This document shows, one piece after another, positions 1 to 64,000 of a stretch of 64,000 bases of DNA. The notes under the pieces are model-generated. The model searched no databases. It had not been told where the DNA came from and saw nothing but the letters and a program-made list of their open reading frames with translations. The stretch's first letter is position 1. Each line of letters opens with the position of its first letter. Made by a program: the position numbers and the translations under genes. The stretch comes from Candidatus Zixiibacteriota bacterium (GTDB taxonomy: Bacteria; Zixibacteria; MSB-5A5; RBG-16-43-9), in contig JAUYBY010000028.1 of NCBI GenBank assembly GCA_030692925.1, positions 4,351 to 68,350 on the forward strand, written 5' to 3'.

Positions 1-420
1 CAAGATAACCTCTAACCCTTTCTCCTTAGCTTTGCACGCTAAAGTGCCCATCAGATCATCTGCTTCAAAGCCATCCATCTCTAAGATGGGTATATTCATC
101 CCCTGAACCAACTCCATAATCCTTGGAAGCTGGGAGACCATCTCCTCCGGCATCTTGGCTCGGGTCGATTTATATTCTTTATATATTTCATGCCTGAAAG
201 TCGGAGCTTTGGTATCAAAGACCACCCCGATATAATCTGGCTCCTCATCTTTCAGGATTTTAAAGAGGGAATTAGCAAATCCAAAAGCGGCTGAGGTATT
301 CTCCCCTTTAGAATTTATCAAGGGATTTCTGATGAATGCAAAATACGAACGATAAGCTAAAGCCGACCCATCGATTAAAAAAAGCCTTTCCTTTTTGGTC
401 ATAACGAACCTGCTGGGCAT
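1..420 (-). CDS. polA: DNA polymerase I, N-terminal 5'-3' exonuclease domain (partial, runs off window start)
   Basis: Reverse-strand translation starting at the ATG at 420 reads MPSRFVMTKKERLFLIDGSALAYRSYFAF...EADDLMGTLA, the classic Pol I N-terminal motifs. The frame stays open to nt 1. It is absent from the ORF track because it has no in-window stop. Confidence 0.8.
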   Translation of the reverse strand, partial: MPSRFVMTKKERLFLIDGSALAYRSYFAFIRNPLINSKGENTSAAFGFANSLFKILKDEEPDYIGVVFDTKAPTFRHEIYKEYKSTRAKMPEEMVSQLPRIMELVQGMNIPILEMDGFEADDLMGTLACKAKEKGLEVIL

Positions 421-556
421 TATGATACTATTTATTTTATTTCCGGTCAATAAGAATCATAAGGGCTTGATAAATCAAGCCCCTACGAGAATGTAGGGGT
501 TCGATTCATCGAACCCATATCGGCTTCACTCTCCTCAATGAGGAGAGGGGATATTC

Positions 557-650
557 GTAGGGACAGGGCTTGTTGAGCTCTGCGAAATCCCGCTACTGCG
601 GGGTCCCTGTCCGAATCCTAATTCGGACAGCCACGAGGGCTGTCCCTACA
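557..650. repeat. GC-rich palindromic MITE-like element with termini GTAGGGACAGGGC...GCCCTGTCCCTAC, copy 1
   Basis: 13-bp terminal inverted repeats enclose nested hairpins (ctgtccgaat..attcggacag). A second copy with the same termini lies at 53388-53450. Confidence 0.6.
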
Positions 651-681
651 TAAAAAATTCACAGAAAACCTCAAGTTTTTC

Positions 682-709
682 TTGACAAAAAAGAAGAATA
701 AATTATACT
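682..709 (+). promoter_or_regulatory. sigma-70-like promoter, TTGACA-N16-TATACT
   Basis: cTTGACAaaaaagaagaataaatTATACTc lies about 190 nt upstream of the FG-GAP ORF. The spacing is canonical. Confidence 0.4.
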
Positions 710-819
710 CTATTTGAAGCTAAGATACCGAAACATTATTCACAGCAGATGGAACGGATTAAGCAGATTTAAGAAACGGAAATGCTAACATCAGCTTAAT
801 CACAATAATCAGCCTGATA

Positions 820-905
820 TGTCATTCTGAGGGAGCGAAGCGACCGAAGAATCTGTCGATTTTGACCTTGAGGTAGATTCTTCGCCCTTCGGGCTCAGAA
901 TGACA
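820..905. repeat. palindromic repeat tgtcattctgaggga...ctcagaatgaca, copy 1, in the 5' leader of the FG-GAP gene
   Basis: Imperfect palindrome with 12-bp termini tgtcattctgag/ctcagaatgaca and an inner gaagaatct/agattcttc pair. A second copy lies at 8985-9079. Confidence 0.65.
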
Positions 906-2657
906 AAGAGACCACAACCCTATAACCCCCAGGAGGGCAAAATGCTTTTGAGATTTAATCGTCATTGCGAGGAGTCCATTTGGACGACGAAGCAATCCAT
1001 TTACTTCAACACCAAGCCCCTATTTATCCTTTTTCTCTTTTTCCTTTTATCCTTCACCCCATTCAACAACCTTCATTCCCAACCCTCTCAACCCAACTCC
1101 GACTCCATCCCCTTCGCCCCAGCAGTTAACTATGGAGTTGGAAATTTCCCCTACCATGTTTTTTGTGCTGATTTAGATGGAGATGGCTACCTCGACTTAG
1201 CAGTGGCAACTCAAGTAAATAATAGCGTCTCCGTTTTGAAAAACAATGGTGATGGAACATTTCAGCCTAAAATTGACTATGATGCTGGTTACTGTCCTTG
1301 GTCGGTATACTGTGCGGATTTGGATGGTGACTCAGATTTAGACTTAGTGTTAGACAATTATAATGATAGCATTTCTGTATTAAAGAATAATGGAGATGGG
1401 ACTTTCCAGGCCAGAGTCGCTTATCAGGTAGGTGACCATCCTGAGTGTGTTTTCTGCGGAGATGTGGATGGAGATGGTGACCAAGACTTGGCTATAGCAA
1501 ATTCATTTAGCAATAACATCTCCATATTGATGAACAATGGTAACGGAACTTTTCAATCTGCAATTAACTATCCAGCAGGTTCTGGACCTCGCTCTGTTTG
1601 TTGTTCGGATTTAGATGGTGACCTTGATCTTGACCTTGCAGTTGCAAATTTGAATAGCAACAACGTTTCCATCTTAATGAACAATGGCAATGGGACTTTT
1701 CAATCTCCTGTCAATTATCCAGCAGGGCCAGAATCTCATGCAGTTTTTTGTGCAGATCTTGATGGGGATTTGGATAAAGACATAGCAGTTGCAAATTGGT
1801 CTGGAGGGAATGTTTCCATCTTAGAAAATAATGGAGATGGAACTTTTCAAAACCCGGTTAACTATACAGTAGGAAGTGCTCCCTCTTCTGTTTACTCTGC
1901 AGATCTGGATGGAGACGGGGATCTGGATTTAGCTGTGTCAAATTTCAATAGCGGAAACGTCTCAATTTTACAGAACAATGGAGATGGGACCTTTGGGAAT
2001 TTAATTAACTATGTTGCAGGTACGTACCCCAATACCGTTTTTTGTGCAGATTTAGATAGAGATGGTGATCTGGATATGGCTGTAGCGAATGTGGGCAGCG
2101 ACAATGTTTCCATCTTAATTAACTTGAGCAATTCCGCTATGCCAAGTTCTTATAGCTTAGTATCCCCCACAGATGTTGATTCTGTCAAATCACCAGTTAC
2201 TTTCGCCTGGCACAAATCTATCGACATTGACCCAAATGACACTGTCCGATATGATTTATATCTCAGCCGTTCTATCAACTTTAACTCAGATACCATCGTT
2301 TATCATGGTCTTCTTGATACAACCTTTAGAGATAGCACTGATTTTAAAGATAGTACCGATCTCAAGCTCTGGTATTGGAAAGTAAAAGCCTATGACAAAT
2401 GGGGAGCAATAAGATGGTCTGAACAACAGGATTGGAGTTTTTATGTTTATCTGTGCGGAGATGGGAATGGAGATGGACAGGTGAATATGCGGGACGTATT
2501 GTATCTGGTCAAGTATATCTTCGCAGGCGGGCCTGCTCCAAAGCCTTTAGCAGCAGGAGATGTCAATTGTGATGGTCAGGTTAATTTTAAAGATGTGCTC
2601 TATTTAATCAGATATATTTTTACAGGAGGACCCAAGCCCTGTCAAAATTGTCCGTAA
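900..2657 (+). CDS. secreted FG-GAP (VCBS-like) repeat protein with an FN3-like region and a C-terminal dockerin type I-like double repeat
   Basis: About 8 repeats of FCADLDGDGDLDLAVAN..NVSIL.NNGDGTFQ. The C-terminus reads GDGNGDGQVNMRDVLYLVKYIF...GDVNCDGQVNFKDVLYLIRYIF. The hydrophobic signal-like segment starts near residue 40, and the annotated ATG lies inside the repeat element, so the true start is probably downstream. Confidence 0.7.
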   Translation: MTKRPQPYNPQEGKMLLRFNRHCEESIWTTKQSIYFNTKPLFILFLFFLLSFTPFNNLHSQPSQPNSDSIPFAPAVNYGVGNFPYHVFCADLDGDGYLDLAVATQVNNSVSVLKNNGDGTFQPKIDYDAGYCPWSVYCADLDGDSDLDLVLDNYNDSISVLKNNGDGTFQARVAYQVGDHPECVFCGDVDGDGDQDLAIANSFSNNISILMNNGNGTFQSAINYPAGSGPRSVCCSDLDGDLDLDLAVANLNSNNVSILMNNGNGTFQSPVNYPAGPESHAVFCADLDGDLDKDIAVANWSGGNVSILENNGDGTFQNPVNYTVGSAPSSVYSADLDGDGDLDLAVSNFNSGNVSILQNNGDGTFGNLINYVAGTYPNTVFCADLDRDGDLDMAVANVGSDNVSILINLSNSAMPSSYSLVSPTDVDSVKSPVTFAWHKSIDIDPNDTVRYDLYLSRSINFNSDTIVYHGLLDTTFRDSTDFKDSTDLKLWYWKVKAYDKWGAIRWSEQQDWSFYVYLCGDGNGDGQVNMRDVLYLVKYIFAGGPAPKPLAAGDVNCDGQVNFKDVLYLIRYIFTGGPKPCQNCP

Positions 2658-2771
2658 AAATTCAATTACGAATGACGGATGACGAATTACGAATTAAAGG
2701 TAGGGGCGAACCTAAGTGTTCGCTCCAATTTATTCGGGCAGACATAGGGATCTGCCTCTACAAAAAATCAA

Positions 2772-2803
2772 AAGCCCAGGCTCTTTTTTTAGAGCCCGGG
2801 CTT
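2772..2803 (-). terminator. rho-independent terminator for the fur/small-ORF transcript
   Basis: Hairpin aagcccaggctc / gagcccgggctt. Read on the minus strand it is followed by ttgattttttg. Confidence 0.45.
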
Positions 2804-2830
2804 CCACCCTACCTCATCGATCCCTTTTAT

Positions 2831-3004
2831 CTATTCCTCTCTTTTGCTCTTCTCCTCACGTATATCCAGGATCTCTAACTCCTCGTTAAGTATCTTATTC
2901 ACCACCTTGATGAACTGCTGCAGGTTCAGTTTCTGTAGTTTGTAAGGATGCCAGCAGAGTTTCTGCGAGATCGGCTCGATCTCCTTCTTCTTGGATTTGG
3001 ACAT
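2831..3004 (-). CDS. small hypothetical protein, 57 aa, basic N-terminus
   Basis: Open frame MSKSKKKEIEPISQKLCWHPYKLQKLNLQQFIKVVNKILNEELEILDIREEKSKREE, downstream of fur and upstream of the terminator. It falls below the ORF-track length cutoff. Confidence 0.25.
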   Translation of the reverse strand: MSKSKKKEIEPISQKLCWHPYKLQKLNLQQFIKVVNKILNEELEILDIREEKSKREE

Positions 3005-3076
3005 CCTTACCCCTCAAAATTAAAAAGCCCATTTAAAATAATAACAATAACCATTATCATATACGGATAAAAAAAA

Positions 3077-3475
3077 TTATTGGCTAAGCTTTAAACAATT
3101 TAAGCAAACGCCGTGAAATGCAACTTCCACCTTTTCGATTCTGAACTTTTCTTTTTTCAGAGCTTCAGCCTTCAGGTCTTTTTCCAGATCCAGAAAAAGA
3201 TCGTAGATCTTCCTGCATTTTTTGCAGACGAAATGCTGGTGAGAAGAGGTATCCGCGTCGAAATGGTCAAAGGGTGTGCCAACCTGGAGCTTCCTTATGG
3301 CTCCCTTCTGGTGAAGATTATTCAAATTGCGGTAGACTGTACCCAGGGAAAGCTTGGGGATTTTTTTCTTGGCCTGGAAGTAGAGCCACTCCGCGGTCGG
3401 ATGGATTTTGGTTCCTTTCAATATTTCTAGGATCTCTTCCCTCTGGCGACTAAATCTTTTGAATTTTTCTTCCAT
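3077..3475 (-). CDS. fur: Fur family transcriptional regulator (Fur/Zur/PerR)
   Basis: Winged-helix N-terminus (IHPTAEWLYFQ...LGTVYRNLN). HHF..C and two CxxC pairs (CKKC, CLNC) typical of the Fur family. Confidence 0.8.
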   Translation of the reverse strand: MEEKFKRFSRQREEILEILKGTKIHPTAEWLYFQAKKKIPKLSLGTVYRNLNNLHQKGAIRKLQVGTPFDHFDADTSSHQHFVCKKCRKIYDLFLDLEKDLKAEALKKEKFRIEKVEVAFHGVCLNCLKLSQ

Positions 3476-4074
3476 TAGCTCCTGTACAGATTTTTGGACT
3501 GTATGAACTCTTCCACTCCCGCAGGGACCAGATATCTGATCGATTTTCCTTGTCTGACCCTCTCTCTTACCTGGGTGGAGGAGATATTCAACCCGTTTAT
3601 TGGAATCAAAAGGCTTTTTTTGACAAATCTATTCTCCGGGTTTATCCTGTTAAATCCGGGCCTTAAAGCGATCACCACTTTAACCTTCTGAAAAATTTTT
3701 TCCGGCTCTTTCCAGTCTTGAAGCTCGTTTATTGCATCTGAGCCTAAAAGAAAAAAAAGCTCCGAATCTTTGTAGAGCTTCACAATCCGGGTCAGAGTAT
3801 CTATGGTATAGGATTTCCCTTTTCTTTTGAGCTCGATATCGGAGATCAAAAAATCCGGATTATCCCGAATTGCCATCTTGACCATTTGCAGACGATCTTT
3901 AGCCGAAGAGATGGGATGGTTTTCCTTATGTGGAGGATTAGCCGAGGGGATAAATATTACCTTCTGCAGCTTAAGCTCCTCTTTTAATTGCTCAGCCAGG
4001 ATCAGATGTCCGGAATGTATTGGATCAAAGGTCCCGCCTAAAATTCCTAATCTTTTTTTTCTTTTCTTTTGCAT
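3475..4074 (-). CDS. nadD: nicotinate-nucleotide adenylyltransferase
   Basis: GILGGTFDPIHSGHL nucleotidyltransferase motif and an NadD-like length. Its stop overlaps the fur start. Confidence 0.85.
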   Translation of the reverse strand: MQKKRKKRLGILGGTFDPIHSGHLILAEQLKEELKLQKVIFIPSANPPHKENHPISSAKDRLQMVKMAIRDNPDFLISDIELKRKGKSYTIDTLTRIVKLYKDSELFFLLGSDAINELQDWKEPEKIFQKVKVVIALRPGFNRINPENRFVKKSLLIPINGLNISSTQVRERVRQGKSIRYLVPAGVEEFIQSKNLYRS

Positions 4075-4090
4075 TCTAAATTTGGATTCC

Positions 4091-4876
4091 CTATTTATTT
4101 GCCTGGATTTCTTTATCCAATCTATTAAGCCTCGCTTTTACTTTACCGGCTAATTTATCCCCCGGGTATTTCTCTAAGAATTTGCGGTATTCCAGTTCAG
4201 CTAAATCATATTTTCTTTGCTCCCGGTAGCTCTCTCCTTTAAGGAAGCTGGCTGGGGCAGCATACCTGGTGTCGGAATACTGGTCCAGAACGTCCTGAAG
4301 ATAGAGCAGTGCGGCATCATATTGCTTCAGCTTAAAATAAAGACGCCCGTTCTTGTAAAGTTTCTGAGCCAATTTAGAACGTGCTTCAAACAAAATCTTC
4401 TGCGCCTCCGGGGCATGCTTGCTGTCCGGGTATTCGTCCAGAAAATCTTTCAGCTCCTGGATTGCCTTCAAGGTGTTGGTCTGGTCCAGCTCTGGCTTGG
4501 GCGAATCCTTATAATGAGCATAAGCTATCATAAATGAAGCATCGTTCGCCAGGGGGCTCTCGGAGAAAGAGGAAAGTACCTTTTTGAACTCGCCAACTGA
4601 AGAAGAATAATCTTTTTCATTGAAGTAACACATCCCCAAAAGAAACTGGGCCGAATCCAGAGAGGCGGCACCCGGATAGTTGAAGATCAGCTTCTGAAAC
4701 TCCAGGACTGCCGAGGAATATTTTTTCTTCTCATACTCTCTTTTGGCTAAAGCGAACTGATCCTCAGCTCCCAGAACCGGAGTTTCCTTTCTGGCAGCAG
4801 CACAGCTTAAGATCAAAGGTAATAGACAGAGACATAGCCATTTCTTGAGCATATTTCTCCTTTTAACGGTTGGCAA
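4091..4876 (-). CDS. bamD: outer membrane protein assembly factor BamD (TPR lipoprotein)
   Basis: Lipoprotein signal (LSCAA), TPR repeats, and the YfiO/BamD-like pattern KKKYSSAVLEFQKLIFNYPG. Confidence 0.65.
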   Translation of the reverse strand: MPTVKRRNMLKKWLCLCLLPLILSCAAARKETPVLGAEDQFALAKREYEKKKYSSAVLEFQKLIFNYPGAASLDSAQFLLGMCYFNEKDYSSSVGEFKKVLSSFSESPLANDASFMIAYAHYKDSPKPELDQTNTLKAIQELKDFLDEYPDSKHAPEAQKILFEARSKLAQKLYKNGRLYFKLKQYDAALLYLQDVLDQYSDTRYAAPASFLKGESYREQRKYDLAELEYRKFLEKYPGDKLAGKVKARLNRLDKEIQANK

Positions 4877-5519
4877 AAAAAAGGTAGATTAAACCTCCTA
4901 CTACCACAGTAACCACTGCTGGTTCTACATATCTGCCCCAAGTGCTCTGTGGTATCTCAGGGCATAAGAATGGATATTGTCTGTTATTCAGGGACAAAAG
5001 CTCTTCTTTCCTTAAAAGATCAGAATTCTTTCTCTCCCCTCTTTTACTCCATAAGATTTTCCCATCCGGATCGCTCAAGCTAAAGGATATTGCTACTTGG
5101 GATTCCCTTTTTACCCAGCTTTTTCCAAAGAGTTTTTTCCTTTTGATCTCCGGATATTCAAGGTTCAGTTTTATAATCCTGTAAGACAGCACCGGCGAGG
5201 AGCTCTCCTGTCCCTCTTTTTTTCCTACGCCGACCGGTCCCGTTTTGGGAAGGAACGAGACTATCTCCTCCCTCACTATCCAGACAGACGGATTTTCCCC
5301 TTCCTCTTTTACCCAGACCATCTGAGAATCGATAGGGGCATCTTTTAGACAGTCCTCTAATACGTCTTTTATAGTCTGCCTCAAAAAAGCCTCATTCGTA
5401 GGAGGTATAATCTTTTCTTGAGCAAAGCTCTTTGAGGAAAAAAGAATGGAGACTAAAAACAAGACTTTAATCCAGAGAGAAGTTCTTTTCGATTTGTACT
5501 TCAAAACCCGATCAGCCAT
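4863..5519 (-). CDS. hypothetical exported protein with a C-terminal TM anchor
   Basis: N-terminal signal peptide and C-terminal hydrophobic segment VVTVVVGGLIYLFF. No recognisable domain. Confidence 0.4.
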   Translation of the reverse strand: MADRVLKYKSKRTSLWIKVLFLVSILFSSKSFAQEKIIPPTNEAFLRQTIKDVLEDCLKDAPIDSQMVWVKEEGENPSVWIVREEIVSFLPKTGPVGVGKKEGQESSSPVLSYRIIKLNLEYPEIKRKKLFGKSWVKRESQVAISFSLSDPDGKILWSKRGERKNSDLLRKEELLSLNNRQYPFLCPEIPQSTWGRYVEPAVVTVVVGGLIYLFFANR

Positions 5520-6165
5520 ACTTGGCCTTAAGCTCCTTATATTTTTTAAGCACCTTGGCTAAGAAATAGGTGGGGAGTTTATCCCCGGATTTAATCTTTG
5601 TTCTCAGGGCATCCTCACCCACGTTATAGGCGATTAGCGCTTTCTTAACGTCTTTGAATTTCAGAATCAGCTCAAAAAGATGCAGAGCTCCTAACTGGAT
5701 ATTCAAAGCCGGGTCGAACAAGGAGAGAGAGTCTTTTAACTCCAGGCCGCTTCTTCTGGCTAAGTCTTGCCCTACCGAGGGCTTCACCTGCATAAGACCC
5801 TGAGCTCCTAACATCGATTCCTCATCCTTTTTGAAAGAGCTTTCAGTCAAAATCAAGGCCATAATCAGAAGCGGATCGTAGCCATATTTCTTGCTTTCGG
5901 AATATATGACACCGCTGAGCTTTACAGCCTCTTCTTTGCTTAACCCTACCTTGAAATCCTCGATTATCTTTAAGATTTTGACCCGGTCCTCTAATTCCTT
6001 GATCCTCTGTTCCTGTTGCTGGATAAGTTTAGCTTTCTCTCCCCTTTCGTACAATAGATAAATAAGTCCTGCGGTCTGAAGCAGGTAGATAAAAATCAAA
6101 ATGAAGGTGACAGACTTGGAGATGGTTAACCCTGCTCTCCGGATAATTTTTATTCCCAGGACCAT
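5512..6165 (-). CDS. membrane-anchored lytic transglycosylase (SLT domain)
   Basis: SLT motifs ILTESSF...GAQGLMQV, followed by the AYNVG region. Confidence 0.75.
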   Translation of the reverse strand: MVLGIKIIRRAGLTISKSVTFILIFIYLLQTAGLIYLLYERGEKAKLIQQQEQRIKELEDRVKILKIIEDFKVGLSKEEAVKLSGVIYSESKKYGYDPLLIMALILTESSFKKDEESMLGAQGLMQVKPSVGQDLARRSGLELKDSLSLFDPALNIQLGALHLFELILKFKDVKKALIAYNVGEDALRTKIKSGDKLPTYFLAKVLKKYKELKAKYG

Positions 6166-6180
6166 AATCCTCTCTCTTTT

Positions 6181-7017
6181 TTAGAAAACTATATTCAACT
6201 CAAAGGGTGAATCCTTATATAATTTTCGGATTTTTGCTCCGAGTTTTTCAGCATAGGAACCATTTGAATAATAAGTACTCTGGTAATGAGATAAAAGTTC
6301 TGGGAAATTCAAGCTCAAAAACTTATTAAGTCTGGACCAGATGGATGGGGTATAGTTCATCTTGTCAATATAGATATATTTTACCCCAACCTCAATCGCT
6401 TTATGGAAAACCGAGCTTATGCTCTTTTCTGTGTCGGAGAAGTAAGGAAGAATAGGACCAAAGAAGATGAAGGTGCTTATTCCTTCTTGACTTAGTTTTT
6501 TCAATGCCTCAAACCTTTTTTCAGTTGAGGAAGCCCCTGGTTCAAATTTGCTCTGGATTTCAGGGTCCAGGCAGGTGATAGTAAAACCAACCTCTGGCTC
6601 CTTTAACTTTTTCAGAAGGTCTATATCCCTTAAGACCAGGTCAGATTTAGTCTGGATGTGCACAGGAAAATTGTATCTGGAGAGTATTTCCAAAGCTCCA
6701 CGGGTAAGCTTATACTTTTCTTCCAGGGGCTGATATGGATCCGTAACTGAACTCAACATTACCGTCCCAGGTCTGCCTTTGGATCCGTAGGACTTTGCCC
6801 TCTTGATTTCCTTCTCCAGCCTTTCTAAGAAATTGACCTTAACATCCACGAACTTTCCCCATTCTTCTCCGTGGTCAGTAAATCTTTTCATAAAGATAGC
6901 ATAGCAATACGCACAATTATGCTCACACCCGGTATATGGATTCAAACAATAATCCACCCCGGAAATTCGGGATTTAACTAAGGCATTTTTGCAGGTTATT
7001 TCTTTGAGTTTAAGCAT
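6181..7017 (-). CDS. radical SAM protein, SPL/DNA-photolyase-like family (COG1533)
   Basis: CEHNCAYCYA (CxxxCxxC) near the N-terminus. Overall length and layout fit spore-photoproduct-lyase-like enzymes. Confidence 0.65.
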   Translation of the reverse strand: MLKLKEITCKNALVKSRISGVDYCLNPYTGCEHNCAYCYAIFMKRFTDHGEEWGKFVDVKVNFLERLEKEIKRAKSYGSKGRPGTVMLSSVTDPYQPLEEKYKLTRGALEILSRYNFPVHIQTKSDLVLRDIDLLKKLKEPEVGFTITCLDPEIQSKFEPGASSTEKRFEALKKLSQEGISTFIFFGPILPYFSDTEKSISSVFHKAIEVGVKYIYIDKMNYTPSIWSRLNKFLSLNFPELLSHYQSTYYSNGSYAEKLGAKIRKLYKDSPFELNIVF

Positions 7018-7042
7018 AAAAAAGCATCCGTTTCTATTTTAT

Positions 7043-7273
7043 CTACGTCTCTTTTGAAAGGTAGTCCTCTACATCACCGAGAAATTCTTTAGCCCAGGCC
7101 AATGCCTCTTGTGCCTCTTCTTTTCCAACCTGTGGAGCAAAACTATAATCACCAACCAATCTTTTCTCAAAGGTCTTGCTTAACCTTTTGCCCATTTCAG
7201 GCTTTTGGATTAGGCTACTTATTTCTTTCATACTCTTATCCCCTCTCTCTTTATGTGGCGGTATAGGGGCCAA
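7043..7273 (-). CDS. HEPN-domain protein, short (C-terminal half only), toxin partner of the MNT
   Basis: C-terminal GKEEAQEALAWAKEFLGDVEDYL resembles the HEPN helix 4 of HepT-type toxins. It overlaps the upstream MNT gene by 45 nt. Confidence 0.45.
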   Translation of the reverse strand: MAPIPPHKERGDKSMKEISSLIQKPEMGKRLSKTFEKRLVGDYSFAPQVGKEEAQEALAWAKEFLGDVEDYLSKET

Positions 7274-7563
7274 ACAGTATTCTTTAACTCACTTTCTGAA
7301 ACAGGATATACGGAGATTAATTCGCCCGTTTCCAGCTCTAAATCATACAGCAGGTCACATATCTTATCTATTTCTTTTCCCTTGTTCACCTTTCCTTTGA
7401 GAATAACCGCAATATCTATATCCGATTCTTTATTTGCTCTGCCTTTAGCAAAAGAGCCATAAAGAAAAACATTCAACAGGCGATCACCATAAACTCGCTC
7501 CAGAAGTTTTTTTATCTGAGGTAAAAAAGGTTTTATCTCCTTCCTTGATCTAACAGTTTTCAT
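7228..7563 (-). CDS. nucleotidyltransferase (MNT/MntA-type antitoxin)
   Basis: LYGSFAKGRANKESDIDIAVIL, i.e. the GS...D.D pol-beta NTase signature. Confidence 0.8.
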   Translation of the reverse strand: MKTVRSRKEIKPFLPQIKKLLERVYGDRLLNVFLYGSFAKGRANKESDIDIAVILKGKVNKGKEIDKICDLLYDLELETGELISVYPVSESELKNTVWPLYRHIKREGIRV

Positions 7564-7624
7564 ATCATCATTACCTTTGAAACTTCAATTCAAATGGACA
7601 GAATGCTGTTCTGTCCCTACAGAA

Positions 7625-8971
7625 CTATAAAACCTCCCCGATCAAATCATAATCCTTCCACCCGGTAATTTTGACTTCTACAAATTCTCCTATCTTCAGA
7701 TTTTTTCCTTTAGCCAGAATCACCCCATCTATCTCCGGGGCTTCTTTTTGGCTGCGGGCAATATAGTGACCGGGCATTCCTTTGGAACCATCTGCCTTTG
7801 ACTCGATCAGGACTTTGACCTTTTCCCCCACTCTCTTTTTATTCTTCTCAAAAGCAATCCCCTGCTGAAGGGTCATAAGTCTATCCAATCTCTGGTTTTT
7901 TTCCTTGAAAGACAAGTGTTCTTTCAGCTTAAAGGCTTCAGTCCCTTCCTCTCTGGAATACGTGAAAGCCCCTAACCTGTCGAACCTCTGGCTTTCCACA
8001 AAATTTAAAAGCTCGTCAAATTCCTCCTTGCTTTCCCCCGGAAAACCAACAATAAAAGTAGTCCTCAACACCAGAGTTGGAATTCTGGTTCTCAGCATTT
8101 GCAAAAGATTCTCAACTCCTTTACGCTGAATTTTTCTACCCATCAGAAAAAGAAGCTTATCCGAGATATGCTGGAGCGGAAGGTCCAAATATTTACATAC
8201 TTTCTCATTTGTGGCAATCTCCTCAATCAGCTCCTCGGTATAATGAGCCGGATGAGTATAAAGCAGCCTGATCCATTCAATTCCTTCAATTTTAGAAAGC
8301 GAAGAGAGTAGTTCAGGTAATTTTTTTTCTCCATAGATATCCTGCCCATAGAGTGTAGTATCCTGGGCTATCAGATTTATCTCCCTGACACCGTTTCCTG
8401 CCAGAGTCCTTGTCTCTTCTAAGATTTTTTCAATCTTTCTACTTCTATATTTTCCCCTGATCAGAGGAATGGAACAGTAGGCGCAGAAGTTATCGCATCC
8501 ATCTGCAATCTTCAGGTAGGCATAAGGCGAAAACCGGGGTATTTTTAGTTCAGAGGGTTCTTGATACTCCTCAGGCAAAGGCGAAATAAAACAAACCCGG
8601 TTCCCACTGTTGACCTCAGAGCATACCTTACCTATTTTATCTAACTCGTTCAACCCCAAAATGGCATCTATTTCCGGTATAGATTTCCATAACTGGGAAT
8701 TGTACCGCTGAGCCAGACACCCTGTCACCACGATCTTTTTCCCGTTACTTCCATTTTTAAATCTGGAAAGCTCCAAAATCGCATTTACTGACTCTCTTTT
8801 GGCTTCCTCTATGAACCCGCAGGTATTGACTACGAAAATATCTGCTAAATCTTTTTCCTCGGTCAATTCAAATCCAGAAGCGACCAGTTGTGCCCGAATA
8901 GCTTCGGAGTCCAGATCGTTTTTGGGACACCCAAGTTTTACTATATTGACTTTTATTGCCATTTGTTCCAC
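7625..8971 (-). CDS. rimO: ribosomal protein S12 methylthiotransferase RimO
   Basis: MTTase N-domain (VNIVKLGCPKNDLDSE), radical SAM CDNFCAYCSIP, and a C-terminal TRAM domain. Confidence 0.8.
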   Translation of the reverse strand: MEQMAIKVNIVKLGCPKNDLDSEAIRAQLVASGFELTEEKDLADIFVVNTCGFIEEAKRESVNAILELSRFKNGSNGKKIVVTGCLAQRYNSQLWKSIPEIDAILGLNELDKIGKVCSEVNSGNRVCFISPLPEEYQEPSELKIPRFSPYAYLKIADGCDNFCAYCSIPLIRGKYRSRKIEKILEETRTLAGNGVREINLIAQDTTLYGQDIYGEKKLPELLSSLSKIEGIEWIRLLYTHPAHYTEELIEEIATNEKVCKYLDLPLQHISDKLLFLMGRKIQRKGVENLLQMLRTRIPTLVLRTTFIVGFPGESKEEFDELLNFVESQRFDRLGAFTYSREEGTEAFKLKEHLSFKEKNQRLDRLMTLQQGIAFEKNKKRVGEKVKVLIESKADGSKGMPGHYIARSQKEAPEIDGVILAKGKNLKIGEFVEVKITGWKDYDLIGEVL

Positions 8972-8984
8972 GAACTGCCACTAC

Positions 8985-9079
8985 TGTCATTCTGAGGGAA
9001 GTCCGCCTTTGGCGGAATGACCGAAGAATCTCGCTTTTCCGGGAAATCAGATTCTTCGCCCTGCGGGCTCAGAATGACA
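8985..9079. repeat. palindromic repeat tgtcattctgaggga...ctcagaatgaca, copy 2
   Basis: Same termini and internal blocks (gaccgaagaatct, agattcttcgccct) as the 820-905 copy. Confidence 0.65.
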
Positions 9080-9090
9080 TTCAAGAAATC

Positions 9091-9780
9091 CTATTCTTTT
9101 TTACCACCCATCTCGGTCAAGTCCACTAACTCTACCCCAGCCGGAGGATTAAATACAAATTTGGAATCTGCTATCTCCATATTCGGTTTAATCTGCGTGA
9201 AGCTCAGAGTAGTGAAATTATCGTTCACGTCCTGATACTCAATCCTATGGGCTAAAAGAGTTTCCTTTTCAAAGAAAACTGTGATCTTTGTGAAAAACTC
9301 GCCTTCGGTCTTGGATGTATAGACCATCTTATAACAGTTTTTCCCAGCGATTTTCTTTTCCCCCTCAAGATTATAATTATAATTCTTTCTGAAGTTGAAA
9401 AGATAATCATTTGGTCTAAAAAGGTCTTTAGACTTATCTATGCGATTTTTTGTCACCTGTTTATTCCCTTTGGAATAAACCCAGATATACTCCCCGTCCG
9501 AAACCACCACCTGTGAAGGCATTTCTATCCTGAACCTGTTTGGATTTTTCAGATACATCTTCCCTTTGAACTTGCGCAGGGTCGAAAAATCCTCAGATTT
9601 AATCTCCTCCTGAAAACCGATGGAGAGAGTTTTTAAAGAATTATACTTCTCCTCTATCTTTAAAGCTAACTCCTCTGAAGTGAGTCCCTGGCTCTGTTCT
9701 GAATAAAGCCGGATTGGAACGATCAGGAATATAAAAAAAGTAAGACTAAAGATTATTCTCTTCATCCTTCTTTTCCTCAA
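9091..9780 (-). CDS. lolA: outer-membrane lipoprotein carrier protein LolA family
   Basis: Signal peptide. LolA-like block FKGKMYLKNPNRFRIEMPSQVVVSDGEYIWVY. Confidence 0.65.
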   Translation of the reverse strand: MRKRRMKRIIFSLTFFIFLIVPIRLYSEQSQGLTSEELALKIEEKYNSLKTLSIGFQEEIKSEDFSTLRKFKGKMYLKNPNRFRIEMPSQVVVSDGEYIWVYSKGNKQVTKNRIDKSKDLFRPNDYLFNFRKNYNYNLEGEKKIAGKNCYKMVYTSKTEGEFFTKITVFFEKETLLAHRIEYQDVNDNFTTLSFTQIKPNMEIADSKFVFNPPAGVELVDLTEMGGKKE

Positions 9781-12049
9781 TAGGGAAATCCCCCTTTTCC
9801 AAATAGCTCCTATCCACTAAAACCTCTCTGGCCTTGCTTCCGTCATAAGGTCCTACAATCCCATCTCTCTCCATCTGGTCTATCAAACGGGCTGCTCTTT
9901 GATACCCGACTCCTAATCTTCTCTGTAGTAAAGAGACCGAACCCTGGCGATGGCGTATGACTATCTCAACTGCCTGCTTGTAAAGGTCATCCTCCTCTTT
10001 TTCATCCCATCCTTCTGTTAGCTCCAGCTTATCATCCTCCCGTGTGAAGACTCCGATTGGTGTCGGTACGTAATCCTGGGATTTGATAAAATCCACCATC
10101 TTCTGAGTCTCCTCGCTGTTGATATAAGCTCCATGAATTCTCTGGGGCTCGGGATGGCCAGTCTGGATGAAAAGCATATCCCCGCTTCCTAAAAGCTTTT
10201 CTGCGCCTGAACCATCGATTATCGTCCGGGAGTCTATCCTGGAAGCTACCTGGAAAGCTATTCTTGAAGAAAAATTAGCTTTGATCAAACCGGTGATTAC
10301 ATCCACTGAAGGCCTCTGGGTAGCTAAGATCAGATGAATTCCCACTGCCCTTGCCATCTGTGCCAGACGGGTGATCAAAGCCTCGGTTTTCAAAGAGCTG
10401 GACATCATCAGGTCAGCCAGTTCATCCACGATTATAACTAAATACGGAAGCAACCCCTCTTTTTTCTTCTTTTTATTGTAATCCTCGATGTTCCTTACTC
10501 CTATCCGGGCTAACTTCTTATATCTTTCCTCCATCTCCACTACCGCTTCAGACAGCACTCTCTCCGCAGCTTTCGGATGAGTAACCACAGGCCTTTCTAA
10601 ATGAGGGATCTGGTTGTAAACGGTCAATTCCAGCATCTTGGGATCGATCATTATGAACCTTATCTCCTCCGGATGTAGACGGTAAAGCAGGCTGGCTAAA
10701 ATCACGTTTATGCAGACGCTTTTTCCTGACCCGGTAGCACCTGCGATCAGAAGATGGGGCATCCGGGAAAGGTCAGTCACTATAGGTTCTCCAGATATGG
10801 TTTTGCCCAGGGCTATGGCTAAACGATAATTCGTATTCTGAAAAGAAGGAGATACTAAAATCTCTTTAAGATATACCGTCTGCGGACTTTTATTCGGTAT
10901 CTCCACGCCCACAGCCGCTTTTCCGGGTATCGGGGCTACTATCCTTATCCTCTTGGCTTGGAGAGCTAAGGCTAAGTCATCTGACAGGCTCATTATCTGA
11001 TTTACCTTAACTCCTGGCGCGGGTTTGAACTCATACCGGGTGATGACTGGACCGGGACTTTTATCAATTAAATCTCCCTCTATCCCTATGCCAAAAGTTT
11101 CCAGGGTCTCTCTTAACACTTTAGCTGTTTGATTCAGCTCCTCGTTTGTGACCGAAGGCTTTATCTGGGGAGGCTCATTTAGAATCGAAAGGCTCGGATA
11201 TTGATAAGCTCCAATCTTGCTCTCTTCTTTACCCCGGACTAACCTTAAGGAGCTTTTCAATTCGCCGACTAAGTTTACCTGCTCCTCCCTTTCCTCTTCC
11301 GAATCTATTCTTTCGTGCCTGACATCTTTTATCTGTGGAATTTCTGCGACTATATGCTCATCTTTTTTGTCCTTCTCCAAAGTATCCCTGATCTCCTCTA
11401 CCCTTTGAGTCCTTCTTTTCTCCATCCTTTTTAATTCCCACCATTTGCTTCCCCGATCGTAAAATCTCTGGAAGATCGACTTACCGAAAAGTAAAGATTC
11501 AGAGAACTTCCAGGGTGTAGCCAGTAAAGCCACCACGATTAAAAAAGCTAAACTCAAAGTATAGGAACCAAAAGTCCCGAAGATCTTGACCAGGATTTTA
11601 GCAAAAAGAAGAGAAAACCATCCACCTATGGTCACTTTAGAAAAATCTACCCCGACACTGGCATTAGCCCAGGAGATGGAGAAAAAAATTCCCAGGAGGA
11701 AAATAAAGGCAAAGATATAGACGGTCTTTTTGAAAAGCGTGGAAAACTCTGTTTTGAAAAGAAAATTAGTTCCCCAGAAAACTAAAATTATCGGCAGGAA
11801 AAAAGAAGAGAGACCTAAAAGATAATACAGGGCATAAGAGACCAGAGCTCCCATAATGCCAGCTTGATTTTTTACAGGATGAGTGAAAAGCTTACCCAAA
11901 CTGTTCCAGGATAGCTGATTCAGGAACTTTGTGTCTCCGGCATAGCTGTAAGTGATAAGGCTGAGTAAGACAAATAAAGCCAAAGCCCAGAGCAAAACCC
12001 CGAAGATCTCATTTTTCCTGTCAGCCGAGATATTTTTGAAAAGCTTCAT
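9746..12049 (-). CDS. ftsK: DNA translocase FtsK/SpoIIIE
   Basis: N-terminal TM segments, Walker A GATGSGKSVCIN, DEL Walker B, and a C-terminal gamma winged helix. Confidence 0.9.
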   Translation of the reverse strand: MKLFKNISADRKNEIFGVLLWALALFVLLSLITYSYAGDTKFLNQLSWNSLGKLFTHPVKNQAGIMGALVSYALYYLLGLSSFFLPIILVFWGTNFLFKTEFSTLFKKTVYIFAFIFLLGIFFSISWANASVGVDFSKVTIGGWFSLLFAKILVKIFGTFGSYTLSLAFLIVVALLATPWKFSESLLFGKSIFQRFYDRGSKWWELKRMEKRRTQRVEEIRDTLEKDKKDEHIVAEIPQIKDVRHERIDSEEEREEQVNLVGELKSSLRLVRGKEESKIGAYQYPSLSILNEPPQIKPSVTNEELNQTAKVLRETLETFGIGIEGDLIDKSPGPVITRYEFKPAPGVKVNQIMSLSDDLALALQAKRIRIVAPIPGKAAVGVEIPNKSPQTVYLKEILVSPSFQNTNYRLAIALGKTISGEPIVTDLSRMPHLLIAGATGSGKSVCINVILASLLYRLHPEEIRFIMIDPKMLELTVYNQIPHLERPVVTHPKAAERVLSEAVVEMEERYKKLARIGVRNIEDYNKKKKKEGLLPYLVIIVDELADLMMSSSLKTEALITRLAQMARAVGIHLILATQRPSVDVITGLIKANFSSRIAFQVASRIDSRTIIDGSGAEKLLGSGDMLFIQTGHPEPQRIHGAYINSEETQKMVDFIKSQDYVPTPIGVFTREDDKLELTEGWDEKEEDDLYKQAVEIVIRHRQGSVSLLQRRLGVGYQRAARLIDQMERDGIVGPYDGSKAREVLVDRSYLEKGDFPIEEKKDEENNL

Positions 12050-12214
12050 ATTATCAACTCATCTGGTAATTGAAAACTAAAGCACTTATTTTTGTAATAT
12101 CTTATCATCAAATCAATGAAATGTCAATTGTTTTTTAATAGAAAACCGTCTTTGAACCATCTGGTCACTTTCAAGGACGAGGTGTAAGTAATGTGAATGC
12201 TCAAGTTTATTAAA

Positions 12215-12250
12215 TAAAAAGCCCTCAATTTTTCAAAGAGGGCTTTTTCA
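12215..12250 (-). terminator. rho-independent (bidirectional-type) terminator after the SBBP gene
   Basis: aaaaagccctc-loop-gagggcttttt, with A and T runs on both sides. Confidence 0.6.
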
Positions 12251-12265
12251 GGGGACAGAGTGACT

Positions 12266-13753
12266 TTAGCAAGGAGGTGGAGATCCACCTTTTAATAGAT
12301 AATTTATAAGATAAACCACATCAGAAATGGATACTTTCCCGTCACAGTTGGCATCTCCTGATCCTGAAGGATTCGAAGCAGGTCCATACCTAAAAAGATA
12401 ATTGATTAGGTAAACTATATCTGAAACGTCCCGTTGTTTATCACCATTCGTATCTCCGCGCATAAAAAAATTAATATATTTAATAGTAGCATAGTCACCC
12501 AACCCTATTATACCATAACTGCAACCAGTTACATAGACATTACCATAATTATCTGTTGTAATGGAATAAGATTTGTCATCCAAGTTTCCAGGCCCGTTGT
12601 ATCTCCTCACTCCAATTTCATTTCCATACGAGTCATACTTTATTGTGGCATAGTCATAGTTGGCGTTTGGCCAAATCCAATTTTGGGAACTATATCCAGT
12701 CACATAAACATTACCAGAATCATCTGCTGCCATAGCTAAAGCCACATCCCAGTAATTTCCCGGTCCATTATATCTTCTTACCCATGCAGTATCTCCATTA
12801 GTATAATACTTTACAGTAGCGTAGTCGTGCGATGTATGGTCACCCCAACTATAGCCAGTCACATAGATATTATTGAAACCGTCTATGGCTATAGCAGTAG
12901 CATAATCATAATAATAAGGATTCCCCGTACCGTTATATCTTCTTACCCAGGCAGTATCACCATTCGGATAATACTTTATAGTAATATAGTCATCCTGACC
13001 TCCGGTCACACACACATTGTCAGAACCGTCGAGAGCTAGAGCAACACCACCCCAGGACCTGACCCATAACTCTTCTCCTTCTGCATTGTATTTTATCGTC
13101 CCAGTTGTCCCACTCACATAAACATTGTTAGAGTCATCAACGGCTATTGCGAACGCATCGTCTTCGGAGTAGTCTGGACCGTTGTATCTGCGCAACCAAG
13201 CAGTATCTCCATTGGAATGATACTTTATAGTAGCATAGTCATAGCCTGTGGTATCGCCCATACTGGCTCCTGTAACATAAGCGTTACCATAACCATCCAC
13301 GGTAATAGCAAGAGCTTTATCCTGTAAGTTCCCCGGTCCATTATATTTTCTGACCCAGGCTGTGTCTCCATTAGGATAATACTTTATGGTAAGGTAATCC
13401 CAGTATGTCGCATTGCCCCAACTCACTCCAGTCACGAAGACGTTACCATATCCATCTATAGCAATAGCATAAGCTTCCTCCCAGTCACATGATGGTCCAT
13501 TGTATCTTCTCACCCAAGCAGTATCTCCATTAGGATAATACTTTATCGTAACACAATCATAGTTTGTTCCGATGCCGTAACTTCTCCCAGTCGTATAAAC
13601 ATTACCAGAATCATCTACGACTATTGCATTAGCTGCATCATAGTCATTCGCTTGCCCATTAAATCTTCTCACCCAAGCAGTATCCAAAGACTGAGTAAAA
13701 GCAGGCAACGTCAAAAATAAAATCAAGAAAAACATCAAGAGGATTCTAACCAA
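12266..13753 (-). CDS. secreted SBBP beta-propeller repeat protein with a C-terminal dockerin type I-like double repeat
   Basis: About 9 repeats of YDYATIKYYPNGDTAWVRRYNGPGN...VTG. The C-terminus reads GDTNGDKQRDVSDIVYLINYLF..GDANCDGKVSISDVVYLINYLL. Confidence 0.7.
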   Translation of the reverse strand: MVRILLMFFLILFLTLPAFTQSLDTAWVRRFNGQANDYDAANAIVVDDSGNVYTTGRSYGIGTNYDCVTIKYYPNGDTAWVRRYNGPSCDWEEAYAIAIDGYGNVFVTGVSWGNATYWDYLTIKYYPNGDTAWVRKYNGPGNLQDKALAITVDGYGNAYVTGASMGDTTGYDYATIKYHSNGDTAWLRRYNGPDYSEDDAFAIAVDDSNNVYVSGTTGTIKYNAEGEELWVRSWGGVALALDGSDNVCVTGGQDDYITIKYYPNGDTAWVRRYNGTGNPYYYDYATAIAIDGFNNIYVTGYSWGDHTSHDYATVKYYTNGDTAWVRRYNGPGNYWDVALAMAADDSGNVYVTGYSSQNWIWPNANYDYATIKYDSYGNEIGVRRYNGPGNLDDKSYSITTDNYGNVYVTGCSYGIIGLGDYATIKYINFFMRGDTNGDKQRDVSDIVYLINYLFRYGPASNPSGSGDANCDGKVSISDVVYLINYLLKGGSPPPC

Positions 13754-13800
13754 TGGTTTTCCATTCTTTAAAAATATTAAAACTATTCTTTGTCACACTT

Positions 13801-13828
13801 AATCTAAAAGATTTCTAAATTTTGTCAA
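13801..13828 (-). promoter_or_regulatory. sigma-70-like promoter (TTGACA-N16-TAGATT) for the SBBP gene
   Basis: Read on the minus strand: cTTGACAaaatttagaaatcttttAGATTa, 45 nt upstream of the start. Confidence 0.3.
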
Positions 13829-13959
13829 GCAAAAAAGGGAAACCATTCTAAAGTGTTGCAACTAGATTCTTTAGGTTCGGCTTGCTATCGTAACGTGTGC
13901 CAACGTAGACTCACCATCCGTAATCTATCTATATTTTCAACAATATCTCTAAAAAAATA

Positions 13960-13995
13960 AAAAAGGCAGTCCCCGTGTAGGAACTGCCTTTTTCT
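13960..13995 (-). terminator. rho-independent terminator after hup
   Basis: aggcagt..actgcct hairpin flanked by A and T runs. Confidence 0.5.
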
Positions 13996-14013
13996 AATCA
14001 TAAACTTTTCTTT

Positions 14014-14289
14014 CTACCTCACAGCATCTTTCAACGACTTCCCGGCTTTGAAACGCGGCACTCTTTTGGCGGCTATCTTTATAGGCTCACCGGTTTGAGG
14101 ATTCCTTCCAGTTCGGGCTTTCCGCTTTCCAACCGAGAACGTGCCAAAACCTACAAAACTAACTTTCTTTCCCTTCTTCAGGGCGCTGGTCACCCCATCA
14201 AAAAAGGCGTTCAGGGCTTTGTGGGCCTGGGTCTTGGTTACATTGGCTTCCTTGGCAATCTTGGAAACCAGTTCCTCTTTCGTCATCAA
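14014..14289 (-). CDS. hup: DNA-binding protein HU/IHF family
   Basis: 90 aa. GFGTFSV...RNPQTGEPIKI arm motif. Confidence 0.85.
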   Translation of the reverse strand: MMTKEELVSKIAKEANVTKTQAHKALNAFFDGVTSALKKGKKVSFVGFGTFSVGKRKARTGRNPQTGEPIKIAAKRVPRFKAGKSLKDAVR

Positions 14290-14438
14290 CTCACCCCCTT
14301 AATCTGGGCTAAGGGTTAAGGTTTTTTAGTTTACGCTCCAAAAAATATAGTATCTATGCGGGTTTGTCAAGGATTATTTTCATTTTTCTAAAATTTTTTT
14401 ATACATACACCCGACTCAGGGCTGATAAAATAAGGCTT

Positions 14439-17400
14439 TTAATACCCCAGCTCCCTGATACCCACCATCCCTTTCTCCAGCTTGACTTCGGGCAAGGCTT
14501 TTATATTTATCCTGAAATAGTAGCCCTGCCTCACTCCATTGGCTATCCAGGTAAAATTACCTTCCCAGCAGTGGAGGTCCCGATAGAACACGAAGCTCTG
14601 CTCGACGATTTTCTTCCGGGTAAAATCATAATGGGTAAGATAGTTCACATGCCATTTTTCGGTCAGCGAGAAATCCAGGGAAAGACTCATCCAGTGGTTT
14701 TTAATAGTTCCAGGTGAGTATCTTGTCTCAGAATACCTGTGGCTTAAAGAGAAACTATAACTCTTTCCACTCTTACCTTGTTCTTCCCCACCCTGTCCCG
14801 AAGCTCCCCAGACGCCTCTGTGAGACAAACTGGTGCTCAGACTCAAATTGAGCAACCGGGGATGTAAAAGGTCAAGCCCTTTGGTTTCGAGTTTATAAGG
14901 GTCATGGGTAAATGTTAGACCTATGTCTATTCCGGGAATGGCATTTGACCTCAAGCCGGAGGAAAGATTAGAGAGCTTGTGCTCTTTGGCTAAGAAGTTG
15001 TAACCTGTGCTCAGGGTGTAATTGAAAAGCTCAAACTTGCTCTCTTTTCCTTCTTTCTGGGTTTTCATCTGCAGAAGATGGGTAAAACTGAAGTTAAGCA
15101 GCTGGGCTTTTCCTCCTCCGCTCCCCACTCCTGTATAGTAGACAAAGGGAAGATGCCTTGTTATCTCTGGAACAAAGACTAAATTCAGACTGGGTGTCAT
15201 AACCTGCCTGATCCCGGTTATCCTGCCCAGCTTTGGACGGAAAGTCCCAAAGATCGTGGTCCTGGCATTTAAACCTACGGAATATGTTCCCCTGCGGGCT
15301 GGTGAAGAATTTTTCAGTGTCTGGCTCAGACTGGTATCGGTCGAGAAAACATAATACCAGGTCTCTCGATAATCTAAATTAGGTGACAGGATAAGCCAGC
15401 TGAAAAGGGTCTGGGGAAAAGTCAAATGAAAGGAATTATCCAGACTGACAAATTGCTTCCGGGCAAAATTGTCACTTACCCTGATTTTGCTATAATAGTT
15501 CTGAAAAGAAGAGGCAAATGAGAGATACAGGTTTTGGTACCATCTTTTGGGCTGGTCAGGCTTAGACCTGTCCTTTGGATCCAAATTCGGAAAAGGTGAA
15601 AAAGCGGGCTGGGTCAGACTGACCGAAGGAAGATTCATTGTTTTTGAATCTGTATCTAAGTTCTCCGTTCGTAATGCCACCAAGGATATAGCCGCACCAC
15701 GATATCTGGTAGCTAAATTTGCCTGGGAGGTAATGATACGGTTCCTTCTTTCTGCCGGATCGAAACTGTAAAGCTGATAATATGAACTATTGCTTACGAA
15801 CCTTCCATTCGCAGAGAGCCTGGTCAGAGGGGAGAGCGTCTGCGAATGGCTCACGACCAGGTCCCAATAGTCAGTGGTGCTTTTGTAAAAAGCTGTTTCC
15901 AGAACATCCCTTTTGAAGGAACTGGAAATGCTCCCGTTATAAAAATATCTTTTAGCATATCTGAAATTCTCGCGTACGAGCCAGCCGGTATTTTCAAAAA
16001 AATCGAAGCTGGTCTCCAGGTCCCAGTAGTCCGAAGGTGCCCAGTAATAACCCAGGTTACGGATGAAGTATTCCCCTGACACAAAATTGCCCACCTCGAA
16101 AGTCAGAAATCCTGAATGCCTGCCTGGTTTAATGGGAAAGATATAAAACGGTATTGCCGCAACCGGAATCTTTTCGATATACATGACCACGGGCCTGGCA
16201 ATCACCTTGTCTTTAGCAATTATCTTCATCTTCCGGGAATAGAAGTAATAATGTGGAGTATCTAAATCACAGGTGGTATACCTGCCACCTGAAGCTAAGA
16301 AAACGTCTTCTTTTATCCTCCCCAATTCGTTTCCATGATAATATCCACCTTGAAATTCAGTCTGGCCTGCTTTAACTTTCCCTTTACGGGTTTGAAGATA
16401 GTAGCTCATCTCCTCCCCTTTTATCTCCTCTTTTCCATCCATTAAAACCGGGAGCTGGGTAAGTTTTTGTTTCCCCTCCTCTTCTTTATAAATCCCTTCT
16501 GCTTTCAGATACTCTTTTTCGGTCTGGTAGGTAACTTTGCCGGCTTTCAAAGAGATCTGCCGGTATCTTACGTTGCAGTTGTCCTCCAAATCAATCAGGT
16601 TCTGATCGGTCAGATAATCTATCTTCTCAGCCGAGTAGTTCACCGTGTCTATAGAATGCAGAGAATCTCTGGTCTCGGCTGGAGAATAATATGAGCCGAT
16701 AGCCCCTCCTATGATTACTATCCGCTTTAGCTTGGAGCCATCAAAATAAAGCTCTAAACTGTCCCCTGAGGCTTCGTTTTTAATCTGGGAAAGAGTGTCT
16801 TTAGCCGAGGGGTAATACAAAGAGGTAGCATTGTTCAAAACCTTCACCAGTTTGAGCTTTTCGTCATCCCCTAAGAAAAAGTAAAGTGCCTTCCCGGCTA
16901 AGTAACTCTCGTTATATTTCTGAGATAAAGAATCAACCTGCTCCCGATGAGAAGCTTTTGCCTCACCCGAAACCTTTATCTGATAAACCTTATTCTCTCT
17001 GTACAATATCTCGATCTTCTCACCGGAAAGTTCCGAATCGGTTTTCTTTGCAGATGGATTCTGAGTTAAAACTATCCTCTCCTCCTTGCCAAAAAGCTCA
17101 GCTTTTCCGCAGGTGGCTTCCATATCCCCCTTTAAGATGTGAACATCCCTTATGGCTGTCCCTTTTTTCTGTTCGACGAAATATTCTAAAGTATCCGCTT
17201 TGACAGTCAGCGAGCCATCTTTCACCTGGGGATTATATATCAGGGAAGGGGATTGAGTGAAGATAAGATATTTTTTGTTACGGTCGTATTCTCCATGCCC
17301 TCCTAAAACAATTGCCTTCTCCTTTTTGCTTTCCAGTTCCACGTTTTCATCTGCCACTATCTTCCTGGTTCTTTGGTAATAAGTAACCCTTTCGGCTTTT

Positions 17401-17681
17401 ATGAACTGATCCGGGTCTTCGATTCTTACATTTCCTATGAAGACCAAAAGCCCGGCAGAACGGTACCAGACCGCCCGGTCAGAATAAAGGTCCGCCTGCC
17501 CGTGTCTTAAATGGACGTTCCCGTTCAAGTTCAGGATTACGTTTTCTTTTTCCATCCTCAATTCAGACAGGTCCGCATTCAGAAGCTCTATAGGCTCCTC
17601 AGGTTTTTGCTGAGGTTTAGCCCAGAGGAGATTCCCTGACAGAAGAAAGAGAATGGCTATAAGAGAATAGATTTTACTCAT
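14439..17681 (-). CDS. lptD: LPS-assembly protein LptD (OstA) homolog, unusually long (1080 aa)
   Basis: Signal peptide, two OstA-like N-terminal repeats (NVHLRHGQADLYSDRAVW... / ...ATCGKAELFGKEERIVL), and a large C-terminal beta-rich region with aromatic alternation. Confidence 0.55.
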   Translation of the reverse strand: MSKIYSLIAILFLLSGNLLWAKPQQKPEEPIELLNADLSELRMEKENVILNLNGNVHLRHGQADLYSDRAVWYRSAGLLVFIGNVRIEDPDQFIKAERVTYYQRTRKIVADENVELESKKEKAIVLGGHGEYDRNKKYLIFTQSPSLIYNPQVKDGSLTVKADTLEYFVEQKKGTAIRDVHILKGDMEATCGKAELFGKEERIVLTQNPSAKKTDSELSGEKIEILYRENKVYQIKVSGEAKASHREQVDSLSQKYNESYLAGKALYFFLGDDEKLKLVKVLNNATSLYYPSAKDTLSQIKNEASGDSLELYFDGSKLKRIVIIGGAIGSYYSPAETRDSLHSIDTVNYSAEKIDYLTDQNLIDLEDNCNVRYRQISLKAGKVTYQTEKEYLKAEGIYKEEEGKQKLTQLPVLMDGKEEIKGEEMSYYLQTRKGKVKAGQTEFQGGYYHGNELGRIKEDVFLASGGRYTTCDLDTPHYYFYSRKMKIIAKDKVIARPVVMYIEKIPVAAIPFYIFPIKPGRHSGFLTFEVGNFVSGEYFIRNLGYYWAPSDYWDLETSFDFFENTGWLVRENFRYAKRYFYNGSISSSFKRDVLETAFYKSTTDYWDLVVSHSQTLSPLTRLSANGRFVSNSSYYQLYSFDPAERRNRIITSQANLATRYRGAAISLVALRTENLDTDSKTMNLPSVSLTQPAFSPFPNLDPKDRSKPDQPKRWYQNLYLSFASSFQNYYSKIRVSDNFARKQFVSLDNSFHLTFPQTLFSWLILSPNLDYRETWYYVFSTDTSLSQTLKNSSPARRGTYSVGLNARTTIFGTFRPKLGRITGIRQVMTPSLNLVFVPEITRHLPFVYYTGVGSGGGKAQLLNFSFTHLLQMKTQKEGKESKFELFNYTLSTGYNFLAKEHKLSNLSSGLRSNAIPGIDIGLTFTHDPYKLETKGLDLLHPRLLNLSLSTSLSHRGVWGASGQGGEEQGKSGKSYSFSLSHRYSETRYSPGTIKNHWMSLSLDFSLTEKWHVNYLTHYDFTRKKIVEQSFVFYRDLHCWEGNFTWIANGVRQGYYFRINIKALPEVKLEKGMVGIRELGY

Positions 17682-18030
17682 CTTTTTACATTATGAACAT
17701 AGCCAGATCCATATTTAGAATCGGCATTTGAAAACATATTGAAAAATGAGATAAAAATCAAGAGGTTTAGCAGAGGATTTTTTTATAGTAGGGGCAGACC
17801 TGCGTGTCTGCCTGGTGACTGAAGCTGTGGAGCGAATTCTGGTAGGTCAGACATTCTTGTCTGACACGAGTGAGAAGATAAGGGTTTATGTGTACGGCTC
17901 TCAGGAGAACGCAATGACTACCTACTCCCTTTGGACGTTGACATCCGCAGGCAAAATAGGCGGATGATAACGTTCGCCTTTGAGCTAATGCACAGGCATC
18001 GTCACAGACGATGTACTCCACAACCTGCTT

Positions 18031-18420
18031 TTATTTCGCCTTATCCACAATCCCTCTTAAATCCTCATCCACCTTCAATGGGAGTTCTCCCAAGTCTAAA
18101 TCCGGGAAAAACTCGCCTATCATTACCGGTCTCATTCCGCTGATGAAAATCTCTCCATTTTTTTCATACAGGCTTATTCGACAGGGCATACACAGGCTGA
18201 TTAAACTATCCTCTTTTAGAAATTGATAAGCATGTTTGGCATTGCAGATCTCAAACAATTTCAACGGCGGGTGTTCAAATCCTTTTACCGCCAGCATCTC
18301 CTTCATATCATAGACCTGCAGAACCGTCCAGCCTTTGGCTTCAACTGCTTTGCGGATATCCACAGCCGCCTGTACAAAACTCTTATCGGTCTTAACTGTA
18401 TAATCGAATTTTATCTGCAT
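18031..18420 (-). CDS. DUF302-domain protein
   Basis: MQIKFDYTVKT...VLQVYDMKEML matches the DUF302 pattern. The ORF-track N-terminal extension up to 18477 runs into a palindromic repeat and is probably not translated. Confidence 0.55.
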   Translation of the reverse strand: MQIKFDYTVKTDKSFVQAAVDIRKAVEAKGWTVLQVYDMKEMLAVKGFEHPPLKLFEICNAKHAYQFLKEDSLISLCMPCRISLYEKNGEIFISGMRPVMIGEFFPDLDLGELPLKVDEDLRGIVDKAK

Positions 18421-18476
18421 CTCTTCCTCCTTTCCGCTCTCTGTTGGTGTCCCCACCAACAGATAATAGGTTAGCA

Positions 18477-18506
18477 CTTGTCGTTGGTCAGGAGACCAAC
18501 GACAAG
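18477..18506. repeat. perfect 13-bp-stem palindrome cttgtcgttggtc-aggag-accaacgacaag
   Basis: Hairpin with the GGTCAGGAGACC core. Related copies lie at 36086-36153 and 51213-51237. Confidence 0.6.
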
Positions 18507-18638
18507 CGAAGGGCGGAGGCCCCGCATAAACGGGATTTCGCTTCGCTCAATCCGAATTTGGATCCTGTGGACAAGCTCCGCCCCTACGCGACTTTCTTCG
18601 CCCGACACCAAGGTCGGGCGTTACGGAGCAATTCTCAC

Positions 18639-18673
18639 TTGAACCCTTGACCCCTTGAATCCCCGAACCCTTG
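18639..18673. repeat. degenerate tandem TTGA(A)CCCC motif block
   Basis: ttgaacccttgaccccttgaatccccgaacccttg. A near-identical block lies at 58789-58822. Confidence 0.55.
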
Positions 18674-18678
18674 TTTTT

Positions 18679-19080
18679 TTAAAGATTCGGTTTGCATTTG
18701 CAATGTTCTTTATACATACATTTATCCATAACCACCGTCAAGCCGGCATCAGTAGCTTTTTTAGCCGCATCTTCGTTAATAATCCCTTCCTGCATCCAGA
18801 CTACCTTTGCCTTGATCTTGATAGCCTGTTCCACTATTGGAGTCACCTCCTCAGACCTTCTGAAGATATCCACACAATCGACCGCCTGCGGTATAGATAC
18901 TAAATCCGGATAACATTTCTCGCCGAGTATCTCCTTTTCATTCGGGTTAACCGGGATGATCTTGTAACCCTGGGATTGTAGATACCTTGCCACCGAATAG
19001 CTGGGACGGGCAGGGTTAGAAGAAAGCCCCACTACAGCAATAGTTTTAGACTCCGCAAAGATTTTCTCCATTTCGTTCAT
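18679..19080 (-). CDS. CoA-binding domain protein (YccU-like)
   Basis: KTIAVVGLSSNPARPSYSVARYL..GYKIIPVNP Rossmann CoA-binding signature. Confidence 0.7.
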   Translation of the reverse strand: MNEMEKIFAESKTIAVVGLSSNPARPSYSVARYLQSQGYKIIPVNPNEKEILGEKCYPDLVSIPQAVDCVDIFRRSEEVTPIVEQAIKIKAKVVWMQEGIINEDAAKKATDAGLTVVMDKCMYKEHCKCKPNL

Positions 19081-19091
19081 TTTGCCTCCGG

Positions 19092-20825
19092 TTAAGATTT
19101 TTTTCTTTTTTTCTTTTTCCTGCCAGCTTTTTCAACTTCTCTTTTTATGACCTCGAAGATCTTCTTCTGTTTTCCAAATCCGATTAAAGCTTTTTCAAAA
19201 ACCTCCTCCATCCTATCCACCCAGATAAACTCAAGCTCGCTTATTAACTCCTCCGGTAAATCCGGCAGGTTTCTCTGATTAGATTTGGGCAAAATTATTT
19301 TTTTTATCCCTACTCTTCTTGCCGCTGAAAGCTTTTCCTTAATTCCTCCGACCGGAAGGATATTCCCCCGCAAGGAAACTTCCCCGCTCATGGCTAAATC
19401 GTTCCGTATCGGCTTTTCGCTCATCACCGAGGCGATAACCAGACAAATGGTCATCCCGGCAGAAGGACCATCCTTAGGAATAGCCTCTGAAGGGAAATGG
19501 ATATGGATATCATAATTGGTGAAATCCTGATAGTTGATTCCGAGAAGTTGAGCCCTGGAGCGAACATAACTATGCGCGGTCTGGATCGATTCACGGATGA
19601 TTCCCCCTAACTGCCCGGTGGAGAATATCTGGCCGCTCCCTCTCATCCTTAGACCTTCGATCAGCATTATGTCCCCGCCTGAGGCTGTCCAGGCTAAGCC
19701 GCAAGCCACTCCGACCTCTGGTTTTTTCTCTGCTATTTCCGGGATGTAAAGCGGAGTGCCCAGGTAGTCTGTCAAGTTTTCTGCTGAGACCCTCCAGAAA
19801 TTTCCACTGCCTGAGGCTTTTAGCCTGGCACATTTTCGGCAGATGGTTTCTATCTCTTTTTGCAGTTCTCTCAAACCCTCCTCAATCGTGTATTCCCTCA
19901 CGATTTTCTTTATCGCCTCATCCGTTATCTTTACCTCCCCCTCAGTCAACCCATGCCTTTTGATCTGGGTGGGGACAAGATATCTTCTGGCAATCTGTAA
20001 CTTCTCCTCTTCTATGAATCCGGTGAACTCGATTATCTCGAAGAACTCCAGAAGCGCATCCGGGATTTCCTCCATATTTTTAGCTGTGGCAATAAATAGA
20101 ACCTGGGAGACGTCAAAGGAAAGTCCTAAATAATTATCTATGAAACTAGAGTTATGCTCTGGATCTAAAACCTCAAGCAGAGCAGAGATGACCTCTCCCT
20201 TGGGAGCTCCATCCCCTAATCTGTCCACCCCTTCAATTAGAAATAAAGGATTATTGCAACCTGTTTCTCTCAGATTTTTTATTATTATCCCAGGAGAACC
20301 AGTGGAGAAACCGAACCTTTCTCCTTTTATCTGCTGGCTGGTGGAAAAACCCGCTACGCTTAACCGTACTAATTTCCGGTCCAGGGCTGAAGCTATTGAC
20401 CGGGCTAAGGCAGTTTTGCCAGTCCCGGGAGGTCCGACAAAACATAAGATCGAACCTTTGATGTCTTTTTTTAGCTGGCGAATGGAGAAATATTCGTAGA
20501 TTCGCTCCTTCATCTTTTTCTGCCCAAAAAATTCTTTATCCAGGACCTTTTCCAGTTTTTCTACGTCGATCTCCTCTGCACAACTCTGGGCCCAGGGAAG
20601 TGAAAGCAGCCAGTCGATGTAGTCATGGATCAAACCGTACTCAGTAGAAGCTGGAGAAATTAGCTTCAGTCTCTGGATCTCCATTAAGGCTTTCCTTTCA
20701 ACCTGCAAAGGCAGACTGGCATCGCGGATTTTCTTTTCCAGCCGCTCTACATCCGATTTTTGAATGTCTACTTCAGCTGAACTTTTTTTCTCTTTGCCAC
20801 CCTCGTTGTCTTTCGATTCCATCAT
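19092..20825 (-). CDS. lon: ATP-dependent protease Lon (LonA-type AAA+ and S16 protease domains) lacking the N-terminal LON substrate-binding domain
   Basis: Strong co-linear similarity to the E. coli Lon central region (IDWLLSLPW, GPPGTGKT, protease GPSAGMT...SGEVSLRGNILPVGGIKEK). Only about 115 aa precede the AAA module. Confidence 0.75.
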   Translation of the reverse strand: MMESKDNEGGKEKKSSAEVDIQKSDVERLEKKIRDASLPLQVERKALMEIQRLKLISPASTEYGLIHDYIDWLLSLPWAQSCAEEIDVEKLEKVLDKEFFGQKKMKERIYEYFSIRQLKKDIKGSILCFVGPPGTGKTALARSIASALDRKLVRLSVAGFSTSQQIKGERFGFSTGSPGIIIKNLRETGCNNPLFLIEGVDRLGDGAPKGEVISALLEVLDPEHNSSFIDNYLGLSFDVSQVLFIATAKNMEEIPDALLEFFEIIEFTGFIEEEKLQIARRYLVPTQIKRHGLTEGEVKITDEAIKKIVREYTIEEGLRELQKEIETICRKCARLKASGSGNFWRVSAENLTDYLGTPLYIPEIAEKKPEVGVACGLAWTASGGDIMLIEGLRMRGSGQIFSTGQLGGIIRESIQTAHSYVRSRAQLLGINYQDFTNYDIHIHFPSEAIPKDGPSAGMTICLVIASVMSEKPIRNDLAMSGEVSLRGNILPVGGIKEKLSAARRVGIKKIILPKSNQRNLPDLPEELISELEFIWVDRMEEVFEKALIGFGKQKKIFEVIKREVEKAGRKKKKRKKS

Positions 20826-21003
20826 TTTTTTCCTCTCCCTTTTCGGACAAGTCCGGCTTGTTTATTTGAGACTGTTGCTGAAAATATATTTTTATTCCCT
20901 TTGCAAGTCAAGAAGATTGAGGCACAAACAAAATCAGGGAGGTCGAAGCGACCTCCCCAATCAGATTTTTTGATACTCTGTTGTAGACTCTTGAGACGTT
21001 CTT

Positions 21004-21654
21004 CTATTTTTTAGGGCCGGTTTTCAGCTCGTAAACCTTCTTCATCACTACTTTTTCCAGGGGGAAGTCACCTGGTCCAGTTTTAACAGCAGCGATTTTG
21101 TCTACTGCGTCCATACCTTTGATGACTTTCCCAAAAACAACATATTTGCCGTCTAAGCTCGGAAGGTTTTTTAAACAGATGTAGAATTGACTTCCTCCGG
21201 AATTCAGCTCTTGAGCACGTGCCATTCCGACTGAACCCCTCAGATGTTTGGTGTCTGCTTTCTCAAAAGGTATTGTATACCCGGGTCCGCCACCGCCTGT
21301 TCCCTCCGGGTCGCCCCCTTGAATGACGAAATTGGGAACAATGCGATGAAAGGTCAAGCCATTATAGAAACCTTTATGAACCAGTCTCAAGAAGTTCAGA
21401 GCGGTCTTGGGAGTCTCCTTCCAGAACAGCTCCAGTTCTATATTGCCGAAACCCGTCTCAATGACCACGATCGGGTTTTTCTCCCGGACTATTTTTTCAG
21501 TAGTATCAACGGGTAACTTAGATTTGGTGGTATCAGCCATGGCATCGCTCTCCCCCACAGTTGTCTGTGAACTTTCTTGTTTGTTTTCCTTCTTGCACCC
21601 GGCAAAACTGACTATCAGCAAAAAAATCATCAAACCATAAACCGCCTTTTTCAT
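21004..21654 (-). CDS. cyclophilin-type peptidyl-prolyl cis-trans isomerase, lipoprotein
   Basis: Lipobox FAGC. FHRIVPNFVIQGGDP...GGGGPGY cyclophilin motif. Confidence 0.8.
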   Translation of the reverse strand: MKKAVYGLMIFLLIVSFAGCKKENKQESSQTTVGESDAMADTTKSKLPVDTTEKIVREKNPIVVIETGFGNIELELFWKETPKTALNFLRLVHKGFYNGLTFHRIVPNFVIQGGDPEGTGGGGPGYTIPFEKADTKHLRGSVGMARAQELNSGGSQFYICLKNLPSLDGKYVVFGKVIKGMDAVDKIAAVKTGPGDFPLEKVVMKKVYELKTGPKK

Positions 21655-21913
21655 TTTTTCCTCCTTATAAAGGGTTTTTAGGTTAATTTGTCTGATTTTG
21701 CTTAATTTTCACCTCTTCTAAACTGAATAATTTAGGAGAATATAGTGGCACTTTTTTAATATGTCAAGAAAAATGGGAAATTAGTAATGGAACGGGCAAA
21801 TAGTCTCTGTTTTCATATTTTTCGAAAAAGAAAAATCTTGTAGCTTTATATGGTTCCTTTTATTTAATTGTTCAAAAACGTAGTTTGAATTCTGATCTTT
21901 AAAAATAGGAGTT

Positions 21914-22732
21914 ATGAAAAACGATTCTGAAAGTTTCAGCCAGTTAGTCAGTTTGATGAAAAAACTCCGTTCTAAAAAGGGGTGTCCCTGGGATAGAGCC
22001 CAGACCCACAGGTCGCTTCTTCCCTATCTGATCGAGGAGGCTTACGAGGTTCTGGACTCAGTGGAGAAAGAGAATGATTTGAAATTTAAAGAGGAGCTGG
22101 GGGACCTGCTTCTGCAGATAATCTTTCATGCTGAGATCGCCAGGGAAGAAAAAAGGTTTGATATCCATCAGGTCATCAACAGTCTGAGACTCAAACTTAT
22201 TCATAGACATCCCCATGTCTTCAAGAAAAGAAAAAAGCTTTCTCCAGACCAGGTAATAAAAAACTGGGAACATATAAAATTAGCCACTTCAGATAATAAA
22301 TCGGTCTTATCCGGGATACCGAGAAGTTTACCTGCTTTGCTCAAAGCCTTCCGCGTAGGAGAAAAGGTGGGAAGATATGGTTTTGATTGGAAGAGAAAAG
22401 AAGATGTCCTACCAAAATTAAAGGAGGAGCTTAAGGAATTTCAAAAAGCCTGCTTATCTAAGAGCAAAAAAAGAATTGAAGAGGAATTAGGCGATATCTT
22501 CTTCACCCTGGTAAATCTATCCCGACATCTGAAGATAAATCCGGAGATAGCCCTGGGAAGGACTGTGGAAAAATTCATCCGGAGATTCAATTATATAGAA
22601 AAAGAGTTGTCCAGAAATAAGAAATCTCTAAAGAAAACCAGTCTGAAGGAACTGGATTATCTCTGGGAAAAATCTAAAAAAAGCAGGGGCGTCTCGCCAC
22701 AGGCGGACGCCCCTAAAAAAATAGACCCTTAG
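21914..22732 (+). CDS. mazG: nucleoside triphosphate pyrophosphohydrolase MazG
   Basis: LVSLMKKLRSKKGCPWDRAQTHRSLLPYLIEEAYEV and EELGDLL MazG motifs, duplicated EExxE domain. Confidence 0.8.
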   Translation: MKNDSESFSQLVSLMKKLRSKKGCPWDRAQTHRSLLPYLIEEAYEVLDSVEKENDLKFKEELGDLLLQIIFHAEIAREEKRFDIHQVINSLRLKLIHRHPHVFKKRKKLSPDQVIKNWEHIKLATSDNKSVLSGIPRSLPALLKAFRVGEKVGRYGFDWKRKEDVLPKLKEELKEFQKACLSKSKKRIEEELGDIFFTLVNLSRHLKINPEIALGRTVEKFIRRFNYIEKELSRNKKSLKKTSLKELDYLWEKSKKSRGVSPQADAPKKIDP

Positions 22733-22738
22733 ATTGGA

Positions 22739-24274
22739 TTACTTTTGCACTATCTCCACTCTGCGGTTCTCTTTTCTTCCTTCTTCGGTTTTGTTGTCAG
22801 CTATGAAGTTAGTCGCACCGTATCCCACAGCAGTCAGTCTTTCCTTTTCCACACCCTTGGAGATTAAGTATTCCATCACCTTCTCAGCCCTTTTCTGAGA
22901 GATGCTCTTATTGACTGCAGGAGTTCCAGAGTTATCCGCGTAACCTCCGATTTCGAGCCTTACATCTTTATAAGTCTGAAGTCTTGTGGTCAGATCATCT
23001 AAAATAGCTTTGGCAGGTTCGTCGATTTCCACGCTGCCGGGTTTATACACGATGTGCAGGGTTATCTTTTGCTCGATCGGATTCACCAGAGGACAACCAG
23101 AAGCATCGACCTTTACTCCTTTAGGAGTGTCAGGGCACTTGTCCAGACCATCGCACACGCCATCTCCGTCTGAATCTGTTGGACAGCCGTCTTTATCAAT
23201 TTTACATCCCTTAGGAGTATCCGAACATTTATCCAGATAGTCGGGTACTCCATCGCCATCTGAATCTATGGGACAGCCGGTGGCGTCAACCTTTACTCCC
23301 TTGGGAGTATCGGGACATTTATCCAAGCCATCGCAGATTCCGTCTCCATCTGAATCAATCGGACAGCCAGTAGCATCGACTTTACAACCTTTAGCCGTGT
23401 TGGGACATTTGTCTAAACCATCGCAGACGCCATCACCATCCGAATCCAGAGGACAACCTTTAGCATCCACTATGCAGCCTAAAGGAGTATCCGGACACTG
23501 ATCAATTTTATCTGGCACTCCATCTTTGTCCGTATCCTTAGGCTTTCCTAAATAGTAATTGACTCCGACAAAAGCCTCAGGGATCGCCCGGGGAAGGTCC
23601 AATTCACCTGCCGCTGTGCCAACCACATCCTTATCATCCTTGAAACTGGTCAGTAAGCGAGTCAGATAATGGACTCTACCGCCAATATTCAAGCCCAGGT
23701 TTTCCAGAGGATAATATTCGACCCCTAAACCCACTAAAACAGTTATCTCCTGGTCCTTTACATCAAAAGCTTTACCCGTTTTGTCATATACCAACGAGCC
23801 TTTAGACATAAGCATCGAGTCAGACGAAACAAGTGGGGTCCCGTCAAATTTCTTAAACTTCCAGACCGAGATTCCGCCACCGCCAAAAACATAAGGAGTG
23901 AATTTCTTTTCAGGCATAAAGTAATAGTAAACAGCAGCCTCAGCCATTATATTCTGATAAGTATTGCCATCCTTTTTCTTAGAGAAAGTAAATCCTGCTC
24001 CATCATTCAGTTTACTGCCTTCCAGCTTTGCCTGCCAGGTGTAAAAATAGGTTCCGGTTACGCCAACGGCTAAGTTCTTGAGAATACCATACTTCAGGGT
24101 AACTCCACCCTGAGGTCCTACTATCCAGATATCTGAATGATCAGTCAAAACCGGTTTCCACAGCCCACCCTGAGCGCCCAATCCGACCATCCCCTTCATC
24201 TCAATGGGATATGAAACAACGCTTAAACTGAGAATTAATAATATTGCCCCGTACAACCACACCAGTCTCTTCAC
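22739..24274 (-). CDS. OmpA-family outer membrane protein with an N-terminal beta-barrel and thrombospondin type 3 repeats
   Basis: Signal peptide, about 7 repeats of DTDKDGVPDxxDxCPDTPxG, and a C-terminal OmpA_C (ADNSGT...NRRVE). Confidence 0.8.
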   Translation of the reverse strand: MKRLVWLYGAILLILSLSVVSYPIEMKGMVGLGAQGGLWKPVLTDHSDIWIVGPQGGVTLKYGILKNLAVGVTGTYFYTWQAKLEGSKLNDGAGFTFSKKKDGNTYQNIMAEAAVYYYFMPEKKFTPYVFGGGGISVWKFKKFDGTPLVSSDSMLMSKGSLVYDKTGKAFDVKDQEITVLVGLGVEYYPLENLGLNIGGRVHYLTRLLTSFKDDKDVVGTAAGELDLPRAIPEAFVGVNYYLGKPKDTDKDGVPDKIDQCPDTPLGCIVDAKGCPLDSDGDGVCDGLDKCPNTAKGCKVDATGCPIDSDGDGICDGLDKCPDTPKGVKVDATGCPIDSDGDGVPDYLDKCSDTPKGCKIDKDGCPTDSDGDGVCDGLDKCPDTPKGVKVDASGCPLVNPIEQKITLHIVYKPGSVEIDEPAKAILDDLTTRLQTYKDVRLEIGGYADNSGTPAVNKSISQKRAEKVMEYLISKGVEKERLTAVGYGATNFIADNKTEEGRKENRRVEIVQK

Positions 24275-24410
24275 TTTTTAAACTCCTTTCAAGATATGAA
24301 TTCGAACCTTTCTGCTGTTTTGGAAATCTATTTTGAATTTAGGCACATTTCTGATTGTCTTGAGTTAAAAACCGCTTCAAAAAAACTCGCAATCCTCCAG
24401 GAAAAAAGGT

Positions 24411-24446
24411 ATTAAAAAAGTAGGGGCGAGGTTACCCCGCCCCTAC
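24411..24446 (-). terminator. rho-independent terminator of the second ompA-TSP3 paralog
   Basis: Perfect 9-bp stem gtaggggcg/cgcccctac. Read on the minus strand it is followed by TTTTTTAAT. Confidence 0.65.
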
Positions 24447-24471
24447 AAGGACAACCTTGAACAAAAGGTTG

Positions 24472-25986
24472 TTACTTCTGCACTATCTCTACTCTGCGGT
24501 TCTCTTTTCTTCCTTCATCCGTCTTGTTGTCAGCTATGAAGTTAGTCGCACCGTATCCCATAGCAGTCAGCCTGTCCTTTTCCACTCCCTTGGAAATCAA
24601 GTAATCCAAGACCTTTCCCGCTCTTTTCTGAGAGAGCTTCTTGTTAGCTGTAGCAGTTCCGGTGGCATCCGTATAGCCGCCTATCTCCAGCTTCACATCC
24701 TTATAAGTCATCAGTCTTGTGGCAAGGTCATCCAGGATAGCCTTATTGGCTTCATCGATCTCCGCGCTGCCCACCTTGTACAATATGTGCAGGGTTATCT
24801 TCTGCTCGATCGGCTTTACCTTGGGGCATCCGGATGCATCGACCTCTGCTCCTTTAGGAGTATCCGCGCACTTATCCAGCCCATCACACACGCCATCTCC
24901 GTCCGAATCCACCGGACAGCCAGTAGCATCTACCTTGCAACCTTTAGGAGTATCAGCGCATTTATCTTTGGAATCTGGCACTCCGTCAGCGTCTGAATCA
25001 AGTTCGCAACCGGTAGCATCTACTTTAACTCCCTTGGCAGTACCTGAACATTTATCCAAACCATCGCAGACTCCGTCACCATCTGCATCCATCGGACAAC
25101 CAGTTGCATCAACCTTGCAGCCCTTAGGAGTATTCGGGCATTTGTCTAAACCATCACAGATTCCATCGTTGTCTGCATCCATCGGACAGCCTTTGTCATC
25201 CACTAGGCAGCCAATAGGAGTATCCGGGCACTGATCAGTCTTATCCGCCACTCCGTCTTTGTCCGAATCCTTGGGCTTTCCAAAATAGTAGTTGACCCCG
25301 ACGAATGCCTCGACAATCCCTTTGGGAAGGTCTAATTGATTGGCTCCTGTTCCGACCACGTCTTTATCATCTTTGAAGCTGGTTAATAAACGAGTCAGAT
25401 AATGGAATTTGGCGCCGATATTGATGCCTACCTGCGGCGCGGGATAATACTCGATGCCCGCTCCCACTAAAGCAGTTATCTCCTGGTCTTTCAACTCGAC
25501 TGAATCTGCTTTACCAGAGATGGGCGGTTCTGGTGTGAACCATGCCTGATTCCCATTAGAGTCCTTCACTTTCCATATCGAGACTCCACCACCACCAAAG
25601 ATATAGGGAGTGAATTTCTTCTCAGGCAAAAAATAGTAGTAAACAGCTGCCTCGGCCAGTATGTGCTGGTAAGTCCTGGCATTATCTGCCTTGGAGAAAG
25701 AGAATTTCGCTCCATCATTCACATTGCTGCTGTCGAGCTTTGCCTCCCAGGTCATAAGATAAGACCCGGTTACACCAATAGCCAGATTCTTCAGAATACC
25801 GTACTTCACGGTAGCTCCGCCGTCGAACCCCACTGTCCACATGTCTGAATGATCAGTCAGGACCGGTTTCCAAAGTCCACCGTTAGCCCCCAATCCAACC
25901 ATACCCTTCATCTCAATTGGGTATGTAACAACGCTCAGAGTAAGAACTAACGCTATTACCCCAAGTAACAAGGATAGTTTCTTCAC
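24472..25986 (-). CDS. OmpA-family outer membrane protein with TSP3 repeats, tandem paralog
   Basis: Same architecture as 22739-24274, with N-termini about 70% identical. Confidence 0.8.
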   Translation of the reverse strand: MKKLSLLLGVIALVLTLSVVTYPIEMKGMVGLGANGGLWKPVLTDHSDMWTVGFDGGATVKYGILKNLAIGVTGSYLMTWEAKLDSSNVNDGAKFSFSKADNARTYQHILAEAAVYYYFLPEKKFTPYIFGGGGVSIWKVKDSNGNQAWFTPEPPISGKADSVELKDQEITALVGAGIEYYPAPQVGINIGAKFHYLTRLLTSFKDDKDVVGTGANQLDLPKGIVEAFVGVNYYFGKPKDSDKDGVADKTDQCPDTPIGCLVDDKGCPMDADNDGICDGLDKCPNTPKGCKVDATGCPMDADGDGVCDGLDKCSGTAKGVKVDATGCELDSDADGVPDSKDKCADTPKGCKVDATGCPVDSDGDGVCDGLDKCADTPKGAEVDASGCPKVKPIEQKITLHILYKVGSAEIDEANKAILDDLATRLMTYKDVKLEIGGYTDATGTATANKKLSQKRAGKVLDYLISKGVEKDRLTAMGYGATNFIADNKTDEGRKENRRVEIVQK

Positions 25987-26199
25987 TTTCTGACCTCCTT
26001 TTTAAGGTTATGAATTCAAAATCTACCCTGTTTCAAAAACTTGTTTTTCTCTTGGGTATCACCCCCTCGGTTATCTTGAGTTAAAATTCCTTTTTCTTTA
26101 TGTAGTCCTGCTTATAACATTTAAAGTTTCGAGAATTTAAAGAAACTCATCTCTGATTGTCAAGTGTTTTTTTTAAATTTTTGAAAAAAAGAAGCCGGT

Positions 26200-27489
26200 T
26201 CAGTAAATCTTTACTACTTTTGCCCCTCTGTAATAATAGGATAGAATGGCTTTATAAGTATGCCCAGCGCGAGCTCTTCCCAGAGCTCCGGTCTGGCACA
26301 TTCCCACACCGTGTCCATTACCAGAGCCTCTAAATATGATTTTTTCCAGTTCTCCATCTGGATCTCTTATAAGCTCGATATCGAAAAAGGTGCTAGGCAG
26401 AATGGGATGTGGAGGTTTTTCTCTCCTAAAGATCCATCTTATGTTATCTTTTTCTAATGTGAAAATTCCTTTGTCGGTCCTTAATTCGAGGAGAGAGACC
26501 CTGCCCGAAGGAGACCTTTTCTGAACCTGAAGATCTAAGATTTTCCCGATTCCTCCCTGGGGTACTTCCTGGTAAGCCTTTAAATATGCGGAGACAATCT
26601 CTTCCAACTCTTCTCTTGACCAGCTTTCCTGCCAGGTGGCGTTCTTAGCCCAGGAGCAAAAACCGTCATCTCCCAGAGAAAATAAATATGGCTCCGGAGG
26701 CTTATTCCAGACCTCTTCTATGCTTTCGGTCCAGCCGCCACAATTAGCATGGTAGTGGGCTTTTATGAACCTGCCATCGTAGCTTAGAACCATACCTTGA
26801 GTCTTTTTAATTGCCAGATTATCTAATTGGTCCTCATAATCTGCCCCGGTGTAGACTTGATCAGCTACGGTGGATTCTAAGTTGTATCCCTCTTCTTTAG
26901 AGCTTCCTAAAGAGTTAAGGGCATAAGTCCTTGCCGCTATCGCCTGCGACTTTAAAGCCTCTAATTCTTTTTCACTCCAGTTACCGATCTCCGCCGGGAG
27001 GACTCCCTTTAAATAATCTTCTATGTAGACTACATTCAAAGCTAAAGCGGCAGTGTCCTGAGGTGAGTAGTTAACCTCCAGTATTCCCCTGTATCTTTTG
27101 CCGTTCAAATAAAACCATTGATTTTTACCCCTGGGCTCAATGACTGCTTTTTGAAGGTTTTTTTCCAGCTCATCACTCTCATTCGCACCTATGTCTATCC
27201 CAGCCTGATTTGACTTTAACCAGATCCGGGTTGAAGAGAAATATTCCGAGTCTCTCTGCTTATCTTTCCGGGTATAGCATTTGATGACAAATGAGCCATC
27301 CGGAGAAACTTTCAGCTCCTCTTTGGTTTCCAAAAGCTTGACCCTTACAATCGGGTATTTAAGTCTATGATAATAGACCTCCTCCCGGTAAAGAGGCATC
27401 TGGGCGCAGTTATATATAAAAATCGAAGTAAGAACTAAAGTAAGTTTAGCTACCAGTATTTTATGTCGTCTATTTGTTAAGGCAGGCAT
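26200..27489 (-). CDS. SpoIID/LytB domain protein (amidase activator / lytic transglycosylase-like)
   Basis: SpoIID/LytB core SQAIAARTYAL...HANCGGWTE. Confidence 0.65.
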   Translation of the reverse strand: MPALTNRRHKILVAKLTLVLTSIFIYNCAQMPLYREEVYYHRLKYPIVRVKLLETKEELKVSPDGSFVIKCYTRKDKQRDSEYFSSTRIWLKSNQAGIDIGANESDELEKNLQKAVIEPRGKNQWFYLNGKRYRGILEVNYSPQDTAALALNVVYIEDYLKGVLPAEIGNWSEKELEALKSQAIAARTYALNSLGSSKEEGYNLESTVADQVYTGADYEDQLDNLAIKKTQGMVLSYDGRFIKAHYHANCGGWTESIEEVWNKPPEPYLFSLGDDGFCSWAKNATWQESWSREELEEIVSAYLKAYQEVPQGGIGKILDLQVQKRSPSGRVSLLELRTDKGIFTLEKDNIRWIFRREKPPHPILPSTFFDIELIRDPDGELEKIIFRGSGNGHGVGMCQTGALGRARAGHTYKAILSYYYRGAKVVKIY

Positions 27490-28661
27490 ATCTTCCCCGA
27501 GATGGTGGATTGACTTATATCAGTCAAGGGTGAACTATCTCCTGACAGTTGTAAACAGGTAAGAAAGGCAAAGATGGCGAATGAAAGAGATTCAACTGCA
27601 CTATGATTGTAACCCAGTTCGTCAGATACATATACCTTAGCTGGATAAAAAAGTTCTTTAAGTCTTTTAACTATATATCGGTTCAAAGCTCCGCCCCCGC
27701 ACAGGATAAGCTCATCCAATTCACCAGATCTAAAAAAGTTTTCGTAAACCAGATAGACTGATCTTGCCGTCAGCTCACTCGCTGTTTTTATTACATCCTC
27801 AGGCTTGCTGGTATATTCTAAAGTTTTTCTGACGAAATCTTCAGTAAACTTTTCATCGAAATCTTCTCTGCCTGTGCTTCTTCTTTTCTTCAGCAGGAAA
27901 AGAATTTTCTTCTGATAATGGTCTAAAACAGGTTCTATGATTTCACCTTTAAAGGCAGTTTTTCCATCTTTATCATAGTTCTTTTTGAAAAACTTCCTCA
28001 TTAGATTATCTATCAGCATATTTCCGGGACCGGTATCCATCCCCCAGACTTTCTCTATTCTCTTCCCTCTGGGCAGAAAAGTCAAATTAGCTATTCCTCC
28101 TATGTTTAAGGCCCCCTGATTTTTTTCTTTTTTATTGAAAAGGTAAAAATGGGCTAAAGGAGTCAAAGGTGCACCTTCACCTCCTTCGGCGATCTCTTTT
28201 CTCCTAAAGTCAGCCACCGTGATAACTCCGGTTCTGCTTGAGATTACCTGCGGCTCACCTATCTGAAGCGTTCCCCTGACAAGGTAACCACCCATTTTTT
28301 TTTGCTGAGGAAGATGCCTTACCGTTTGGCCGTGTGAGCCGATAAGGTCTATATCTTTTATGTTCAGACCACAGCTTTGAGCCATCTTTTTAGCCGCATC
28401 CGCAAAATATTCTCCTAAGAGAAAATCCAGCCTGATTACCTGGTCGATATTCTGATAACCCGGGTCAGACACTTTCAGGATTTTCTTTTGCAGAGAAGAT
28501 GGGAACTCAAAAGTCCTGAACCCGATTTGTTTTATTCTGATTCCGGCCTTCTTTTTTTCGATTTCAGCTGTACAGGCATCTATCCCGTTAGCAGAGGTGC
28601 CGGACATAAGCCCTAAGACTTTCAGCTTCTTTTTTCCTAGAATTCTTTTCAGGCCCAACAT
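27477..28661 (-). CDS. anmK: anhydro-N-acetylmuramic acid kinase
   Basis: N-terminal LGLMSGTSANGIDA and ASKHA-kinase architecture. It overlaps spoIID by 13 nt. Confidence 0.8.
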   Translation of the reverse strand: MLGLKRILGKKKLKVLGLMSGTSANGIDACTAEIEKKKAGIRIKQIGFRTFEFPSSLQKKILKVSDPGYQNIDQVIRLDFLLGEYFADAAKKMAQSCGLNIKDIDLIGSHGQTVRHLPQQKKMGGYLVRGTLQIGEPQVISSRTGVITVADFRRKEIAEGGEGAPLTPLAHFYLFNKKEKNQGALNIGGIANLTFLPRGKRIEKVWGMDTGPGNMLIDNLMRKFFKKNYDKDGKTAFKGEIIEPVLDHYQKKILFLLKKRRSTGREDFDEKFTEDFVRKTLEYTSKPEDVIKTASELTARSVYLVYENFFRSGELDELILCGGGALNRYIVKRLKELFYPAKVYVSDELGYNHSAVESLSFAIFAFLTCLQLSGDSSPLTDISQSTISGKICLP

Positions 28662-28665
28662 AACC

Positions 28666-29688
28666 TCAACTGCAAATTTTTTCTTTTAAAGCTAAAATCC
28701 TGCCTGTCGCCTCAGCGAATCGGGTAAGGTTTAAATCCTTATTTTTCATCTTTTTCTCAAAACGCTCTATCACTTTAGTCTGTTCTTCTAAATTTTCAGA
28801 AATCAAAATCATATCGTGCCCGGCTTCAAAAGCCTGACAGCAGGCATCTTCTAAGGGGAAGTTATTCCTCATCGCTTTCATCTGCATATCATCGCTGATC
28901 AATATCTTTTTGAAATTCAGCCCTTTTCTTAAAATATCAGAGCAGATTTTTTTCGACAAGGTAGCCGGAAATTCAGAATCAAGCTCAGTCGAGATAACAT
29001 GGGTGCTCATTATGAAATCTACTTCAGAGGAAATAGCCGTTTCAAAAGGGAGAAAATCTATCTTCTCAAACCTCTCCCTGGAGTTGTGATTGAAAGGCAA
29101 GCTGCTATGCGGATCATCTGAGATATCTCCTATCCCTGGAAAATGCTTGGCACAGGCACAAACCCCCTCCTCTTTTAGTGCCTGAATTGCAATCTTACCA
29201 AGTTCTGCCACCAGTACAGGATCAGAGCCAAATGACCTGTCACTTATCACCTTGTTAGAGGGATTAGTGAGCACATCTACTACTGGAGCTAAATTTACGT
29301 TTATACCCAGTTTTTTTAACTCCCTCGCAGTCTGGGAATAAGCTTTGCGAACCCCCTCTTTATCCCTGTTTTCTCCATAAAAAAGATTCGACCGGAAAAC
29401 CGGAAAGTTTTCCGTTATCCGGTTTATTCTGCCCCCTTCCTGGTCTATCATCACAAACAGAGGGATTTCAGCCTTTTCTTGCAGTAATTCTATACTTTCT
29501 TTGAGCTGTTCTTTGGTTTTAATATTTGCCGAAAAAAGTATCACCCCCCCTATTTGATACTTCTGGATCAGATTCAGGAACTCAACTGAGAGCTCTGATC
29601 CCTGATATCCCAGGGAAAAGAGTTGACCAAGCTTTGGGTAGTCCAATTTTTCCCTTATAGAGTGCAGATTAAATTTTTGCCTTTCCAT
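28666..29688 (-). CDS. nagZ: beta-N-acetylhexosaminidase NagZ (GH3 N-terminal domain)
   Basis: KHFPGIGD motif. GH3 fold of NagZ length. Confidence 0.8.
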   Translation of the reverse strand: MERQKFNLHSIREKLDYPKLGQLFSLGYQGSELSVEFLNLIQKYQIGGVILFSANIKTKEQLKESIELLQEKAEIPLFVMIDQEGGRINRITENFPVFRSNLFYGENRDKEGVRKAYSQTARELKKLGINVNLAPVVDVLTNPSNKVISDRSFGSDPVLVAELGKIAIQALKEEGVCACAKHFPGIGDISDDPHSSLPFNHNSRERFEKIDFLPFETAISSEVDFIMSTHVISTELDSEFPATLSKKICSDILRKGLNFKKILISDDMQMKAMRNNFPLEDACCQAFEAGHDMILISENLEEQTKVIERFEKKMKNKDLNLTRFAEATGRILALKEKICS

Positions 29689-31232
29689 TTGGCTAAATAT
29701 AAAGCCTGGTCCACATTTTTAATCAGCTCCTCCTGATCAGTTCCGTTTTCCGGAAAGGTGGCAACACCCAAGCTTACGGTCAATTTGACCTTAAGCCTTC
29801 TCTTTTCATCCTCGAACTGGGTCTGTTCAACTTTGGAGCGAATCCTCTCACCTATTTGCCGGGCATCCTCTTTATCGGTTTGTGGCAGTATCACCACAAA
29901 CTCCTCACCGCCGTAGCGGACAAGGATGTCCACGTCTCTGATGCACACTTTAATCGTTTTGACTAAATCTCTCAGGATCAGGTTGCCGAAAAGGTGTCCA
30001 TAAGTATCATTATACCTTTTAAACCAGTCGATGTCAATCATCAACAGGGACAGACTTTGATGATACCTTCTGGCCCTCTTGAGTTCATTATCTAACTTCC
30101 CCACAAAGTAGCGGTAGTTATAAATACCGGTAAGCTCGTCGATTATGGTGAGTTCCTCCATCTTTTGGTGCAGGCTGGCGTTCTCTAAAGCCATAGCGGC
30201 AGAGCTGGCCAATATGGAGAAGATTTTCTGATCCTGCTCTGAAAAAGCTCCCACCTTTTTGGACTCGGCATTCAAAACTCCAATTATCTTTCCCTGGGAA
30301 ATCATCGGCACTGCCATTTCAGAGTGAGCACCTTCCAGCCCCGGTATGTATCGAGGATCATCCTTAACCTCGTAGATCCTGACTCCTTTGTTATCCTTCA
30401 ACACCGAGCCGGTTATCCCGGTAAGGGGAATATGAGGAGGGTCTGAATGTCTGAACTTCTGGTCGCATTCTATTTTTCCTTTAAGGAGAAAAACCTCTTT
30501 TTCTTTATCCAAAAGCAAAATGGAAAAATGTTGATACCTCAATACCTTATGGGCTATTTCCAGAATCTCGTCCACCACCTGCTCGAATTTGTAGATCTCC
30601 CCCAGTGAACGGCTGGCTTCATAGACCGTTTCTATCTGGACCTGGGATTTCTCCAGCTCAGAGGTCCTCTGGTTTAAAGTATCAAACACCTGCATCAGCT
30701 TTGCCTCTGAGGTTTTCAAAAAAGTGGAAAGCTTACCCACCCCTGCGGCAAAAACCCAGAGCAAGGAGATCCTTATCAACAGGTCCCCTAAGAAAAGCTC
30801 CCTTATGTGAGGCATAATGGCAGCTATGTAGAAAAGGCTGGCCAAAAATGCCAGGAAAAGTCCTGGACTAAAGCCTAGCTGGTAAGCAGCCAGGGGAATG
30901 GAAAGATAATATAAAAGATAGAAATTACTCGTGACCCCACCTGTGTACAGGATAAGAAGGGTTATGAAGACCAGGTCAAAAAGGGAAGTGAAGCTGTAGA
31001 ATTGCGTAGATCTGGGCTTAAGCCTGCTGGCATAAAGGTAAAGTCCAAAAAGCTGTAAGAGGAAAATTATCAGTAAACCCCATCTGTAAAAAGGAGTATG
31101 TCCGGGAGAAACCGGGATAAATGAAAGCCAGATGCACAGGCCTAAAAAAAGGAGGCTCCTGGCAAAAAAGAAAAGGTTATTCGCCCCTAAATAAGTCTCC
31201 CAGTTAGTTTTCTGAAAAGGATAACTATCCAT
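29655..31232 (-). CDS. membrane sensor diguanylate cyclase (N-terminal multi-TM, GAF, GGDEF)
   Basis: GGEEF active site (RYGGEEF), a GAF-like region, and about 6 N-terminal TM helices. Confidence 0.75.
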   Translation of the reverse strand: MDSYPFQKTNWETYLGANNLFFFARSLLFLGLCIWLSFIPVSPGHTPFYRWGLLIIFLLQLFGLYLYASRLKPRSTQFYSFTSLFDLVFITLLILYTGGVTSNFYLLYYLSIPLAAYQLGFSPGLFLAFLASLFYIAAIMPHIRELFLGDLLIRISLLWVFAAGVGKLSTFLKTSEAKLMQVFDTLNQRTSELEKSQVQIETVYEASRSLGEIYKFEQVVDEILEIAHKVLRYQHFSILLLDKEKEVFLLKGKIECDQKFRHSDPPHIPLTGITGSVLKDNKGVRIYEVKDDPRYIPGLEGAHSEMAVPMISQGKIIGVLNAESKKVGAFSEQDQKIFSILASSAAMALENASLHQKMEELTIIDELTGIYNYRYFVGKLDNELKRARRYHQSLSLLMIDIDWFKRYNDTYGHLFGNLILRDLVKTIKVCIRDVDILVRYGGEEFVVILPQTDKEDARQIGERIRSKVEQTQFEDEKRRLKVKLTVSLGVATFPENGTDQEELIKNVDQALYLAKWKGKNLICTL

Positions 31233-31532
31233 TAAAGGTTTTCTTAGACCGTTTGTTAAGTTTCCAAGTTTACTTTTTTTATCGGCAGAATGCAGAAATC
31301 AAATATTTGTTTTGGGATTAGTTTTCCGGGAAAAACCCTCTAAGAGCTTCAGCCACAAGGAGTATTGGCATATGAATATAATCTTTCCTATGATTTGTTG
31401 TTTGAGAAAAGAACGGTTTTTTACCATCCAATCTCAGGGTATCCCCCTGGGAAAAAGCCTTAAAAAGAGGAGATTTAAAATATCTGCCAGCCAGGAAAAA
31501 AGAACAGAAGCAGACTCGTTCATTGCACCTTT

Positions 31533-32054
31533 TTAGGTCATACCTTTTGAATTAAAGGGTATACCAGGACAGCTCTTTCTTTGAGAGCAAAACCTGCACC
31601 CTGAGTTTTTCAAGTAAACTTTCTCTAGGACTAATATTAAAATATATCCCAGGGAGAAGACCAGCCAGAACAGACTTCTGAACCTTGCCAGTTGCACCAG
31701 GCCTCCTAATAAAGGGAAGAGCCATATTGGATAGATAAACAACATATAATCATATCCTGAGGTAAAGTTGTCCTCAGACCTTTTGGGGAAAAGATAACCG
31801 GCAACCTTGCCCCAGCCCACATTGCAGAGCTTGCCATGATAGGAGCAAAAAACGCATCTGGATAAGGGCAGGACTAAACTAAGAGCTAAAAGACTGTAAA
31901 AGACATAGATGAAGGATAATTCAGTCTTAAGTAGATAAAAGACATAAACCCCGGAGCCGAAGATTATAGAAAGAAAAATTAAACGACCCAGGATAAAAGC
32001 TTTTGGGTATTCTGGAAAACAAATCTCTGGTTTATCTTTTTTTTCTGTTTCCAT
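31533..32054 (-). CDS. hypothetical membrane protein with two Cys clusters
   Basis: 4-5 TM segments. CVFCSYHGKLCNVGWGK and CRFCSQRKSCPG motifs. Confidence 0.4.
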   Translation of the reverse strand: METEKKDKPEICFPEYPKAFILGRLIFLSIIFGSGVYVFYLLKTELSFIYVFYSLLALSLVLPLSRCVFCSYHGKLCNVGWGKVAGYLFPKRSEDNFTSGYDYMLFIYPIWLFPLLGGLVQLARFRSLFWLVFSLGYILILVLEKVYLKNSGCRFCSQRKSCPGIPFNSKGMT

Positions 32055-32188
32055 CTTTTGAGCCGCCTTTGCTTAAAAAAAAGATTGACCTTAAGAAAAT
32101 CAATTATATATATTAATAAATAACTTTTTTGAAACCAAAGGAATTTTTTATCGTAAATTTTAAATAGAGCTTAAAAAAGGAGGAAAAA

Positions 32189-33328
32189 ATGCTTAAATTC
32201 CTAAAGCTTCCAGTTCTCTTTTTGCTTTTCTTCTCAGTTCTTTTACCTCAGTTAATCCAGGCTATAGAGCTAAAAGGTGGCGAAAATATAGTCATCCCGG
32301 AGTCGACCTTAATCCAGGATGACTATTTTGTTTCCGGGAATAATATCAAATTCTCTGGTAAAGTGGATGGCGACTTTGTTTCTGCCAGCCAGACCCTTAC
32401 CAGCAAGGGGATGGTAGGAGGGAATTTAATCTCTGCTGCCCGGGACTTGGATATCTCCGGAGAGTTAGGAGGCAGCTTCTGGGGTGCCGCCCAGAACATC
32501 AGTTTTAATGGCAAGATGAAAAGAAATTTTCTGGGTTTTGCCCAGACTATTAATCTCAAAGAAGGGTCGGAGGTGGGTGGGGACGTCATCGCCTTCTGCG
32601 GAGAGTTGAAAATTTCTGGAAAAGTTGACAAGGGTTTAAGGGGAGGTGTTGGTTCTGTGGTCATATCCGGGATTATAAACGGAAATGTGGATATAAAAGC
32701 GGATGAGATAAGTATAATGCCGGATGCCAAGATAAATGGAAACTTACATTATAAAAGTAAAAAGGAAGCAAAGATCGAAAAAGGTGCCCAGATAACCGGA
32801 GAGACAAAGTGGACCAAGATCACCCCTAAGAAGAAAAAAGGATTGACCTTGGGTAAGCTCTTCTGGAAATTCTTGTTCTTCTGTGCCTCCTTTTTGACCG
32901 GGCTTTTCATGCTACTCATTGCTAAAAGAGAGGTTAAGGCTGCTAAAGAATCGGTATTTAAAGATTTCCTGAAAAATCTGGGTTTAGGATTTGTTTTTGT
33001 GATCTGCATACCGATTGCCCTCATCATCTTGCTTTTCACAGTTATCGGTATCCCCATATCGATAATTGTTCTATTTGCCTATCTGGTTCTTTTCTATATT
33101 GCCAAGATTTTTGTTGGGTATGCCTTAGGTGAAAAAGTTTTACAGCTTTTAAAGACCAATGGTGCTCCAGCCCCGGTCTGGTCACTGCTTATAGGACTTC
33201 TGATTCTGTACATACTGTTCTTAATCCCTTACTTCCACTGGATATTTTATCTTTTAGCTCTTTTCGTTGGTTTCGGTTGTGTTTTTCAGGCAAAGAAGTA
33301 TCTTACCCCTTCCCCGACCACAGCCTGA
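32189..33328 (+). CDS. bactofilin-like (polymer-forming cytoskeletal repeat) protein with a C-terminal multi-TM domain
   Basis: Signal peptide, repeated G-x-V/I-x-G beta-helix-like segments (ISGELGGSFWGAAQNISFNGKM...), then 4 TM helices. Confidence 0.35.
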   Translation: MLKFLKLPVLFLLFFSVLLPQLIQAIELKGGENIVIPESTLIQDDYFVSGNNIKFSGKVDGDFVSASQTLTSKGMVGGNLISAARDLDISGELGGSFWGAAQNISFNGKMKRNFLGFAQTINLKEGSEVGGDVIAFCGELKISGKVDKGLRGGVGSVVISGIINGNVDIKADEISIMPDAKINGNLHYKSKKEAKIEKGAQITGETKWTKITPKKKKGLTLGKLFWKFLFFCASFLTGLFMLLIAKREVKAAKESVFKDFLKNLGLGFVFVICIPIALIILLFTVIGIPISIIVLFAYLVLFYIAKIFVGYALGEKVLQLLKTNGAPAPVWSLLIGLLILYILFLIPYFHWIFYLLALFVGFGCVFQAKKYLTPSPTTA

Positions 33329-33553
33329 ACTCCCCTCTGATCGTAGGGGCGATTTCCAGATGGATCCAAATAGACATGAAGCGCCCCTACATTTTTTTGT
33401 AGCGGAAGGCTTCAGCCTTCCAATTTTTATATAAAAAGAATGGAAACCTCAAGGTTTCCGCTACATTAAACACAGCAAGTCAGACGTTCTTGTAGCTACG
33501 CCAGGCTTTGCCTCTGACACCAATGCACAGACAAGAATGTCTATGCTACCAAC

Positions 33554-33997
33554 TCAAGTTTTTTTCTTCTCTAAAACCTCTTCAGCCAAAGAAAGCGCCA
33601 CTCCGGAGAGCATCACCTCCACTCCCAATCTGGTGAAATCTCCTGATATAAGCTCCCTTTTCACATTAGCATAGAAGGCACAGCCAGCATCCTTTTCCAC
33701 TACCAGCCCGGAGATCTTGCCCACATCCTCCCCCACAAAAGTTACCTCTCCCAATTCCTCGCTGATCACATAGCCCGATACATTGTGCAATTGCAGATGG
33801 CAGTTAGAGGTATAAACCACAACCAAAGGACCTTTGGTCTTCCCCAGGGTTACCTCCGGGTAAAGCTCAAGGATAACGCTCCTTTTCCCCTTGCGGTTAA
33901 CTATTTTCAGCCGGTGATGGTCTTTTTCCTGAGAAATTGTCTCAGGTTCAAGACAATCCGCGATCTTTTTAATATCTTTTTCCGAAAAAATATTCAT
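33554..33997 (-). CDS. hypothetical protein
   Basis: ORF with a coherent codon pattern. No recognisable motif. Confidence 0.35.
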   Translation of the reverse strand: MNIFSEKDIKKIADCLEPETISQEKDHHRLKIVNRKGKRSVILELYPEVTLGKTKGPLVVVYTSNCHLQLHNVSGYVISEELGEVTFVGEDVGKISGLVVEKDAGCAFYANVKRELISGDFTRLGVEVMLSGVALSLAEEVLEKKKT

Positions 33998-34052
33998 TGG
34001 TTTTTTTATTTTTTCTACCTATTACCTAACACCTATCACCTCAGACCTTTTA

Positions 34053-34319
34053 TTATAAGTACCACCATCTGAAATAAACTATGACCAGAATAACCATCAG
34101 GATGGAGACGAAATTTATCTTAACCATCAGCCCGAAAGTCAAAGAGATTGAATAAAAATCAAAAGAGATAGCTTTAAAACCTATGTTAATGCTCTCTTTG
34201 AAAAGGATCCTGACCGCACCCTCAGGTATGAAAGTCCCGATTAAATCGCCGATCAGCCCGCCGATAACCGCGGCTAAAAGTAAGGCGATCACGATTGAAG
34301 TTATTTCAGATTTCTTCAA
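34053..34319 (-). CDS. small membrane protein, DUF4321-like (commonly found next to purQ/purS)
   Basis: 88 aa, 2 TM helices, immediately downstream of purQ. Confidence 0.4.
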   Translation of the reverse strand: MKKSEITSIVIALLLAAVIGGLIGDLIGTFIPEGAVRILFKESINIGFKAISFDFYSISLTFGLMVKINFVSILMVILVIVYFRWWYL

Positions 34320-35017
34320 TTTGCTTTCCCCTTTACGAAATTTACGATGGAACTGAAAATATGTTTCCCATCTTCTGAGCCTAAGATCTTTTCGCCAACC
34401 CTTTCCGGGTGAGGCATCATTCCTAAGACATTCCTTTTCAGGTTGCAGATGCCTGCAATATTTTCCAGTGCCCCGTTTGGGTTATATACCGGGTCGATTT
34501 CCCCCTGGGGGCTGCAGTAATGAAAGACTATCTGGTTATTCTCTTTTAATTTCTTTAGTCCTTCCTCTGAGATAAAATAGTTACCATCTGTATGAGCCAC
34601 AGGTATCTTCAGAACCTGAAATCTTTGACAGTTGTTGGTGAAAGGAGTGTTCTCCTGTTCGACCTTTATATGAACCCACTTACACACGAACCTTAAAGAC
34701 GAATTTCTAAGCATAGCCCCAGGCAAAAGCCCGGCTTCCAGAAGGATTTGAAAACCGTTACAGATCCCTATGACCAACCCTCCTTTTTCCGCAAAGTTGA
34801 ATATCTCCTGCATAATCGGGGCAAACCGGGCAATCGCACCGGTGCGCAGATAATCACCATAGGAAAACCCGCCCGGCAGGATCACGCAATCACAACCATT
34901 CAGATCTTTATCCTGATGCCAGAGGAACCCCACCTCCTCTTTCATTATAGTTTTTATAATCTGATAAGCATCATAATCGCAATTGGATCCCGGGAGAATG
35001 ACCACTCCGAACTTCAT
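34316..35017 (-). CDS. purQ: phosphoribosylformylglycinamidine synthase subunit PurQ (glutaminase)
   Basis: MKFGVVILPGSNCDYD, a GATase1 with catalytic Cys (GICNGFQ) and HPER. Confidence 0.85.
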   Translation of the reverse strand: MKFGVVILPGSNCDYDAYQIIKTIMKEEVGFLWHQDKDLNGCDCVILPGGFSYGDYLRTGAIARFAPIMQEIFNFAEKGGLVIGICNGFQILLEAGLLPGAMLRNSSLRFVCKWVHIKVEQENTPFTNNCQRFQVLKIPVAHTDGNYFISEEGLKKLKENNQIVFHYCSPQGEIDPVYNPNGALENIAGICNLKRNVLGMMPHPERVGEKILGSEDGKHIFSSIVNFVKGKAN

Positions 35018-35018
35018 C

Positions 35019-35276
35019 TTAGATCTCCACCTTGAAATCTTCGATTACCGGATTAGCTAAAAGCTTATCCGAGATCTCATTGACCAACTTTAAGGCTTCT
35101 TTTCTGTTAGCGGAGAGAAAGCTTACCTCAAAGAATTTACCGCTCCTTATCTCCTCAACCCCATTATACCCCATATCTCCTAAAGCCCTTTTTATGGTGG
35201 TGCCCTGAGGGTCTAAGACACCTTCTTTTAATCTTACGTAAACTGTGGCTTGGTATGACTTTTTTTCTTTGCTCAT
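35019..35276 (-). CDS. purS: phosphoribosylformylglycinamidine synthase subunit PurS
   Basis: 85 aa. VYVRLKEGVLDPQGTTI PurS motif. Confidence 0.8.
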   Translation of the reverse strand: MSKEKKSYQATVYVRLKEGVLDPQGTTIKRALGDMGYNGVEEIRSGKFFEVSFLSANRKEALKLVNEISDKLLANPVIEDFKVEI

Positions 35277-35304
35277 ATTCTTCTCTTTTTATTGACCTTA
35301 TTTT

Positions 35305-36072
35305 TCAGGATAAATCTGTTTTATCTATTTTGAACTTTTCCTCCCTGCGCCTCAGAAGGTTATCATCTATCTTTGGCTCGACATGCACTATATAATAAAT
35401 CTCTCTTATAATCCCGGAGAGCACATAGATAATCCCTATGGGAAAGATAACTAATTTTGGTCTTATCAGTACCGCAATCAAAGCTCCCAGGATCAACATA
35501 AGTTTAATCATATTTTTCCTGGAATTCAAGGAAAATCTGGGCAAAGTAAAATATTCTACTCCGCTGACCATAAGCGCAGAGAAGACTATTATCATGGTGA
35601 TTAAAACCTCAGGATACCTAAGTTCTCCCCATAGCTCGTAGGAGAAAAGTGTATACCCGCAGAGAGTGATTGCCGCAGCCGGTATGGGCAGACCGATAAA
35701 ATATGGCTTATCCTCCAGCTTGGCTTGAATATTAAAACGGGCTAATCTGAATGCCCCGCAGATTATGAAAATAAACCCGATCAGCCAGCCCCAGGTCCCC
35801 AGGATAAAAAGCCTGAAAGAATAAAAAATAACTGCCGGCGCTATCCCGAAGGAGACGAAATCCGCAAAGGAGTCCAGCTCGATTCCAAATCTGGATGCGC
35901 TCCTGGAAACGCGGGCGATCTTACCATCTAAGGCATCAAAAAAACCAGCTAAGACAATAAGCCAAGCCGCATGCGTGGCTTCACCCTCAAAGCTCTGCAG
36001 GATGGATAAAAACCCGCAGAGCATATTCCCCACTGAGAAAACACCTGGAAAGATTCCTTTGAAATCTCTCAT
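35305..36072 (-). CDS. pssA: CDP-diacylglycerol--serine O-phosphatidyltransferase (CDP-alcohol phosphatidyltransferase family)
   Basis: DALDGKIAR...GIELDSFAD signature. Confidence 0.8.
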   Translation of the reverse strand: MRDFKGIFPGVFSVGNMLCGFLSILQSFEGEATHAAWLIVLAGFFDALDGKIARVSRSASRFGIELDSFADFVSFGIAPAVIFYSFRLFILGTWGWLIGFIFIICGAFRLARFNIQAKLEDKPYFIGLPIPAAAITLCGYTLFSYELWGELRYPEVLITMIIVFSALMVSGVEYFTLPRFSLNSRKNMIKLMLILGALIAVLIRPKLVIFPIGIIYVLSGIIREIYYIVHVEPKIDDNLLRRREEKFKIDKTDLS

Positions 36073-36085
36073 CTAAAACCCTTTG

Positions 36086-36153
36086 GCTCTCTGTTGGTCT
36101 CCAGACCAACAGAGCAGGTCCGGAACAGGTTGTTGGTCAGGAGACCACCGACA
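36086..36153. repeat. tandem pair of GGTCAGGAGACC-family palindromes
   Basis: tctgttggtctccagaccaacaga followed by ttgttggtcaggagaccaccgaca. Confidence 0.55.
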
Positions 36154-36317
36154 CCAGCCAGAGTTTCTCATTTAAGTCTTCTGGTGTAGTTGCCCAATTC
36201 ACTGGGCATAGTTCTCTCTCCCCTCTACGAGGAGCGAATCCTCCGTAGGACCGTAATGCTTTTATTGGCCATCTAGGGAGGGGTCTTTCCTGCTCGATAA
36301 ATCGAGCAACTACAGCC

Positions 36318-36995
36318 TCATCCAAACGTCCGGCTCTCTGGCCAGGGATGGCACACGTCGTAGGTCCCAATTACGGTTTCACCCGCTCTGACCTGTTGAT
36401 TTAGTTTTACTAAAACTTTAACCTTTTCCGGAAGAAAAAGCTCAGCCCTGGAGCCGAACTTTATCATCCCGAACCTCTCTCCGATTTTAACCTGGTCTCC
36501 TTCTTTTATTCGGCAGACAATCCTGCGGGCAATAGTCCCTGCAATCTGTTTCAGGATAAGTTTAACCTGGCTATTTTCCAGCCCCAGCTCGTTTTGTTCA
36601 TTTTCAGAGGAGGCTTTTTCTTTATAAGCCGCATTGAAACTGCCGGGAATATATTTGGCATACTTGACCACCCCGCTTATCGGATTTCTGTTTATATGCA
36701 CGTCCCACAAAGACAAAAAAATCGAAACCTTGGTGCCGCCTGAATTTAAAAAACCATTCTCAGAAAAAGGTGCAATCTCTACAATTCTTCCATCAGCCGG
36801 AGAAAGGATTATCCCTTCTCCCTGAGTAATCTCTCTGTCCGGGTCACGGAAGAAGAAAACGATGAAGAGGGTAATCACCAGAAAAAGAACCGTAAATCCT
36901 GAAACTATTTTGCTTCTGGTCAAAACCGAAAGCAGGAAAAATATGATGGTCAAAATCAAGCTGAAAAATATGATGCCTAAACCTTCTTTAGCCAT
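36318..36995 (-). CDS. psd: phosphatidylserine decarboxylase family proenzyme
   Basis: Located downstream of pssA. FGMIKFGSRAE (GS self-cleavage site) and an N-terminal TM. The 3' end may run into the repeat region. Confidence 0.65.
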   Translation of the reverse strand: MAKEGLGIIFFSLILTIIFFLLSVLTRSKIVSGFTVLFLVITLFIVFFFRDPDREITQGEGIILSPADGRIVEIAPFSENGFLNSGGTKVSIFLSLWDVHINRNPISGVVKYAKYIPGSFNAAYKEKASSENEQNELGLENSQVKLILKQIAGTIARRIVCRIKEGDQVKIGERFGMIKFGSRAELFLPEKVKVLVKLNQQVRAGETVIGTYDVCHPWPESRTFG

Positions 36996-37065
36996 TTATC
37001 TTCTTACCTAATAAACAAGAGGTGTACAAATCCCGATCCGTGATGACAATTTATAACCTCTTACT

Positions 37066-37108
37066 TTTTCCTCTTAAACACCCTCTTGAAAATATAATCC
37101 ACATTTCA
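37066..37108. repeat. direct repeat (left copy) flanking the HEPN/MNT cassette, a degenerate copy of the purB 3' end
   Basis: ttttcctcttaaacaccctcttgaaaatataatccacatttca versus 37895-37937 (about 38 of 41 nt identical). Confidence 0.7.
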
Positions 37109-37492
37109 TAGCGTTTTCGCTTCAATCATCTTAATAAGTCTTTTAATCTGAATCAAAGAGTCTTTTATCTCTGACTTGGTATATTCCACCTCATAGCCCA
37201 TGGGATAACGGCTTTCAAAATAAAAATTGGTAACCTTTTCCACTATCTCTTTAAATTGCTCAAAATCAGGATCAATTCTAATCGCATCACTGAGCAGTTT
37301 TACCAAGTCATGAATCATTTCTAGCTTTTTACCTTTAGCTATAAGAAACCCTTTTAGATATTTCTCCGCCGCTTGTTGAATATGAAAGGAGATTGTCTCT
37401 AAAGCTCGATTATGTTTAAATAGGAACTCAGCATCCTTTAGGTCTTTGTTGCCTTTGCTGAACCATTCTTTGACTATCTCCGATTTATCCAT
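37106..37492 (-). CDS. HEPN-domain protein (HepT-like toxin)
   Basis: QQAAEKYLKGFLIAKG...HDLVKL HEPN helices. It overlaps the MNT gene by 8 nt. Confidence 0.7.
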   Translation of the reverse strand: MDKSEIVKEWFSKGNKDLKDAEFLFKHNRALETISFHIQQAAEKYLKGFLIAKGKKLEMIHDLVKLLSDAIRIDPDFEQFKEIVEKVTNFYFESRYPMGYEVEYTKSEIKDSLIQIKRLIKMIEAKTL

Positions 37493-37814
37493 AGAGTACC
37501 ACTCCTTCCGTCATGATCTTCTTAATAAAATCATCTCCAAGTTTTATCCTGTGCTTAGTTTCATCCGGTGTATACACAATCGGATCCATCGGAACCACTG
37601 CATTCTCCTCTCTGAGTATCCGTCTCACCCGCACTGAGCGATCAATGTGGCGCTCTTTTGTCTTCTTAATGATAAAGAAATCAAGATCACTATGTTTATT
37701 CGGTCTGCCCCAGGCATAAGAGCCGAAAAGGATTATCTTCTCGGGCTGGTATTCTTTTTGTATTTTTTCCGAAATCCTTTGAATTATCTTTTTTATCTTC
37801 TTGTGATTTCTCAT
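37485..37814 (-). CDS. nucleotidyltransferase (MntA-like antitoxin)
   Basis: LFGSYAWGRPNKHSDLDFFII NTase signature. Confidence 0.8.
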   Translation of the reverse strand: MRNHKKIKKIIQRISEKIQKEYQPEKIILFGSYAWGRPNKHSDLDFFIIKKTKERHIDRSVRVRRILREENAVVPMDPIVYTPDETKHRIKLGDDFIKKIMTEGVVLYG

Positions 37815-37890
37815 AACTTCTTACCTTTGCTAGTTACTCTCTGAGCTTTTTGAACTTATCACAATCTGTGATTAGTTCTTACTTTATCTA

Positions 37891-39234
37891 TTATTTTTTC
37901 TTAAACACCCTCTTAAAAATATAATCCACATTTTTCAGGAAATATTTCAAATCAAAGCAGTCTAAGATTTCCTCATTGCTCAGATATTTTTTGATCCTTT
38001 GGTCTTTAAGGACTAATTCTTTAAAACTCTCACCAGTTTCCCAAGCTCTGGTGGCATTTTCCTGCACGTAGGCATAAGCTTCCTCCCTGGTATGTGTCTT
38101 TTTGGTCAATTTAGTCAAGACCCTTTGTGAGAAAACCAGACCCTTGGTCAGGTCGATATTTTTCAGCATATTTTTTGGATAAACTGTCAGATTTTTCATA
38201 ATCCTGGTAAAATTAACCAGCATATAATCTACCAGACTGGTGGAATCAGGCAGGATGACCCTTTCCACTGCGGAATTAGTTATATCTCTCTCATGCCACA
38301 GGTTCATATTTTCGAGAGCAGCCAAAGCATCTCCTCTTACCAACCTTGACATCCCGGTCAATCTCTCGCACATAAACGGGTTCCTTTTATGCGGCATTGC
38401 AGAGGAGCCTTTTTGCCCTTTTACAAATCCTTCCTCCAATTCTAAGACCTCTGTCCGCTGAAGATTTCTTATCTCTGTGGCGAACTTCTCGATTGCTCCG
38501 GCGATTATTGCCATACAGGTTACAAACTCTGCGTGTCTGTCCCTCTGCAAAATCTGGGTGGAAACAGAAGCCGGTGCAAGACCTGCTTTTTTGCATACGT
38601 ATTCTTCTACCTTAGGACTGATATGGGCGAAATTGCCCACCGCACCTGAGATTTTGCCAACTGAAACAGTCTTTATCGCCTTTTTTAATCTCTCGATATC
38701 TCTTTCGATCTCAGAATACCATAAGGCGAATTTGAAACCAAGGCTGATCGGCTCAGCCTGAACCCCGTGGGTCCTGCCGATCATAGGAGTCATTTTGTAC
38801 TGAAAAGCCCTCCTCTTAATAACCTTGTTCAACTCCTCTAAATCCTTGAGGATGATATTCCCGGCATCTCTTAATATCATAGAAAGGGCAGTATCCACCA
38901 CGTCATAAGAGGTCATCCCCAGGTGAACGTATTTCGAATCCTCACCGATATACTCAGCCAAATTGTTCAGAAAGGCGACCACATCATGATGAACTTTGTT
39001 TTCGATCTGGTTGATCTTCTTCACATTGAAGTTGGCTTTCTTTCTTATGCGCGGGACAGCGCTCTTAGGGATATTTCCCAATTTTGCCTGCGCTTCACAG
39101 GCTAATATCTCTACCTCGATCCACTTTCTAAACTTGTTCTCGTCTGACCACAGCTCCTGCATCTTTGGCAAGGTGTATCTTGCTATCATAGCTTGATCCT
39201 TTCTAAATTCCTCTCGTTGCCATGGGAATGGCAA
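37891..39234 (-). CDS. purB: adenylosuccinate lyase
   Basis: Fumarase/ASL family GSSAMPHKRNP signature and PurB length. The C-terminus ...VDYIFKRVFKKK is encoded by the right-hand copy of the direct repeat. Confidence 0.85.
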   Translation of the reverse strand: MPFPWQREEFRKDQAMIARYTLPKMQELWSDENKFRKWIEVEILACEAQAKLGNIPKSAVPRIRKKANFNVKKINQIENKVHHDVVAFLNNLAEYIGEDSKYVHLGMTSYDVVDTALSMILRDAGNIILKDLEELNKVIKRRAFQYKMTPMIGRTHGVQAEPISLGFKFALWYSEIERDIERLKKAIKTVSVGKISGAVGNFAHISPKVEEYVCKKAGLAPASVSTQILQRDRHAEFVTCMAIIAGAIEKFATEIRNLQRTEVLELEEGFVKGQKGSSAMPHKRNPFMCERLTGMSRLVRGDALAALENMNLWHERDITNSAVERVILPDSTSLVDYMLVNFTRIMKNLTVYPKNMLKNIDLTKGLVFSQRVLTKLTKKTHTREEAYAYVQENATRAWETGESFKELVLKDQRIKKYLSNEEILDCFDLKYFLKNVDYIFKRVFKKK

Positions 39235-39270
39235 CGCTACCGTGATTCACTCTCCGCTCTTTTAAAATCC

Positions 39271-39933
39271 CTACCCTTTTCTGACCTTTTCCCAGTCAGC
39301 TAAAAAATTCTTAATCCCCACGTCTGTCAAGGGATGTTTTACCAGTTGCTGTAAAACTTTGAACGGCATAGTGGCGATATCCGCTCCCATAAGGGCGGCA
39401 TCAATTACGTGCAGAGGATTCCGGATGCTGGCAACTAAGACCTCAGTCGGAATATCATAATTCTGAAATATCGTCACGATTTGCCCCACTATGTCCATCC
39501 CGATGTGACTGGCATCATCCAACCTTCCTACAAATGGGCTTACAAAGGAGGCGCCAGCCTTGGCTGCCAATAGTGCCTGAATCGGCGAGAATATCAATGT
39601 GCAGTTGGTCTTTATCCCTTTATCTGAGAGCATTCTTATCGCTTTTAAACCTTCTGTGGAAATGGGAACTTTTATAACGATATTCTTTCCGATTTTGACC
39701 AGCTCAGCAGCTTCTTTTAACATACCCTCCGGGTCTAAGCTTACCACCTCTGCACTGATGGGACCATCCACCACCTCGCAGATTTTTTTGAGCAGGCTTT
39801 TATAATCCTCCTTCTCCTTTGAAAGCAGGGTCGGGTTTGTAGTGACCCCATCCAGGATTCCCCAGCTCGCCGCCTCTTTTATCTCCTCGAAATTGGCTGT
39901 ATCCAAAAAAATCTTCATAAACTCTCCTTTCAA
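39271..39933 (-). CDS. transaldolase / fructose-6-phosphate aldolase (TalC/FSA subfamily)
   Basis: GVTTNPTLL, Schiff-base Lys region IKVP, and a length of 220 aa. Confidence 0.8.
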
Positions 39934-40661
39934 TAGTTGACCTTGGCTAAATATAATCCTTTAGCTGGTGCAGTCAAGCCTGCTTTTCTGTGGTCTTTAG
40001 CTTTGAGGATATCTGCAAAATCTTTTAAACTGAAATACCCTCTTCCGACGTCGCTTAAAGTCCCCACCAGACTCCTGACCATAGTATGCAGGAACCGGTT
40101 TGCTTCTATCTCGAATTCCAATCTGTTTCCATCCTTTTTCCAGTCTGCCCGCATTACCTGACAGTGATTATCCGGTTTGACAGATTTGCTCACACAGAAA
40201 GAAGTAAAATCCTGTCTTCCCAGAATTATCTTGGTAGCTTTTTTTATCTTCGAAAGGTCCAGACAATAGGATACCTCCCAGGCGAACCTTCTCAGGAAGA
40301 TATCTTTTCCGAGGCAGATTTTATATCTGTAAACCCGGCTTTTGGCACCATACCTTGAGTTGAAATCTAAATCTGCCTCTTCGATATCTTTAATTAAAAT
40401 ATCCTCCAGTAGAAGCGAATTCAATCCTTTATAAACTGAATCTGGACTTAGTTCAGACTCGGTCTTGAAATTTGCCACCTGCTCCAAAGCATGCACTCCA
40501 ACGTCAGTTCTGCCAGAACCGATCAATATAATTTTTTCCTGCAAGATTCTGTTTAGCTTATCTTCTATCTCTCCCTGTACTGTTCTCAATTTGGGTTGTT
40601 TTTGCCACCCGGAGAAGTCAGTCCCGTCATATTCTATTTTCAGTTTTATGTTTCTGGTCAT
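39930..40661 (-). CDS. truA: tRNA pseudouridine(38-40) synthase TruA
   Basis: [22 protein letters not shown]...[11 protein letters not shown]. The start is placed at the internal Met, because the 52-codon upstream extension to 40817 passes through an intergenic repeat. Confidence 0.75.
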
Positions 40662-40715
40662 CACGACATAGATTCTGTCAAAGCTTTTTAGGTAAAGCTC
40701 TGAAAAATCGATTTT

Positions 40716-40786
40716 GCGGGGCTTGGAACCCCACCTACGATAGTCGAAACTGTTGATTTCGTAGGTCGGGCACCCTTGTCCGCAGG
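40716..40786. repeat. repeat family GCGGGGCT.GGA.CCCCACCTACG...TTTCGTAGGTCGGGCACCC, copy 1
   Basis: Related to 50138-50206 and, in inverted orientation, to 52465-52540. Confidence 0.6.
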
Positions 40787-40832
40787 ATCCATTCTGGACC
40801 CGACTATTCTCTGTCACTTTTTCAGAGAACCC

Positions 40833-41636
40833 TTACAAAATAATTCTAAAAGATAAAAAAGAAACCAGGACAATTATTGCCGCAAAAAGGTAATCTTCTT
40901 TTTTGAATTTTAACCTCTGATACGAGCTCCGCTTCTCCCCGCTTTGAAAACCTCTTGCCTCCAAAGCCAGTGCCAGATCATCTGCTTTGCGGAAGGAGGA
41001 GATGAACAAGGGTATCAGAAGAGGAAAGGTTTTCTTGACACGCTGAACTAAATTTCCCTCGAAATTTGCACCCCGAGCCATCTGGGCTTTTTTTAAATTC
41101 ACCCCTTCTTCTAAAAGGAGCGGGATGAACCGGATGGAGATCATGCTCATCAGGGAAAACTCCTCCACTGGCAGTTTTAATTTTTTCAGAGGGCCTGAAA
41201 GCTTTAAAACCCCATCTAAAAGCTCCATCGGCGAGGTGGAAAGGCTTAAGAAGATCGCACCGGAGATAAAAAGAAGAAGCCTCAGAGAATAGACCAGCCC
41301 GTTCAGAATTCCTTCCCACCCTATCTGGAAATATCCAAAATAAAAATAGGTGCCAAGACTCTCAGAGGTCAGGAGCACCTGAAGTAAAAAAATAAAAATG
41401 AAAAAAAAGATAAATGATTTTAAGCTCTTTAAAAAAATCTGTATAGGAATTTCCGATAAAAAGAATAACCCCGAAAAAAGAATGAGCCATAATAAATAAA
41501 GTTTAATATTCACCGCAACCGCGACAAAAAGCACCATCACCAGGACCAAAGCAAGCTTGATCCTGGGGTCTAATCTGTGGATTATGGAATCCCCGGGATG
41601 ATATTGCCCTATTGCCAGATCTTCAAAAAAAGACAT
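40833..41636 (-). CDS. ecfT: energy-coupling factor transporter transmembrane subunit EcfT (CbiQ family)
   Basis: CbiQ-family TM layout. It sits next to truA as in canonical ecfA-ecfA'-ecfT-truA clusters, but no ecfA is adjacent. Confidence 0.6.
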   Translation of the reverse strand: MSFFEDLAIGQYHPGDSIIHRLDPRIKLALVLVMVLFVAVAVNIKLYLLWLILFSGLFFLSEIPIQIFLKSLKSFIFFFIFIFLLQVLLTSESLGTYFYFGYFQIGWEGILNGLVYSLRLLLFISGAIFLSLSTSPMELLDGVLKLSGPLKKLKLPVEEFSLMSMISIRFIPLLLEEGVNLKKAQMARGANFEGNLVQRVKKTFPLLIPLFISSFRKADDLALALEARGFQSGEKRSSYQRLKFKKEDYLFAAIIVLVSFLSFRIIL

Positions 41637-42114
41637 ATTTCCTTCCCATTATTTTGAAGCAACAATATAGTCACCCGCAAAATCAAAGTCAAATTTAAAC
41701 TTTGTTTTGTCCCCTCTCTTGTTAGGAGAGGGTTGGGTGGGGCGTTCCCTCTCCTTTTTTCCTAAACGGAGACTACGTCTGGCGCCCTACGGGCGGGCGG
41801 GCTCGTAGCCACCGCAGGAAAGGAGAGGGATATAGGGTGAGGTTTCAACAAAATAAAGCAAACCTGTCCGAATTTGGATCCAGAGGAAAGGTTTGCCCTA
41901 CAGAATCAATTCCCCTCTCCTTTCATGGGACCCGACAGTCACCTAATATCATTTATGTCCGAGGATAATCCCAAATACCTCACAGCTGATCAAAAGGATT
42001 AAGCTGATTTCAAGATTTTCATCCGTTTAATCTGTTCAATCTGCCTCAAGGTCAAAATCGACTGTGAACGTTTTTTTTCTGCTTTTTCTCACATTGATAA
42101 TTTTTTTTCTACAC

Positions 42115-42143
42115 TTGACAATCCTGTCCAGTTGTAATATTAT
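42115..42143 (+). promoter_or_regulatory. sigma-70-like promoter TTGACA-N17-TATTAT upstream of rnr
   Basis: cTTGACAatcctgtccagttgtaaTATTATc, 38 nt before the rnr ATG. Confidence 0.45.
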
Positions 42144-42180
42144 CTAAACTCTGAAACTTTTCATAAAGCAGTTCAATCTT

Positions 42181-44343
42181 ATGCCCATAGACAAAGCCCG
42201 CATACTGAATTTCATGGCTGAAAAAGCCTATCGCCCTTTGAAGATAAGGGAACTGGCAAAGGGGATGAAAATTCCTGAGGAACATTATCGCGCTTTCCGC
42301 CGCACTGTTCGTTCGATGCTGCAGGAAGGCTCGATCGTCAAGATCAAAAAGAATCGCCTGGGCTTGCCGGAAAAGCTCAATTTAGTGGTCGGAAAGCTCA
42401 CTCTTAATAAGTCCGGATTCGGCTTTGTGCAAGCCGAGGATGGCAAGGAAGAGGTCTATATAAATAAAGATGATGTGGGAACAGCCTGGAATGGCGATAA
42501 GGTTGTGGTCAGGATCTACGGCAGGCAGACCGGAAAAAGCAGAGAGGGAACAATCATAAAAATCCTGGAGAGGGCTAATCAAATAGTTGTTGGAACTTTC
42601 AAACGGGGAAAACATTTCTTTTTTGTCCAGCCAGACGATAAAAGGTTTACCCGTGATATCTATATACCTGAGCCAGGCAAGGCAGAAGAAGGACAGAAAG
42701 TCGTTGTTTCCCTGGAGGAATGGCAGGATAAATATCTGAACCCGGAGGGGAAAATCCAGGAGGTACTGGGTTATCCGGATGATCCCGGAGTAGATATCCT
42801 TACCCTGATCAGAGAATACCAGTTGCCTGTCGAATTCCCTGGAGAAATCGATAGAGAAGCAGAAAAACTCTCCCAGAGGATACCTGAGCTGGAATATCGC
42901 ACCAGGGTCGATTTCCGGGATAATATCTGCTTCACCATCGACCCCTGGGATGCTAAAGACCATGATGATGCAGTATCCCTGGAAAAGTTGGAGAACGGAA
43001 ACTATCTCTTGGGAGTGCATATTGCGGATGTCTCTTATTATGTGAAGGAAAATACACGGCTGGACAAAGAGGCATTTTCCAGAGGCAACAGCATCTATTT
43101 AGCCGATCGGGTTATCCCTATGCTGCCGGAAAAGCTTTCCAATCAGATCTGCAGTTTAAGACCCAAAGAGGAGAAGCTCACCTATTCCTGCTTAGTGGAG
43201 ATAGACCCAAAGGGTAAGGTAATCAAGTATCGGATCGTAAAAAGCCTTATTCAGAGCAGAGCAAAGTTGAATTATGACGAGGTGCAGGCTTTTTTCGATA
43301 CTGGTAAATCGAATAAAAATCTTTCAGGAGTTGAGCAGACTTTAAAGGAGATGCTGAAATTAAGTCAGATTCTTCACCAGAAAAGGATAGCCAAGGGAAG
43401 TTTGGATTTTGACCTGCCGGAAGCTAAAGTCCTCGTAGGAAAGGATGGCAGAGTTCTGGACATCTTCAAACAGGAGAGGCTGGAAAGCCACAGGCTGATT
43501 GAGGAGTTTATGCTTTTAGCAAATCAGTGCGTGGCAAAATATGCCAGCTTACTAAGAGTCCCTTTTCTGTACCGGGTTCACGACCAGCCAGATAAGGAGA
43601 AAATTGAAAACTTCGCGGAATTCATCTCCACCTTAGGTTATAAGTTCCCGGTTGAAAAAAAAGAGGGAACAATGAGTCCAAAGAGGATTCAGAGATTTCT
43701 GAAATCGGCTGAGGGAACCCCACAGGAGGAGTTGATAAATGAGCTCCTTTTGAGGTCTTTGAAAAAAGCCTGTTACCAGCCTGAGAACATCGGTCATTTT
43801 GGTTTAGCCTTTTCCCATTATACCCATTTCACCTCCCCGATCCGAAGGTATCCGGACCTTTTGATTCACCGACTTCTAAAGGAACTTGAAGAAACAAAAA
43901 ACTATATCCCAGAGAGAAGAGCTTATCTTCAGGAAAAACTGCCTTTTATCGGGAAGTTCACCTCAGACCGGGAAAGGTTAGCGGATGAAGTTGAGCAGGA
44001 ATCTATCAAACTCAAACAGATAGAGTACCTGAAGGACAGATTAGGAGAGCATTTCAGCGGAATTATCTCTGGAATCCTGCCCTTCGGGTTTTTCGTAAGG
44101 CTGGATGACCTCCTGGCAGAAGGCCTGGTCCGCCTGAGTTCGATGGAGGATGACTATTACAGGTATGATGAGAAGAATAAAAGGTTAGTAGGCAGACATT
44201 CCAGAAAGATTTATAATTTAGGTGAGCGGGTTAAAGTTCAGTTAATAAGAGTGAACAAAGAGGAAAGGGAGATAGATTTTAACCTTATATCTGAAACAGG
44301 GGCTGGTAAGCTAAAGAAGAGAAAAAGAAGATCTCCGCATTGA
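42181..44343 (+). CDS. rnr: ribonuclease R
   Basis: N-terminal HTH and cold-shock domains, an RNB catalytic domain, a C-terminal S1 domain, and a basic tail. Confidence 0.85.
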   Translation: MPIDKARILNFMAEKAYRPLKIRELAKGMKIPEEHYRAFRRTVRSMLQEGSIVKIKKNRLGLPEKLNLVVGKLTLNKSGFGFVQAEDGKEEVYINKDDVGTAWNGDKVVVRIYGRQTGKSREGTIIKILERANQIVVGTFKRGKHFFFVQPDDKRFTRDIYIPEPGKAEEGQKVVVSLEEWQDKYLNPEGKIQEVLGYPDDPGVDILTLIREYQLPVEFPGEIDREAEKLSQRIPELEYRTRVDFRDNICFTIDPWDAKDHDDAVSLEKLENGNYLLGVHIADVSYYVKENTRLDKEAFSRGNSIYLADRVIPMLPEKLSNQICSLRPKEEKLTYSCLVEIDPKGKVIKYRIVKSLIQSRAKLNYDEVQAFFDTGKSNKNLSGVEQTLKEMLKLSQILHQKRIAKGSLDFDLPEAKVLVGKDGRVLDIFKQERLESHRLIEEFMLLANQCVAKYASLLRVPFLYRVHDQPDKEKIENFAEFISTLGYKFPVEKKEGTMSPKRIQRFLKSAEGTPQEELINELLLRSLKKACYQPENIGHFGLAFSHYTHFTSPIRRYPDLLIHRLLKELEETKNYIPERRAYLQEKLPFIGKFTSDRERLADEVEQESIKLKQIEYLKDRLGEHFSGIISGILPFGFFVRLDDLLAEGLVRLSSMEDDYYRYDEKNKRLVGRHSRKIYNLGERVKVQLIRVNKEEREIDFNLISETGAGKLKKRKRRSPH

Positions 44344-44400
44344 ACAAAATATAAAAAAGATTGCCAAAAAGACTCCTTCCTGTTATTTTCTTAATGTTTT

Positions 44401-45858
44401 ATGGTTCAAAATCATAGAATTCTCAGCATAAGCAAATCCAGCGAGTTTCACCAGGACATTAGAAAGATCCTGCCAGATTTTGAGATAGTTTCAGCCCTTG
44501 ACAGCACCGAAGGGCTGAAAAAACTCAAGGAAGAACCCCCGGAGATTGTGATTCTGGACTCTCGCATAGAGGACTACCCCTGCGAGAGCCTGATAAAGAA
44601 GATTGCAAACAAAAATCCGAGATCAGATCTCCTGGTGGCTTCAGAGGAAATACCAGAACAGGGAGAGATTTTCTTAGGATGCGGGGCAGATGACCTTCTT
44701 CAACTACCTCTGGCACCTGAGGAGGTCAGGATAAAGGTTAAGAAACTTCTCAAGGAAAAAGAATTCCTGGAATCCTGCGGCCTGGTGGGGAAATCAGAGG
44801 AATTAAAAAAGATCGCGGAGGCGATTCTGCAGGTTGCCCCGACCAACATCACCGTGTCTATCACGGGAGAAAGTGGAACCGGCAAAGAATTAGTGGCTCG
44901 GGCAATTCACAACAATAGCCCCAGAAAAGCTGGTCCTTTTGTGGCTGCTAATTGCGGGGCATTGGCTGAAGGGGTTTTGGAAAGCGAGCTTTTCGGACAT
45001 GAGAAGGGATCCTTCACCGGAGCAATAAGTCGGAGAGAGGGATTTTTCGAAAGAGCGGATAAGGGAACCATCTTTTTGGATGAGATAGCCGAGATCAAGC
45101 CTGCCATACAGGTTAAGCTTTTGAGGATTCTGGAGGAAAAAACTTTCTTGAGGGTAGGAGGGGTTAAAGACGTCAAAGTGGATGCCAGGGTCATTGCTGC
45201 CACTAATAAGGATTTAGAAAGGGAAGTAGAGATGGGAAGTTTTCGCAGCGATCTCTATTTCAGATTAAGCGTGGTGAAAATCGACATCCCGCCTTTGAGG
45301 GAAAGGACCAGGGATATCCCCATACTGGTCTATGATTTCATCCAGAAGCTGAACCAGGAAAGCCCTAAGAAAATCTTAGGAGTAACAGAAGAGGCGATGG
45401 AGCTTTTGCTGAAATATCACTGGCCCGGAAATGTCCGGGAATTGAGGAACTTGTTAGAGAGCAGTTTGGTTTTTTCTGCAGACCGCTACATTGAAGCCCA
45501 GGATGTGTTAAGATATATCGATAAGCAGGTGCAAATCGAAAGGCATCTGCCCGTAATTACGGGGAAAAGTGTGACTGTGGCCGAGCATGAGCTAATCTAC
45601 CAGGCTCTCTTAGGCTTGAGAAAGGAGATTTCTGCCTTGCGGAAGGAATTCTTAGAGGAAAGAAGCTCGGAGCCTAAAAAAGAATCCAAAAGTGTTGAGG
45701 TCAAACCTCAGATGAGCCTGGAGGAGATGGAAAAGGAGCTTATCGATAAAACCCTTAAAATGGTGGGCGGCAACCGGAAAAAAGCTGCTAAGATTTTAGG
45801 AATCGGAGAACGGACCTTATATAGAAAGATCGACCAGTACGGGCTGAGAGAGCCTTAG
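44401..45858 (+). CDS. sigma-54-dependent transcriptional activator (receiver, AAA+ sigma-54 interaction domain, Fis HTH)
   Basis: GESGTGKELVARAIH, the GAFTGA-like segment ESELFGHEKGSFTGA, and a C-terminal AAKILGIGERTLYRKI. Confidence 0.85.
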   Translation: MVQNHRILSISKSSEFHQDIRKILPDFEIVSALDSTEGLKKLKEEPPEIVILDSRIEDYPCESLIKKIANKNPRSDLLVASEEIPEQGEIFLGCGADDLLQLPLAPEEVRIKVKKLLKEKEFLESCGLVGKSEELKKIAEAILQVAPTNITVSITGESGTGKELVARAIHNNSPRKAGPFVAANCGALAEGVLESELFGHEKGSFTGAISRREGFFERADKGTIFLDEIAEIKPAIQVKLLRILEEKTFLRVGGVKDVKVDARVIAATNKDLEREVEMGSFRSDLYFRLSVVKIDIPPLRERTRDIPILVYDFIQKLNQESPKKILGVTEEAMELLLKYHWPGNVRELRNLLESSLVFSADRYIEAQDVLRYIDKQVQIERHLPVITGKSVTVAEHELIYQALLGLRKEISALRKEFLEERSSEPKKESKSVEVKPQMSLEEMEKELIDKTLKMVGGNRKKAAKILGIGERTLYRKIDQYGLREP

Positions 45859-45903
45859 GATCTTCAGAAAGATGGTTTCATCCTATTAAAACCCTTTTCC
45901 CGA

Positions 45904-47556
45904 ATGACAAAATTTGCAATCTATCTTTTCATACTTCTCTTAGTCCCCTTTTCACTTACATTTTCTCAGTCTATCTCATCCCAGCTCTATGAAAATGAGG
46001 AGGATCTAGAGGAGGGTCTTCTATCAGGGGACCTAACTTATACCGAATACTTAGAGCTTTTAGACCTACTCCATGAAGGGGTAGGTTCCAGTTCTACGCA
46101 AAAAGACCGGCTGCTTTTTTTACCGGATTTCACCCAGTCCGAAATGGAGCAGTTGACAGATTCATCTGGCACCAAACTCTCCCCTGAAGGAACCGTACCT
46201 ATATATTCTACAGCCGGAAGCTTTTTTCTGCCTAAGATACTAAGCCAGGCAAGAGGACGCATTTCCTTACAAAGTAGACAGAGATTTGATCAGGATTATT
46301 CCTATGATTTTGTGCTCGCCAGATTTAAAGTTAGAGAGAGATTCCTTTTCCAGTTTGAACTTCAAAGGGAGGGCACATCCGATCCTCAGGTAAAGAAAAG
46401 AAGCCTGGAGATTTTAAACCTTGGATATGTTAAAAGAATCATATTAGGCAGCTTTGATGAAAAGATTGGTCTGGGATTGAATATCGGTTACCATCCTTTT
46501 CTCAGGGCTGAACAGGAAGATAATCAGAGCTCTTTTCTTTATCCTATTTCAGGCAGGTTCAACGGGATTCTGATCCAATCTGATTTCGGCTTTTTTCAGC
46601 CTGAGATTATCCTCTCAAAAAATAAAAAAGGAGCTTTATCCCAGGATCTCTGGGCTTTAAATCTTTCAGCCTCATTTAAAGATTTTAATTTTGGCCTGTT
46701 GAGGTCTGAGGGTAGATTAAAAAACGTATCCTCATTTTATGATAGAAACCTTAGCTTTTATCTTAAAGGTACAAAAGGCAAATTAGCCCTCTCCAGCGAA
46801 TATTCCCTTCTCAACAACGGCGCCACCGGCTGGGCTTCGGTACTGGTTTTCAGGGACGAGCCGGCCCTGATGGAATTATCCGGCTGGAGCTATTCCAATA
46901 ATTACGTTCACCTTTTCGGAGCAGGCCCTTCCAATCCGGATTATATTCTTTCAGAAATTGGTGAGGTTGAGTACGAATACCCTTCCAGAGAAAAAGGAGA
47001 AAAAGGGGTTATGTTGAAGTCAGCTTACAGGCTCTCTTCAAGATACTCTTTGAATTTTAGCTATAGCCAGTGGGAAGCTTCCCCCTACTCCCCTCTCAAA
47101 CTCAGACAAAAGATAGGGTTAAAAATGATACTTGCAGAAAAGCTTAAAACCGGGCTGGATTATCTTTACTCCAGCTCAGACTTAGAGGGAGAAGCAGGCT
47201 CTCAACACTTGATAAGTTCTACTTTTATATTTGGGCCCTTGAAAGATATTCTATTCCGTCTAATAACCCGGTACGGGAAAAAGAAATCTGCGGTGACCTT
47301 TGAAGAGAAAAGCTCATTTGAATTCCAGCTCCGCTCAGATTTTCAAAAACCTTTCCCTTTTCTTCTAACTCTCTGGGCAAGGTATAAGGATAATGACCTT
47401 TCAAAAGGAGAGGATAGTTACTGGGATTTCCGGCTGCAGGAACGTCTGTCTTTTTTCAAAAACTCTATTTTCTATGGCGAGTATTTCATAAAATTGCCCT
47501 CTGGTATTCAGGCTAAAACTCAGGGCGCAAAATTCAGATTGGAGGTTGGATTTTGA
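45904..47556 (+). CDS. hypothetical outer-membrane/secreted protein
   Basis: Signal peptide. Beta-rich with a C-terminal aromatic residue (ends ...LEVGF), as expected for an outer-membrane barrel. Confidence 0.4.
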   Translation: MTKFAIYLFILLLVPFSLTFSQSISSQLYENEEDLEEGLLSGDLTYTEYLELLDLLHEGVGSSSTQKDRLLFLPDFTQSEMEQLTDSSGTKLSPEGTVPIYSTAGSFFLPKILSQARGRISLQSRQRFDQDYSYDFVLARFKVRERFLFQFELQREGTSDPQVKKRSLEILNLGYVKRIILGSFDEKIGLGLNIGYHPFLRAEQEDNQSSFLYPISGRFNGILIQSDFGFFQPEIILSKNKKGALSQDLWALNLSASFKDFNFGLLRSEGRLKNVSSFYDRNLSFYLKGTKGKLALSSEYSLLNNGATGWASVLVFRDEPALMELSGWSYSNNYVHLFGAGPSNPDYILSEIGEVEYEYPSREKGEKGVMLKSAYRLSSRYSLNFSYSQWEASPYSPLKLRQKIGLKMILAEKLKTGLDYLYSSSDLEGEAGSQHLISSTFIFGPLKDILFRLITRYGKKKSAVTFEEKSSFEFQLRSDFQKPFPFLLTLWARYKDNDLSKGEDSYWDFRLQERLSFFKNSIFYGEYFIKLPSGIQAKTQGAKFRLEVGF

Positions 47557-49274
47557 CAGATAAAGTACTGAATTTCTTGATCAGGTTCTTTCTTCTCTTA
47601 TGTCTTTTGATTATTGTCCTTCCTCCAGCCGCATCTGGCAGAGTTGTGCTGAATGAGATTTTAGCTAATGAGCCTGGCTCCAGGGTGAAATTGGAATGGG
47701 TCGAGCTTTTTAATCCAGACACTTCAGCAATCGATCTGGGCGGCTGGACATTCATAAGCAAAAGCGACACTACTATATTCCCTGCTGGGACATTAATTCC
47801 TGAGAAAAATTATCTAATCTTGGCTCGCAAGTTAGTTTCTGTTCCTCCCGATCCTGAAAGTTTCGAATATCACTGGGGCAATGGGAGTGGAATCTGGGGA
47901 GATTATCCTGAAGAGAGCTATCCTGCTATTGAGGTTAAGCTCTCCCTGAACAACAGCTCAGGGACTGTTACTTTTATCGATCCGCAACAAAATAGCTCCA
48001 GCTTTTCCTGGAACAAAGATGCCGGAGACGGGGTTTCCTGGGAAAGGATTTCGCCTTCAGGGGAAGATAGCATCTCCAACTGGGGTTTCTGCATTTTTTC
48101 TAAAGGAAGCACCCCTGGAAAAGTGAACTCTGTAACTCCAGCTGATAATGACCTTTCAATCTCACCTCAAAACCTGTCTATAGAACCACAATCTCCTGAG
48201 GAGAACGATTTTTTTAGACTAAAGGTTAAGGTGACAAACACAGGTATCTCGATTTCAAAGGAGAACCTGCTCTACTTTTTCTGTGATTATGATTTGGATG
48301 GAGTTCTGGAAGGAAACGAAAGCTTGGGTTCCCCTGAATACATTCCTCTGATACCTGTGAATCAGGACTTTATCATTTCAAAGGAGCTTTCTTTCTCGAA
48401 GGGGGTTTACAGGTTATATGTACAGATAGGCGAAGATGAAAAGGAGTATAACAATCAGGCTTTTATCAATATCCGGGTAGGACAGACACTTCCCGAAATA
48501 GTCATTAACGAATTCCTCTGCTCACCTGGTGATAACCAGCCTGAATGGATAGAGCTTTACAACCGGACAGCTACTCCGGTCAATCTCAGAAGCTGGCACT
48601 TGGGAGATTCGACAGGTCAGAGTCTGATTACCAATGAAGACCTGAATCTGTTTCCTAGAGAATACTTAATCTTAACTGAAAATCGCTCCTTATTTCTTTC
48701 GAGCTACCCTGAGGCGAACTGTAACGTAATAGAACCTCCAAGCTGGCATATTTTGAATAACGGAGGAGACTGGATCATCTTCCAGGATAGCCTGGGTTTT
48801 ACAGTAGATGAATTGAGCTACGCCGCGGATGCGGATATAAAAGGTATTTCCCAGGAAAGAGTCAGTCCAGAAAGAGTATCCTCTGATCAGAATAACTGGT
48901 GGAGATCAGTTGATCCCAAAGGTTCCACGCCTTGCAGGAAGAATAGCTTGTTTGACTCATATTCCTTGGATCGGACAAAATTGGACATAAATCCCAATCC
49001 TTTTTCTCCAGATGGGGATGGATTTGAGGACCAAACAGGAATTAGCTTTGATATCCCCTTCAAATCTGAACTGACCTTGAAGATTTATGATGTCAGGGGA
49101 AGGCAGGTCAGGACCTTGATGGACAAATCTCCTCAGGTCTCAGGAGAAATTGTCTGGGATGGTAAGGATAATAATGGGAATATAGTAAGAGTTGGCATAT
49201 ATATTCTGTATCTCAAGACTTCCGGGTCAAGTAACCTTTCAAAAAAAACAACTATAGCAGTGGCTAAAAGGTAG
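47553..49274 (+). CDS. secreted protein with two lamin-tail domains (LTD) and a C-terminal FlgD-Ig-like / T9SS-type sorting domain
   Basis: VVLNEILANEP...EWVELFNP...IDLGGWTF and IVINEFLCSP...EWIELYNRT...LRSWHL (two LTD signatures). C-terminus NPNPFSPDGDG...LKIYDVRGRQVRTL...VWDGKDNNGNIV..GIYILYLKT. Confidence 0.65.
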   Translation: MTDKVLNFLIRFFLLLCLLIIVLPPAASGRVVLNEILANEPGSRVKLEWVELFNPDTSAIDLGGWTFISKSDTTIFPAGTLIPEKNYLILARKLVSVPPDPESFEYHWGNGSGIWGDYPEESYPAIEVKLSLNNSSGTVTFIDPQQNSSSFSWNKDAGDGVSWERISPSGEDSISNWGFCIFSKGSTPGKVNSVTPADNDLSISPQNLSIEPQSPEENDFFRLKVKVTNTGISISKENLLYFFCDYDLDGVLEGNESLGSPEYIPLIPVNQDFIISKELSFSKGVYRLYVQIGEDEKEYNNQAFINIRVGQTLPEIVINEFLCSPGDNQPEWIELYNRTATPVNLRSWHLGDSTGQSLITNEDLNLFPREYLILTENRSLFLSSYPEANCNVIEPPSWHILNNGGDWIIFQDSLGFTVDELSYAADADIKGISQERVSPERVSSDQNNWWRSVDPKGSTPCRKNSLFDSYSLDRTKLDINPNPFSPDGDGFEDQTGISFDIPFKSELTLKIYDVRGRQVRTLMDKSPQVSGEIVWDGKDNNGNIVRVGIYILYLKTSGSSNLSKKTTIAVAKR

Positions 49275-49280
49275 TTTTTC

Positions 49281-50102
49281 ATGCGAAGATTAATTTTTAC
49301 ATTCTTATTCTGCCTGATTTCTTTTGAGTTTTCTTCCGGAGCATTTGAGGAAAAACCAGGCAGTGCCAGAGGGTTAAGCCTGGCAGGGGCTACTTCTTCC
49401 CTTAGCTCGGAGTCTTCCCATCTTTTATCCAATCCTGCATCTACAGGACTTTTTTCTAAAAAGGAAATACAGCTAAGCTGGTCTAAATTGTTTGGATTGG
49501 ATGAGCTTTCCCAGGGAGATCTGTATTTGACATTACCTCTAAATAAAAGATTGACCTTAGGCGCAGGATATAATATCTTTGGAAAAAATGATTACTATAA
49601 AGAGAACCTGATAATAATCGGATTCGGAATAAAAGTGTCTGAACATCTTTCTCTGGGAACAAATCTGAAATATTTTCAACTCTCTTTTCCTTCACCTTAT
49701 GGCGATTTCAAAACCCTGGGATTGGATTTAGGCTCGCTTTACAAGATAGAAGAAAAAGTCCAGATCGGTTTAGCTTTGAAAAACATAAATCAGCCAGAGC
49801 TGATAAAGAATTCGGACAGAATCCCTTTCTCCTATTCGGCCGGAATCTCCCTATATCCCTATAAGCAGATTCTCCTCTCGGCAGAACTGTACAAAACTAA
49901 ATCAGAGAAAGAGGAATTGAGATTCGGACAGGAGATAAAAGTTTTCCGTAACCTGGCTCTAAGATTCGGGATGAAAACATCTCCAGCCTGCTACTCTCTG
50001 GGCACTGGATTGGAATTGGAGAATTTAAGGTTCGACTATGGATATCTAAGCCATCCTGTCTTGGGCGGAAGCCATAAGGTCACGCTATCTTTTAACCTTT
50101 AG
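49281..50102 (+). CDS. outer-membrane beta-barrel protein, possibly PorP/SprF- or PorV-like
   Basis: Signal peptide, SNPAS motif, alternating beta-strand pattern, and a terminal ...LSFNL. Confidence 0.35.
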   Translation: MRRLIFTFLFCLISFEFSSGAFEEKPGSARGLSLAGATSSLSSESSHLLSNPASTGLFSKKEIQLSWSKLFGLDELSQGDLYLTLPLNKRLTLGAGYNIFGKNDYYKENLIIIGFGIKVSEHLSLGTNLKYFQLSFPSPYGDFKTLGLDLGSLYKIEEKVQIGLALKNINQPELIKNSDRIPFSYSAGISLYPYKQILLSAELYKTKSEKEELRFGQEIKVFRNLALRFGMKTSPACYSLGTGLELENLRFDYGYLSHPVLGGSHKVTLSFNL

Positions 50103-50137
50103 GTCAGGTTTCTTGGAGGTCTTTGAAAAATCTATCT

Positions 50138-50206
50138 TGCGGGGCTGGGAGCCCCGCCTACGTCCACGATAAGTAACTTTCGTAGGTCGGGCACCCTGCC
50201 CGACCA
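50138..50206. repeat. repeat family GCGGGGCTGGGAGCCCCGCCTACG...TTTCGTAGGTCGGGCACCCTGCCCGACC, copy 2
   Basis: Two hairpins (gcggggctgggagccccgc and ggtcgggcaccctgcccgacc) joined by cctacg..cgtagg. Confidence 0.65.
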
Positions 50207-50244
50207 TTGTAATCTTTTTTAAGAACTCTTTAAGTAAATGAACA

Positions 50245-51174
50245 TTGAGGAGTTTTCAAATGGTCTTGAAAAGCACACTACTCTTTCTTTCCCGTCAGGA
50301 GAAACTAAAAAATTTCGTTCTGGGATTTGAGTTTGCCCAGAGGGTTTCCCGCCGGTTTGTTTCAGGCGAGACTCAGGAGCAGGCAATTCAGGCCGTTAAA
50401 GAACTGAATCAAAAAGGATTTTTGGCAACCCTCGACCGTCTCGGTGAAAATGTGACCAATCAGGAGGAAGCCATAAAAGCGGCAGATGATTATCTCCTGC
50501 TGTTAGATAAGATCAATCAGAATGGTGTTGACTCCAATGTTTCCTGCAAGCTCACTCAGATGGGACTGGATCTGGATTACGAATTCTGTTTTAATAACGT
50601 TAAGAGGATCGTCGAAAGGGCAAAAGGGTATGATAACTTCGTGCGGGTCGATATGGAGGATTCCCCTCGTACTGACAAGACCCTACAGATCTGTTTTGCT
50701 CTGCATAAAAATTACCAGAATGTCGGGGCTGTGATTCAGTCCTACCTTTACCGGAGCGAGGAGGATGTGAGAAGACTTCTGGAACAGAAGATCAGGATAA
50801 GACTATGCAAAGGGGCTTATAAGGAGCCGAAAACAGTAGCTTTCCGGAAGAAAAAAGAAGTGGACGATAATTTCGTAAAATTGATGAAGCTGATGCTGAA
50901 AAGCGGGGTCTATCATGGAATCGCCACCCATGATGACAAGATGATCCAGGCGACTATCGATTTTGCCAAAAAAGAAAATATAACTAAAGAGAGTTATGAA
51001 TTTCAATTCCTTTACGGTATAAGAAGAGAGCTACAGGAGGAATTGGTCAAAAAGGGTTATAACGTCAGAATCTACGTTCCCTACGGAGACCAGTGGTATC
51101 CTTATTTTATGCGCCGGATGGCAGAAAGACCAGCCAATCTGTTCTTTGTGGCAAAAAATTTCTTCCGGAGATAA
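50245..51174 (+). CDS. proline dehydrogenase (monofunctional PutA-like PRODH)
   Basis: FVSGETQEQA, TIM-barrel PRODH motifs and a length of about 309 aa. Confidence 0.7.
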   Translation: MRSFQMVLKSTLLFLSRQEKLKNFVLGFEFAQRVSRRFVSGETQEQAIQAVKELNQKGFLATLDRLGENVTNQEEAIKAADDYLLLLDKINQNGVDSNVSCKLTQMGLDLDYEFCFNNVKRIVERAKGYDNFVRVDMEDSPRTDKTLQICFALHKNYQNVGAVIQSYLYRSEEDVRRLLEQKIRIRLCKGAYKEPKTVAFRKKKEVDDNFVKLMKLMLKSGVYHGIATHDDKMIQATIDFAKKENITKESYEFQFLYGIRRELQEELVKKGYNVRIYVPYGDQWYPYFMRRMAERPANLFFVAKNFFRR

Positions 51175-51212
51175 TTTTTTTGGAGTGTAAACCTTCAGGT
51201 TTACCAGTCTTC

Positions 51213-51237
51213 TTGTCAGGTCAGGAGACCCGACAAG
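51213..51237. repeat. GGTCAGGAGACC-family palindrome
   Basis: cttgtcaggtcaggagacccgacaag, preceded by the hairpin gtaaaccttcaggtttac. Confidence 0.5.
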
Positions 51238-51279
51238 CACGTTAAAGTTTAAAATTGTTTTGAGAGTTTTGGAGGTTTT

Positions 51280-52443
51280 ATGGAGATATTCGATAATATC
51301 CGGACAAATATGGAGGAACAGGAGGAAAAATATCTGGCACCTTATGCCATGAAAAGTGAAGGGACCAAAGGAAGAAAGTACCAGGAGGAGGATCATCCTT
51401 ATCGCTCCTCTTTCCAGAGGGATCGAGACCGGATCATCCACTCCACTGCTTTTCGCAGGTTGGAATACAAGACCCAGGTATTTGTAAATCACGAGGGTGA
51501 CCACTACCGCACCCGCTTGACCCATACTATCGAAGTTGCCCAGATCTCACGCTCTTTGTCCCGGGCTTTAAGGTTAAATGAGGATTTGACTGAAGCCATT
51601 GCTTTAGCCCACGACCTGGGCCATACCCCTTTTGGACATTCAGGGGAGGAGACTTTAAATGAGATTATGAAATCATATGGCGGATTTGAACATAACCGTC
51701 AGTCTCTGAGAGTGGTCGACCTGCTGGAGGAAAGGTATCCTGAATTCCCGGGTCTAAATTTGACCTATGAGGTGCGCGAGGGAATCATAAAACATGAGAC
51801 CATTTATGATAAACCGGCCCCGGCTGAGTTCAATCCGAAATTCTGCCCCACGCTCGAATGCCAGGTGGTCAATTTAGCTGATGAGATCGCCTACTCAGCT
51901 CACGATATCGATGACGGGCTGCGTTCACAGGTTTTGTCTGAGGAGGAGCTGAGCGAGGTCGATCTGTGGAGAATGACCATAGAGCAGATCGAGAAAAAAT
52001 ATAAGAATTTGCCCTCGCATCATAAATATATCCAGGTGGTGAGGATGATCATTAACCAGGAAGTCACGGATGCTATCCAGGAGACCACCAAACGCCTGAA
52101 CAAATATCAGATCAAAAGCATAGACGAAGTCCGCTCTTCAGGAGAACACATTCTGAGCTTTAGCCCGGATTTAAAAAAGCTCAACTCTCAGTTGAAGATG
52201 CTCCTTTTCAATAAAATGTATCGCCATTACCGGATGATTAGGATGGCGGACAAGGCTAAGAGGATAATCACCCAGTTATTCGAAGTGTATCTGAGTAATC
52301 CGGATCAGCTTCCACCCCATACCCGAAAGAATTTCAAAGAAACCGAAAAGATGCAGGTGATCTGTGATTATATAGCCGGGATGACCGATAGGTATGCACT
52401 TCAGGAATATAAAAAGCTTTTCGATCCGTTTGAAAGGGTTTAG
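51280..52443 (+). CDS. dgt: dGTP triphosphohydrolase-like HD-domain protein
   Basis: YRSSFQRDRDRIIHSTAFRRLEYKTQVF..HYRTRLTHTIEVAQI and HDLGHTPFGH motifs. Confidence 0.85.
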   Translation: MEIFDNIRTNMEEQEEKYLAPYAMKSEGTKGRKYQEEDHPYRSSFQRDRDRIIHSTAFRRLEYKTQVFVNHEGDHYRTRLTHTIEVAQISRSLSRALRLNEDLTEAIALAHDLGHTPFGHSGEETLNEIMKSYGGFEHNRQSLRVVDLLEERYPEFPGLNLTYEVREGIIKHETIYDKPAPAEFNPKFCPTLECQVVNLADEIAYSAHDIDDGLRSQVLSEEELSEVDLWRMTIEQIEKKYKNLPSHHKYIQVVRMIINQEVTDAIQETTKRLNKYQIKSIDEVRSSGEHILSFSPDLKKLNSQLKMLLFNKMYRHYRMIRMADKAKRIITQLFEVYLSNPDQLPPHTRKNFKETEKMQVICDYIAGMTDRYALQEYKKLFDPFERV

Positions 52444-52464
52444 GCTAACAAAAACAGAAGTACC

Positions 52465-52540
52465 TCATCGGGTAGGGGTGCCCGCTTTACGAAACTAAAT
52501 GTAATTCTTCTTAATCGTAGGCGGGGCTCCCAGCCCCGCT
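52465..52540. repeat. repeat family D, copy 3 (inverted orientation)
   Basis: gggtaggggtgcccgctttacgaaa...cgtaggcggggctcccagccccgc. Confidence 0.6.
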
Positions 52541-52649
52541 ATTCTCCATGAAACGTCTATGTAAGAGATTGCACCAAGTATGAATCTGCTTGCATAAAAA
52601 ATCTTTCCAGTGGCCTTCCTTTATCTTGAAATCATCGCCAACAACCTGT

Positions 52650-52666
52650 TATTGCAAATTGCAATA
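52650..52666. promoter_or_regulatory. perfect 17-bp palindrome TATTGCAA-A-TTGCAATA, a candidate dimeric transcription-factor operator
   Basis: 8-bp half-sites with a 1-bp centre in a 450-bp intergenic region upstream of the RNase H-like ORF. Confidence 0.3.
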
Positions 52667-52893
52667 CTCCCGATTTTTTCATCGCTTTTCATATCCCACT
52701 TGAAATCAGGGAATTATAAAATGCTTTGACCTTTGCTGGTCATCTTTTCAGCATCTCCCCTATCACCTACAACCTATGACCTATCACCTCTTAACAGGCA
52801 TAGGTTTTGCAGTAGAGTAACTTTGGAAAATGGCAGAGGTCGTTAAAAGCTTTACGAAGGCTACGCCGGACGTAGTCCCCGTAGGGAGGAGAT

Positions 52894-53259
52894 ATGGAAT
52901 GCTTCTTTTACGGAACGATAAGAGAACAAGAGGTAAAAGAAAGATTCAATGGAGTGCTGTCCTTCGCCATACCTGATTTAGGATTCATTTTCCGGGCGCA
53001 GTTCAAAGGGGCCCCGGCTGAATGTGAATATGCCAGCCTCTTAGCCCTTCTGGAATTTATCGAGCAGAACCCGAACCTGTTTAAGAGCAAAAGGATTGAG
53101 ATTTACGGTGACAGTTTCACCGTGGTCCATCAGGTCAATATGCAGATGCATTGTACCAAAGACTTAGAGCCTTATCGCAATATGGCCCTGGGATATAAAA
53201 GGAAAATCCCTTACGTGCTGAACTGGATCCCCAAAAATGACAATCCGGCCATAATTTAA
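52894..53259 (+). CDS. small RNase H-like domain protein (RNase HI / RVT_3-like fold)
   Basis: ECEYASLLALLEFI, IEIYGDSFTVVHQVN and a C-terminal WIPKNDNPAI align with the RNase H catalytic E, D and D blocks. The first catalytic-Asp block reads FFYGT instead of TDGS. Confidence 0.5.
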   Translation: MECFFYGTIREQEVKERFNGVLSFAIPDLGFIFRAQFKGAPAECEYASLLALLEFIEQNPNLFKSKRIEIYGDSFTVVHQVNMQMHCTKDLEPYRNMALGYKRKIPYVLNWIPKNDNPAII

Positions 53260-53387
53260 AAAAGATAGGGGTTAGGGTGAGGAAGTGTAACGTCAGGGTT
53301 TATCCCTGACGTTTTTTTGTAGGGGCGACCCCTTGGGGGCTGTTGCTTAACTCATAGAAATGGTAAATTGAGTCAGGAGTCGTTGAC

Positions 53388-53450
53388 GTAGGGACAGCCC
53401 TTGTGGCTGTCCGCATTAGAGTTAGAACAGGGACAAGCCCTGTCCCTACA
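53388..53450. repeat. GTAGGGACAG...CTGTCCCTAC MITE-like element, copy 2
   Basis: Same 13-bp termini as 557-650, with a shorter interior. Confidence 0.6.
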
Positions 53451-53607
53451 GAAAGATTTTCCTTTATTCGTTATTCGACATCCGTCATCGGTCATTATTT
53501 TCTTATTTGTCATCTTACATCCCTACGGGTCGTAAGGCATTTATCGACTGTTATTTGTCATTGTTTTAAAGAGTAAAATATTGACAGACTAAGTCTATTT
53601 TGCTAAC

Positions 53608-54603
53608 TTGGAAAATGTGAAATATACTGAATTCATAACCCAGATCGAAAAAGGAAAGATAGTTTCACTTTATCACTTTTCCGGTGAAGAGGATTTTCTC
53701 AAACGAGAAGCTACTGAGAAACTGATCCAGCTTCTGATAGAGCCATCCCTGAAAAGCTTCAATTTAGATTTTCTCCAAGCAAGAGGAGTCAAGGCAGAGG
53801 AGATTATAAACCTGTGTGCCACCTTTCCCTTTGGCTCCAAAAAAAGAATGGTGGTAGTTTACGAGAGCCAGAAACTCCACCCTGCTCAGAAGGATGAGCT
53901 TTTAAAATACCTTCCCCATGTTCCCCAGACAACCTGCCTGGTCTTATTTTCGAATACAGTTGATAACCGCTTGAAATTCTATCAGAGTTTAAAGAAGCTC
54001 GCAGCCGAAGTTGAATTTTCTGCACTCGGCCCGGAGGAAGCATCAGACTGGATCAAGGAAAGAGTCAAAACCTACGATAAAAAAATAACCTCAGATGGGA
54101 TTAATTTCCTGCAGGAAGCAGTGGGAAATACCCTGTATGAGCTGTCAAATGAGCTGGAGAAGTTATCTCTTTATGTTAAAGAACGGGAGCTGATCAATTT
54201 AAAAGATACCGAGGCAGTAGTCGGTTATACCAAAGCTGAGAACATATCTCAGTTAGCCCAGGCAATTGTCGAGAAAAACCTCAGCCAGGCTTTAAAGATC
54301 CTGAAAGACCTCTCCCTTTCCAAAGAAAGAGAAACCAGCATAAACTACAAGCTGGGGGACCATTTTCTGAAACTGTATCAGGTGAAAGCCTCCAAAGACC
54401 AAAATATATATAATCTGGCTCATGCCTTAAGGACTCGCTCTAACTTTATTATCGAATACCAGGACCAGGCAAAGAATTTTAGCCTGGAACAGTTGGAAAA
54501 AGGACTGGCACTCCTTTACCAGGCAGATTCAGACCTGAAATCAGGCAAGATGCCGGAAAAGTTTTTGCTTGAGCTTCTGGTCTATGAACTCTGTCGTTTA
54601 TAA
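53608..54603 (+). CDS. holA: DNA polymerase III subunit delta
   Basis: N-terminal VSLYHFSGEEDFL motif, AAA+-like fold, and a length of 331 aa. Confidence 0.7.
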   Translation: MENVKYTEFITQIEKGKIVSLYHFSGEEDFLKREATEKLIQLLIEPSLKSFNLDFLQARGVKAEEIINLCATFPFGSKKRMVVVYESQKLHPAQKDELLKYLPHVPQTTCLVLFSNTVDNRLKFYQSLKKLAAEVEFSALGPEEASDWIKERVKTYDKKITSDGINFLQEAVGNTLYELSNELEKLSLYVKERELINLKDTEAVVGYTKAENISQLAQAIVEKNLSQALKILKDLSLSKERETSINYKLGDHFLKLYQVKASKDQNIYNLAHALRTRSNFIIEYQDQAKNFSLEQLEKGLALLYQADSDLKSGKMPEKFLLELLVYELCRL

Positions 54604-54683
54604 GGTTTAGGAAACTCACTTTTAAGCAGCAAATTGAATTTGGAAAAACAGGGGAATATTATTTATTCTGATTTGTATTAATA

Positions 54684-55280
54684 ATGATGGAAGTCCGGAT
54701 GGTGGAGAAAAGATTCAAAACCGGAACTGAGGAGCCTGAGGGCAAGATCATTGCCAGGGCGAAAAAGGGGGATATCTATTCCTTTGAAAGGCTGGTAGAG
54801 AAATACCAGAAGAAGATCTATTATCTGGCTTTGAGGATGACCAGATCGCATGAGGCAGCAGATGATCTGGCTCAGGAATCTTTCATCAAGGCATTTTATT
54901 CCCTTAAATCTTTTAAAGAAGGTTACAGCTTCTGTGCCTGGGTTTATAAGATCTGTATGAACCTGACCATAAATTACCTTAAAAGACAGAAATTCACCAT
55001 CTCAGAAAGCCAGCTACCCCAGGGCTCCTTGGAGCTTGTAGAGGATACGGGGAAAGCCGATGCCTCAGAACAGTTAGTCAGGGATGAATTGACCAGAAAA
55101 ATAGAAAGCGAGATAGATCACCTGCCAGCTGAATTCAGGGCGGTCTTTATCCTCAAAACGTATGAGGAATTAAGCTATGAGGAGATTGCTAATGCTCTGA
55201 AAATCTCAAAGGGGACCGTGATGTCCCGGCTCTTCCGGGCAAGAGCGAGACTACAGAAGAGTTTAAAAGGTTATCTATGA
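54684..55280 (+). CDS. ECF (sigma-70 family group 4) RNA polymerase sigma factor
   Basis: Region 2 (YQKKIYYLALRMTRSHEAADDLAQESFIKAF) and region 4 (LSYEEIANALKISKGTVMSRLFRARARL). Confidence 0.85.
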   Translation: MMEVRMVEKRFKTGTEEPEGKIIARAKKGDIYSFERLVEKYQKKIYYLALRMTRSHEAADDLAQESFIKAFYSLKSFKEGYSFCAWVYKICMNLTINYLKRQKFTISESQLPQGSLELVEDTGKADASEQLVRDELTRKIESEIDHLPAEFRAVFILKTYEELSYEEIANALKISKGTVMSRLFRARARLQKSLKGYL

Positions 55281-55286
55281 AAGAAG

Positions 55287-56486
55287 GTGGGAAAATTGAA
55301 GTGTGAGGATTTTAACAAATTCGTCTATCTTTATTTTGACGGGGAATTAGATGCGGGAAAATCAAAAGAGATGGAGGAGCATCTTTTGACCTGTCAAAAC
55401 TGCGCGGCAAAACTGCAGGAGCTTAAAAAGCTTGAAGAAAGTGCTAAGAGTATAAGAATGCCAGAACTTTCCCCTGATTACTGGAAAACCTTTGCTGAAA
55501 GGGTAAGGAATGAGATTATCCTAAGAAGGAGAAAATCTATCTGGGCAAGGCTCAAATCCGGATGGGAATCTTTTTTCTTTTACTCGCCTGTAAAATTGAG
55601 AATCGCCGCCGGGATTGCCTCAGTCCTTTTGGTTTTTATTGTAGGCAAGCTCTACTGGGATTACAAAGGAAAAGAGCTGGAGAGAATCAGGTCTGAAAGG
55701 ATGGAGAAAGTGCTAATCCCTCAAACCCAGCAAAAAGTTGAAGCATTAGCTCCAGCAGTCAAAGAATCGCTCCAGGTCGCAGAACAGAAGGAAGAAACCA
55801 CTTTCACGGGCTCAAAAGTGTCTCCAGTTGAAGAAAAAATAGCCCAAGTCCCCACCCCTTCAGAGTCAGCGATTTCATCCATTGGAGGAAAAGGAGAAGA
55901 AAAAGCAAAACAAGCCGGTGAAGGCATCAGTTCAGAGCACAAGAAAGCTATCACGGTCACCGCAGAAAGACCAGTAATCGAGAAAGGAGTCACAGCAAAT
56001 TTAAGGACTGTTACTCAAGCAGAAATGGCTATGAAGCCTCCAAGCTTACCAGAAACCATCCTTTATGTTCAGAAGTCGCCAGAAGATAAACGCATCAGGA
56101 CAACAAGTGGCATTCCGGTCAGCCCGCGAATAAGCATTGGAGATAAATCACAACCGATTGAAATCTTAAGATTTTACAGGCTGGATAATAATTGGGTACA
56201 TGCCTTAACCGAAAAAGATACACTGGTGGAAGCAGATACTTTAAAAAAGGTAATTTCTTGCTGGAAAGAATTTTTTGATAAGAAGCCTGTACCAGAATGG
56301 GCTCCGGAAGGTTTTTCACAGATTAAAATTGGCTATCAACTGCTTTTCCTGAAGACCAGGGACCAGTCGGCGCTTCAAGAAGGAATAGAACTCTTAGATA
56401 AATGTAAAACGTCTGTAACTGACCAGAAAATCAAAGAGGAACTCAGTCAGAAAATTGCCGAATTAGAGACTTTGAAGAAAAAATAA
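55287..56486 (+). CDS. anti-sigma factor (zf-HC2 cytoplasmic domain, single TM, 270-aa extracytoplasmic domain)
   Basis: YFDGELD...HLLTCQNCAAKL zinc-finger anti-sigma motif. TM IAAGIASVLLVFIVGKLYW. Starts 7 nt after the sigma gene. Confidence 0.75.
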   Translation: MGKLKCEDFNKFVYLYFDGELDAGKSKEMEEHLLTCQNCAAKLQELKKLEESAKSIRMPELSPDYWKTFAERVRNEIILRRRKSIWARLKSGWESFFFYSPVKLRIAAGIASVLLVFIVGKLYWDYKGKELERIRSERMEKVLIPQTQQKVEALAPAVKESLQVAEQKEETTFTGSKVSPVEEKIAQVPTPSESAISSIGGKGEEKAKQAGEGISSEHKKAITVTAERPVIEKGVTANLRTVTQAEMAMKPPSLPETILYVQKSPEDKRIRTTSGIPVSPRISIGDKSQPIEILRFYRLDNNWVHALTEKDTLVEADTLKKVISCWKEFFDKKPVPEWAPEGFSQIKIGYQLLFLKTRDQSALQEGIELLDKCKTSVTDQKIKEELSQKIAELETLKKK

Positions 56487-56553
56487 AATTTTCGGGAATA
56501 ATTCCTTCCTTGATTTGTAGAAAAAGTAGAAAAACTTTAACCAGGAGGGAATT

Positions 56554-58704
56554 ATGAAGAAATTAAGTTTTGCCTTAGGTCTCTTCCTCATCCTCTACTC
56601 CAAGACCTTAGCGGATGGGTTCATCGTCCCGGTTCCCCGCCATCCAGATGAGCCGCTTCCGCCTTACCTCTCGATCAAATATCATCACGTAGAAATTAAA
56701 ATCGATAACCAGGTGGCTCAGACTACAGTTGACCAGGTTTTTAGAAACGATTATCCACGGGATTTAGAAGGAACCTACATATTTCCTCTGCCTGAGGATG
56801 CCTCTATTTCTAAATTTTCAATGTTCGTGGGTGGTGAAGAGCTAAAAGGTGAGATTCTGGACAGGAATAGAGCCAGAGCAATCTACGAGGAGATAGTTCG
56901 CCGTAGAAAAGACCCGGCTCTTTTGGAATATTATAATCAGGGGATGTTCAGGGCTCGGGTCTATCCCATACCTGCACACGGCGAGACCAGGATAAAATTG
57001 GGATATTCTCAGGTCTTGAAATCTGAGAACAACCTCTGCGAATACAAGTATTCTCTTTCCACTGAGAAATTCTCTCAGACTCCATTGGAAAACGTAAGAA
57101 TCGAACTGGTCATCAATTCAGACATTCCGATTAAAAATATCTATTCTCCTACTCAGGATATAAAGATTGAAAGGGAGACTGACCATAGAATAAGGGTCTC
57201 CTATTTTGAGGAGAACGCCAGACCGAATAAGGATTTTGTTCTCTATTATTCCTTATCAGATAAAGACGTGGGGTTCAATCTTTTAAGTTATCAGGATAAA
57301 AAAGAGGGAAACTTCTTTATGGCTCTTTTCTCCCCCAAAATCCAGAGGGCTGATAGGTTCATCAAAAAAAGAGTAATTTTTATTCTGGATACTTCAGGCA
57401 GTATGCAGGGAAAGAAGATGGAACAAGCAAAGAATGCCTTGGTCTTCTGCTTGAACAGCCTGAATCCAGGGGACAGCTTTAATCTGATCGATTTCGATGA
57501 CCAGATCAAGCCTTTCAGTGAAAGACTTCTCCCCACATCCAGGGAAAATATTAATTCCGGAATAAAATTCGTTCAGAATTGCGAAGCAGATGGAGGAACA
57601 GACATTAATTCCGCCCTTTTAGAGGGTCTGAAAAACTTAAACCCTGAAGACAAAACTTCATATATCGTATTTCTGACTGATGGCTTGCCCACTGTAGGAC
57701 TAACTGACATCAAGAGGATACTTGAGAACGTGAAGGGAAAAAACATCTCCAACCGGATTTTCGTCTTCGGAGTGGGCTTTGATGTGAACACTCATTTTCT
57801 GGACAGACTGGCTCAGGAAAATCATGCTACTTCCGATTATGTGACTCCGGATGAGGACATTGAAGTCAAAGTATCCAATTTCTTTAAGAAGATCTCTAAT
57901 CCGATATTATCCGACTTAAGCCTGAAGTTCCCAGGTATCAAAACCTTTGAAATCTATCCCAAAGAACTGCCTGATCTTTTCAGCGGCTCGCAGATACTCA
58001 TTTTAGGAAAATATGAAGGAGAAGGAAGCAGCTCAGCTACTCTGAGCGGATATAGTGGTGAAGAAAAGCAGACCTATTCCTATCGAGTAAATTTTTCACC
58101 CGAGGGAAAAAACAGTTTCATCCCCCGTCTCTGGGCTACAAGAAGGATCGGATATTTAGTTGATCAGATGAGACTTTATGGCCAAAGCACAGAATTAATC
58201 GACGAAATTGTCCGTCTCTCCAAGAGATATGGTATAATAACCCAATATACTTCTTTTCTTGTAGATGCAGATCACCCGATAACTGTCACAGCTGAGAGGC
58301 CAATAATCGAGAAAGGCGTAACCGCTAACCTTCGAACAGTGACTGGCTCAGGCGCAGTTTATCAATCCAAGAATTTACTTGGTCTGCAGGACGCCTTGAA
58401 AGCTCCAGAGGCGTTCATTGACCCTTCAGGTAAAGAGAAGAAAATATCCGGCATAGTCCAGGCAGGGAACAAGACCTTCTTCAAAGAAGGAAACTTCTGG
58501 GTGGATAGTCAATATGACAGCACTCTTAAGATTATAAAAATTCAAAGATTCAGCCCGGCCTATTTCGAGTTAGCAAAAAGGTTCCCGGAATTTGAGAAGT
58601 ATCTTGCCTTAGGTGATAGGGTCATCTTTGTACATCAGAATAAAATGGTTGAGATCTCAGACCAGGGTGAGGAAAAGATCGAGGCCCTCAACCAACTACA
58701 TTAA
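56554..58704 (+). CDS. secreted VIT (vault inter-alpha-trypsin) and von Willebrand factor A domain protein
   Basis: Signal peptide. VIT block (ISKFSMFVGGEELKGEILDRNRARAIYEEIVRRRKDPALLEY...ARVYPIPAHGETRI). vWA with MIDAS (DTSGSM...TDG). Confidence 0.8.
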   Translation: MKKLSFALGLFLILYSKTLADGFIVPVPRHPDEPLPPYLSIKYHHVEIKIDNQVAQTTVDQVFRNDYPRDLEGTYIFPLPEDASISKFSMFVGGEELKGEILDRNRARAIYEEIVRRRKDPALLEYYNQGMFRARVYPIPAHGETRIKLGYSQVLKSENNLCEYKYSLSTEKFSQTPLENVRIELVINSDIPIKNIYSPTQDIKIERETDHRIRVSYFEENARPNKDFVLYYSLSDKDVGFNLLSYQDKKEGNFFMALFSPKIQRADRFIKKRVIFILDTSGSMQGKKMEQAKNALVFCLNSLNPGDSFNLIDFDDQIKPFSERLLPTSRENINSGIKFVQNCEADGGTDINSALLEGLKNLNPEDKTSYIVFLTDGLPTVGLTDIKRILENVKGKNISNRIFVFGVGFDVNTHFLDRLAQENHATSDYVTPDEDIEVKVSNFFKKISNPILSDLSLKFPGIKTFEIYPKELPDLFSGSQILILGKYEGEGSSSATLSGYSGEEKQTYSYRVNFSPEGKNSFIPRLWATRRIGYLVDQMRLYGQSTELIDEIVRLSKRYGIITQYTSFLVDADHPITVTAERPIIEKGVTANLRTVTGSGAVYQSKNLLGLQDALKAPEAFIDPSGKEKKISGIVQAGNKTFFKEGNFWVDSQYDSTLKIIKIQRFSPAYFELAKRFPEFEKYLALGDRVIFVHQNKMVEISDQGEEKIEALNQLH

Positions 58705-58788
58705 GGCTACGGGGCGAGGAAAACTCGCCCCTGCCCTAAAATCAACCCCGCCTCGCTTATTGCTCAGCATTTTTTCCTCTTTTCTTCC

Positions 58789-58822
58789 TTGAACCCTTGA
58801 CCCCTTAATCCTCGAGCCCTTA
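58789..58822. repeat. degenerate TTGA(A)CCCC tandem motif block, copy 2
   Basis: ttgaacccttgaccccttaatcctcgagccctta, compare 18639-18673. Confidence 0.55.
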
Positions 58823-58903
58823 TTCTTAAATATCTATTGACAAAGCCTATATTTTGATTTTTATTTTCCTCAAAGGAGATTCCAATAGTTTTCAGGTGGA
58901 AAG

Positions 58904-59644
58904 ATGAAATGGCAGGTATTACTTGTAATCCTCATGTTTCTTGTGTTTAGCTGCGGGAAAACTGAGGAAAAGGACTCTTCTATGGAGAATAATGCTCAGC
59001 CAGATTCCCTGAGGATGCAGGAGAAAAGGGACTGGATGGTAAAAGCCCAGATTGAAAGCCGGGGGGTCAAAGACTCTATGGTTTTAAAAGCCATGAGAAA
59101 AGTCCCCAGACATCTTTTCGTCCCTAAGAGCTATCAGGAAGAAGCATATGCAGATGAGCCTTTGCCTATCGGAGAGGGGCAGACTATTTCCCAGCCTTAC
59201 ATAGTTGCCCTGATGACCGAGCTTTTAGGCTTAAAAGGAGGAGAAAAGGTTTTGGAAATAGGAACCGGCTCTGGTTATCAGGCAGCTATCTTGGCTGAAA
59301 TCGCTAAAGAGGTTTACAGTATTGAGATTATCTGCCCCCTGGCTGAAAGGGCTGAAAGCAGTTTGAAGGAATTAGGATACAAGAATGTCACAGTCAAGTG
59401 CGGGGATGGTTACCAGGGATGGAAAGAACATTCCCCATTTGACGGGATAATCGTAACTGCCGCTCCTGATCATATCCCTCAGCCCTTAGTCGACCAGTTG
59501 AAGATTGGAGGAAGATTGGTTATCCCGGTGGGAGAACTTTTTCAGGAGCTTATCCTGGTTACCAAAACTGAAAAAGGTATTAAAAAGGAAAACGTCATCC
59601 CGGTCCGGTTTGTGCCTATGACCGGGGAGGCAGAAAAGAAATGA
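58904..59644 (+). CDS. pcm: protein-L-isoaspartate O-methyltransferase with an N-terminal lipoprotein signal peptide
   Basis: [35 protein letters not shown] motif, preceded by [19 protein letters not shown] (lipobox). Confidence 0.8.
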
Positions 59645-59691
59645 AACCGAAGAGCTGACAGGTTCGTATTAGGAAGAAAAAAGAGGTAAAG

Positions 59692-60057
59692 ATGGACAGA
59701 AAACTTTATCGTTCCACAAAAAATTCGATGATCGCCGGGGTTTGCGGAGGTATAGGAGAATATCTGAATGTCGATCCGACCATAGTCCGCTTGTTTGCAG
59801 TCCTCTTGATCTTCGCTGAAGGGATAGGGATAATCCTTTATCTTATCGCCTGGATAATCATGCCCCGGGCAGAGGTAGTTGAGGGTGAGACCGTGAGCCA
59901 GAAAGAGTCTGCGTCAAGAAAATATTTACCAGGCTTAATTCTGATCGGGGTAGGCATCCTGTTTTTGCTTAATAATTTAATCCCCTGGTTCCACTTTCAT
60001 TTCATCTGGCCGGTGATCCTTATAATCCTTGGGCTTTTTCTTTTAATCCGGGCTTAA
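59692..60057 (+). CDS. pspC: PspC-domain membrane protein
   Basis: LYRSTKNSMIAGVCGGIGEYLNVDPTIVRLFAVLL PspC signature, plus TM helices. Confidence 0.75.
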   Translation: MDRKLYRSTKNSMIAGVCGGIGEYLNVDPTIVRLFAVLLIFAEGIGIILYLIAWIIMPRAEVVEGETVSQKESASRKYLPGLILIGVGILFLLNNLIPWFHFHFIWPVILIILGLFLLIRA

Positions 60058-60085
60058 ATTTAGAACCAGTTTAACAGGAGGAAAT

Positions 60086-61000
60086 ATGACAGTTTCCAGA
60101 ATAAGGAATGGGGTCATCTTGCTTTCAGTCGGCATAGTTTTACTTTTGAACAACCTGGATTACGTGGACTGGTCAGTCTGGGTTTCCATTTTATCTCTAT
60201 GGCCGGTTCTGCTAATTGCCATCGGCATAGAGAAGATCTTTGCCAAAACCTCTTTGAACTTCTTAGCATACCTTTCACCAATTTTACTCCTCATTGCGAT
60301 TCTGGGTCCAGCTTATTACTATTATCACCACGAGACAGACAACGTTACCTACGATGGTAAGATCTTTCGCTGGGAGAAGGAAATGTCCCCTCCTGTCAAA
60401 AGAGGATTCGCGACCTTCGATTTCAAGGCTGGCACCCTGAAAACCAACGCCAGTCAGGATAAGCTGGTTCTGGCCGAGTTGGATTACTGGAGAAAAGAGC
60501 CTCTTTGTCTTTACAACTACTCTGATAAGGATAGCATCGTCAGGCTGGAGATAAAGGACCGGGACCATTTCTGGAGAGGCTGGTTTAAGCCCGGGATCAA
60601 GAACAGGCACCAATGGGACGTCTTTCTTTCTGATAAAATCCCCTGGGAATTAGCTATCGAGAATGCGGTTATGAGCGGAAACCTTGACTTCTCCGCACTT
60701 ACCGTGGAGAATCTGTCGGTGGATTCCGATGCCAGTACTCTTAAGATAAAATTAGGGAATAAAGCAAAGAATTTAAAAGCCAGGATAGACTCAGACGCTT
60801 CCACCCTTGAGCTTCTCCTGCCTAAAGATGCGGGTCTGAAAATAGAAAACCGTTCTTCCTTAAGCTCCACCAATTTTAAGGATATTTCCATCAACCACGA
60901 AAAGAAAAGGTACTGGACCTCCAACTATGATTCTGCCCCTTCAAAGATAGAGATACTTCTTCACGGAGGCATCTCTACACTCAAGGTAGTAGGCTATTAA
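60086..61000 (+). CDS. PspC-associated membrane protein with a beta-rich C-terminal domain (DUF4097/LiaF-like)
   Basis: 3 N-terminal TM helices, then a 200-aa soluble domain. The gene context with pspC is typical. Confidence 0.35.
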   Translation: MTVSRIRNGVILLSVGIVLLLNNLDYVDWSVWVSILSLWPVLLIAIGIEKIFAKTSLNFLAYLSPILLLIAILGPAYYYYHHETDNVTYDGKIFRWEKEMSPPVKRGFATFDFKAGTLKTNASQDKLVLAELDYWRKEPLCLYNYSDKDSIVRLEIKDRDHFWRGWFKPGIKNRHQWDVFLSDKIPWELAIENAVMSGNLDFSALTVENLSVDSDASTLKIKLGNKAKNLKARIDSDASTLELLLPKDAGLKIENRSSLSSTNFKDISINHEKKRYWTSNYDSAPSKIEILLHGGISTLKVVGY

Positions 61001-61011
61001 ATCCAAAACAT

Positions 61012-61806
61012 ATGCTAAAATCACTTAAATCATTTCGGACACTTGTTGTTTTTCTCGTAATATCTTCTTTTTTATTTTCTTTGAATTGCACTAAGGAAAA
61101 GCCAGATGCTTTTTCCAGAGTGCTGAAGGAGAAAAAGCTGCTGGTGGGAACAGATGCTACATATCCTCCTTTCGAGTCTAAGGACGAGACTGGTAAACTG
61201 GTGGGGTACGATATAGACCTGATGGATGAAATCTGCGATAAGTTAGGGGCTAAGTGTGAATATGTCGTGGTCCCTTTTGACGGTATAATTTCCGGCTTAA
61301 ACAATGAAAAATATGATGCCATCATCTCCTCTTTCACCATCACTCCTGAAAGAGAAACGATAATTGGTTTTTCCAAGCCCTATTATCAGGCAAGCCAGTC
61401 GATAGCAGTAAAACTTGATCGGCAGGGCATCAATTCTCTGACCGACCTTAAGGGTAAGAAAATTGGCGTGCAGTTAGGTACTACCGGCGAGCTTTTAGCT
61501 AAGAAGGTCGATGGAGCAGAAGTTGTCTCCTTCGACAATATCGGTGCGGCTTTTATTGATCTGGAAAACGGAAAATTAGATGCTATAATCAACGACAAAC
61601 CCACCTCCCAGCGAATCATCGCTCTGCGTGGAAATGCAAAGATAGCAGGAACAGACCTCTCCTCAGAGAATTACGGAATTGCAGTGAGAAAAGGGGAGAA
61701 AAGGTTACTGGATGCCATCAACAACGCCCTCACCTCCTTAGAGCTTTCCGGCAAATTAGAGGACCTGAATAAAAAGTGGTTCTCCGTCCAGACCAGGATA
61801 CAGTAA
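61012..61806 (+). CDS. polar amino acid ABC transporter substrate-binding protein (SBP family 3)
   Basis: Lipoprotein-type signal. LVGTDATYPPFE...GYDIDL...DAIISSFTIT family-3 motifs. Confidence 0.8.
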   Translation: MLKSLKSFRTLVVFLVISSFLFSLNCTKEKPDAFSRVLKEKKLLVGTDATYPPFESKDETGKLVGYDIDLMDEICDKLGAKCEYVVVPFDGIISGLNNEKYDAIISSFTITPERETIIGFSKPYYQASQSIAVKLDRQGINSLTDLKGKKIGVQLGTTGELLAKKVDGAEVVSFDNIGAAFIDLENGKLDAIINDKPTSQRIIALRGNAKIAGTDLSSENYGIAVRKGEKRLLDAINNALTSLELSGKLEDLNKKWFSVQTRIQ

Positions 61807-62135
61807 ATTAAAAATCGGAGTGCATTAGCTTGCTGATGCAATAGAAGGTAGAGGAACGGCGCACCGTGCCCCTACGGTTTGAGGACTTGATTCATCAAGC
61901 CCAAATATTTTTGTCCCGGAAAACGGATCCGTAGGATAGGGGAGTATTGCAATACACCCCTATGTTACTTTCTACGTCGGGTCGGGGGACCCGACATCAC
62001 ATTTATAGAAAGAAAATCGGAACGAATTAGCCTGATAAAGCAAGAGCAAGCTCTTGCACTCCAGAGAAACCCCAATATTCCCCTTGACTTCTCTTTCCCA
62101 TTCCTTAAATTTTCGCTAAAATTGGGTATTTTGAT

Positions 62136-62831
62136 ATGTTCCTAAGAGAAATAATCAACTGGATTTCATTTCAGCTTCATATCCTGAAAAATGTCCTTAT
62201 TTTCCTTGCCCCAGCAATACCGATGACCATCAAGCTAACCTTAGTGGCTTTTGCTTTAGCTTTGATTTTAGGACTCCTGATAGGCTTAGCCAGATTATCG
62301 CAGAGAGGCTTGATAAAAGTTTTTTCCAAAATCTATGTGGATGTGTTGAGAGGGATCCCGCTTTTAGTGCAGATTTTCTTCATCTATTTCGGCCTGGGCA
62401 AAATCCTGAATTTAGATCGGTTTTTAGCTGGGGTTATCGCCATTGCAGTATGTTATTCCGCCTATTTAGCGGAGATAATAAGAGCTGGCATCCAGGCAAT
62501 TCACAAGGGTCAGTACCAGGCAGCCCTATCTTTGGGAATGACCCCTTATCAGACTATGAGGTATGTGATTCTGCCGCAGTCCTTAAGGATTATAGTCCCA
62601 CCTGTGGCAAACGAGTTCATAGCATCTTTGAAAGATAGCTCCTTAGTTTCTATTATTGGATTGAGAGAGCTGACCCGTGCAGGCAGGGAATATTACTCCC
62701 AGTATTTTGTAGATTTCCAGACCTGGCTTGTGGTCGGCATAATTTATTTGATAATGACCTTAAGCTTATCTAGATTGGTTGCTTATCTGGAGAAAAAATA
62801 CAGAGTGCATGGTTTTGGAATACCCCACTGA
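62136..62831 (+). CDS. polar amino acid ABC transporter permease (HisMQ family)
   Basis: EAA-like loop and a 5-TM His/Glu/Gln permease pattern (LRGIPLLVQIFFIYFGL). Confidence 0.8.
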   Translation: MFLREIINWISFQLHILKNVLIFLAPAIPMTIKLTLVAFALALILGLLIGLARLSQRGLIKVFSKIYVDVLRGIPLLVQIFFIYFGLGKILNLDRFLAGVIAIAVCYSAYLAEIIRAGIQAIHKGQYQAALSLGMTPYQTMRYVILPQSLRIIVPPVANEFIASLKDSSLVSIIGLRELTRAGREYYSQYFVDFQTWLVVGIIYLIMTLSLSRLVAYLEKKYRVHGFGIPH

Positions 62832-62845
62832 GTTGTGCATAATTC

Positions 62846-62880
62846 GCGTAGGGGCGGAGCTAAACTCCGCCCCTACGCGC
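62846..62880. repeat. perfect 15-bp-stem palindrome cgcgtaggggcggag-ctaaa-ctccgcccctacgcg
   Basis: GTAGGGGCG-family hairpin between the permease and ATPase genes, with no T-run. Confidence 0.6.
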
Positions 62881-62910
62881 TGAAGCCTTACACTCCGATC
62901 GCAGCAAATT

Positions 62911-63639
62911 ATGATTATTCAGACCAGAGAAATCAGCAAAAGATTCGGCGAAATCATTGCCCTGGACGGGGTCAATTTTGAGATTGAAGCAGGTGAGGTT
63001 GTGGTGATAATCGGGCCCTCAGGTTCTGGCAAAAGCACCCTGCTTCGCTGCCTGAATGGTTTGGAGAAAACAGATTCAGGTGAAATCATAATCGATGGGA
63101 TAAAATTAGACAAGGATAAGAGTAGTATCCACAAGGTCAGAGAAGAGCTGGGGATGGTCTTTCAGGAATTCAACCTTTTCCCTCATCTTTCGGTCTTAGG
63201 AAATCTTTGTTTAGCCCAGGAGGCCGTGCGTAAAAGGAGCAAGCCGGATGCCGAGAAAATCTCTCTGGAGCTTTTAAAAAAAGTGGGGCTTTTAGACAAA
63301 AAAGATTCCTTTCCTAATCAGCTTTCAGGCGGGCAACAGCAGAGAGTAGCCATTGCCCGAGCCTTGGCTATGAATCCCAGGATAATGCTATTCGATGAGC
63401 CGACCTCAGCTTTAGACCCTGAGATGATAGGCGAGGTCTTGGAAGTCATGAAGACTTTGGCAAAAGAAGGGATGACCATGCTGGTGGTAACCCACGAGAT
63501 CGGATTTGCACGGGAAGTAGCTAAAAGGATAATCTTTATGGACCAGGGCAAAATCATCGAAGAAGGAAAAACAGAAGATATCCTGAACTCCCCCCAAAAC
63601 CCTCGCACCATAGCATTTTTGAGTAAAGTTTTGAAATAG
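62911..63639 (+). CDS. polar amino acid ABC transporter ATP-binding protein
   Basis: Walker [10 protein letters not shown], signature [15 protein letters not shown], Walker [12 protein letters not shown]. Confidence 0.9.
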
Positions 63640-63735
63640 AAATTTGTTGGGGTGTATTATTACTACAATACGTCCCTACTCCAATCTTACCGAAAGAGAG
63701 ACAGACTGAAAGTCTGTCCTACCTATCCCCTTAAA

Positions 63736-63766
63736 ACTAAGAGCCCCTTTAGGGGGCTCTTTTAGA
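63736..63766. terminator. bidirectional rho-independent terminator
   Basis: aagagcccc-ttta-gggggctctt flanked by A and T runs, placed between convergent genes. Confidence 0.55.
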
Positions 63767-63789
63767 AGAATAGAAGGAGTGAATAGGAT

Positions 63790-64000
63790 GCTTACTGCAA
63801 ATCTTCGGGTAGAGGCGCTTCATCCGGTAAAGGTTGAAATTCTTCCATAGGCGGTGCTGGCTCGACCTCATCAAATAGAGGGGCAAGCTCCTCTTCTAAT
63901 AAAACTAATTCCGGCTCTGCAGGTAGCTCTTCAGGAGCAATAGACAGTTCCACTTCCTCCTGTTGAGGTAAGACTGGCGCTGGTTCTTCAGAAAGAGGTC
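63790..64000 (-). CDS. C-terminal fragment of an acidic Pro/Glu-rich protein (partial, runs off window end)
   Basis: The reverse strand reads ...LSEEPAPVLPQQEEVELSIAPEELPAEPELVLLEEELAPLFDEVEPAPPMEEFQPLPDEAPLPEDLQ*, with the stop at 63790. Confidence 0.35.

Follow-up and report, generated by a model that had tools for sequence, protein, structure and literature searches.

The window analysed here, a 64,000-nucleotide stretch of DNA from an uncultured Zixibacteria genome, carries a gene unit made up of an ECF sigma factor, an anti-sigma factor and a secreted VIT-vWA protein, with only 7 nt between the sigma stop codon and the anti-sigma start. The features are listed below with the basis for each; module A is the 22-residue peptide found in both the anti-sigma and the VIT-vWA proteins.

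54652..54677, + strand: putative ECF-type promoter motif upstream of the sigma gene, GGGAATATTATTTATTCTGATTTGTA (conservation)
54684..55280, + strand: ECF sigma factor, 198 aa (Pfam and NCBIfam)
55287..56486, + strand: anti-sigma factor, 399 aa (Pfam zf-HC2, 4.5e-7; AlphaFold2 model)
55587..55655, + strand: predicted transmembrane helix of the anti-sigma factor, about aa 101-123 (hydrophobic VKLRIAAGIASVLLVFIVGKLYW; helical in the model)
55713..56156, + strand: hypervariable disordered periplasmic linker of the anti-sigma factor, aa 143-290 (pLDDT; identity to related locus L029)
55950..56015, + strand: module A copy in the anti-sigma factor, aa 222-243, ITVTAERPVIEKGVTANLRTVT (ORF translation and codon comparison)
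56494..56519, + strand: second putative ECF-type promoter motif, upstream of the VIT-vWA gene, GGGAATAATTCCTTCCTTGATTTGTA (conservation)
56554..58704, + strand: secreted VIT-vWA protein, 716 aa, ITIH heavy-chain-like (Pfam VIT 7e-31, VWA 8e-17)
58240..58404, + strand: variable, disordered linker that joins the ITIH-like core of the VIT-vWA protein to a small C-terminal domain, aa 563-617 (pLDDT)
58279..58344, + strand: module A copy in the VIT-vWA protein, aa 576-597, ITVTAERPIIEKGVTANLRTVT (ORF translation and codon comparison)

The sigma factor matched Pfam Sigma70_r2 (1.8e-16), Sigma70_r4_2 (2.9e-15) and Sigma70_ECF (7.3e-7), and its score against NCBIfam sigma70-ECF (107 bits) exceeded the cutoff of 42.9. 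The anti-sigma factor consists of an N-terminal zf-HC2 anti-sigma domain, whose residues H32/C36/C39 are invariant in 29 homologues, one transmembrane helix, in which V116-Y123 are invariant in the homologue alignment, the disordered periplasmic linker, and a C-terminal helical (TPR-like) domain that AlphaFold2 models confidently as a four-helix repeat. The weak Foldseek neighbours of this last domain were TPR peptide-binding domains, none of them significant (best E=0.036). The VIT-vWA protein begins with a signal-peptide-like sequence, MKKLSFALGLFLILYSKTLADG, and its best Foldseek match was human inter-alpha-inhibitor heavy chain 1 (6FPY; E=6.7e-39, 587 columns); the MIDAS residues D279/S281/S283 are invariant among homologues. 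Its best NCBIfam match, TIGR03788 (sortase-target VIT-vWA), scored 335.6 bits without reaching the cutoff of 551.65, and the alignment stopped at profile position 574 of 629, at the start of the variable linker.

About 85 related Zixibacteria loci were compared, and the gene order sigma, anti-sigma, VIT-vWA was kept at every one whose sequence extends that far. No conserved neighbour that could serve as a partner (a protease, TonB or other) was found across these loci. Upstream of the sigma gene, the motif GGGAATAWT-N~10-TGATTTGTA is conserved in nearly all of them, and GGGAATAWT...TTTGTA precedes both the sigma and the VIT-vWA genes, in the window as well as phylum-wide. The window holds three matches to the motif (0.55 expected), a number reached in 0 of 100 shuffles. 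Between the anti-sigma and VIT-vWA genes the exact pattern was present in about 40 related loci, distant ones included, while upstream of VIT-vWA in the window and its closest relatives one base differs (TGTAG, not TGTAT). From this conservation we infer that both copies act as promoters, and the cognate ECF sigma factor appears to act directly on the VIT-vWA gene.

The original prediction was that the anti-sigma and VIT-vWA proteins share a near-identical 22-residue peptide under protein-level selection. ORF translation and codon comparison bear this out, as 21 of the 22 residues are identical, with a single V/I change. Of the two spans first proposed, 58279-58344 matches the VIT-vWA copy, but 55947-56015 takes in the preceding Ala codon, and a Pro assigned to the second copy is encoded at 58276-58278, immediately outside its span. 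The nucleotide differences are mostly synonymous, as had been said, but number 18 in 66 nt instead of about 17; every codon change is synonymous except GTA/ATA. In the codon-level alignment and selection test that had been proposed, the Nei-Gojobori method gave S=18 and N=48, with pS=0.89 (saturated) and pN=0.04. Independent back-translations of the peptide with local codon usage lay 15.7 +/- 2.4 nt apart, close to the 18 observed, so that synonymous sites are saturated and no DNA-level similarity is left between the two copies.

The match far exceeds chance. BLASTP between the two proteins gave a peptide-driven E value of 3e-10, and the ungapped score of the peptide match was 104, as against 27 +/- 4 in shuffles. 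In line with the earlier statement that nothing else in the two proteins is alike, profile-profile comparison of their periplasmic parts aligned the peptide alone (E=1.2e-4), and family members without it had no similarity between the two proteins (E=0.14-0.53). The peptide is neither repetitive nor low in complexity, and its pattern did not occur beyond the two copies in six-frame translations of the window, nor, in 661 kb of related DNA, in any other ORF with a length of 100 aa or more; within the DNA searched, unrelated proteins did not carry it. Among the copies of module A, 'P.IEKGVT..LRT' is near-absolutely conserved in both proteins with saturated synonymous sites; strong purifying selection at the protein level holds module A in both genes. 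Module A is, with high confidence, a functional shared linear motif, and no published description of such an arrangement was found.

The nucleotide copies of module A group according to the gene that carries them. Of 66 positions, 1-17 differ among the anti-sigma copies, 8-18 among the VIT-vWA copies and 11-25 between the two groups. Most copies also have gene-specific codons for N-L-R-T, typically AAT TTA AGG ACT in the anti-sigma gene and AAC CTT CGA ACA in the closest VIT-vWA copies. Each copy has therefore been inherited within its own gene, without recent conversion, and the claim that no recent DNA duplication is involved stands.

Both copies lie in disordered, variable segments. In the AlphaFold2 models, pLDDT falls below 50 at aa 143-250 and 259-291 of the anti-sigma factor and at aa 563-617 of the VIT-vWA protein, the neighbouring domains being confident in each case; in neither model is the peptide docked anywhere in cis. 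Compared with L029, the locus is about 97% identical in DNA, whereas the anti-sigma linker is 30-67% identical, module A being replaced by module B. Compared with another locus, L025, identity is 34-53% at 55700-55899 and 74-94% across the peptide, module A forming a conserved island in the linkers of anti-sigma proteins that are about 60% identical overall. Among the VIT-vWA genes of sister lineages with different linker types, identity drops to 33-40% in the 60-nt bin of the module, with flanks mostly at 80-90% or higher. Here the residues HP plus module A fill a 24-residue slot between the conserved 'YTSFLVDAD' and 'GSGAV', which in most family members reads 'YRLA..EL....'.

Besides A, the set of modules includes B1, '(I/L)L(K/R)TQVGFV', and B2, 'LH(I/L)(R/K)(G/A)G(R/K)AGEV', and each of the three is found in either protein. 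A and B have little in common beyond 'LRT'. By sequence reading, all three look like alternating-polarity strands around Gly-containing turns. Sharing was scored for B2 between the anti-sigma factor of L029 and the VIT-vWA protein of L002 (score 48; 0 of 500 shuffles as high) and for B1 (score 44; 1 of 500), and again in a distant clade, between 'EILAPQVGFV' of the L010 anti-sigma factor and 'EVLAPQVGFV' of the L019 VIT-vWA protein (score 48; 0 of 500). Module sharing between the two proteins thus recurs, judging from these alignments. In the VIT-vWA tree the linker types are interleaved at the tips, and the identity profiles indicate that close relatives exchange modules as sharply bounded cassettes. 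Each position of the VIT-vWA form of B2 has a counterpart in the ancestral linker ('DLHLRAGKAGEVLKMDT' and 'DLRIQAEEALRAPLKKET', respectively), and part of the similarity may therefore stem from change in place and not from transfer.

The expectation that homologous triplets would share the peptide was not generally borne out, its presence in both proteins being limited to part of one clade. Written as (anti-sigma, VIT-vWA), the combinations (A,A), (A,B), (B,A), (A,ancestral) and (B,ancestral) occur, and (B,B) was not seen among the related loci. Canonical A in the anti-sigma factor accompanies an ancestral VIT-vWA linker in L004, L005 and L032; A is paired with a VIT-vWA B in L002 and L087; and the reverse arrangement is present in L029 and L089. 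No association between the types of the two proteins was seen in the best-sampled subclade. These mixed genomes, together with those carrying an ancestral VIT-vWA linker, indicate that a matched pair is not required and that module A has a role in the anti-sigma factor independent of the VIT-vWA copy. A regulatory link of the VIT-vWA protein to the sigma/anti-sigma pair, as proposed, is plausible in view of the VIT-vWA gene's own copy of the promoter motif. Of the mechanisms first suggested, competition, mimicry or a common protease is still the most reasonable reading, on indirect evidence.

The best explanation overall, which we put forward tentatively and at somewhat less than even confidence, is that module A is one linear motif for a common periplasmic partner, most plausibly a processing protease, for which the VIT-vWA protein would be a competing substrate. 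That both copies serve a single partner is the part we are moderately inclined to accept; a protease in that role, with feedback arising through competition, is possible but doubtful. Under this proposal: module A would be displayed in the disordered periplasmic linkers of the membrane anti-sigma factor and of the secreted VIT-vWA protein, which would form one regulatory unit; both linkers would present docking or cleavage sites for a partner that binds extended beta-strand or hairpin peptides; and the likeliest such partner would be a candidate protease that initiates regulated proteolysis of the anti-sigma factor and also processes the VIT-vWA linker. The sigma-driven, module-bearing VIT-vWA protein could then act as a competing substrate or decoy. 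When plentiful and unprocessed, it would spare the anti-sigma factor and the system would shut down; when depleted, it would free the protease to cleave the anti-sigma factor and release sigma. Where the VIT-vWA linker is ancestral, such feedback might be weaker or work differently. If the proposal is true, an output protein could feed back on its own sensor through a shared docking or cleavage site. In eukaryotic ITIH precursors the cut falls directly behind the heavy-chain core, and the LPXTG signal of TIGR03788 proteins is in the tail; by analogy with these processing regions, the VIT-vWA linker may be cleaved as well. Against a single partner stands the point that it must accept both A and B, and against the explanation as a whole that (A,ancestral), (A,B), (B,A) and (B,ancestral) all exist, a matched pair being unnecessary.

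Instead of a third protein, the receptor for the module could be a folded domain of the pair itself, either the vWA domain, through its MIDAS face, or the anti-sigma factor's TPR-like C-terminal domain. The VIT-vWA protein would then bind the anti-sigma linker and protect or expose it, as RseB does RseA, its own linker copy being a cis pseudo-ligand that is auto-inhibitory until the real target is met. We consider this unlikely, even though several observations fit. A MIDAS face typically coordinates a ligand Glu or Asp, and the invariant MIDAS residues are matched by nearly invariant acidic residues in module A (TAE, IEK); the four-helix repeat has its weak structural neighbours among TPR peptide-binding domains; the VIT-vWA gene is apparently a sigma target, as CpxP-type feedback inhibitors of envelope sensors are; and the anti-sigma factor keeps A where the VIT-vWA protein is without it, as a receptor in a folded VIT-vWA domain would allow. 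However, the same anti-sigma C-terminal allele occurs with A-type and B-type linkers (P0004/P0011 versus P0015), so this domain does not co-vary with the module, its Foldseek matches fell short of significance, and the models dock the module in cis on neither protein.

The two copies might also not be coupled at all. The modules would be interchangeable linker elements under external diversifying or balancing selection (phage, bacteriocin binding, foreign proteases), or generic beta-hairpin spacers, which neighbouring genes share as a pool through occasional old transfers, each copy having its own job. The interleaving of linker types in very close relatives with sharp drops in identity is the pattern of recombining alleles, genomes with 93-99% identity in the sigma, VIT-vWA and neighbouring genes have anti-sigma factors that are 64% identical, and every type combination but (B,B) exists without visible association. 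We nevertheless regard this as rather improbable: each of the three modules is common to these two proteins and, within the reach of the searches, to no others; without a common function it is difficult to see why a sensor and its apparent target should share modules repeatedly; and the near-absolute conservation of 'P.IEKGVT..LRT' with saturated synonymous sites implies the same constraint in both proteins.

Quite improbable, in our judgement, is that module A and the following anti-sigma residues imitate the TonB box and first plug strand found N-terminally in a TonB-dependent transporter, so that TonB would bind, and perhaps pull, the anti-sigma linker while the VIT-vWA protein competes for TonB. 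With an HMM built from the TonB-box-to-plug region of E. coli BtuB, FhuA, FepA, CirA and FecA, the anti-sigma segment 'AITVTAERPVIEKGVTANLRTVTQAEMAMKPP' aligned to model positions 2-34 with 9.1 bits (0 of 2000 composition-preserving shuffles as high), and over 609 real ORFs (202,308 residues) the best 12 domain matches all fell in this region of the anti-sigma homologues. In some homologues a 'TITVTA' agrees with 6 of the 7 residues of 'DTITVTA', the FhuA TonB box, and the disordered location is like that of TonB boxes. But the hypothesis was picked after sight of the sequence, scores were very low in full-length context (3-5 bits), and modules B1 and B2 were not significant against the HMM. 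Pfam Plug, phmmer against all PDB chains and tblastn against 7.3 Gb of plasmids each gave nothing at E<=10, and no TonB-dependent transporter was found in the window or the related loci. A TonB box requires about 7 residues, not 22, and the VIT-vWA copies vary most in their TonB-box-like part (ITLAPV, INVTAD, ITVTPE), with 'RPIIEKGVT' nearly invariant. The resemblance is thus weak.

Practically no weight can be given to chance, to low complexity, to an artefact of assembly or to recent duplication of the DNA, all of them refuted by the BLASTP E value, the non-repetitive composition, the codon comparison, the per-gene clustering and the saturated pS, while copies that differ at 18 of 66 nt cannot have been confused by assembly and the same pair recurs in independent ENA, JGI, NCBI and Logan assemblies.

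Parts of this arrangement have counterparts in known systems. ITIH and TIGR03788 proteins, which are processed in the segment directly after the core, share with the VIT-vWA protein a VIT + vWA(MIDAS) core, and module A sits right after that core; here, however, a small globular domain forms the tail, the VIT-vWA protein showed neither an LPXTG nor a DPHFII motif, and those families are not known to be linked to ECF sigma/anti-sigma pairs. Colicins carry, in their disordered translocation domains, epitopes (TonB box, TolB box) that mimic epitopes of host partners. Such short conserved motifs in disorder, acting by beta-strand augmentation and in competition with an endogenous ligand, recall the weakly TonB-box-like module A, but both of its carriers are endogenous and belong to one operon-like unit, and its TonB-box resemblance failed standard searches. 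The agr and comQXPA pherotype loci, with their specificity-type cassette polymorphism, likewise have discrete divergent alleles of short segments in adjacent signalling genes, interleaved and with sharp identity drops; there adjacent genes co-vary strictly, whereas here the types in the two genes have no visible association.

The RsgI anti-sigma factors found in Clostridium thermocellum have extracellular modules similar to those of the cellulosomal proteins under their control. Sensor and regulated products thus have sequence modules in common there too, but these are whole folded carbohydrate-binding or glycoside hydrolase domains with an external ligand, not a 22-residue linear motif in disordered linkers. 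A paper related to RsgI is PMC10328401. In the ECF289 type, the anti-sigma factor itself is fused to a vWA/DUF3520 region (Casas-Pastor et al. 2021, PMC7826278). Extracytoplasmic sensing in an ECF pathway involves a vWA domain in that case as well, although the vWA protein here is separate, secreted and of the VIT/ITIH type, and is tied to the anti-sigma factor by promoter, synteny and shared motif only.

The RseA/RseB/DegS type of regulated proteolysis, which acts on zf-HC2 and related single-pass anti-sigma factors, resembles this locus in having an ECF sigma factor with a single-pass anti-sigma factor (cytoplasmic anti-sigma domain, periplasmic sensing part), a periplasmic linear peptide as the likely control point, and an accessory periplasmic protein encoded with the pair. 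It differs in that no homology to RseB, to the RseA periplasmic part or to DegS is present here, and in that the accessory role falls to an ITIH-like VIT-vWA protein, whose gene has a sigma-type promoter motif of its own and which contains a second copy of the putative control peptide; regulated proteolysis of the RseA/RseB/DegS type is here a proposal only. CpxP is a feedback inhibitor of CpxA and a member of the regulon that CpxA controls; it is not known to share sequence with the sensor. The VIT-vWA protein, as an apparent periplasmic output, would similarly be a candidate to act back on its sensor, but here output and sensor carry the same linear motif, suggesting competition over simple binding.

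The shared 22-residue peptide, referred to here as module A, lies in two of the three genes of a compact unit, whose features in the window are as follows.

54652-54677, upstream of the sigma gene: candidate ECF-type promoter motif, GGGAATAWT-N~10-TGATTTGTA, found by aligning upstream regions and present in nearly all loci
54684-55280, plus strand: ECF sigma factor (Pfam Sigma70_r2, Sigma70_r4_2 and Sigma70_ECF)
55287-56486, plus strand: zf-HC2 anti-sigma factor of 399 aa (Pfam zf-HC2)
56494-56519, between the anti-sigma and VIT-vWA genes: second copy of the candidate promoter motif, present in about 40 related loci, distant ones included
56554-58704, plus strand: VIT-vWA protein of 716 aa with a signal-peptide-like N-terminus (Pfam VIT and VWA)

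The best database matches assign the window to candidate division Zixibacteria. The anti-sigma peptide is ITVTAERPVIEKGVTANLRTVT (nt 55950-56015, aa 222-243) and the VIT-vWA peptide is ITVTAERPIIEKGVTANLRTVT (nt 58279-58344, aa 576-597). They are identical at 21 of 22 residues, and the flanks on both sides are unrelated. A BLASTP comparison of the two proteins gave E=3e-10, due to the peptide segment, bearing out the original observation that the two share a peptide. Its details needed small corrections, as each span had been placed one codon off and the 66-nt copies differ at 18 positions rather than about 17; the differences are indeed mostly synonymous, all differing codons being so except GTA/ATA. 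Nei-Gojobori counts for the two copies (pS=0.89, pN=0.04) agree with the proposed selection at the protein level. Independent back-translations of the peptide using local codon usage lie 15.7 +/- 2.4 nt apart, which matches the difference between the two copies, and therefore no DNA trace of a common origin is left. When the periplasmic parts were compared profile against profile, the peptide alone was aligned (E=1.2e-4), consistent with the earlier statement that nothing else in the two proteins is alike. Homology at the domain level, linking the periplasmic part of the anti-sigma factor to the tail of the VIT-vWA protein, was considered, as the BLASTP alignment stretches to 'FYRLDNNWV'/'FFKEGNFWV', but it was rejected because the same profile comparison found nothing in family members lacking the peptide (E=0.14-0.53).

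Judged by their sequences, the sigma and anti-sigma factors are ordinary members of their families. The former scores 107 bits against NCBIfam TIGR02937 (cutoff 42.9) and has sigma-70 regions 2 and 4 only, in about 200 aa, which places it among the ECF factors. The anti-sigma gene starts 7 nt past the sigma stop codon, and its product scores 30.3 bits against Pfam zf-HC2 (cutoff 22.2) with invariant H-x3-C-x2-C residues H32, C36 and C39. One transmembrane helix is predicted (about aa 101-123, hydrophobic, with an invariant core), together with an extracytoplasmic C-terminal part. Pfam found no FecR domain in the anti-sigma factor, and no TonB-dependent transporter is present in the window or the related loci, so the pair does not qualify as a FecR-type cell-surface-signalling system. 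The third protein (VIT, 107 bits; VWA, 62 bits; DxSxS MIDAS residues D279/S281/S283 invariant) is ITIH-like and belongs to the VIT-vWA superfamily, and it scores below the cutoff of TIGR03788, the marine proteobacterial sortase target family (335.6 bits against 551.65). The TIGR03788 match stops at profile position 574 of 629, precisely at the onset of the variable linker. No LPXTG was seen in the VIT-vWA translation, whose C-terminus is a soluble domain, and a DPHFII-type ITIH cleavage site is absent from the protein, the post-core segment being DADHPITVTAERP in the window and DADYRLA... in most relatives. Membership in a known anti-phage defence system was rejected, as none of the three proteins matched any PADLOC defence model.

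Gene order (orf121, holA, sigma, anti-sigma, VIT-vWA) is kept in 75 related loci as far as the DNA of each locus extends, and it holds down to about 30% anti-sigma identity. A relaxed pattern of the promoter motif occurs three times in the window where 0.55 occurrences are expected, and 0 of 100 shuffles reached three. It is from one line of evidence, the motif common to the regions upstream of both genes, that we infer the VIT-vWA gene to be a probable direct target of the sigma factor. Ahead of the sigma gene, the motif may represent an autoregulated promoter with -35/-10-like elements. The third match, GGGAATATTACTCCCAGTATTTTGTA (62686-62711, plus strand), lies inside the 3' end of the ORF at 62136-62831, which with its neighbours resembles an amino-acid ABC transporter operon; this match is about 200 nt upstream of the ORF at 62911-63639, and it could mark a further regulon member or be due to chance. 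In a distant clade, the VIT-vWA leaders carry short tandem repeats that lie after the promoter motif and before the ribosome-binding site, for example GCAGTAGGCAGT... and (C)CTTGAAC(N) units; these are found in the related loci L008 (about 5230-5330) and L014 (about 7280-7340), similarly in L010, L011, L012 and L043, and their copy number differs among loci.

Upstream of holA, the 121-aa ORF (52894-53259, plus strand) is conserved in 46 related loci and has a weak RNase HI-like NCBIfam match (E=1.3e-4). Downstream of the VIT-vWA gene, a protein-L-isoaspartate O-methyltransferase gene (PCMT; 58904-59644, plus strand) begins with a lipoprotein-type signal, so this repair enzyme seems to be exported. 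It is followed on the same strand by the envelope-stress genes for a PspC-domain protein (59692-60057) and a LiaF-like/toast-rack protein (60086-61000). All three genes come after the VIT-vWA gene in the window's clade, and at least some of this arrangement recurs in L039 and L040. FG-GAP repeat and SBBP beta-propeller proteins with terminal type I dockerin domains are encoded at 900-2657 (plus strand) and 12266-13753 (minus strand), and L089 likewise has a beta-helix protein with a dockerin next to the locus. A conserved neighbour gene encoding the peptide's partner was sought and rejected, since the downstream genes vary by clade and include no protease or TonB/ExbBD.

AlphaFold2 monomer models were built from alignments of 29 anti-sigma and 39 VIT-vWA sequences. 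The anti-sigma model has the cytoplasmic anti-sigma domain followed by a helix that holds the hydrophobic segment (about aa 101-123). The pLDDT is below 50 at aa 143-250, a stretch that includes the peptide, and at aa 259-291; a C-terminal domain consisting of a short beta-hairpin and four helices has a pLDDT of about 90, and its structural neighbours are TPR-like repeats, none of them significant. In the VIT-vWA model the core is confident, with human inter-alpha-inhibitor heavy chain 1 (ITIH1, 6FPY) as the best PDB match (Foldseek E=6.7e-39, 587 aligned columns), and it is followed by a low-confidence segment at aa 563-617 including the peptide and by a small C-terminal domain (aa 620-716). 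As the models put the peptide in low-confidence linkers of both proteins, it is a linear motif in flexible periplasmic linkers rather than part of a shared fold. Anti-sigma homologues in L016 (6001-7524), L021 and L054 have the C-terminal helical domain twice, giving about 516 aa (L016 and L054) against about 400.

The peptide is not a low-complexity segment, and there is no sign of its wide spread either in the ORFs searched or in a 30-residue phmmer query. Patterns for A and for two further modules, B1 '(I/L)L(K/R)TQVGFV' and B2 'LH(I/L)(R/K)(G/A)G(R/K)AGEV', match no further ORF (100 aa or longer) in the window or in 661 kb of related DNA. Querying 1.84 billion representative proteins with a 30-residue window around A returned a single match at E<=0.001, the anti-sigma homologue P0006 (E=1e-6); as this search listed no VIT-vWA protein carrying the 22-mer, it is blind to bare 22-mer matches, including those in a possible third family, and a third carrier of the motif may exist in the same genome.

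VIT-vWA orthologues vary over about 24 residues, a slot bounded by the conserved 'YTSFL(V/I)DAD' and 'G(S/A)GAV', which in most family members holds 'YRLAAHELAPQ...', the type called ancestral here. Part of the window's clade has module A in exactly that slot, after two residues (HP in the window). In the anti-sigma orthologues of this clade, A is a conserved island within a fast-evolving linker; in some its place is taken by the conserved block 'GIL(K/R)TQVGFVTKE..DSLHI(K/R)GGRAGEV', made up of B1 plus B2, and in others A is decayed. The VIT-vWA linkers of other genomes carry B2 and B1 in the reverse order, 'DLHLRAGKAGEVLKMDT...L(Q/L)KTQVGFV'. Comparing anti-sigma and VIT-vWA copies from different genomes, B2 scored 48 (0 of 500 shuffles reached this) and B1 scored 44 (1 of 500), and in a distant clade 'EILAPQVGFV' of the L010 anti-sigma factor and 'EVLAPQVGFV' of the L019 VIT-vWA protein scored 48 (0 of 500). 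These significant matches across genomes indicate that module sharing between the two proteins is recurrent and phylum-wide. Eight of the loci (L002, L004, L006, L010, L013, L014, L016 and L017) are labelled in their records as Terriglobales, Ignavibacteria or 'uncultured bacterium' despite Zixibacteria-specific synteny, which suggests mislabelling of bins or taxonomy.

Within single genomes, the module types of the two proteins are combined as follows.

Pairing of anti-sigma and VIT-vWA types in the window, related loci (L) and homologous proteins (P). Types were read from the DNA; the pairings P0004/P0047, P0031/P0059, P0020/P0048 and P0029/P0061 are inferred from contigs of equal length.
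Anti-sigma A, VIT-vWA A: window, L001/L023, L003, L025, P0004/P0047, P0031/P0059
Anti-sigma A, VIT-vWA B: L002/L028, L087
Anti-sigma B, VIT-vWA A: L029/L081-L083, L089
Anti-sigma A (partly decayed in L033), VIT-vWA ancestral: L004, L005, L032, L033
Anti-sigma B, VIT-vWA ancestral: L088
Anti-sigma decayed A, VIT-vWA A, B2-like or ancestral: P0020/P0048, P0029/P0061, L006

The combination of B with B was not seen among the genomes typed. An expectation that homologous loci would all share a matched peptide failed in this survey, matched peptides being optional. As canonical A is kept in the anti-sigma factor where the VIT-vWA protein is without it, the role of the motif in the anti-sigma factor is independent of the VIT-vWA copy. 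Where the anti-sigma A is lost or diverged, the VIT-vWA copy is prone to drift (…GVTAALRTET, ITLAPVRP…), in a sample too small and too related to establish co-variation. Linker-against-linker comparison within genomes was clearly significant only in those with A in both proteins. A family-wide cognate match was rejected, as the other genomes gave at best 1-7 of 100 shuffles reaching the score, for example 'VGAGAEERAK'/'VGAGAVNRAK' in L014, a weak hint. Distant-clade anti-sigma linkers (L014, L056 and others) carry a nearly invariant '(T/I/V/A)GAG(V/A)(E/D)', like the invariant 'VGAGAV' just past the VIT-vWA variable slot; the ungapped score of 41, reached by 2-4 of 100 shuffles, is a weak hint of linker mimicry in members without A.

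Copies of A cluster by gene: over the 66 nt, anti-sigma copies differ from each other by 1-17 nt, VIT-vWA copies by 8-18 nt, and copies of different genes by 11-25 nt. In most copies the N-L-R-T codons are gene-specific. Both observations argue that each copy was inherited inside its own gene with no recent conversion. Short-patch gene conversion was considered for L001 and rejected, as the excess of clustered differences toward anti-sigma codons (4 of 7) is not significant. The linkers as a whole behave as exchangeable cassettes. Between the window and L029, DNA identity is about 97% over holA, sigma, VIT-vWA and PCMT, and 30-67% over 55700-56199, where A is exchanged for B; at the protein level the anti-sigma factors are 64% identical and their neighbours 93-99%. 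VIT-vWA genes with different linker types likewise show 33-40% identity in the 60-nt bin of the module and mostly 80-90% or higher in the flanks, and the linker types are interleaved at the tips of the VIT-vWA core tree.

Module A is a linear motif in the disordered linkers of a sensor and its apparent target, under equally strong constraint in both and one of a few interchangeable modules. Both copies are probably recognized by a single periplasmic partner. Judging from sequence, all three modules resemble amphipathic strand-turn-strand peptides of the type bound by beta-strand augmentation. A protease is the favoured candidate for the partner. Release of single-pass anti-sigma factors typically proceeds by regulated proteolysis beginning in the periplasmic part, ITIH precursors are cleaved in the post-core linker, and that linker also holds the signal of TIGR03788 sortase-target proteins. 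The typical mode of anti-sigma release, the processing of VIT-vWA relatives in the post-core linker and the end of the TIGR03788 match where the variable linker begins all argue for this choice. The VIT-vWA protein would then be a competing substrate of the protease, exerting negative feedback on its own synthesis. It is possible, if on the whole doubtful, that substrate mimicry lets the ECF pathway sense its own output: the VIT-vWA protein, under control of the sigma factor, and the anti-sigma factor would show the same interchangeable docking modules to a single enzyme or motor of the periplasm, the rate at which the latter is destroyed would be set by how much of the former there is or by its state of processing, and A, B1/B2 and the ancestral linker would be recombining, pherotype-like specificity types.

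Functional coupling, as originally proposed, is plausible and backed by the common promoter motif, but across the related loci matched peptides are optional, and the modules recombine and are polymorphic. Alternatively, the module might bind directly to the vWA MIDAS face or to the TPR-like domain of the anti-sigma factor, the VIT-vWA copy being a pseudo-ligand in cis. Another alternative is that the two proteins are not coupled and that the modules are under diversifying pressure from outside.

Mimicry of a TonB box, judged against the consensus x-T-x-x-V-T-A followed by the first plug strand at the usual spacing, is a minor and improbable rival. The segment AITVTAERPVIEKGVTANLRTVTQAEMAMKPP recalls the N-termini of transporters such as BtuB and CirA, as read from E. 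coli K-12. An HMM of the TonB-box-to-plug region of five E. coli transporters (BtuB, FhuA, FepA, CirA and FecA) aligned the anti-sigma segment to positions 2-34 with 9.1 bits, unreached in 2000 shuffles, a tiny score from a test chosen after the sequence had been seen; the best twelve hits among 609 real ORFs were all this anti-sigma segment. However, no match at E<=10 was found in Pfam (Plug), all PDB chains or 7.3 Gb of plasmids (tblastn), B1 and B2 were not significant against the HMM, and in the VIT-vWA copies the box-like 'ITVTA' is the least conserved part, with 'RPIIEKGVT' nearly invariant. The idea that B1/B2 correspond to a transporter plug, suggested by 'LxxxPGV...IRG' motifs, was rejected, as about 400-530 of 2000 shuffles reached the observed score against the E. 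coli HMM. In one variant of the substrate-mimicry reading, A would be a true TonB box, with TonB engaging the anti-sigma factor directly and without a TonB-dependent transducer.

To our knowledge, signal perception by ECF anti-sigma factors with unannotated periplasmic regions is unexplained in the majority of the numerous ECF groups. In this case the sequence indicates a control element, namely a motif of 22 residues within a disordered linker, and as the pathway's own apparent target bears the same motif, the VIT-vWA protein is a candidate input. If the competition model is true, the system would offer a simple and transferable way of keeping a secreted protein under homeostatic control, and an example of motif mimicry between sensor and output. 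Although Zixibacteria are uncultured, the system, with three genes and two candidate promoters, is compact enough for a possible reconstruction in a model bacterium, and naturally occurring variants of the A, B and ancestral types are supplied by the cassette polymorphism.

This is an unusual pattern, clearly delimited and open to testing, and it comes from an uncultured phylum. Literature searches returned no report of a motif common to an anti-sigma factor and a VIT-vWA protein. What we rate as new is that the accessory secreted protein of an ECF sigma/anti-sigma module bears the anti-sigma factor's own linear motif. The ECF classification paper describes ECF289 anti-sigma factors fused to vWA/DUF3520, and the present arrangement is not described there (PMC7826278). 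The nearest systems in logic are regulon-encoded feedback inhibitors of the CpxP type, RseB-type protection, epitope mimicry by colicins, module sharing by RsgI and pherotype cassettes, each of which differs from the arrangement found here.
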